A DNA stretch of 64,000 nt, taken from Magallana gigas (Eukaryota). The notes beneath the pieces are model-generated. The model worked only from the letters and a program-made list of their open reading frames with translations, did not search any database and was not told where the DNA came from. Each line of letters begins with the position of its first letter. The first letter of the stretch is position 1. The stretch spans positions 36,518,001 to 36,582,000 of the forward strand of contig NC_088858.1 in NCBI RefSeq assembly GCF_963853765.1, in the 5' to 3' direction. Made by a program: the position numbers and the translations under genes. Below, in pieces: positions 1-64,000 of this stretch.

Positions 1-277
1 CTGAGTTTAATTACTTTTGGGGTATCTGGTGGTCCAATGATATAAAATTTCAATAAATTGATACCGGTGTATACCGCATTGACCTTGATTTACTGAAATC
101 AAAGGGTTTTTGCTTCAAATAAAACAGTGTTGTTTAAAACATTTATGCCACAAACATTATTTAGGAATGTTTTTGCCACGTTAAGCAGGTTTAACATGTA
201 TTATATTTTTTTCTCATGTACATATATATCATATATATTTTATGTATGTATATCACCATTACATCATCCAAGACCAC

Positions 278-278
<1 letters not shown>

Positions 279-313
<35 letters not shown>

Positions 314-415
314 CGACCCCCCCCCCCCTGGAAAATGAAAATTTATTAAATTTACATAGTAAAATTATCGCGAAAATATGCCTCGGACCCCCCCTGGCAA
401 ACACAATTATCCTTC

Positions 416-449
<34 letters not shown>

Positions 450-452
450 ATG
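279..452. mobile_element. MITE with CATGCGCGGATC terminal inverted repeats and 5-bp TSD
   Basis: TIRs at 279-290 and 441-452, flanked by CCACG at 274-278 and 453-457, with internal G/C runs. Related ends at 13409-13420 and 56025-56206. Confidence 0.8.
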
Positions 453-2033
453 CCACGCATGGAAGGGAGAAAATTAAAATTATTTTTATTTAGGAAACTT
501 CGGTGTTGAAAATAAAAATATACATAGGGATGATTTAAATATATATATGGTCCAATAACTTTTTCACTTTGTTTTGTTTTGTTTGTTTGTTTGTTTTTTC
601 TGGGTTTTTTCTGGGGTTTTTTGTTTTTTTTTAATAAGGTCCTGTAAGATTTACCTCAACTATAAGCATTCATTTCCTATAGCTATATCATTGTATCATA
701 CTTAAGTTGACTACTTTTTTATTTTCATGTATTAATCATTCGTGACCATCTTTCAAAATAAAGAAAATAACCAATATAACTGTTCTTCCTGTTTTATTGA
801 AAAACGGTCGTTTGATGTGTGTAAATCACAAATGAACCATGTTTTGGTAAACTTAAGACCAAATCATGTACATTGATTTATTGACAAAACCATAGACTTA
901 TTACCATAGTCTGTCCCAACTTATTTTTGCCGCTTCTTAAATTATTCGATATAATTTATAAATACCTATTGATTCAGACGATGTTCATTCAATAGTAAGA
1001 AAAATCCCAAGATTTCCCTTTTGAAACGCCCCTCTAGCTTATCAGTTTCAATTCACGGTTAAACTAGAAAGTCTACGGGGATTTTGCATTGCATCAGCAA
1101 TAGTTAAGCCCGGATGAAAGCGTTAAATACTGTCGAGGTATTCCGAGTGACTTCCGAATGGAGAAAAGATGTCAACATTCCCCATTATAAATCTCCGTAG
1201 GAAACCTGTTTTCGTCCCTGTGAATTTTTACAAAGGAAAAATGATAATGTGTGAATGAAGTTATCTTGGAAATTTTCCCTTTCATCAATTTTAATTGCAC
1301 TTTTTTCACATGTATGTGTATTTTTATTAAAAATCGTCCAAATGTGCAGCAAAAATATCTTGGGACAAACTTTAGTAGCATTGGTAAAGATGTTCAAAGT
1401 AATGATAGAAATTGATTTTTAAATAAGATAAAAAATTTGTAAATGGATATACAATATTCATTAATCATACCTTTATCTAAGCTAAACCAGTCACTTGAAT
1501 TGAAAAAAACCCAATAACGTATAATGACTTTCATTACAGTTATAATCACAACATATAGTTTTAATTGTTATGAAAACCTTATCTCCTCTACTTCTCTGCA
1601 TGCATATATTAAAGTTACACATGTACATGTATCATAAACTTACACGTTGTGCAATAGATGATTCTGCATTTAAAAAACGCTAATAGAGAGTTAACCATGA
1701 TGTTACATTCATTAAGATCAGAAAACCAATCATCTGTCTATAAAATGCGTCTTAAATAAGTAACAATGTATGTTAAGAGGACCTTGAGGTTGTAGCCATA
1801 CTTAGACTGTATTTATCTCCTTTAGTAGAAGAGCTCTATATAGAAATATTTAATATTATGATAATACCAAAATTTAAAAGGCGAAATATATGGAATTTTT
1901 TTTATCACTTATTCAATAGTTTATAGCAAAACAGATCATATCTTAAAAATGTAGGCACGGCTGTTAGTTAATTTGTTAACAACCCGGCCTCCTTAATTAT
2001 TGATATCTTGAATCGTTCAGTATTATAGTATGG

Positions 2034-4442
2034 TCAATCAATATCAAAACACAGCTCGTTTTGGAGATAATTGGAGAGATCTTCAGTTTCATTCATACTT
2101 TTCACAAATACTGACTGCGCATTCAGCGAAGAAATGGTAAGTGTGTTTTCTTTTGTGTGGTTTTCCCCAAGGTAGATCATGTACAACCTATCAACCATGG
2201 TCTTAATTTCAAGAATCTCCAGTTCATCTTCATTTGTCAAGGGGCGGTCTATCAAAAGAACCATTACCCGCACTGCGTTGCTTCTAGCACCATTTTTAAA
2301 GGTTTTTGCTCGTTTTAGGAGTGATGCGAATTTGTCAAATGATATCAACAGGTTATCGTTGGGGGGTTGAAAGGGAAAGTCGCCATTAGAAGTGCACGAG
2401 TAAGAAACAACTCCAACGTGTATGTCTGCTGCATTTTCAAATCGAAGTTTCTGAAAACTCTGGATTATATTCAAAATTAATTTGGTGTCCTGATAACCTA
2501 TTGCTGCCGAATCAAATACAAACAAAATGTCGACAGGTTTCTCCATAATACAGAGCGCTGAAAAAAGAAAATAAAAGTGTGATAAAAAAAAATTTAATTT
2601 AATTTGAAATGTCAATCTGAATGATTTTTAAAATGTCGAATACTAGTTGCTGGAATTTAAATTGAAATTCTTTCTTAAATGTCGTACCGTAACTATCCAT
2701 TTGCTTTGCAGCAATTTGACAGGTCCTTTTGGCAAGAAGGTTTTCAACAGATTTCAAAGCATCGTACGTAGATACATCGAAGACAAAATTAAGATCTTCT
2801 GTTGGAGAACTTGCCATCGATATCAGTTCCTTTTTGTCGATGAAAGGTCCAACACCAATTGCAAAAATATTGATTCCGATTTCTTTCAGCAAACTTGCTT
2901 GTAAAAGAGTGTCAGATGGATCACGTGACAGTCCATCCGTTACAACGATTAAAATATGGGCAACATTAGAGCGAGCTAATCTGAATCCGTACTCTCTGAT
3001 ATTTTTAAGGGCAAATCCAGTGTCGGTGCCGCCTCTGAGATATGGAACATTATCGACTGCACCTAAAATATCCTCTTTAGTTGTGAAGTCGTTGAGGTTG
3101 AAGACGAGTCGAAAGTCATCGCTAAAAGTAAAAACCCCAACAGTTGTCTTTTCCGGGCCAATGTCGAACGCACTCACGATTGTTTTCACGAAGTTTAGTT
3201 GTTTCTTGAAATCATTGCGATGGATACTGCTGGAAGAATCCAACAAAAACAGAACATCTGCTGGCTTTTCATCACAACCTTAAACATATTTTATTATATT
3301 GTAGTTAAATACCAAGTCATATTTTTCATCTATTCACATATCCGGCGTTTATATGTGATTACTTACTTTCGAAAGTGGATGATTCGTTATGAGGCAAATC
3401 TTTCTGTACAGCTGGAAGACTTGTTGTAATAAATGTTTCTGTTAAGAAAAAAGTTCCACTAGTTAAGTTAATCGATAAATTTAATGATTAAATTGTTCTT
3501 CTCAAAATGGTCTGATTAAATGAGGAGGAAACTGAACAGAATGAAGATATCACCTCTAATTACAAACCTGTGCACGTCTTATTTATCAAAGTCTCTGTTA
3601 TATCTCTGAGATCTTCAAATTTCAACACTTGGTACACATGTTCCGGATTTCCTGTAATAAGGTTCAATTCTCTCACATTAACGTTGACACCAACGCCGAT
3701 TGCAAGCACAAAGATACCCAGTTCTCTTGCTTTTTGAGCCGATGCTTTGGTTGCAGATTCAGAAAAGCTTTCTCCATCAGTGATGACTATGATGATATCT
3801 TTAGCTTCTTCTCTAGCACCACTTTCCTCATTGAACATGGTCTCCAAAGCAAGTTGAATGGCAGCTGCCGTGTTCGTTCCACCAGAAAAGTAGTTGATTC
3901 TCCGAATTGCCGCGATCAGTTCTGATCTCTCGGTGTACTGATTTAAAGTAAACTCCAATCGTGGCTCATCGCTAAAAGAAATGACTCCAACCCTCGACTG
4001 GTTTTGAAGATGGCCGACATCAAGCGCTCCAGCGATGGTTTCCAGAAACTCCAACTGACGAACATATTCGTTTGGGAAAATGCTAGATGATGAATCAATT
4101 ATGAACACAAGATCCACCGGGTTTTCGACACATCGTAAATCTGAAAATCATAACAAGAATTAAAATCTTGTTCTTGTCAAAAATACCTTAAACTCTGATA
4201 ACTTAAGCTTATATATATGCGTAAACGCTTCTATGTTTAGAAATGTGCTTGTTGAAAAAAAATATTGCAAATAACCTACCTCCATAGCTTTTTGAGACCT
4301 AAAACATTAAAACGAATATGTAACTCTTGGATGTCGAAATTAAATGTAGTCATTTTATAAAAAAAAAACAACACCATTATCTCTTCCAAAAGGGGGAAAT
4401 ACCTACCAATACAACGGCCCACAAAACTAAGAAAGTCAGCAT
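2034..4442 (-). CDS. Secreted von Willebrand factor A (VWA) domain protein with three VWA domains (matrilin/collagen VI/PTMP-like), ~580 aa
   Basis: Exons 4442-4407 (MLTFLVLWAVVL), 4298-4280 (VSKSYG), 4140-3568, 3278-2688, 2557-2034. All junctions are GT-AG and phase-compatible; 1743 nt = 581 codons. VWA1 and VWA2 have MIDAS residues (DSSSS...GGTxT...TDG). VWA3 is degenerate (DSAAI). The N-terminus is a hydrophobic signal peptide. Confidence 0.88.
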
Positions 4443-6140
4443 AATTGTGTTCACATCTGAGAAACAACACGTCCAAATAAAGTTACAGCTCGGTCAGCTT
4501 TCTGTTTTTAAATTGTTTTAATCAAGTACCTAAGCGGGTCGTTCATCACTCCCGGAAAACGAAATATCACTGTTAAGCAAAACGTGACTTTTTTCGGATT
4601 TACTTACGATATAATTTTAGTGGAGAGTGCAGTACAGGAGTAAAGAGGGCTTGTTGGTCACGGCCATTTTAAGTTTTTTTCTAATGTCTTCCAGAAGAGA
4701 AGCTCTGTATGAATATATATAGTAAACATTCTAATTTTAGAGCATATGTAATTTATTTTTTTCTTTTATTACAAAGTTTCTAAGTTATAAAAGTAATATT
4801 TCATGATTAGAGTCGATCTGACGGGTTATTTATTGACCACACAACCTCCTTAGTTGTTTCGATTGATTTCGTCAATTTGTAGTTTATGGTAAAATATCTC
4901 AATCAAACTTCTTTTTTGTTATTTTATCCGTTCTGGTTTTTTCCCTGTTAATAGCAATTTGGCACATTAATCATTTCTGTATTTCTTTTTTACAAGATCA
5001 TTATTATTGTGAAAGCTGATAAGCTATATCGGTATAGATCTGTTGTGCGTTTCTTGTTTCTTGATTATACACTTTAGTTAATACTTCGTTACCACAAAAA
5101 GATACGTTTATGATAATTTGCATTTCACCGCATTTGCAAATTGTCAACGTATGGAGTATAACAGGTTACAAGAAATGTGGGGTTTTTTGGGGGGTTATTT
5201 TTTTTTTGGGGGGGGGGGGGTCTTTAGGGGGGGAGTTTTTGTATTTTGTTTTCATTTTCGTTGTTTGGAGGGGAATTCATTTTTCGATTGTTTTTGTTGT
5301 TGGTTTGTAGGTTTTTTAATTTTTGGTTTTTTTTTTCTTCTTTATTTTACGGGGGTGGGTACATGTATTTAAACATGTACCATTGTTTCAATAAATCGTG
5401 AACAAGGACGAGAGACACGACAGAGCAAAACGGCCAAATATCGTAACATGCTGTTAAAGAAGTCATCTGCAACATGTTTATTGTCACATTGTCTTGGAAT
5501 TGCAGCAACTGAATCGAATCATCAAGGGTAACAGAGGTTACCTTCCAAAACCATAATGTTTTCACTAACTATCTGCACGTGCTGAATATTTGTCATTCAT
5601 TGGTGTACTACGGCAACTTCGTCTGCTTTTTGCTTTAGTTAGAGTGAAGGGCTCTGATCACGATATTACAAAATTTTACCATTTCTTCAGTTTTGAAAAA
5701 AGTATCTGTTTTTATTTTTTTAAAATTTGCGTGCTAATATTGATCGTAATTTTCTATATAGCATTCGTAATTTTTTTTAAAAAATGAGCTTAAAGACGCA
5801 TTGTTCAATTCGCATCAAATTTGTAGCTTTCTCGGTTCAGTACTCGGTGACTTTTACTTTTACGACCTATGACCTTTATGCTGGGTTTTTTAATCCTGCA
5901 GATTTATTTCAATATTTAATTGGAGGATTTCTCTTAAGTGTCACTAGGGACGAACACATGTGATATTTATAATTTTGAAGAGTGCTTTTTACCGCACAAA
6001 TTGCATTGGTGGTCTAAAGTTCAGATCACTCGAAAACACCTCCTGTGTTTCATTAAATTCTACGAATGAACTCAATGTACATCATTTAGCAACCCAAACG
6101 CCCTTTTACGTCAGTACAGGCTCATAATTTATACGTGACA

Positions 6141-6453
6141 TTATATAAATAGTTTGGGAGAGTAAAAGTTGAAATTGACACCCAGAGAAAACCATTGTCA
6201 ACCGACGCAAAGCGGAGGTTAAGAATGGTTTTCAAGGGGTGTCAATTTCAACTCTTACCTTCCTAAACATGCACTATATATTTTATTATACTGAAAGTCT
6301 TAATTTTAAAGAAATTTATTCCGAATGGTACTCACATAATTTATGCGCATGTAACCCGTTACCAAGTGTGTTGCTAACGCTGAGGGTAATAGAATGGAAT
6401 GTTAACTGCGTCTAAACTATAATCAGATTTCAGTATTTAACATGAAAGTATAA
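6141..6453 (+). mobile_element. Non-autonomous interspersed repeat with a long internal palindrome (copy 1)
   Basis: Runs TTATATAAATAG...GTTGAAATTGACACCC...GGGGTGTCAATTTCAAC...CATGAAAGTATAA. Colinear with 50092-50455. Confidence 0.8.
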
Positions 6454-6515
6454 TAAGGAATGATAACATATGCATACAAGAAATACAAACAATAACCATT
6501 TGGCAAAAACAATTT

Positions 6516-7453
6516 TTATACAACTATCTGACAAGTTCCATAACCGGTGTGTGTCAAAATCTCTTCCACTTGATGTAGTGCTTGTGCAAGGGATGCGTCG
6601 GCTGTTAGATGCATTGGTTGACAGGAGTAGCCTACAGAATTAAACGGATTTGATACACGGTTATTTAAACCGTAGAGGCTATTTTTAAAAGTGTTTTTAA
6701 ACATTTTATGAACTTTTATGATAAAGTACGATGTATGCATGATTTTAACGATTCAAGTTTATATGTTCCCCCAAATGAAGCATTCTTTGATACATTTGTT
6801 TCCTTTGCACTCAGATATTTTATTCAAAAATCCTTACTACAAACAAAAACCACCTTGAATAACAGTACTAATTGTTTTACCTGGAGCACAGTTACAGTGG
6901 TAAGTATGAAGAGAATGGCCCGGCAGGTGGCAGGGTTGTGATACGTTCTGGTAGGCGGAGCAATACTTGCCGTGATAGTCCGTCACACAGCAATGAGTGG
7001 AGGGACAGTCGGGGTCTGACGAACATTCGTTCCTCAGGGCACCCTACATGGTAACATCTCATTACATTGGTCACAGAAACAAGAAAAATACAGTATCCCA
7101 GACGGTCTACAGTCCCAAGACTGTAGAATTTATTCAAAGACAATGTTAATCACGTGTGTGTAAAATGTTTTGCATTTTTGTCCAAAGATTATATTGTCAT
7201 ATATATTGCACAGATTCACACGTGTTCGATCTTGCAATTGAGAATTTCCATTCCATAAATGACAACGTGAAATCTGCATGTAATAACTATTTACATGTCA
7301 ATTTAAATTGATATGGTATATATTTTTCTGCAAAAAAATAGTTAATTTTAAAGATGTTTAAAAGAAAAAAGTAACTTAAGAAAAAAAAACCCACGAACAT
7401 ACCATGACAATGCCAAGAGTAATACAAAAAGCGAGTCCGGTGAGGCAATGCAT
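6516..7453 (-). CDS. Secreted cysteine-rich prokineticin/astakine/MIT (colipase-fold)-like peptide, 109 aa
   Basis: Exons 7453-7403 (MHCLTGLAFCITLGIVM, donor GTATGT), 7043-6881 (GALRNECSSDPDCPSTHCCVTDYHGKYCSAYQNVSQPCHLPGHSLHTYHCNCAP), 6631-6516 (GYSCQPMHL...GYGTCQIVV*). Cys spacing C-x5-C-x4-CC-x8-C-x9-C-x11-CxC-x5-C-x29-C matches the prokineticin pattern. Confidence 0.85.
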
Positions 7454-8762
7454 TCTGTTGCTAGAAATCTTTGATACCTTCGATCTTCAGCTGGAACTCT
7501 ATTAAGTCTGGTGGGTCTTATCAAGAGGAACAGGCAGTGTTGGAACTCTATTCTACGTAATACTTCGTGATACTGGACTGTTAGGTTAAAATCTAGATTG
7601 GGACAAAAGATCACTCGACCACGCGTACGGTGCCAACGGAATACGGATATTAAATGTCTTAGTTTAACCTTTAAAAAAGCTTTGCTTTGGGAATCGAACA
7701 ATTAAAAAAAACTACATATATTGCAGTCCGACTTTATAATACATTCGGATATTGAGAGGAATCTGCCAAAATAAAATATACAGTACATGTATATTATATC
7801 ATAATTTTAATTCGATTCAAGTTCTCTGAACTTTTAGATTTAACCTAGTAAAGTATCTTAAAAATAATTAGCATGTGTTTTCCCCACTGAACGTTGTTAA
7901 AAAGAATTTCCTGGGTTAAAATGGCACGTACCGTATCTCGAAATTGTGCCTTAGATAAACTCAAAATTCATAGTGACAGCATTATGCGATACAATTTTCT
8001 CGGATTTTAAAATTATTTTAAAAGCATTGCTCCAATTTTTTAGCACATATTTGACAAAAATTGCTAAACATATTTGTATTTGATTGGTTGAGAAATAAGT
8101 AGTGCGCTGTACAGTAGTTAAGGTATACCAACCCTCGGACAAGAAAGGTAACTCTCAATCGGATCAAGAGTCATAGGCAAAAAGTTCCGTCAAATTTCGT
8201 CTGCAAGGTACGCTTATACGATTTCTAACTTAATTACAACATACATTGACAAATAATCGGCATGCGATATTATTTAGGTGTTCCGTTTCAATATAATGTA
8301 TCCTCTGGGTTAAAATTAGAAAATGCTAACAAGCTTTTTATCAAAAAGAAGAAACATTGATACATGTAGTTCTACATTTATATGGCACACTTTTTTCATC
8401 CTAAAAAAGATAAACGATTTATACAAAATTATTTGTTTATTGAATACAAACTACAACATAAAAATAATTAAGTACCGATTTATCAACATAAGTGCATCAA
8501 GCACATACCGAATCAGTCTGTACAAATAAAAAAATATGATTATCTGTATAAAAAATTATATGTTTGAAAAAAAATAAAAATTTTAAAAATATGCATTTTT
8601 CTGTGCTTGTTAATTCTAAACAAAAGATTTTTTATGATTGTTGTTAGGGAAAAAAGAAATGAAAACCGTATAACAGTAATCTTGAGGGTATTTTTGTCAC
8701 ATTAAAATATTCAAGTTGAAACAGGATGACTTCATGAACATGGTGTCTGACGGTTTTTAACA

Positions 8763-8910
8763 CAGATTTATAAAGTTCCTCCCCGTTCTTGTAAAGTTCA
8801 TTACGTACACCTTTCTACGCAGATTTATAAAGTCCACCTTATTCTTGTAATGTTCATGTAAGTCAATCTTTCAATGCAGATTTTATAAAGTTCCTCCCGA
8901 TTCTAGTAGT
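8763..8910. repeat. Degenerate 57-bp tandem repeat (~3 copies) just downstream of the USP-A stop codon
   Basis: CAGATTT(T)ATAAAGT recurs at 8763, 8820 and 8877. Confidence 0.7.
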
Positions 8911-8925
8911 TTGTGCGTAAATTTT

Positions 8926-11900
8926 TCAATGGCGACATACAATGACTGGGACGGACGAATGGTGGACAACGTAATCGCTCACACTCCCTAAGATAGTCCG
9001 TCGGATTTTCCCGAGACCTCGTGAGGCAATGATTATCATGGTGACCCCTAATTCTTCCGACTTTTGGATGATTTGCTCTCCGGGAATACCGTGGGCTCGT
9101 ACAACGTTTCCTTGGACCTGAAACAATAAGTGATATAGCTATATGGATATTGCCTGGAACAATAAGTGATATAGCTATATGGATATTGCCTGGAACAATC
9201 AGTGATATAGCTATATGGATTTTGCCTGGAACAATCAGTGATATAGCTATATGGATATTGCCTGGAACAATCAGTGATATAGCTATATGGATATTGCCTG
9301 GAACAATCAGTGATATAGCTATATGGATATTGATTTCGTCAAGTCATTCTTGAGCTAAGAAAAAGAAGTATCTTCGATTTAGGAAACCTCTTCATGCATA
9401 TTCAATATGTGAATGAAAATTAAAAATCAATCATTTCTGATAAGCGTACTATATAAATCGGTACGTTTCCCGGAGCATTCAACAATATCTTGATGTACGG
9501 ATATTGACTTCGCATACCCATTCTTGAGATGAGAAAAAGCAGTATCTTTGACTTAGGACACTGCTTCGTGCATATTCAAAATGTGAATGGAAATTAAATT
9601 GTTTATTTACTGATAAGCGTGCAATATCAGTTCTAAGAAACACATTACCCCGGCATCCATGAGGATTGCATCTAGTTTTTTAATGGCGACTTTAGCTTTC
9701 TCTTCTTCTTCTTTATAAGCCATGTGAACCATGGTGGGATCAACTGGCATCCAGTTAGCTGCAAGAAAAAGAGACAAATGAAATAAACATTATCTAAGCA
9801 CGCAGGTAGCTAAAGCAACAACTAATAAATGCAAGCAGGTGATGACACAACAAAACTTTAGCTGTTGACGGAATAGCGAGTTCAGGTTGTATATATGTGA
9901 GACATATGTGAGATATGCTGCATATGCATAGTTACAATAAAACAAATCGCGTATCTTGGTGAAGATAGGGAATGCTTGCAATCGGTCACAGATTGAAAAA
10001 AAAAATATCAGAAACGGAATGGATTTCAGCTCCAATCGCTTCGTAGCCAAAATATTCAGAATACAGCTCTGGTTTTCATTTGGTAACCCCACCACCTCTA
10101 TTAAAAAAATGTGTAACTCAATTTGACGCATGAATGTACGACGTAGTTTAAATAATATTTGTTCGCATTAGCTTACCTTATCACATTGTGCAATACTATG
10201 AAACCTACTTACGATATCAAAACCTACTTGTCGATACAATGACTGCAATTTAGTGCATTGAACCGACTATAATTGAACACGTGTATCACAGATAAAGGAA
10301 ATATGAACCGATGGTGTGGAAAAACATGAAGCTGATGATTACATTTAAGGCCGCTATTTTGTCGTTTACGTTATGATCAAGCTATTTTCAGATTATACTT
10401 TAATGAGTTTCAGAATTAGCCACATAACGGCACCAGATATTTGTTTCCATGTCTCGTGTTTTCAGAATATACGCCCAAGTTAGACACCTAAAACATACTG
10501 CGCCACCCAATAACGAAGCGACTGACGTAAAAAACAAACAACTAAGTAGAAAGATAGAAGTGGGAGACGGCGCAGAAACTTCGACAGAAGGAAATAAGGC
10601 TCGTTATAACGAGTATCTTATATCCTGCAGACTAAGTGTAATTGGGGCTTTAACCCCCCAAGCTTCGTTACATGTTAACTTATTGAACTATATGGATTTG
10701 GAACATAAAGTAGCTAGGCAGAAGCTTGCATATAATTTTTTTAATCATATCTATCATCAATCCCAAAAGTGAGAAAAATCTGCCGTTGAACGTATCAAAA
10801 TTACATAATCTTTAGACAGGGTAATTTAGGTAATTTACTTTAGTATAATCATTTCAAAAATCACAGGCATGTGGTGTTATATCAATGGCTATGTGTTTAC
10901 GACTGTTTATCATGATGGAAATTAATTACTTCCTCGTTATTTATGAAGCTGCGTATGTAAAATGAGAATGAAGCATAACGTTAGATTTGTAATTTTTCCT
11001 TGTTTTTTTTTCTCAAAGGCATATAACAGCCGTTTTGTTAAGATGTATCTACAAAACATCTTTAGATAATTAGTCTTTCTGCTGAGTGCTCTCTTAAACC
11101 ATAATAATGAACCATGTAGGCATGAAACAATGTAAATGTATAATACAACATACATACACACGTCATGAAGACTTCAGTTTCCAAGTCAAGGGTTTCTGAT
11201 CCGCTCCTCTCTACATGCATACATACATTTATGTAGAGCGCAGCGGATCACTAATGACGACATACAACTCTACATACCGGTATGAAAAAAGAAAAATGAA
11301 AACGTATAGCTTTGGTTGGAACTAAAATATTACAGAGGTAATCCTAGAGCAATGGAGCAGAGAAATATGTAGACCGAAATATTTGACGTTTTCCTGGCCT
11401 TTTTTTTACGATTCTGATATTTCACAAACATATATCGTAAAATATTAAAACCGTTAAAAACAAAAGCCGCCAGGAAAACGACATAGAAATATGGAGATAT
11501 GCGCCTCTCTCTTCTTATAGAAGAAAATAAGGTTACAGCAACTTACATCCGAATGACGATGAATTTCTGTGATCTGTGACGTGGAGGACAATGACCTCAT
11601 CACGGTCTTTTTGATACATATTTTTCGCAAACCCTAAAATAAAACAGAAATCGAGGAAAAGATTGAGAAAAAATAAAATTAAGCAACTTTTATTATTATG
11701 CCTATTTGATACTTTCAGTTGTTTTGATGCTGGATAAGTGAACAATCGTATGCATTGTTTATAAGTAAAAAGCACTATTCATAAAATCCGGTCTTTATCA
11801 ACAATGCGTTTAAACCTCGTAACAACGCCGGAAGTATAGGCCTATATATGCGCCTATATCAACATTCACACCACGACCCGATGAAAAAAAAAATACTTCG

Positions 11901-12001
11901 GAAAAAAATCGATAGAAGTACTTACATTTCAACGCCCCTTCTGAATATTCACTGCCATCCATAGCAATCATTATTTTTCGTTTATTTACTGAATCCGCCA
12001 T
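8926..12001 (-). CDS. Universal stress protein (UspA-like), paralog A, 154 aa
   Basis: Exons 12001-11926, 11633-11547, 9758-9649, 9117-8926 (intron phases 1,1,0). N-terminal IAMDGS; C-terminal ASRGLGKIRRTILGSVSDYVVHHSSVPVIV. Confidence 0.92.
9117..9332. repeat. 36-bp minisatellite, 6 copies, overlapping the USP-A exon 4 acceptor
   Basis: Unit CCTGGAACAAT(A/C)AGTGATATAGCTATATGGATATTG starts at 9117, 9153, 9189, 9225, 9261 and 9297. Confidence 0.95.
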
Positions 12002-12136
12002 TGCCTAAAATATTAATGTGCACTAAAAAAAATGAGGCCTGCACTAAGACGAGATAATTTAATCTACTCTACTATCACTTTACAACATTCAAATGACACC
12101 GGGTCACGCTTCGATGACAACCCGAACAGGCATAAT

Positions 12137-12161
12137 GGAAAACTCCAGAAAATACCAGAAT
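12137..12161. promoter_or_regulatory. Imperfect heat-shock element (five nGAAn/nTTCn units) upstream of USP-A
   Basis: gGAAa-aCTCc-aGAAa-aTACc-aGAAt, with GAA at 12138, 12148 and 12158 in exact 10-bp phase. Confidence 0.35.
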
Positions 12162-12294
12162 GCAGTCAGTGTGTATGATCGCTTCGCGCATTGAGTTTTT
12201 TAATCAATAAGCTGGTGCCCCGACAGGGAAGTATCGGCTTTGGGTAAATGTATTTAAAACTACAAACAACCCCGAGTCAATCGTGGAGCTATCT

Positions 12295-12427
12295 NNNNNN
12301 NNNNNNNNNNNNNNNNNNNNNNNNNNNNNNNNNNNNNNNNNNNNNNNNNNNNNNNNNNNNNNNNNNNNNNNNNNNNNNNNNNNNNNNNNNNNNNNNNNNN
12401 NNNNNNNNNNNNNNNNNNNNNNNNNNN
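12295..12427. other. Assembly gap (133 N)
   Basis: Run of N. Confidence 1.
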
Positions 12428-12864
12428 CATCATTTACAGTTGTTATAATGATCATTTATCTTTGGATTATTGTTAATTATTATTATTAATGATAAAAAGC
12501 CCACAAGGAAATAATTCTAATTTATATACAGTGACAGTGTATATATAAGTATTTGTGTATGTATATATGATCTTGTTTTTGTGAACCCATCGTGAATCCA
12601 TCATAATTAACCTGTGTAGAAACCGTTAAAACAATTAAAATACCTTGCTCGGATTAGGCGAACTCGACCTTTTTATGTTTTTTTTTTTTTTTTTGGGGGG
12701 GGGGGGGGGGTTATTTCTTTAAGCAGTGAGCTATTGAAATCTAACATATAACGGTTGTTTTCATCTATTTTTTGGATGAATGTACAAAAGGACAATTTGT
12801 ACATGTATTTACGACCCATTGAGCCCCATTGATTTCAGTGGTCTCCTTTTATTTCTTTTCCGAT

Positions 12865-13226
12865 CAGGCACGTAGCATCGTTTTTTAAAGTGGGGGGGCC
12901 AAACTCATCCAAAAAATCTTGACAAGCAAAAAAAAAAAAAGGTTACTTTCTTCCAAATCCTGACATTCCTTATCTGGGGAGGGGGGGGGGGCACAAACTT
13001 GTATACCTTTAACTTCAATTTGGCTCTTTATGTCCTTATTTTCAATTCAATTTTTACATGGCCCCATGAAAGGGAGGGGGGGGGGCAACTCCTTGTTAAT
13101 TTAATTTTTTGTATGTAAATTTAAAAAAAATATTTGCTGCGCAAAAAGTGGGGAATGGGGAGCCCCCCCCCCCCACACCCCCCACCCCCCGTGTCCCCCC
13201 CCCCCCCCCCCCCGATGCCGTGCCTG
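12865..13226 (+). mobile_element. MITE with CAGGCACGTAGCATCG TIRs, poly-G/C tracts and 5-bp TSD
   Basis: 5' end CAGGCACGTAGCATCG, 3' end CGATGCCGTGCCTG, TSD CCGAT at 12860-12864 and 13227-13231. Partial copies at ~46800-46965 (3' end) and ~52258-52675 (5' part). Confidence 0.8.
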
Positions 13227-15529
13227 CCGATTGATTATACAATATAGATATATTACTTCGTTACATTACAAAATTTTGAAGGAATGTGACGTTTATGATA
13301 CATATATTCAACAAAAGGATTATTATGACTGTTATACAATTATTAACGAGTTGATTATTACAGAACATTCCTCTGATGATGAATAACACTTTGATACGCA
13401 GAACAAGGCACGCGCGGATCTAGATAGAAAGTATCTGTGACTTATCAAAATGTATAATATACAAATCACCACGAGAAAAAAATACAAGAGCCGATATCGA
13501 TTAGTCAGTGTATATGGGAGAGCTTAAAATAATGATGCAGTGTGCTCGTGAAAAACGCAGCAATTAGGGACATTGTATGAACACTCATTGCATTAATTTG
13601 TTTCCACTAGGTAATAACTTTCTTTCATATCTACTGTATTATTAATCGAATTCGGTCAGAACTTAGATATGCATGTTTAAATTGTGTTATTGGGTATTTA
13701 TTATAAGTATCTCGTTTGACAATGTGTGCTCAAAATTTTAAACAAATGAAAGAAATCATGTAAGTCTCAACTGAAACTTTTTATTATTTTATGTCTAATA
13801 ATAACAGCACTAACGAGGATAACAAATTTTTCATATAGTGCATCAACTGGTTGCTGTGTCAACTACTCTTTGATATCAACACATTATCCTGCACGACTTA
13901 CACTGCCTGAATAAATTCGATTATTTCTTAAAGAACAACACTTTTTAAAGTTTTTTTTACTTTCATAATCAAATAATTTACTGTTAACTTGAGTGACTTT
14001 TTCCAGGTGTGTTATTCCGTCTCAACTCAATATAGTGCTAATATTAACATCATTCATCTCCAAAAGTATATATAATATATAGAATATTCCAGTTTGCTCA
14101 CTAGGAAATTAACAAAAATTTAACACGATTATATTCTGCAGATTTTCTCATGCAATAAAAAAACTTTAAAACAAATTTGAAATTTCAAAATACATGTACC
14201 AAAGAGTGCGAATTGCTATCTATTTGAATGAACTTGTTTTTGTGCTAGCAATGGGTTAAAATGCGCGACTCTGTAAGTGATTCGAGGGAAGTTAATTCTT
14301 TAAACAAAGAAAACGGCCCGCGGCTTGTACAGATAGACGTTTAATAGGAAACAGGGTTATTTTCGGCCCGTGTTATTGACGTCCTCCTACAGTAGAAGAC
14401 GTCTCAATTCCGTCTTGAATTTATCCCAATTCAATTGAGTTTAAAGGGAAGATAATTTGATACAGTGAAATATGTCCAATCTTAAATTCTCCTGCTGACG
14501 AGGGAAAAACAGCGAAAATAAAACGGTGGCAAATATTTCCCTGCATACAATATCATTTTTTTGTACAATGTTAATATTTGGTAACAACTGAAAATATTTA
14601 TTTTGTCATAACACTTCAAGACACCAGGAATCAAAGAAACTTCAATAGAAACATTTATTTAGAACTGCTCGAAGTATAAATGGTACGTGTTCAAAATATA
14701 TTTTGACTGTCGACAATATAAATTTCCAACTGAAAGGCGACAATGTTTAAAACAGAAGAAACAAGTGAAAGTTTGGCATGTCCAGAGGAAACAAACACAG
14801 AATATCGCTGCATATCAACCTAATTAAATCGCAGTCTTCAAAAACAGAAATATTGTTTTGGATAATACATGACAAGTTCAGACTTCTAATAAATTTCGCT
14901 CCCCAATGTTTGATTAGAAACGTAAGAGATGCAGGAGATGAAAAGGGCAGACACAAAGCTGGGTCTGACAATATGGATTAAATGGCTTTCTTGCGTGTTG
15001 TAATAGAACGGTTCACTTTACACAAATTGCACTGATTTTAAGAAAGTAGTTGATAACGTAGTCAGAGATGTGTTAAGGAAGAGGATGGACCACAAGGATT
15101 ATTACGGAAACCAGGCAAAATGAACATCAATCACAAAAAATCACTAAGCTACCAAGTAAGGCATGCAAGATTTGTACATAGAGAGTTCGTAAATCAAATT
15201 TTGAAATACACATGTACAGGGCATTGGCTCTATGACTTCTATGGAGACTACAAGAGGAGAAAAGAGGAAGGGGAGGAGAAAATAGAGGAGAAAATAGAAA
15301 CACAAAGCGAAAGAATGTTTTGTCTAACTGGGTTTAAAGGAAAGAGAAGACAGATAACAGATCTGTATTTTCAAATTGCGTTTAAAAGAGTCTAAGCTGT
15401 CAAAAAATGAAACTTTCAAAAAAGAAATATCACCAACAGACATATATACTTGTATGAAGACAAAATATACACACTAGATATACACTTCGGCATTTCAGGT
15501 GTTATCACTTTTTTCCCTTGAAACATTTG

Positions 15530-16991
15530 TCAGTGTAGATTGCTACAGGTACATTTGAATAGAACATACTGGCTGACGCTTCCCAACACTGTCCGTCTGA
15601 TGACGCCCATTCCCCTGGTGCCAGTGACCACGAGGCATGCGTCGACCTCGGAGGCTCTTTTCACAATTTCCTCTCCAGCATCACCATATAATATGTTAAA
15701 TTCTCCGCTTATCTTCAAAAGAATTAAATGTGATCCCAAATGTCACATTTTTAAGTTATATTTTTAAAGAATCATACTTGCGTACTCCTAAATGCTGGCA
15801 ACTACCTTTCTTTTATGGACAAAAATGACAGCAAATGTTTGGCAGAGAAGTACAAAGCCGACTTTTTTTTTAATCTTTTGTGAAATTGATAAGTGAAATT
15901 TTTTTTCAAAACTAGACTTTTTTACGATTAACAACATTATTGAATACATTTTATGCATCAGCTAAAAATTGCTTCAATCTACTAAATGATACATGTAGAA
16001 GAATATACCCATAATGATTGAAATAGTTTTTTGAACAAATATTTTTGCACAAATTATGAATTTTGGTGAACGATTTTATTCTTTTGTTAAGCTCAGCACA
16101 TGTCTTGTTTTTATTTACCAAATTATTAGATTCTTACTTTATTGTCTTTTAAAAAGGTCTCCATTTCAGCAGAGAGCGTCTTTGCTTTGTCTTCTTTCTC
16201 ATTGTGGACCAAAACAAAGAAGTGTTGATCTCCGGGTACTACAGGGTCTGTATTGTTGTTTTAAAAAATAGATCAAAAGTGATTACCATGTAAGATTTCA
16301 TGCAGATGTATTTACAGAGCAGATTATGAAAAGATTCGTGAATAAGTTATGTATACTGTATTGTTTGATTCATACCAAACAGAGAAAAATGAGAACAATC
16401 AGTTGAAGTACTTGACCTCTGTAACATCATAAATAAAGTTATATTTGAATAGATTTTGCAGATGCTCATGTCATGCTTTTAGCAATAGCATGCAATTTTA
16501 TAAAAAGGTACATGTATAGTATAAAATGGACTTGATAATCTGCAAACTTTGAAGTTGCCTTTAGTTTAATTCATTTGTATTATAACGTCATGATAAGACA
16601 GAGTACAGTAGCAGTTATGAAATTCTAAATATTCTCATGCGACAAAACCACGATGTTAAACATCTAGAGGATCGTTACCGTCGGCTTTACATTGATTTAA
16701 ATACGTTAGAACTTGACGTTAGCTTGTCATTGCTAAAAAATTTATGCAGTTTATTTATAGAGAGGAACTTTAACTCACCTTTGTTTTCAAACCCGTACCG
16801 ACTGTCAACGACGTGTGCTATGTATAGTCTGTTGTCGTCTCTGTGAAGGTTCTGTAGGTACCCTGTGTGAAATAGGTCGTGAAGTTTGTTTGCACCACTT
16901 TGAAAGAAAATAAACGAGAGCTTTGCATAGACTTACATTCCAAAGCGTCCTTGGCGATTTTGCTGCCATCATATGCCAGGAGAACTTTCAT
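15530..16991 (-). CDS. Universal stress protein paralog B; last exon apparently frameshifted near 15559 (143 aa as read; possible pseudogene, allele or assembly error)
   Basis: Exons 16991-16937 (MKVLLAYDGSKIAKDALE), 16862-16779, 16247-16138, 15712-15530. The frame reads GSVSQYVLFKCTCSNLH*, while a shifted frame gives the USP-like SNVPVAIYTDKCFKGKK* ending at 15505. Confidence 0.85.
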
Positions 16992-17984
16992 TTTAGTCGT
17001 GGAAGCAGTCAGTCGATACCTTAGATTGTCATTCGTTATACGCAAATATACAACCTTTTTACACACTGATGTGTACTGATTTTTTTTCTGCGTAATGATT
17101 TTATGTTGCGTTTCACAAATGTATTAAAGTTAAATGACCTAGCCGTGAAAGCTCGTGAGTCCTCCTCATTATTTCTATCTACTTACGATAACCCTTTGAG
17201 GTTCAGAAACTCAAACTATAACAACGATCATAGCATGACGATGAAGAGCAAATCTGACCAGACAAATCAAATTCATTTTCTGTTTTGATCTGTCAAGTGT
17301 ATTTTGGTATTGTCAAAGTCGATGATCATATAATTATATTGAAATGAAAATAACTCTATAAATGTAACCTGAAGATTCATTGCATGCATCTAAAACATTA
17401 ATCTAGAATATGATTTAAAATACCATTGTTTTTCATAGATAATTGGGAATATAATAAAACAAGCATACAGTTCAGTTTATCAAGAGACCCAACCGTTGTC
17501 TGCCAGCAAATACGGTTGAACAGTGAGGACTTTAGCAGTGATATCGTATTAGGGGTCAGTTGAACTTGTTCCTAATAGTGATAACTAAATTTGATGTCTG
17601 TTATACGTCCATTTCTACTATCTTTTTCCTGCATGACCATGTATGTATTCTTCTGACGAATTTTATTCATGTTAATCTTGTATATATGTTTCCCTTGTAC
17701 CAAAAATTGATTTGAGAGAATAAACTGAACATGAATTATTATTTTTATTGTTTTGAGATGTAAAACTCAGAGCAAAGCATATGTTTCTAGGAAAGACCAC
17801 AATAAAATTGTAGTTGACAATTCAATTAAGAATCAAAGTATTAACAATTATTAGTATATTCAAGTATATTCTTTATTTATTTAAGGAACAAAAAACAACA
17901 GTTTCAAATTACTTGTATATCACCAAAGAAAAAATATAATAAATATTTTCTTTATTTATTTTAAAGTATGGAGGTTCATGCAAA

Positions 17985-19699
17985 CTACTGATGTTGGCAA
18001 ACAATAACTGGGACGTTGGAATGATGGATGACGTAATCACTGACACTTCCTAAAACAGTACGCCTGATGGTTCCTAGGCCACGACTTCCGGTCAAAACTA
18101 AGTCGGCCTCAACGTCGTGAGCTTTTTTAACGATTTGATGTCCAGGATGACCGAACACTCGCACAACCTCACCATCAACCTAGCAACAAGTAAAAATCTC
18201 TTTAGAAACGATAGTGTCTTGAACATTTCAAAATGTCAACTTTTTTCATTGTTCTATTGACATTTAGCAACAGAGCGATAAATATTTATTTTACTTGCCT
18301 GATTTTTGCTGATAAAGTCATTCATTTCATCCATTATTGCTTTGGCTTTATGCTCCTCTTCCTGGTATGCTAATTGAATTAATTCGGGATCACCTGGTAT
18401 TATTGACGCTACGAAAGAGGTAATTTGAGCACATTTTATTGCAAACTTTTACAAAATGGGATTGTGCACGAGTTCTGAAAACCTAATTCGCCCTGTGCCA
18501 GGTTCAAAAGAGGTACAAATGATTAAAATAATTTTTTTGATATCGATAATCAACAAATAGCTTTTATTACATAAATAACAAATTTCTCTGTTATATGTAA
18601 TTGACTGAAAATCATTATTGTCTTCACAAACGAACAATAAACGCCAAAACATGTTCAGATTTGATACTAGTAAGGTTTTAATTCAACTTCCTCCTCTTAT
18701 TCAACTTTTCAAATATAAAGGTCTTCTAATATAAAAATCAACAAGATATGTTATTCCATTATTAGAATTATCACACACAAAAATTCTAACACTTCTTTCC
18801 AAATTCTTTGATTGATGTTACAAAGAAATGATACTTTTTACAGACTTTCCAAATTTAACAAAATTAATGCAATTCTGTCACCCCCCCCCCCCAACATAAT
18901 AACAAAATTTTTTTTGAAAAATTTAGTTGGATTTATACAATAATTGGTTAAAACGTAGTTAAAAATTTCTCCTAATTTTACCCGAACTATCAGATTATTT
19001 GTAATGGGAACCACAGAGAACAAAGTAAATGCTAGTGAGCTAGCAAACAACAAATAAGAATTTAGTAGCCACCGAATAACTTGTGTACTTTAGTACAGTA
19101 TTTGATAAAATTGAATTTGATGTTGATTTGTCCTGCGTATCACCGTGGTGCAGCAAACAGTGATAACCTTTAACTACAGAATTGATAATGTTATACAAAG
19201 CAATAGATAAAATGCTACAAATAAAACGCAGATTAAACTTTTTATTTTCAGGTCATTTTTCTTTCAAATTTCAAATACGTCAATTAAGGTCATTCTCCCA
19301 AAACAGATACTAAGTATGTTTTAAGTTAGAATGAACTGTACTTGCTGTTGTAGGCAAAGTTATGAAGATGATCCGTGACATGGACTAATATCACTTTGTT
19401 GTCTGTCTTGTGTATATTTTTCAAGTACCCTAGAAAAAGGAAAGATATTCGATATCTGTAAACATAGTTGAAGAATGTTTACACGATTATATGTCAATGT
19501 TTATGGTTCACATCTTATAATTTTACTTTCAAAAACAAGTATGAAGAATATTCATCTATATATAAAGAAAAGCCTTTTATGAACTATTTATTTTTTTACA
19601 AATTTAATTAAGTAAATAAATAACTGAGTTTCAATTATACTCACATTGCAAAGCTTCCTTAGAAAACTTGCTTCCGTCGATGGCTATAACAACCTTCAT
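17985..19699 (-). CDS. Universal stress protein paralog C, 147 aa
   Basis: Exons 19699-19645 (MKVVIAIDGSKFSKEALQ), 19429-19346, 18408-18299, 18179-17985 (VDGEVV...GSRGLGTIRRTVLGSVSDYVIHHSNVPVIVCQHQ*). Introns 2 and 3 start with GCAAGT. Exon lengths 55/84/110 match paralog B. Not found by the ORF track. Confidence 0.88.
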
Positions 19700-22600
19700 A
19701 TTTTTAAAAAATAAATTGAAGACGGAGCCCCTAACACAACGTGGTGATGAGTACGTTACCTCTTATCTTAGCTGACACAATACAAACAAGGTATAAAACT
19801 ATGTCCAATAAAATATGTCTCATGATATCTAAATTCATATCTTTGATCAATGGTATTGTTAAATAATATATATGTATTTTGAATAAATGTGCTATATATT
19901 GTAACTTTAATGTTAATTGGCATTTCAATTCGAGTGCATTTCTAATGTGTTTTAAGTAAATGTATTAGTCATATGAAGATTGTTGTCTCAGAGGCTAATT
20001 CAAATTACCAACAAAACTAATCATGACAGAGGGAAAAGGAGAGTTTAAAGTTTTGCAGTATTAAAATTTGATTCCTCCAGATGTTGCTACTTATTGTATT
20101 TTCTATTGATATGTGTGTACAAAAAAAGCCATGTTCAAAAACTCAATTCAAAATAGATAACTTTAAATAAAAAATAGCACATCGTTTCATTGGGAGGGGT
20201 TATTTCTCTTAGTTTTACAAATGTGTGGTCACAAAATGATTATGGATGTTTATTTGGAAAATGCAAGCAATTCTCGTTGATGAATGTACAAAATTAGACT
20301 AATTTTGGTGTAAAGAGAGAATAAATGAATGATGATCACAAGTAAATGTTTTCTTCACATATGCAAAATTCAAAATATAAGTTGATAGTATCTTTAAAAC
20401 ATTTGTTGTAAACAATATTTATCTGTGTGCTGATATCTTTTGAAAGATCATAAGATATGTGTACAGGGATCAAGAAAAATCCTTTTTGTTTTCTTCTTTT
20501 TTTTTTTTTTATAAATAAAGTATGAATGTTATAGATGTTTTTATGGACCCTTACTGAAATAAAAAGGTAAATGAACTCCATTGCATATAATTTTGCAACT
20601 TCTTTACGCTGATACCCAAATAAAATTAAATTGAATTCTCTTTATAATTTTATATAAAATTATTTTTGTTGTAAGACATTCACTTGAAAACATTTTGTGT
20701 AATTTCTTAGTCCTTTAAGGGCCCGATACCTTGATTCTCACGATTAAGGTGAGAGAAAAAACGAATCTAACCTGCCAGCGAAGAAATTTGCAGTCAAACT
20801 TGTATGCAGCAAATGACGAGGAATTAAATTATCAAGGGTTGTATGGAATTGAGTTATTAAATGCAAGCATTTCATAACAGTATTTATAAAAAAATAAGTG
20901 TTACCACTGTTGTGTAAACACACCACAAGAACATTATGTGATTGATTTTTTTTTTACAATTTCAACATTATTGATTTATATTTTCTTTGGTTGTCACCAG
21001 TGGAACTATAAACAACACTTTTTATTTCTGTTAATATGTACCAGCTGTAGCTTTACAAGATATGAATCAATCCGTGCTTTTCCCCCTTAATTCTTGCTTG
21101 CAATGTATACAATGAATATAAATCGCTACCACAGATGGTGTAAGTCATGAGTCTTCCTTAAAAGATATAGACAAAATATATCCTTGTGTGATTTATTTTC
21201 AATTTTGGATTTTGTAAGATTTAAATATTTTCCCATTGCTCTATTGTCAACCTTGCATAACGTGAACAAAGTTTTATAGAGCAAGGAAATAATAAAAAAA
21301 AATTGAAGCAACGGGCCAATGTGGTTAATTCTGTGTTTCAATACCCTTTAATCTTTAATTTATGAATACAGTAATTCATGGTTTTGATATGGAAGATACT
21401 GATTATATTCATATTTTACTTATTGTTCAGTGTCAGAAATCATATTTTTTGTTTTCCAAGCATCGCTAAGGTATTTAGAAAACTATAGCTATCTGTGGTT
21501 GCATGCATGTTGCTGTCTATTGCTAGTCAGTTGTAGTAAGTTTATCAAACTAGGAACAAATTTAACCTATTAATTCAGTGTTCAATGGAAAGCAAAAATC
21601 GGAGAAATCTAACCCCATTTTAATGGAGGTTGCATTTGGAAAAAAGATCGTAATTAAAGCAATTATAAAAATCATTTTCATATTCTTATCATTCAGCAGA
21701 AAAAGTAAGTACATCAGATGTGAATTTTAGAGACTGTCCCCCTCTAGACATGTCAGTAAATATCCAAATTTTACATGAAAAACAATTCAATTTTTTCTTT
21801 TACCAAAGAAAACAAGCCTCCACTTTTTTCTGGTTTATTATGCTAAATAAAATATAAAATTTTAAAAATTATCTGAAATAAAAATATTTTCCCACTGTAA
21901 ATTGTTTATGTGAAAAATTATAAATTGCAAATTATAAAAAGAAAAGTAAATGGTAATAAGAAACAATGATTCTTAAACTTATGACATCTATTGCACAGAC
22001 TATGGTGTTAAATGTAACAAAAGATAATGTATTTTTATGCAATCTAAAAACTATCAATATTGGATCATCCTGTGCCTGTGTAATTCATTGAATAATATCA
22101 TTGTACATGTAACTTGCAGTGTTATGTACGTAGAATATTCAAAGTTCTTGGTATTATCATAAACCCTGATAAAGAATTAATTCTTTAAACAAGTGCTATT
22201 AAATGGCAAAATCATATTTAATTGTTATGCACATAACTTTCCAGTTTAATGTCACGTATTTTTTTAGTTTCAGAACAAAAGAGACTACTTTGAAAAGTTG
22301 ATTTTTTTAATGTTTATTTCTTTGAATTTTTTTCGGGTCGACTATTTGATATAATTTTTTGTAAATGTATGAATGTCTATGTGAAAAATATATATTGCAA
22401 AACATAAAAAAAGTAAATGGTTATAAGGAGCAAAAAATCTATTGGGCTCTGGAGTTAACACAGGGTTCTAATAGCATGTATTGAAAAAGTATTTTAAAGT
22501 TTAAAATGTATAGTTTTACTGCACCTTGAAGTAGTAACTCATATCTGCAGAAAATTAGGTAATAAATAGTTGATAGCATGATGCATTAGAGGTATTCATG

Positions 22601-23149
22601 TCAAGTAGGCAAAAATATGCAATTTTATGAGAAAGTATGGTTCTTAACAATTCAACGAACCCATTATATGCTATTCACAAGCCGATACTTTTACCACTGG
22701 GCTACGATGATAAAAACCACATCGATTAGTACAAACACTTTAACAATACATTTCTTTGTTATTCAAATGATAAGTTTCAATAGATTTTTTAAAATCTAAA
22801 ACTATCAATATTCATAGATCAACCTGTGTCTGTGTAATCGATTGAATAAAATGATCACAACTTGCAGTGTTATGTAAGTAGAATGTTGAAAGTTCTTAGT
22901 ATTTTTTGCTTTCAAGATATATTATAAAACCCTGATAAAAAATTAATTTTCTAAACAAATGCAAAATAAATGGCAAAAAGATATCTAATTGTTATGTACA
23001 TAAATTTCCAAATGGAAGTCACGTATGTTTTTAAATTCAGAACAAAATAGACTATTTCGAAAAGCTGAATTTTTAATGTTTGATATTTCTTTGAATTTTT
23101 TAGGCTTTGTTCTTTCAGATCATCAATGTAGGTGAAACATCTTAAATAC

Positions 23150-23680
23150 TGATTAGATCATACAGGATTAAAAAACCCACTTTAGATTAGCAACATATTG
23201 ATGTCTGTAGCAAAGACGAGCCACATTATAGACCTTTCACCAAGTGGTACAAAAAAAGGGCATCCCAACAATTTCTATGTGAACAACCTGTAGGCCAGCC
23301 GATCAATCCCCTGTGTTTACTTTGTACAAGGCTGTTTCTCATTGGATGTTATCTGTAAACTCAGTAATATGAATAATTAACAGGAGAAACACGTTCCATC
23401 AATAACCAACGCAGTGTTAGGAAGCAATCGTCCACAGTGTTCAAGCCTTTAGATACCTAATTGCAACTATAATCAGGAAAGTGATTCCACCAAGGCTAGC
23501 ATTTGCTCATGTTGTGGAAGTAAATATAATTTGTTTATTAAATATTCAAAGGGCAAGTGGTCCTTTTCATCCTCCAGTCTTCCAGATTTTTCTTTTTTTT
23601 CTCTCTTTCTTTGTATACCATGATCGATATAAATCGATATTAGAACAAAACTTTTCAATAGGATTGTACTAAATGTGACC
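23150..23680 (-). pseudogene. Possible decayed DDE transposase fragment (Harbinger/ISL2EU-like)
   Basis: Broken frames give LPNTALVIDGT...ITSNEKQPCTK...RGLIGWPTG. This loosely recalls the FPNxxxIIDCT...TYSNYKHHNT...GLIGITP motifs; there are many stops. Confidence 0.25.
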
Positions 23681-25833
23681 TTCATCTATAATTAATATGA
23701 ATTAAATGTTTTACGTTGTAAGAATTACCATCACGTTGGCGCCAAATCTATCAGTTATATGTAAGATGATGTTGCCTCCATGTGGAGTGTTTTCTGTGAT
23801 TTTTGTATTATTGTCCTTGGACACCCACCTTGATTGTACAAAAATTTTTATAATACGTATCAATTTCATTGGGATGGAATGGTACTGTTAAATGTAGGAG
23901 GCTTCAAGCCTTCACTTTTGTTTGGCATTCGACACTTACCGCTGACATTTCCACATCTTATGTAATGCATGCTTTTAGCAAATAGGCATATGCATAGCCA
24001 TATATATCCAATGTCTCTCTACATTTTTATCTTATTGCACAATTCTTGATAAAATGTATGAAAGACAGTTTAAATTTGTTGTAGACTATGACTATTTAAT
24101 CAAAAATTATACGGAGCATCTATCAATGTTAAAAATGTATGTTATAAAGTCATATTACACTTATATACTTATATTCTTCATGAATGTTTGACTCATACAT
24201 GTACTTGTAGAAAGTATTCCAATTAAGTAATACATTAATACACAGATACTTGAGATATATAAAATATTTAAGTACAAGTATGGTTTTTCAAAAAAAAACC
24301 ACCAATTTTGGTAAATTCTCTTTTGCTTAGTATACCTATGAATTAATGCTGTTCCAAGGAGTAAAACTATGATTTAGTGTTTTCCCAAACTATAAGCCCT
24401 ATGGGGAAACTGAAAAACAATATTAAGATGTATTGTTCCAATTTGATCGAGTTATCGTGACTTTCTCTGTTTGGCTTCTGTGAGAGATTCAGTCTGAATC
24501 GCTTTGTTAGTTATTAGAGTAAAAAGCTCATAAAGACGGAAAAGGAACGAACGAATGAACACGTACGGAGAGCAATTAATAAGTCAAGTTATCTTAATGA
24601 AATATTATCAATTATTCAATTATTACAACTCTTTTCATCTTCGCTGCCTAATACCGGTTTATTTGTTATTGTTTAGTAAATATCAAGCCAAATGCAGGAC
24701 TAACCCCTGTTTTTTCACACATCTCTCCAAATACATATATGGCTACAAATATACATGGTTACATCTCGTTGATATGCTATTATGATATCCCTATAGTGAC
24801 CTTGACAGAGAACTGCTGTTACAGTGTTTGCAAACACGATAACTTCCCATACTGTAAATAGATTGAGGCAGTATCTAAAGTGTGGTTTGTGTTTAAGACT
24901 AGAATGGAAATGTTTAATATGAGTGACTTCTTAAGCAAGTTTTTGATTTCCACACATCTAACTATGTACACAAAATTGAAAGATCAAAATAAAATTGGAC
25001 TAGTTAAGTTGATTTCTGAAGAAAAAAACCTGGAAATGTATCTATTTACACGTTACGAACGATTGACAGCACACGAAAACGTATATAGCATTAGATCATC
25101 GGAATTTCCTAATAATAAAATATATACCCTCAACTTAAAACTACACTAGGGTGTATTATTAGGTACAGGGTATATATAACGTCAGGTTTCTGTGGTCTAG
25201 TAATGACTCGGGGAACAAATAAAAATTTATAGAAAAGTTTATTAATTTATCTAAAATACAAAACATTATATTGTTGAATATATACAAAATATATATTGCA
25301 AAATTTATTTTGCGTATTTAAACAAGTTTTATAAGCAAAAAAAATATTTGCGTAAAATTTTACTTGAAAAATCGGTAATACAACATCAAAAAATCAAATT
25401 TGCATTTAGCAAATGTCGGGGTATTTATGTCCCGAGTTTGTAACTCATGCATGCATATGAAACTTGAACTAATCAAGCCTAGAGCTAAAGCTTTTAGTCC
25501 GGCAAACAAACATACAGAGACCGTAAAAAAAGCAAACGAACAAAGACTATAAACACTGACCGATTTCACAGATCTACAGTTCTATTTTCACGTTGAAATA
25601 ACTACATTATGCTTCATGAGATTGTGGAATGGTTATACGATCATTAAAATAAGTAAAATATCCCAAGCAAATCCCTCGGAAGTGCCTGGGGTTAATAAGT
25701 CTTACTATTGTTTCTATTCAGAAATCAACTCCTTTATGATTGAATTTTATTCTGCTTTATTGGTCAATCGGTGTTATTCCATCATCTTGTTGAGCTGCAT
25801 GGCTTCGTTCTTAGTTGCGTAGGAAGGATGAAC

Positions 25834-53396: not shown

Positions 53397-53712
53397 CTCA
53401 CCAAATATATTTCTTTCTGGAAGTGTTCATTTACATTTTTGGTTTCAGTTTGTATATTTCCGGAAGTCATAACGATTTGACTAATAACCCCAAAATTAAT
53501 GTGGGTATATTTTTAGATGATTTACAAAATACCTTTTAAAATTATGTTTTTCATATAATTCAATATTGTTATATTCCCCGTTATTGTCTGTTTTGTTCTG
53601 ATAGCTTAAGTTTCATTTGACTTTTAAATAAACAATTAAATTAAAAACGTTATACAAAGTTAAATTGGTTCACTTCAGCTGTTGAAAGAGAACCAAATTA
53701 AAAACACTGAGG
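53397..53712. promoter_or_regulatory. Candidate bidirectional promoter between DCP2 and NGRN
   Basis: The two start codons are head-to-head 316 nt apart. ETS/GABP-type CCGGAAGT at 53460-53467 and CTGGAAGTG at 53417-53425. Confidence 0.55.
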
Positions 53713-55017
53713 ATGATGACCACATGTGTTGGGTTACTAAAATTAGGAAGAGGGGTACGATTTCCAGTAAGATTTTTAGCCTCTAGACCAGATAAAAAGC
53801 AGCATGATAGGTATGCCGAAAGAATTTCAGGGAAAACGGTTTCCAGAATAGTCAAGGAAACGAAAGAAGATGAAATGCTGGAATATGGTGGATCATATGA
53901 AAAGGATCCTATGGATGAGCTTTTGAACACTTACGAACATGTAGGGTAGGTATTTTTAAAGTTTTTATGATACATTTCTCTCTGATGAAGAATTTGCAGG
54001 TATGCATGACAGGATACACAGTTGCAGGTATGCATGTTACCCATGTATACACACAGGATGCACAGACTACAAGTACATGTATATGTATATGGTATTACTG
54101 TATACAAATATAAGATATAAGTCCTAGGACTTATGTGGCATTGATATTTGAAAAAAATTGTGACCAGGTGATTATTTGTAATATCTAATTATTTTTTTTT
54201 CTTCAGATATGAACACAGTAGGATGAACCAAAAAATTTTCCGCAAAAAATACATAGAGAGCACCCGTGAGGCCAACCTCCTAACATGGCAGGCAAAGCAA
54301 CAAATCATTCACCTGTGTACGAAAGAGGATTGGTCCCCTCAGGAGATAGCAGAGAGCTTTCCCATCAGCGCAGGGAACGTCAGAAAACTTTTGCACAGCA
54401 AAAACGCAACCTTAACTCCATCAGAAATTGTACAGCATGATAAGAAAATTATGAGGAAGTGGCAGAGACTGCTGGAGGCAGGAAACAACTTGGGTAAAAG
54501 TCCCATTGACCCGGAACTGAAGGAGATTGTTGAGAGTGAAAGAATTAAACTTCTCCATAATGCTGCGGGAGCATCAAATCTTCCTGTTCCCGTTCCTAAG
54601 GAAGAGGAAGCAAGAGAGGAGAATAGCCACCTGGATTTATACACATTTCATTACATAGATGCTAACATGAAAAAGAGGGATTTGAAAAAGCACAAGAAAT
54701 TTGAAGGACAATTCATGAAACTGTACCAAATATGTCACAAAGATTCTCAACCAGTACAAGATGCAAGTGTTGTAGATAAAAATGAAACCAGTCCTTTGGA
54801 AAAGGAGGCGGAAAAGTTGAAATTACTTCAAGCCCTGGCAAAAAATTATGCAAATGAACACAGTGAAGATAAGGATGAACAATGTGATGCTTTGTCAAAC
54901 AGGTATTCAGATCAACACAATTTGAAGGAGGATGTTAAAACTCAAGACCATCCGGAACAATTTAACAATGAATGGTTTGGTCCACCTCAAATTAAGAGAA
55001 AAAGTTCAGATAAATGA
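53713..55017 (+). CDS. NGRN: Neugrin (mitochondrial large-ribosomal-subunit assembly factor, Rrg9 family), ~347 aa
   Basis: Exons 53713-53945 and 54207-55017 (GT-AG, phase 2). Arg-rich N-terminus resembles a mitochondrial transit peptide. LLTWQAKQQIIHLCTKEDWSPQEIAESFPISAGNVRKLLHSK resembles the neugrin core. AATAAA signals near 55047 and 55066. Confidence 0.75.
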
Positions 55018-55909
55018 TTCAAATGTACATATGACTTATTTGTACAATAAAGGTAATGGAATATAATAAATAGAATTTGCAAGATAATTTAGTGATGTTT
55101 CATTCATTGCAATTTAGTGAGATTTTAGTTCATTCAGTACTTTTTCAGTAAAAATTGGATAATGTGAAGTTCTAGAGACCAGGTAGATTTACTTTGCTAT
55201 AACCGTAATTCTTTGTATCAACATACATAATAATAGGTATAGCAAATTCACTATATGCATGTTTTTTTTTCATATCATTTCCATTTTTGCCCTATAAGGC
55301 ATTTGACAAAATATACCTTGACCTTCCCTTGAAACCAAATATAATCGGAAATTGAAGGATTTATGTTGAAAAATTATTTCAAATAGTTGTTTCTATGGTG
55401 GTGCTAAGCTTTAAAATAACATTTGTATAAACAAATTCACTGTAAAAGTAGTCAATTTCATTATTTTCAACCTAAAGAGAAGTCAAAAACAGTTTGCTAT
55501 ATCTTTAAACTGATTATAACTGTTTTAAAATTCTGACATAAAAAATATTGCAGTATTTTTTCACCCAGCAAAATACATTGAGTATATCAAACTGTCTTTA
55601 AAAAAAATAGAATAAAAATACAGCACTATAGAAAGTTATAACAAAAAAAAATGTCATGCGCTCTCGAATTAAAGTCTCTGGTAACTCGACCATTGACCTG
55701 ATGATAGAGTAAACAACCTATACCAAGTTCCATGTACCAAACTTAAAAGATAAATTAACTTTGCTTCATGGTTATTATTGTTACATGCAGATTTATTTTG
55801 ATAGCTTATCAAGTTGTGTAGATATGGACGTCACGACTTATCAAATAAAGTGGGTATATATTTATCATCCAGAGCTAATACAGGGCGCTGTGATATTTAA
55901 CATACTGGC

Positions 55910-58900
55910 ATGATGTATACCCTCTGTCTCCTATTATTATTTATTGCATGCTACTTAATACAGGATAGAATTGCAGCCCAAGGTAAGATTACTCACTTGC
56001 ATGAGACCAAGTGAAAATACTAACCACGCGCGGATCCACAATTTTTTTTCCCAAGAACGAGGTTCGAGAGAGAGTTTTTGTTTGTTTGCCATTTTAAAAG
56101 TAATTTTACAATGCGAATGAATAACTTGATAAGTTCCATAAGACTGAATTTTCCAGAAGAGGGGGTTGAGGGTATGGACTCCCCTCCCCCACTTATCCCA
56201 TGCATGATAGCTATTTGAATCTTTGTTTTACATGTTCCATCCATGAGCATGCTTGTGTCAATGACATGTTAACATTTAAGGTCGCCCTTGCTCCAAGTTA
56301 TCGTTTGGTCCGGGAAACATTGTATGTCGCTGCAATGCCTCATATTGTGATACAGTTGAACCTATAGAGCCCCTGACGTCTGGAAGCTTTGCTCTGTACA
56401 CGTCCAACAGCAATGGAAGTCGATTGGTAAAAAGCGTGGGTAGCCTCTCCAAATCTACAGCGGGTGGTAAGATGCTAGCTTCTGTTTATTTATTTTCATC
56501 TTGTGTTTATAATCCATTGTTTTCAAGAAACGTTACCTGTTTTTAGATAAACTTATTAAATAACTTCATTGGGTAGATATCGCCTTAATAAATTAACGTT
56601 TATTGTGATTTACCTATACTTTCACCATCTTGGTTGCTGTCCATTTGTAACTCTTTTTTTGAAGTTGTGGTTAGAATAGACACAAACACTAGCTACCAGT
56701 CTCTGTTTGGTTTTGGCGGGGCTTTCACTGATGCTGCAGCCATCAACATAGCTAATTTGTCATCTGGCGCGGCAAATTACGTCATTGACTCCTATTACGG
56801 GCCCCAAGGTAAGCGGTTGATGTACTTGATGTTTACGTCTCAAAAAGAGTTAATACCAATCGAGCTTCATATACATGTATGTCGTAATACTGTGTTTCCA
56901 ACAATGTATATCAGCTTAATTGCACCCCCATTTGCCTCTCCATAAAAAAGTTTCCATGCATGTACATGAAGGTGTAGTTTGACATTTCTTGGTATTAAAA
57001 ATTAAAGAAACTATAAAATACAAAAACATTTGTTACAAGTCACAAAAAGATTAGATATTTGTTTACAATCCCTTTTCAGGGATAGAGTATTCCGTCGGCC
57101 GGGTGCCTATAGGAAGCTGTGATTTCTCTACACATCCCTACTCGTATGATGATGTTGACGGAGACTTTAATTTGACCAAGTTTCAACTCGCCAAAGAAGA
57201 TTTGACTCTAAAGGTGCTTAATTAAATTACGTCGTTTCTTTGTATGCATATTGCCGTTTTACGACACAGAAACACTGCATTTTATTTGAAATGACAAGTA
57301 AAGACAATGATAGTAAATAAATTCATAAAATTAATCATTTATCGACATAATGTTTAGCATTTTCGTAATTATTAATTACACTTGACCTTTAAATAACCAA
57401 ACATGAACCTTATATACACCTTTTAATCAGATTCCACTTATTCAAAGAGCGATATCTGTCAGTAAGAGGAACATCTCGTTTTTCGGAAGTCCTTGGACAG
57501 CACCTGCATGGATGAAGACGAACAACAACCTGACTGGGAAAGGCTTTATACGGGGAGAGGCGGGCAACTCTTACCATAAAGCCTGGNNNNNNNNNNNNNN
57601 NNNNNNNNNNNNNNNNNNNNNNNNNNNNNNNNNNNNNNNNNNNNNNNNNNNNNNNNNNNNNNNNNNNNNNNNNNNNNNNNNNNNNNNNNNNNNNNNNNNN
57701 NNNNNNNNNNNNNNNNNNNNNNNNNNNNNNNNNNNNNNTATTATTAAAATGAAATAATATAAAACATATTAAAACTTTGTATAACGCTTAGTATTTCCTA
57801 ATTCCGACATGGTGCTCAATTAACATTCAAGATTCCTTGATGCATACAAGCAACACAACATCAGCTTTTGGGGACTGACTGCCCAGAATGAACCAACAGA
57901 CGGGAACATTGACCATTTTCCATTCCAGGCCACTGGCTGGACGCCTGAGCAACAACGAGACTTCATTGCCAAGGACCTAGGGCCGACGCTTCATGCGAAT
58001 GGTTACAAGGACATCAAACTAATGATGCTAGACGATCAAAGGCTTCTGATGACATATTGGGCTGACACGGTAATCAGAAAATTAATCTGATTTTAATTAA
58101 GTTCTCTTAGAAATGAGATTCCTTAGCCTTTACCGGTATCTATTTTTGTCAACATTGATTTAGAAAGATCTTTCTTGAATTCGTTTTTTAGGTTAGAAAT
58201 GCAGAAAAATATGTCGTGGGTTTTTTCGGGGGTGTTTTTCTAAATTGCTTTTAATGTTTGTAGTCAATAGAGTTGGCTACTTACAATAAAATAATTTTTA
58301 TTTATCTTTTAATTTATTTATTTTTACATGTATCTTATCAGATTATAACATACTATTGAAATAAAATCTGATTTCTGGTGTTAAACTCTCATTTTTAATC
58401 TAAAGCCTTTTTGAATATGAAAAATCAATTAAAATCATTAATTGATCTTGTTTTATTTTGAAAAAAGATGGATGTATATTTAAGCGTGTAAAATGCCCAT
58501 ACACGGTCGAACAAACTACTGAAAAATTAAAATATCAATAAATCTTATATTTTAAAAAAAAATCATATAAAACAATATGTTTAACGTATCATTGATTTTA
58601 AACCTATTAATATGTTCAATACTTGGAATATGTTGACTCAAACAGGCGTATACATATCAAAACCTGCAAATAGTGTCATTTTTTAGAACTTTAAGGCATT
58701 TTCATTTATAGAGTGGGTCTGTGCTCCATATTTTTCTCATAGTCTAAATAAGGTCTATTGGAAAACAAACCGATTTCAATCAACAAAATAGTGGAGAGAT
58801 GACCCACTATACATTAAAATTATTATTTTGTATCCCAACAATGGAACGTTTTGAAAAAAAATATTTATACAAGTCCGTAAATTCGTGGCCAAAGTCACAT

Positions 58901-60891
58901 ATAATATTTAAACAGCCTTCTTTGTTGTGTCTTAAGCTAACCTTATATATCTAGGGTTTTTATGGTATGGGTTCGATACCACTAAAATTTCAGGCAATAT
59001 CTTTTTTTATCGTTTGTTAAATATATTAAAAACTGAATGTAGTTAGAAATTGTGCTTTTACAAACTTGTATTATAATATATTTGAATAGATTTAATTGTG
59101 AAAAAATAAATTCAAAATTGTATTTCACGACTAAACCGAATGGACATTTGCACCATCCTATTCCCCTATCTTCTTTAAAAGCCATTGCTTCCATTTTGAA
59201 GATTCTCACGGATCCAGATGCCAGCAAATTCATTTCCGGTGTTGCAGTTCATTGGTATATGGATGCTATATCCCCCACGTTTGCGCTTGACTACGTCCAT
59301 AAAAAGTTCCCGGACCATTTCATGTTTGGAACAGAGGCCTGTTATGATACGGTCATCCATCCCGTCAACCTTGGAAACTGGAAACACGCGGAGGGATATG
59401 CTAATGATATAATGCAGGTACATGTTCATATAAATACCTAAAATATAATATTTATCTAAAATCTTGTAAAAGTGGAGTTGTTCCTAACATGATATTCAAC
59501 AAAAAAATGAGACCGGTTGATTCGTATATGGTTGTTGCGGAAACAAAGGGTTTATTTTATTTTTTTGATTTCCTATATATGAGGACACGTATTTATGATT
59601 TATGAATGGAATCAAGTTTTTTTTTAATCTGATCATAATTTTGCCAACCAAAAAAAAAACCCACAGAAAAACCAACCAATTATATAACCACCTCTGCATT
59701 AAATACCCTCTCCCCATCACCAAAAAAACCCCAACAACTACATGTATCTATAAAAGCACTATTTAAAGAACTTTTTTTTATTGCGGAAGGATCTGGAACA
59801 CTGGGTCACGGGGTGGACGGACTGGAACCTTGCCCTCAATATGGAGGGAGGGCCAAACTGGGTACACAATTATGTCGACAGCCCCATCATCGTCAATGCG
59901 GAGAAGGATGAGTTCTACAAACAGCCTATGTTCTATGCAATGGGACACTTTAGGTTAGTACTCACTTGAGCATGATTTGATTTAATAAAATCATTTTTTT
60001 TCCAAATGCTAGTAAACCAATGAATTGTTTTTATTAGGAATTCTCTGAAACATTGATAAACTTTTTTTTTAAAATGACATGTTGAGTTCTTACATAAAAA
60101 ATCACTTCATATTTACGCATAAATATTGTTTTCTCCTGAACTATTAAAAAGATAAAATCAATTTTTTTCATACATCTGTAGATTGACGTCAACATGGTTC
60201 ATATACATGTACATACATGTATTCATAGATTTTTATATACTAGTATTATAATTTTTTACTATAGTAAATTCCTTCCCCCTGGATCTCTTCGAATTGGACA
60301 CACAGTTAAAGGATCAGTTCCAAAGGATATCAAGATCTTGAGTTTTAAAACACCAAGCAAATATTTCGTGATAGTTATCCTAAATAAGTGAGTAAAACAC
60401 TGGTGGGGGTGTAATCTAATTAATGACAAAATTTCTATATATATATATTGATGACAACAATTTATTCTTTCAAAATATTTACTGAAGAAATATGCCAGTC
60501 TGTTGTTTTTTCCTTGAATGTTTGCTATTTACTAAACCAAGACGCACATCTAATGATTTAAACTCGGGTATTATTTTATGAGATTAGAATTTCAAAGAGT
60601 CCACCTCATCAGACAAGTTGTATCATCTGCACTGAATTGGCAATGTTCACGCATTGGATAAAAATTATCTTACGGCAAATCAACTCCCTTAAGTAGCTTC
60701 ACTGACTCAGATGTTTTAATGGACGACTTTTTATGTACTTGTATTTCATTTATTTTATGATATAGTTACATAAGTATTCCATATTGTAGATCCGACACCG
60801 ACTTCAAATTGTGTGTGCAGATCCCTTCAGGTGAATGCATAAACATTACGGCAGCACAGCACTCCATTAATACTGTAGTCACAAGTACTTC

Positions 60892-60898
<7 letters not shown>
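55910..60898 (+). CDS. GBA: Lysosomal acid glucosylceramidase (glycoside hydrolase family 30)
   Basis: Exons 55910-55982 (signal peptide), 56281-56466 (RPC...[10 protein letters not shown]), 56665-56808 ([10 protein letters not shown]), 57080-57213, 57431-(gap at 57587), 57832-58069 (QNEP acid/base), 59202-59417 (GTEAC nucleophile), 59790-59953 (GWTDWNLAL), 60265-60387, 60790-60898. The end of exon 5 lies in the N-gap. Confidence 0.93.
57587..57738. other. Assembly gap (152 N) removing the end of GBA exon 5
   Basis: Run of N immediately after ...YHKAW. Confidence 1.
58484..59176 (+). repeat. ~700-bp interspersed repeat, copy 1, in GBA intron 6
   Basis: Colinear and highly similar to 62940-63660. 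Confidence 0.9.
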
Positions 60899-60931
<33 letters not shown>

Positions 60932-61544
60932 CTTTTAATATGAAATAGAAATTGTTGTAAATAAAAACATATCGCAAAAACGCAGACCAATAAACTGGTT
61001 AGTAATATCTATAAAATAATTTTGAATCTGTTATTTATTCTTCAGTATTTTATTAACAGGATTATGGAGGAAAACAAATTTGAAAATAACAATGAAAGCT
61101 ATATATAATTATAAAATCAGAACATTAATTTTTTATAACACAGCAACACAATACCAGTTTATTAAACAGAAATCAATACATGAAGATAATCATGAAGGGA
61201 ATAGCCAAGTATAAAACAATATATAAACAACAGCAATACATTTTAGCAATAAACATTGAAAAACAATCTCTGTTGAACAACACTGACTTAATGGCCGTGT
61301 ACTTGTGAGCTGTTTGTATCAGCTCTTCTTGTGCATTGCTAAGGTTTCTCCACAACAGCAATACATACATGTAATCTAGTGGCAATTTTACAAAGTAAGT
61401 GTGTATGTACAGTAAAATCAATTATCAACAATTTACATGTAGAATATTTGATTGCTTTTGGCGAATATCTAAATGTACCTTTTTATAAGCATGACAATAA
61501 TCTATATTAATTATATTAAAAAATCAAAAGTCGGTGTTAAACGG

Positions 61545-62569
61545 CTAATTTTCGACGAGGGTGGATTGCATTACAGTTGCTTCTGACCCTGGTTGACCTT
61601 TCAGACGTGTGAGGAGACGTCGACACTCTCGTCTGAAGTTTTCTCCGCCAACACAGTAAAGCAGGAAGTTTATCGTGTTGTTCATAAACATGACTAGATT
61701 TGTGATAGCCCATGCCAAAACGAGACGGGCAGTTGTGTAGCTTGAAGTGTCAGCAGAAAATGTTTCGTAAAAAGCAAGATAAATGGAGACCGGGGTACTT
61801 GAAATGAGAAAAGTGGTATTCAATGCAATGAGGGTTATTGTAAGAGATTGGACCTTGCTCTTTTTTATCCCCTGCGGAGCAACTGCTGTGTTTAATTTTT
61901 GTTTTCTTTTATAAAGGTTTGAAAGAATACAAATATTACAAAATAAAATTATTGAAAATGGAATTGCGTTGAATTTAGCTAAATCAACCCAAGGCCAGAT
62001 GCTGACATAAAACCTTTGATAATCTTCGTGCTCGAAGAAACATTGCAGCAATGTAGTTTGATTGTTTTCATCCTTCGTAACATCGCCTATACCGTACATT
62101 ATATGTGAATTAATTAGCATTAACGTTCCAACTACTGCTACTAGAATTGATATGGCTGTTGTTCTTGTACAGACTGACTTCGTAATATGTGGATACCATA
62201 CCAATGCAAGTCGTTCAAAAGATACGACTACTAGAATCCACGCCGAGGTGTCCACAGTGACATAGACCAACCATATATGAACTTTACAGAGAAACTCGCT
62301 GAAGTGGCGGACATCAATTTCAAAAGTTGCCAAGATCCAGTATCGCAAAAGGCCTATGTAGAGAACAGCCATATCATTGAAGGACAGGGCCACCAAATAC
62401 ATGACCGTCGTTTGGCGGCGCATAGATTTTTGAAGAAGAACAACGATGGAGAAGATGTTCCCAATGGTGCCCAATACTATCATGACTGGGGAACAGTATT
62501 TCCATAGGTTTTTCCCAATATGATACTCTAGGTATACTTCTGGAGAGGACTCATTCCCTGGAATTCCCA
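61545..62569 (-). CDS. Rhodopsin-class (class A) orphan peptide GPCR, FMRFamide-receptor-like; main coding exon, 5' exon not located
   Basis: Seven hydrophobic segments with GN (TM1), LSFND (TM2), ERL (DRY variant), TM6 SSTP, TM7 NNTINFLLY, helix-8 GENFR. The ORF-track start at 62588 is TTG; a splice acceptor TTATTTTGCAG ends at 62570. Confidence 0.88.
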
Positions 62570-62860
62570 CTGCAAAATAAACGACCAAGTTGTTTTAATC
62601 TCAAATGTTGAGCATTATTTCTTTTTAAAATATAAATGTAATTATTTGTAACCAATATCACTTTCTGATTTAAAATAACTTGTTTGGGATGTAATATTTC
62701 AAATAGGATAAAAAAAAATACGCTACAAACTTGGATTTACTCTTTCTTTGCAAAAAATACGGTAAATCCGTATAATTAAAACATACAACTATATCTGTAA
62801 CCGAGTTGTTCTGTGACAGAACTATGTAGAAAATTGATATCTTTATTAGTAGATTGACGA

Positions 62861-62904
<44 letters not shown>

Positions 62905-62939
62905 TAATATATATATACTCGTATATAAGAATGAATAAG

Positions 62940-63660
62940 GCGTGTAAAATGCACATACACTGTCGGACAAGCTACTGAAAAATTAAATATCAATAAATCT
63001 AATACTTTTTAAAAAAAATCATTTAAAACAATATATATTTAACGAATCATTGATTTTTAACCTATAGGTATGTTCAATACTTGAAATATGTTGACTCAAA
63101 CAGGCGTATACGTATCAAAACCTGCAAATACTGCCATTTTTTAGAACTTCAAGGCATTTTCTTCTATAGAGTGGGTCTGTGCTCTATATTTTTCTCATAG
63201 TCTAAATAAGGTCTATCGGAAAACAAACCGATTTCAATCAACAAAATAGTGGAGAGATGACCCACTATACATTAAAATTATCATTTTGTATCCCAACAAC
63301 TGAACGTTTTGAAAAAATAATACAAGTTCGGTAGTTCGTGACCTTAGTCACACATAATATTTAAAAAGCCCACTTTGTTGTGTCTGAAATGGCTCAGTGG
63401 TTAGAGTACCTGGCATAAGCTAACCTTATATATCTAGGGTTTTTATATTACGGGTTCGATACCACCAAAATTTCCGACAATATTTTTATTTCTTATTTAT
63501 TGTTAAATATATCAAAAACTGGCTATAGTTAGAAATTTTGTTTTTGCAAAGTTGTATTATAACATATTTGAATAGATTTAATTGGGGGAAAATAAATTTA
63601 AAATTGTATTTCACTACTAAACCGAATGGTCATTTGCACCTTCTTTCCACCATCTTCTTT
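62940..63660 (+). repeat. ~720-bp interspersed repeat, copy 2, containing a tRNA-derived A/B-box segment
   Basis: Direct repeat of 58484-59176. A box TGGCTCAGTGG at 63390-63400; B box GGTTCGATACC at 63453-63463. Confidence 0.88.
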
Positions 63661-64000
63661 CTAATATAAATACACCAATTGCATATGGCACTGGGCCGGA
63701 TCATTATGACATTGTCAAGTTGACATTTTGGCACCTGCTATTTTGTGAAAATGCATAAATACCAAATGATAGATCATCTCATAGTGTACCTCATATGTCA
63801 GGTCAGGTATATACCTTCACAAATAGATATCTTATAGGGAAAATACATGTAATAAATCACATAAGAGAAATAATTTTCATACAAGAAATATTTTTTTTAA
63901 CCCGTAGGATATCTTAAAATTCTACGGGAATTATATTTCCTTTAGGAGAAAAGTATTTCATACAGGATTTAATTCAGACAGGTAGATTTAATGTAGGAAA

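Follow-up and report, generated by a model that had tools for sequence, protein, structure and literature searches.

A compact three-exon gene of the Pacific oyster, very probably Cragi-prokineticin 3, and its place in a long-loop mollusc clade of colipase-fold peptides

The question raised by this locus is whether three short exons on the minus strand of the window, by which we mean the whole 64,000-nucleotide stretch of Pacific oyster DNA that was analysed, form a working gene, and what kind of protein such a gene would make. The initial annotation had assembled these exons into a signal peptide followed by ten cysteines, and the assembly was reproduced in full: splicing of the coding parts at 7453-7403, 7043-6881 and 6631-6516 yields a 330-nt coding sequence for 109 amino acids and a stop, the minus strand reads GT at the donors and AG at the acceptors of both introns, and the spliced product is letter-for-letter identical to XP_011457034.1 of C. 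gigas and XP_052698480.1 of C. angulata. The best explanation overall, which we hold to be very probably correct, is that this is the Cragi-prokineticin 3 gene of the Pacific oyster, encoding a ten-cysteine precursor of the colipase fold that belongs to a long-loop clade of molluscs and would act as a secreted ligand.

Exon 1 (7403..7494, minus strand), as placed by RNA contigs and translation, comprises a 5' UTR from about 7494 to 7454 and a coding part from 7453 to 7403, whose 17 codons (MHCLTGLAFCITLGIVM) specify the bulk of the signal peptide. It is separated by intron 1 (7044..7402, minus strand; 359 nt, GT..AG, phase 0) from exon 2 (6881..7043, minus strand; 163 nt), which runs from G18 to the first base of the G72 codon and carries cysteines 1-8, the conserved CHLPGH motif and an NVS sequon (N50-S52, at 6947-6939). 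Intron 2 (6632..6880, minus strand; 249 nt, GT..AG, phase 1) splits the codon of Gly72, at a point between Cys8 and Cys9. Exon 3 (6499..6631, minus strand), placed in the same way as exon 1, holds Cys9 (6623-6621), a last loop of 29 residues and Cys10 (6533-6531); its coding part extends to the stop at 6518-6516, leaving about 17 nt of 3' UTR. The hexamer TATAAA, read in the sequence at 6515..6520 on the same strand, overlaps the TAA stop; it precedes the cleavage site by 14-16 nt and is likely to be the poly(A) signal.

Four RNA runs were compared with the locus. Two of them, an oyster metatranscriptome (X7) and a run from a different study with a different species label (X11), each contain one contig that covers 7494 (X7) or 7490 (X11) to 7402, then 7042..6880 and 6630..6499, and ends in poly(A); the 5' ends of these contigs do not define the true transcription start. 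The joints skip 359 and 249 nt in both runs, the skipped parts reading CT..AC on the plus strand when the cut is shifted by one base, which fits equally well, so that the joints coincide with the junctions 7403/7043 and 6881/6631 that the initial annotation had put forward for RNA-seq support. The poly(A) junction of the mRNA falls at about 6499-6501, with a T run on the plus strand after 6499. Furthermore, some runs contain about 0.26-0.32 of the sampled words from the 1.2-kb stretch, which is the expectation for a spliced mRNA of about 385 nt.

It might be argued that the exons line up by chance or belong to a pseudogene, with no functional gene behind them, and X21, a large poly(A) RNA run of which about 1% was sampled, indeed holds no exon reads. 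At this sampling the absence indicates that expression of the gene is not ubiquitous, and the argument itself is refuted by the fully spliced, polyadenylated contigs from two studies, with word depths of 105 (X7) and 238 (X11), by the intact reading frame and by bivalve orthologues in which all ten cysteines are conserved. In the remaining run, X1, only low-depth unspliced pieces lie over the gene, probably DNA or pre-mRNA. The locus is a compact three-exon gene that is expressed as a spliced and polyadenylated mRNA of the size given above.

The gene had been described as hidden and its product as a candidate novel factor, and neither description survives. It was overlooked by a prokaryote-style ORF track only and is present in the public RefSeq annotation, where a search with exon 2 retrieves the 109-residue protein (P0001) at 100% identity over 54 amino acids. 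It has also been catalogued. Five Cragi-prokineticins were reported as oyster prokineticin-like precursors by Réalis-Doyelle et al. (2021, Mar Drugs 19:452, PMC8398477), and the supplementary table of that paper gives Cragi-Prokineticin 3 as XM_011458732.3. The offset between XM and XP numbers in this C. gigas accession series is 1698, as checked on one other gene, CgCD9 (XM_011432003 in PMC9797820, XP_011430305 in PMC7890607), and subtracting it from XM_011458732 gives XP_011457034. By this accession arithmetic, rather than by sequence, the gene is very probably Cragi-prokineticin 3, in which case the two would not differ in sequence, and its recovery from the raw letters is a correct rediscovery of a known gene.

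The public names of XP_011457034.1 and XP_052698480.1, 'neurogenic locus protein delta-like' and 'EGF-like domain-containing protein', give a wrong idea of the protein, which is correctly described as a prokineticin/astakine-type colipase-fold peptide. An older model, K1PG00, wrongly fuses exons 2-3 with the upstream universal-stress-protein gene. A literature text search by the accession numbers of the gene returned no paper, and one by toxin-style names returned only papers on spiders, ticks, snails and nemerteans, none of them on the bivalve orthologues.

The precursor consists of an 18-residue signal peptide and a 91-residue ten-cysteine domain. Its N terminus is hydrophobic, with V at -3 and G at -1 ahead of A19, and the mature peptide probably begins with ALRNEC. 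The ten cysteines of the mature part lie at residues 24, 30, 35, 36, 45, 55, 67, 69, 75 and 105 (spacing 5-4-0-8-9-11-1-5-29). On these features the initial annotation was accurate throughout, as it had given the same mature start and had counted nine histidines, the NVS sequon (at N50) and 29 residues between C9 and C10.

Its assignment of the protein to the prokineticin/MIT1/astakine fold, and the HMMER comparison that it proposed as a check, came out divided. The Prokineticin model PF06607 (gathering threshold 21.6 bits) had no match to the oyster protein at E ≤ 10, and one of 23 family members reached E 0.04. The functional CgAstakine, taken as a control, scores 20.6 bits and so falls short of the same cut-off, which shows the model to be insensitive for molluscs; a PF06607 search of the oyster genome found nothing and left the controls silent too, and is thus uninformative. 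Likewise, the Pfam models for colipase (PF01114 / PF02740), MIT_LIKE_ACTX and the Dickkopf C-subdomain did not match the oyster protein, Colipase_C picking up one family member of the 23 at E 0.027. Neither the exon pieces nor the complete protein had a significant Pfam family, and the matches to Dickkopf_N on the Cys-rich stretch (E 0.15-1.3 only) and to the Dumpy DPY module (E 0.07-0.13) were read as noise from the cysteine pattern.

What stood was the evidence from profiles and structure. A profile built from 12 family members, run against all PDB sequences, matched colipase-fold chains only, in the order Dkk2-C (E 1.8e-5), Dkk1-C (E 3.8e-5), Bv8 (E 1.7e-4), U33-theraphotoxin (E 2.9e-3), colipase (E 8e-3) and MIT1 (E 0.04). 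The mature domain, modelled by AlphaFold from a 23-sequence alignment, reached a pLDDT of 87.9 and a pTM of 0.70 and replaced a first model (signal peptide included, 12-sequence alignment) with a pLDDT of 65, for which the fold search gave nothing below E 0.1. Foldseek placed the new model closest to Dkk2-C (1.5e-4), MIT1 (6.2e-4) and Dkk1-C (9.3e-4) in the PDB, with a probability of 1.00 for each, and VIA-align gave Z scores of 6.2 for Dkk1-C (root-mean-square deviation 2.5 Å over 68 residues), 5.9 for MIT1, 4.9 for Bv8 and 3.9 for colipase. All matches among Swiss-Prot and AlphaFold DB clusters were Dickkopf C-domains, prokineticins, MIT-like toxins or colipase, including U9-ctenitoxin-Pr1a and 'prokineticin domain-containing' proteins of molluscs, brachiopods and amphioxus, and the best ten matches of an Atlas feature search all fell within the same clan. 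Finally, Cys1 to Cys9 came into register when hhalign compared the family of this gene with that of the oyster astakines, at a probability of 94.8% and an E-value of 4.9e-8. That the oyster domain adopts the colipase fold, which is common to prokineticin/Bv8/MIT1, astakines, MIT-like spider peptides, Dickkopf C-domains and colipase, is well supported by these profiles and models, and superposition of the model on Dkk1-C and MIT1 suggests the disulfide pairing C1-C4, C2-C5, C3-C7, C6-C9 and C8-C10.

The prominence of the Dickkopf proteins in these comparisons raises the possibility that the peptide corresponds to a Dickkopf C-domain on its own, binding a receptor of the LRP5/6 type and modulating Wnt signalling. 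The C-domains of Dkk1, Dkk2 and Dkk4 come out on top by profile, Foldseek and VIA-align, and are the best-scoring solved structures; the alignments extend over the entire domain, long last loop included, and the C9-C10 loop of Dkk1 is itself longer than that of prokineticins. However, the lead over MIT1 and Bv8 does not exceed noise (Z 6.2 versus 5.9; 28 versus 25 bits), and by sequence profile and structure the oyster protein is about equally far from Dickkopf C-domains and from prokineticin/MIT1. It is moreover a single 91-residue domain without the Dickkopf N-terminal domain, and it leaves the Pfam C-subdomain models unmatched. In the profile alignment, the Dkk1 stretch ARHFWSK, which contains LRP6 contacts, aligns to VTDYHGK, so that these contacts are not kept in the oyster peptide. 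The closest sequence relative outside the molluscs is a MIT-like spider peptide (P0015). A Dickkopf-type role in Wnt signalling is accordingly rated as highly unlikely.

The likeness to chelicerate MIT-like peptides, which fall under the Pfam families MIT_LIKE_ACTX and Prokineticin, is also reflected in the names that NCBI gives to orthologues, 'U9-ctenitoxin-Pr1a-like' for those of Ostrea and Saccostrea and 'U3-aranetoxin-Ce1a-like' for one from Mytilus. The spacing from Cys1 to Cys9 in P0015, 5-4-0-8-9-11-1-5, is identical to that of the oyster protein, whereas its last loop has 8 residues, and the spider peptides are not His-rich.

With the vertebrate prokineticins, Bv8 and MIT1, the oyster peptide shares the predicted fold, the order of the ten cysteines and a His-containing motif after Cys6. 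It differs from them in being acidic and His-rich, in its 29-residue, predicted helical last loop, in scoring below the PF06607 threshold and in lacking AVITGA at the mature N terminus; prokineticins are basic, their last loop (C9-C10) has roughly 9 residues, and their AVITGA N terminus is required for activation of the prokineticin receptor. The absence of AVIT had been pointed out at the outset and extends to every orthologue in the 23-sequence alignment. Because the AVITGA N terminus is absent, the receptor of the oyster peptide would be other than the vertebrate prokineticin GPCRs. PMC8398477 similarly reports ten conserved cysteines and a missing AVITGA for the Cragi-prokineticins and, citing Mirabeau and Joly (2013), no known prokineticin-receptor orthologue in protostomes. 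Judged from the sequence, the oyster protein falls outside the prokineticin family in the strict sense (PF06607, AVIT) and would qualify as an astakine, that is, a prokineticin-type ten-cysteine domain without AVIT that is homologous to the characterised astakines.

A further comparison is with CgAstakine, a secreted prokineticin-domain protein of the same oyster that likewise has ten cysteines and no AVIT. That the two are one gene was considered and rejected: the published CgAstakine qPCR primer (PMC9797820) does not occur in the window, and its site, which has one mismatch, is on contig 9 (locus L004), inside a different ten-cysteine ORF. CgAstakine is P0031 (XP_011414433.1), in which a single exon encodes a ten-cysteine domain of 103 amino acids. 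It differs from the gene described here in lying on another chromosome, in sharing 28% identity over the core (BLASTP E 7e-6), in having a C9-C10 loop of 15 residues rather than 29 and a Thr/His-rich C-terminal tail, and in having no intron between Cys8 and Cys9 of the domain. Haemocyte-proliferating activity has been shown for CgAstakine only (Li et al. 2016, Dev Comp Immunol 55:179, as cited in PMC8398477 and PMC9797820).

We propose that the precursor would be secreted, N-glycosylated and locked by five disulfides, and that the mature peptide, by analogy with its paralogue CgAstakine, would act as an extracellular ligand. The cytokine, toxin-like and metal-binding roles suggested in the initial annotation are conjectural. 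A non-signalling alternative is that of a secretory protein of the digestive gland, a colipase-like cofactor or enzyme modulator in the lumen whose histidines switch its charge at acidic pH. The expression data point in this direction, as PMC8398477 reports the five Cragi-prokineticin transcripts, taken as a group, mainly in the digestive gland and also in larvae, and relatives from spiders, under the names U9-ctenitoxin-Pr1a-like and U3-aranetoxin-Ce1a-like, have been found in midgut tissue and in transcriptomes (PMC5013568, PMC12785369). In the Atlas feature search vertebrate colipase ranks first (0.90), ahead of a mollusc cluster in which colipase Pfam domains are present in part. The composition of the 91-residue mature peptide, with 2 Lys+Arg, 7 Asp+Glu and 9 His, would give it net charges of opposite sign at neutral and at acidic pH. 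Against such a role, neither Pfam Colipase nor Colipase_C matches the oyster protein, and taken over every sequence and structure comparison colipase scores under Dkk-C, MIT1 and Bv8. The larval peak and the male-gonad expression, which PMC8398477 reports for the five Cragi-prokineticins together, are also unlike a purely digestive function. We regard a digestive role of this kind as unlikely, and prefer the reading of the peptide as a secreted, astakine-like ligand.

The initial annotation had singled out the long last loop and the abundance of histidine as unusual, and in this respect it has to be corrected, since both are conserved in a clade of molluscs. An exhaustive HMMER search gave only 11 representatives, to which a profile search added further members. 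The family comes from Crassostrea, Ostrea, Saccostrea, Pinctada, Mytilus, Pecten, Dreissena, Mya, Mactra, Ruditapes, Solemya and Aplysia, together with a few metagenomic or transcriptomic sequences and one spider, and all ten cysteines are invariant across its 23 members. The clade is defined by the core 5-(3/4)-0-x-9-(11/13)-1-5, followed by a C9-C10 loop of 26-32 residues with aromatic-Gly-x-Cys at the end, a definition that fits 17 of the 17 mollusc-type members examined, the loop of P0001 having 29 residues. About 20 residues are thereby added between Cys9 and Cys10, and these are predicted to form an amphipathic helix. The suggestion of such a helix in the original reading of the oyster gene is borne out by the AlphaFold model (mc573056d07fe), in which model residues 66-82, corresponding to protein residues 84-100 (ASLAQALHQVEEILTHT; codons at 6546..6596, minus strand), are helical, in blocks with a pLDDT of about 81-93. 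The predicted helix is moderately amphipathic, with a hydrophobic moment (muH) of 0.37 compared with 0.17 ± 0.08 for shuffled versions, of which 1.65% reach 0.37.

Bivalve domains of the family contain 7-11 histidines each. Of the 23 aligned sequences, between 16 and 18 have a histidine at each of four positions, H56, H60, H79 and H91, the 4 Aplysia-type sequences and the spider having it at none of them, and an N-x-S/T sequon ahead of Cys6 is found in nearly all bivalve members. The long loop and, for the bivalve members, the four histidines are traits of a mollusc-wide clade and not peculiarities of the oyster gene. A second long-loop paralogue (locus L002) is found on this chromosome at a distance of 5 Mb, and its Gly codon after Cys8 is likewise split by a phase-1 intron. 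In a maximum-likelihood tree of 21 domains no branch was well supported, and the topology agreed with the species tree only in rough outline. The accessible text of PMC8398477 does not discuss the long loop with its helix, the retained histidines or the orthologues across bivalves.

The histidines could also be taken to mean that the peptide is chiefly a metal-binding or antimicrobial one, the colipase fold serving only as a scaffold for the histidine cluster. Nine histidines per 91 residues and the retention of the four positions across most of the alignment would fit this proposal, as would the placement of H56 and H79, which flank Cys6 and Cys9 and could lie close together; Cys6 and Cys9 are disulfide partners in the colipase fold. 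At neutral pH, however, the peptide is anionic, unlike most antimicrobial peptides, and Pfam reveals no metal-site motif or family match in it, so that we consider a primarily metal-binding or antimicrobial function very doubtful. Within the preferred reading of a secreted ligand, we can more speculatively imagine that the long-loop clade is a branch of the colipase-fold ligands with a function of its own, in which the helix and H56/H60/H79/H91 act as a metal- or pH-dependent switch of receptor or partner binding. This is rather improbable; if true, such a switch, for example in the acidic digestive gland, would be a mechanism that has not been described for prokineticins, astakines, Dickkopfs or colipase.

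The locus illustrates that small multi-exon genes for secreted peptides can be recovered by scanning raw eukaryotic sequence, and the fold call made in this way was sound. The gene itself is biologically nothing new, and only a few traits of its family had gone undescribed. It is useful to have it set apart from CgAstakine, the paralogue whose function has been studied, and the conserved, uncharacterised mollusc clade to which it belongs, with its helical insertion and its set of histidines, could guide work on cytokine-like or digestive-gland factors of bivalves.

The 5' flank of the oyster ten-cysteine peptide gene (Cragi-prokineticin 3) carries a 12-nt direct repeat, AATAGAGTTCCA, whose two copies lie on the minus strand at 7552-7541 and 7503-7492, 49 nt apart. 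The RNA contigs begin at 7494 and 7490, so that the copies overlap these 5' ends or precede them by a short distance, and the repeat may represent a promoter element. Immediately downstream of the gene lies a 36-nt element (6421-6456) that reaches a word depth of 36,000-50,000 in the three RNA runs available as contigs and attracts approximately 100 reads on each strand in the raw-read run. Many reads extend into unrelated sequence on both sides. Probably, therefore, this is a dispersed repeat with transcription from other loci; the element lies outside the mRNA of the peptide gene, which ends at approximately 6499. Within exon 2, a T>A difference at window position 7017 was seen only in a single unspliced contig of run X1, at a depth of 2.2, and both well-covered RNA contigs match the window base; the difference probably reflects either allelic variation or a sequence error.

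Upstream of the peptide gene, and also on the minus strand, tandem universal stress protein (UspA) exons occupy 8941-26025 and apparently represent three or more paralogous copies. In the old gene model K1PG00 (346 aa), UspA exons are fused with exons 2 and 3 of the peptide gene. Runs of N are present in the window at 12295-12427 (133 bases) and 57587-57738 (152 bases).

A second paralogue of the long-loop type, named for the loop between Cys9 and Cys10, was found at approximately 31.70 Mb on contig 6 of G000 (locus L002), on the same chromosome and approximately 5 Mb distant, at positions 1467-1652 and ~2560-2640 within that locus. Its exon 2 ends in ...CGCGSG|GTGAG, with the phase-1 intron at the position that it has in the peptide gene. 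With a candidate exon 3, the C9-C10 loop would be 23 residues long and end in MYGLC. Both genes are histidine-rich.

C-terminal amidation is usually signalled by a terminal Gly or Gly-Arg-Lys. In our alignment of family members, such termini (for example, ...TIFG and ...VFGRK) are found in the heterodont clam, Solemya and Aplysia-type sequences; the oyster, mussel, scallop and pearl-oyster members end without either.
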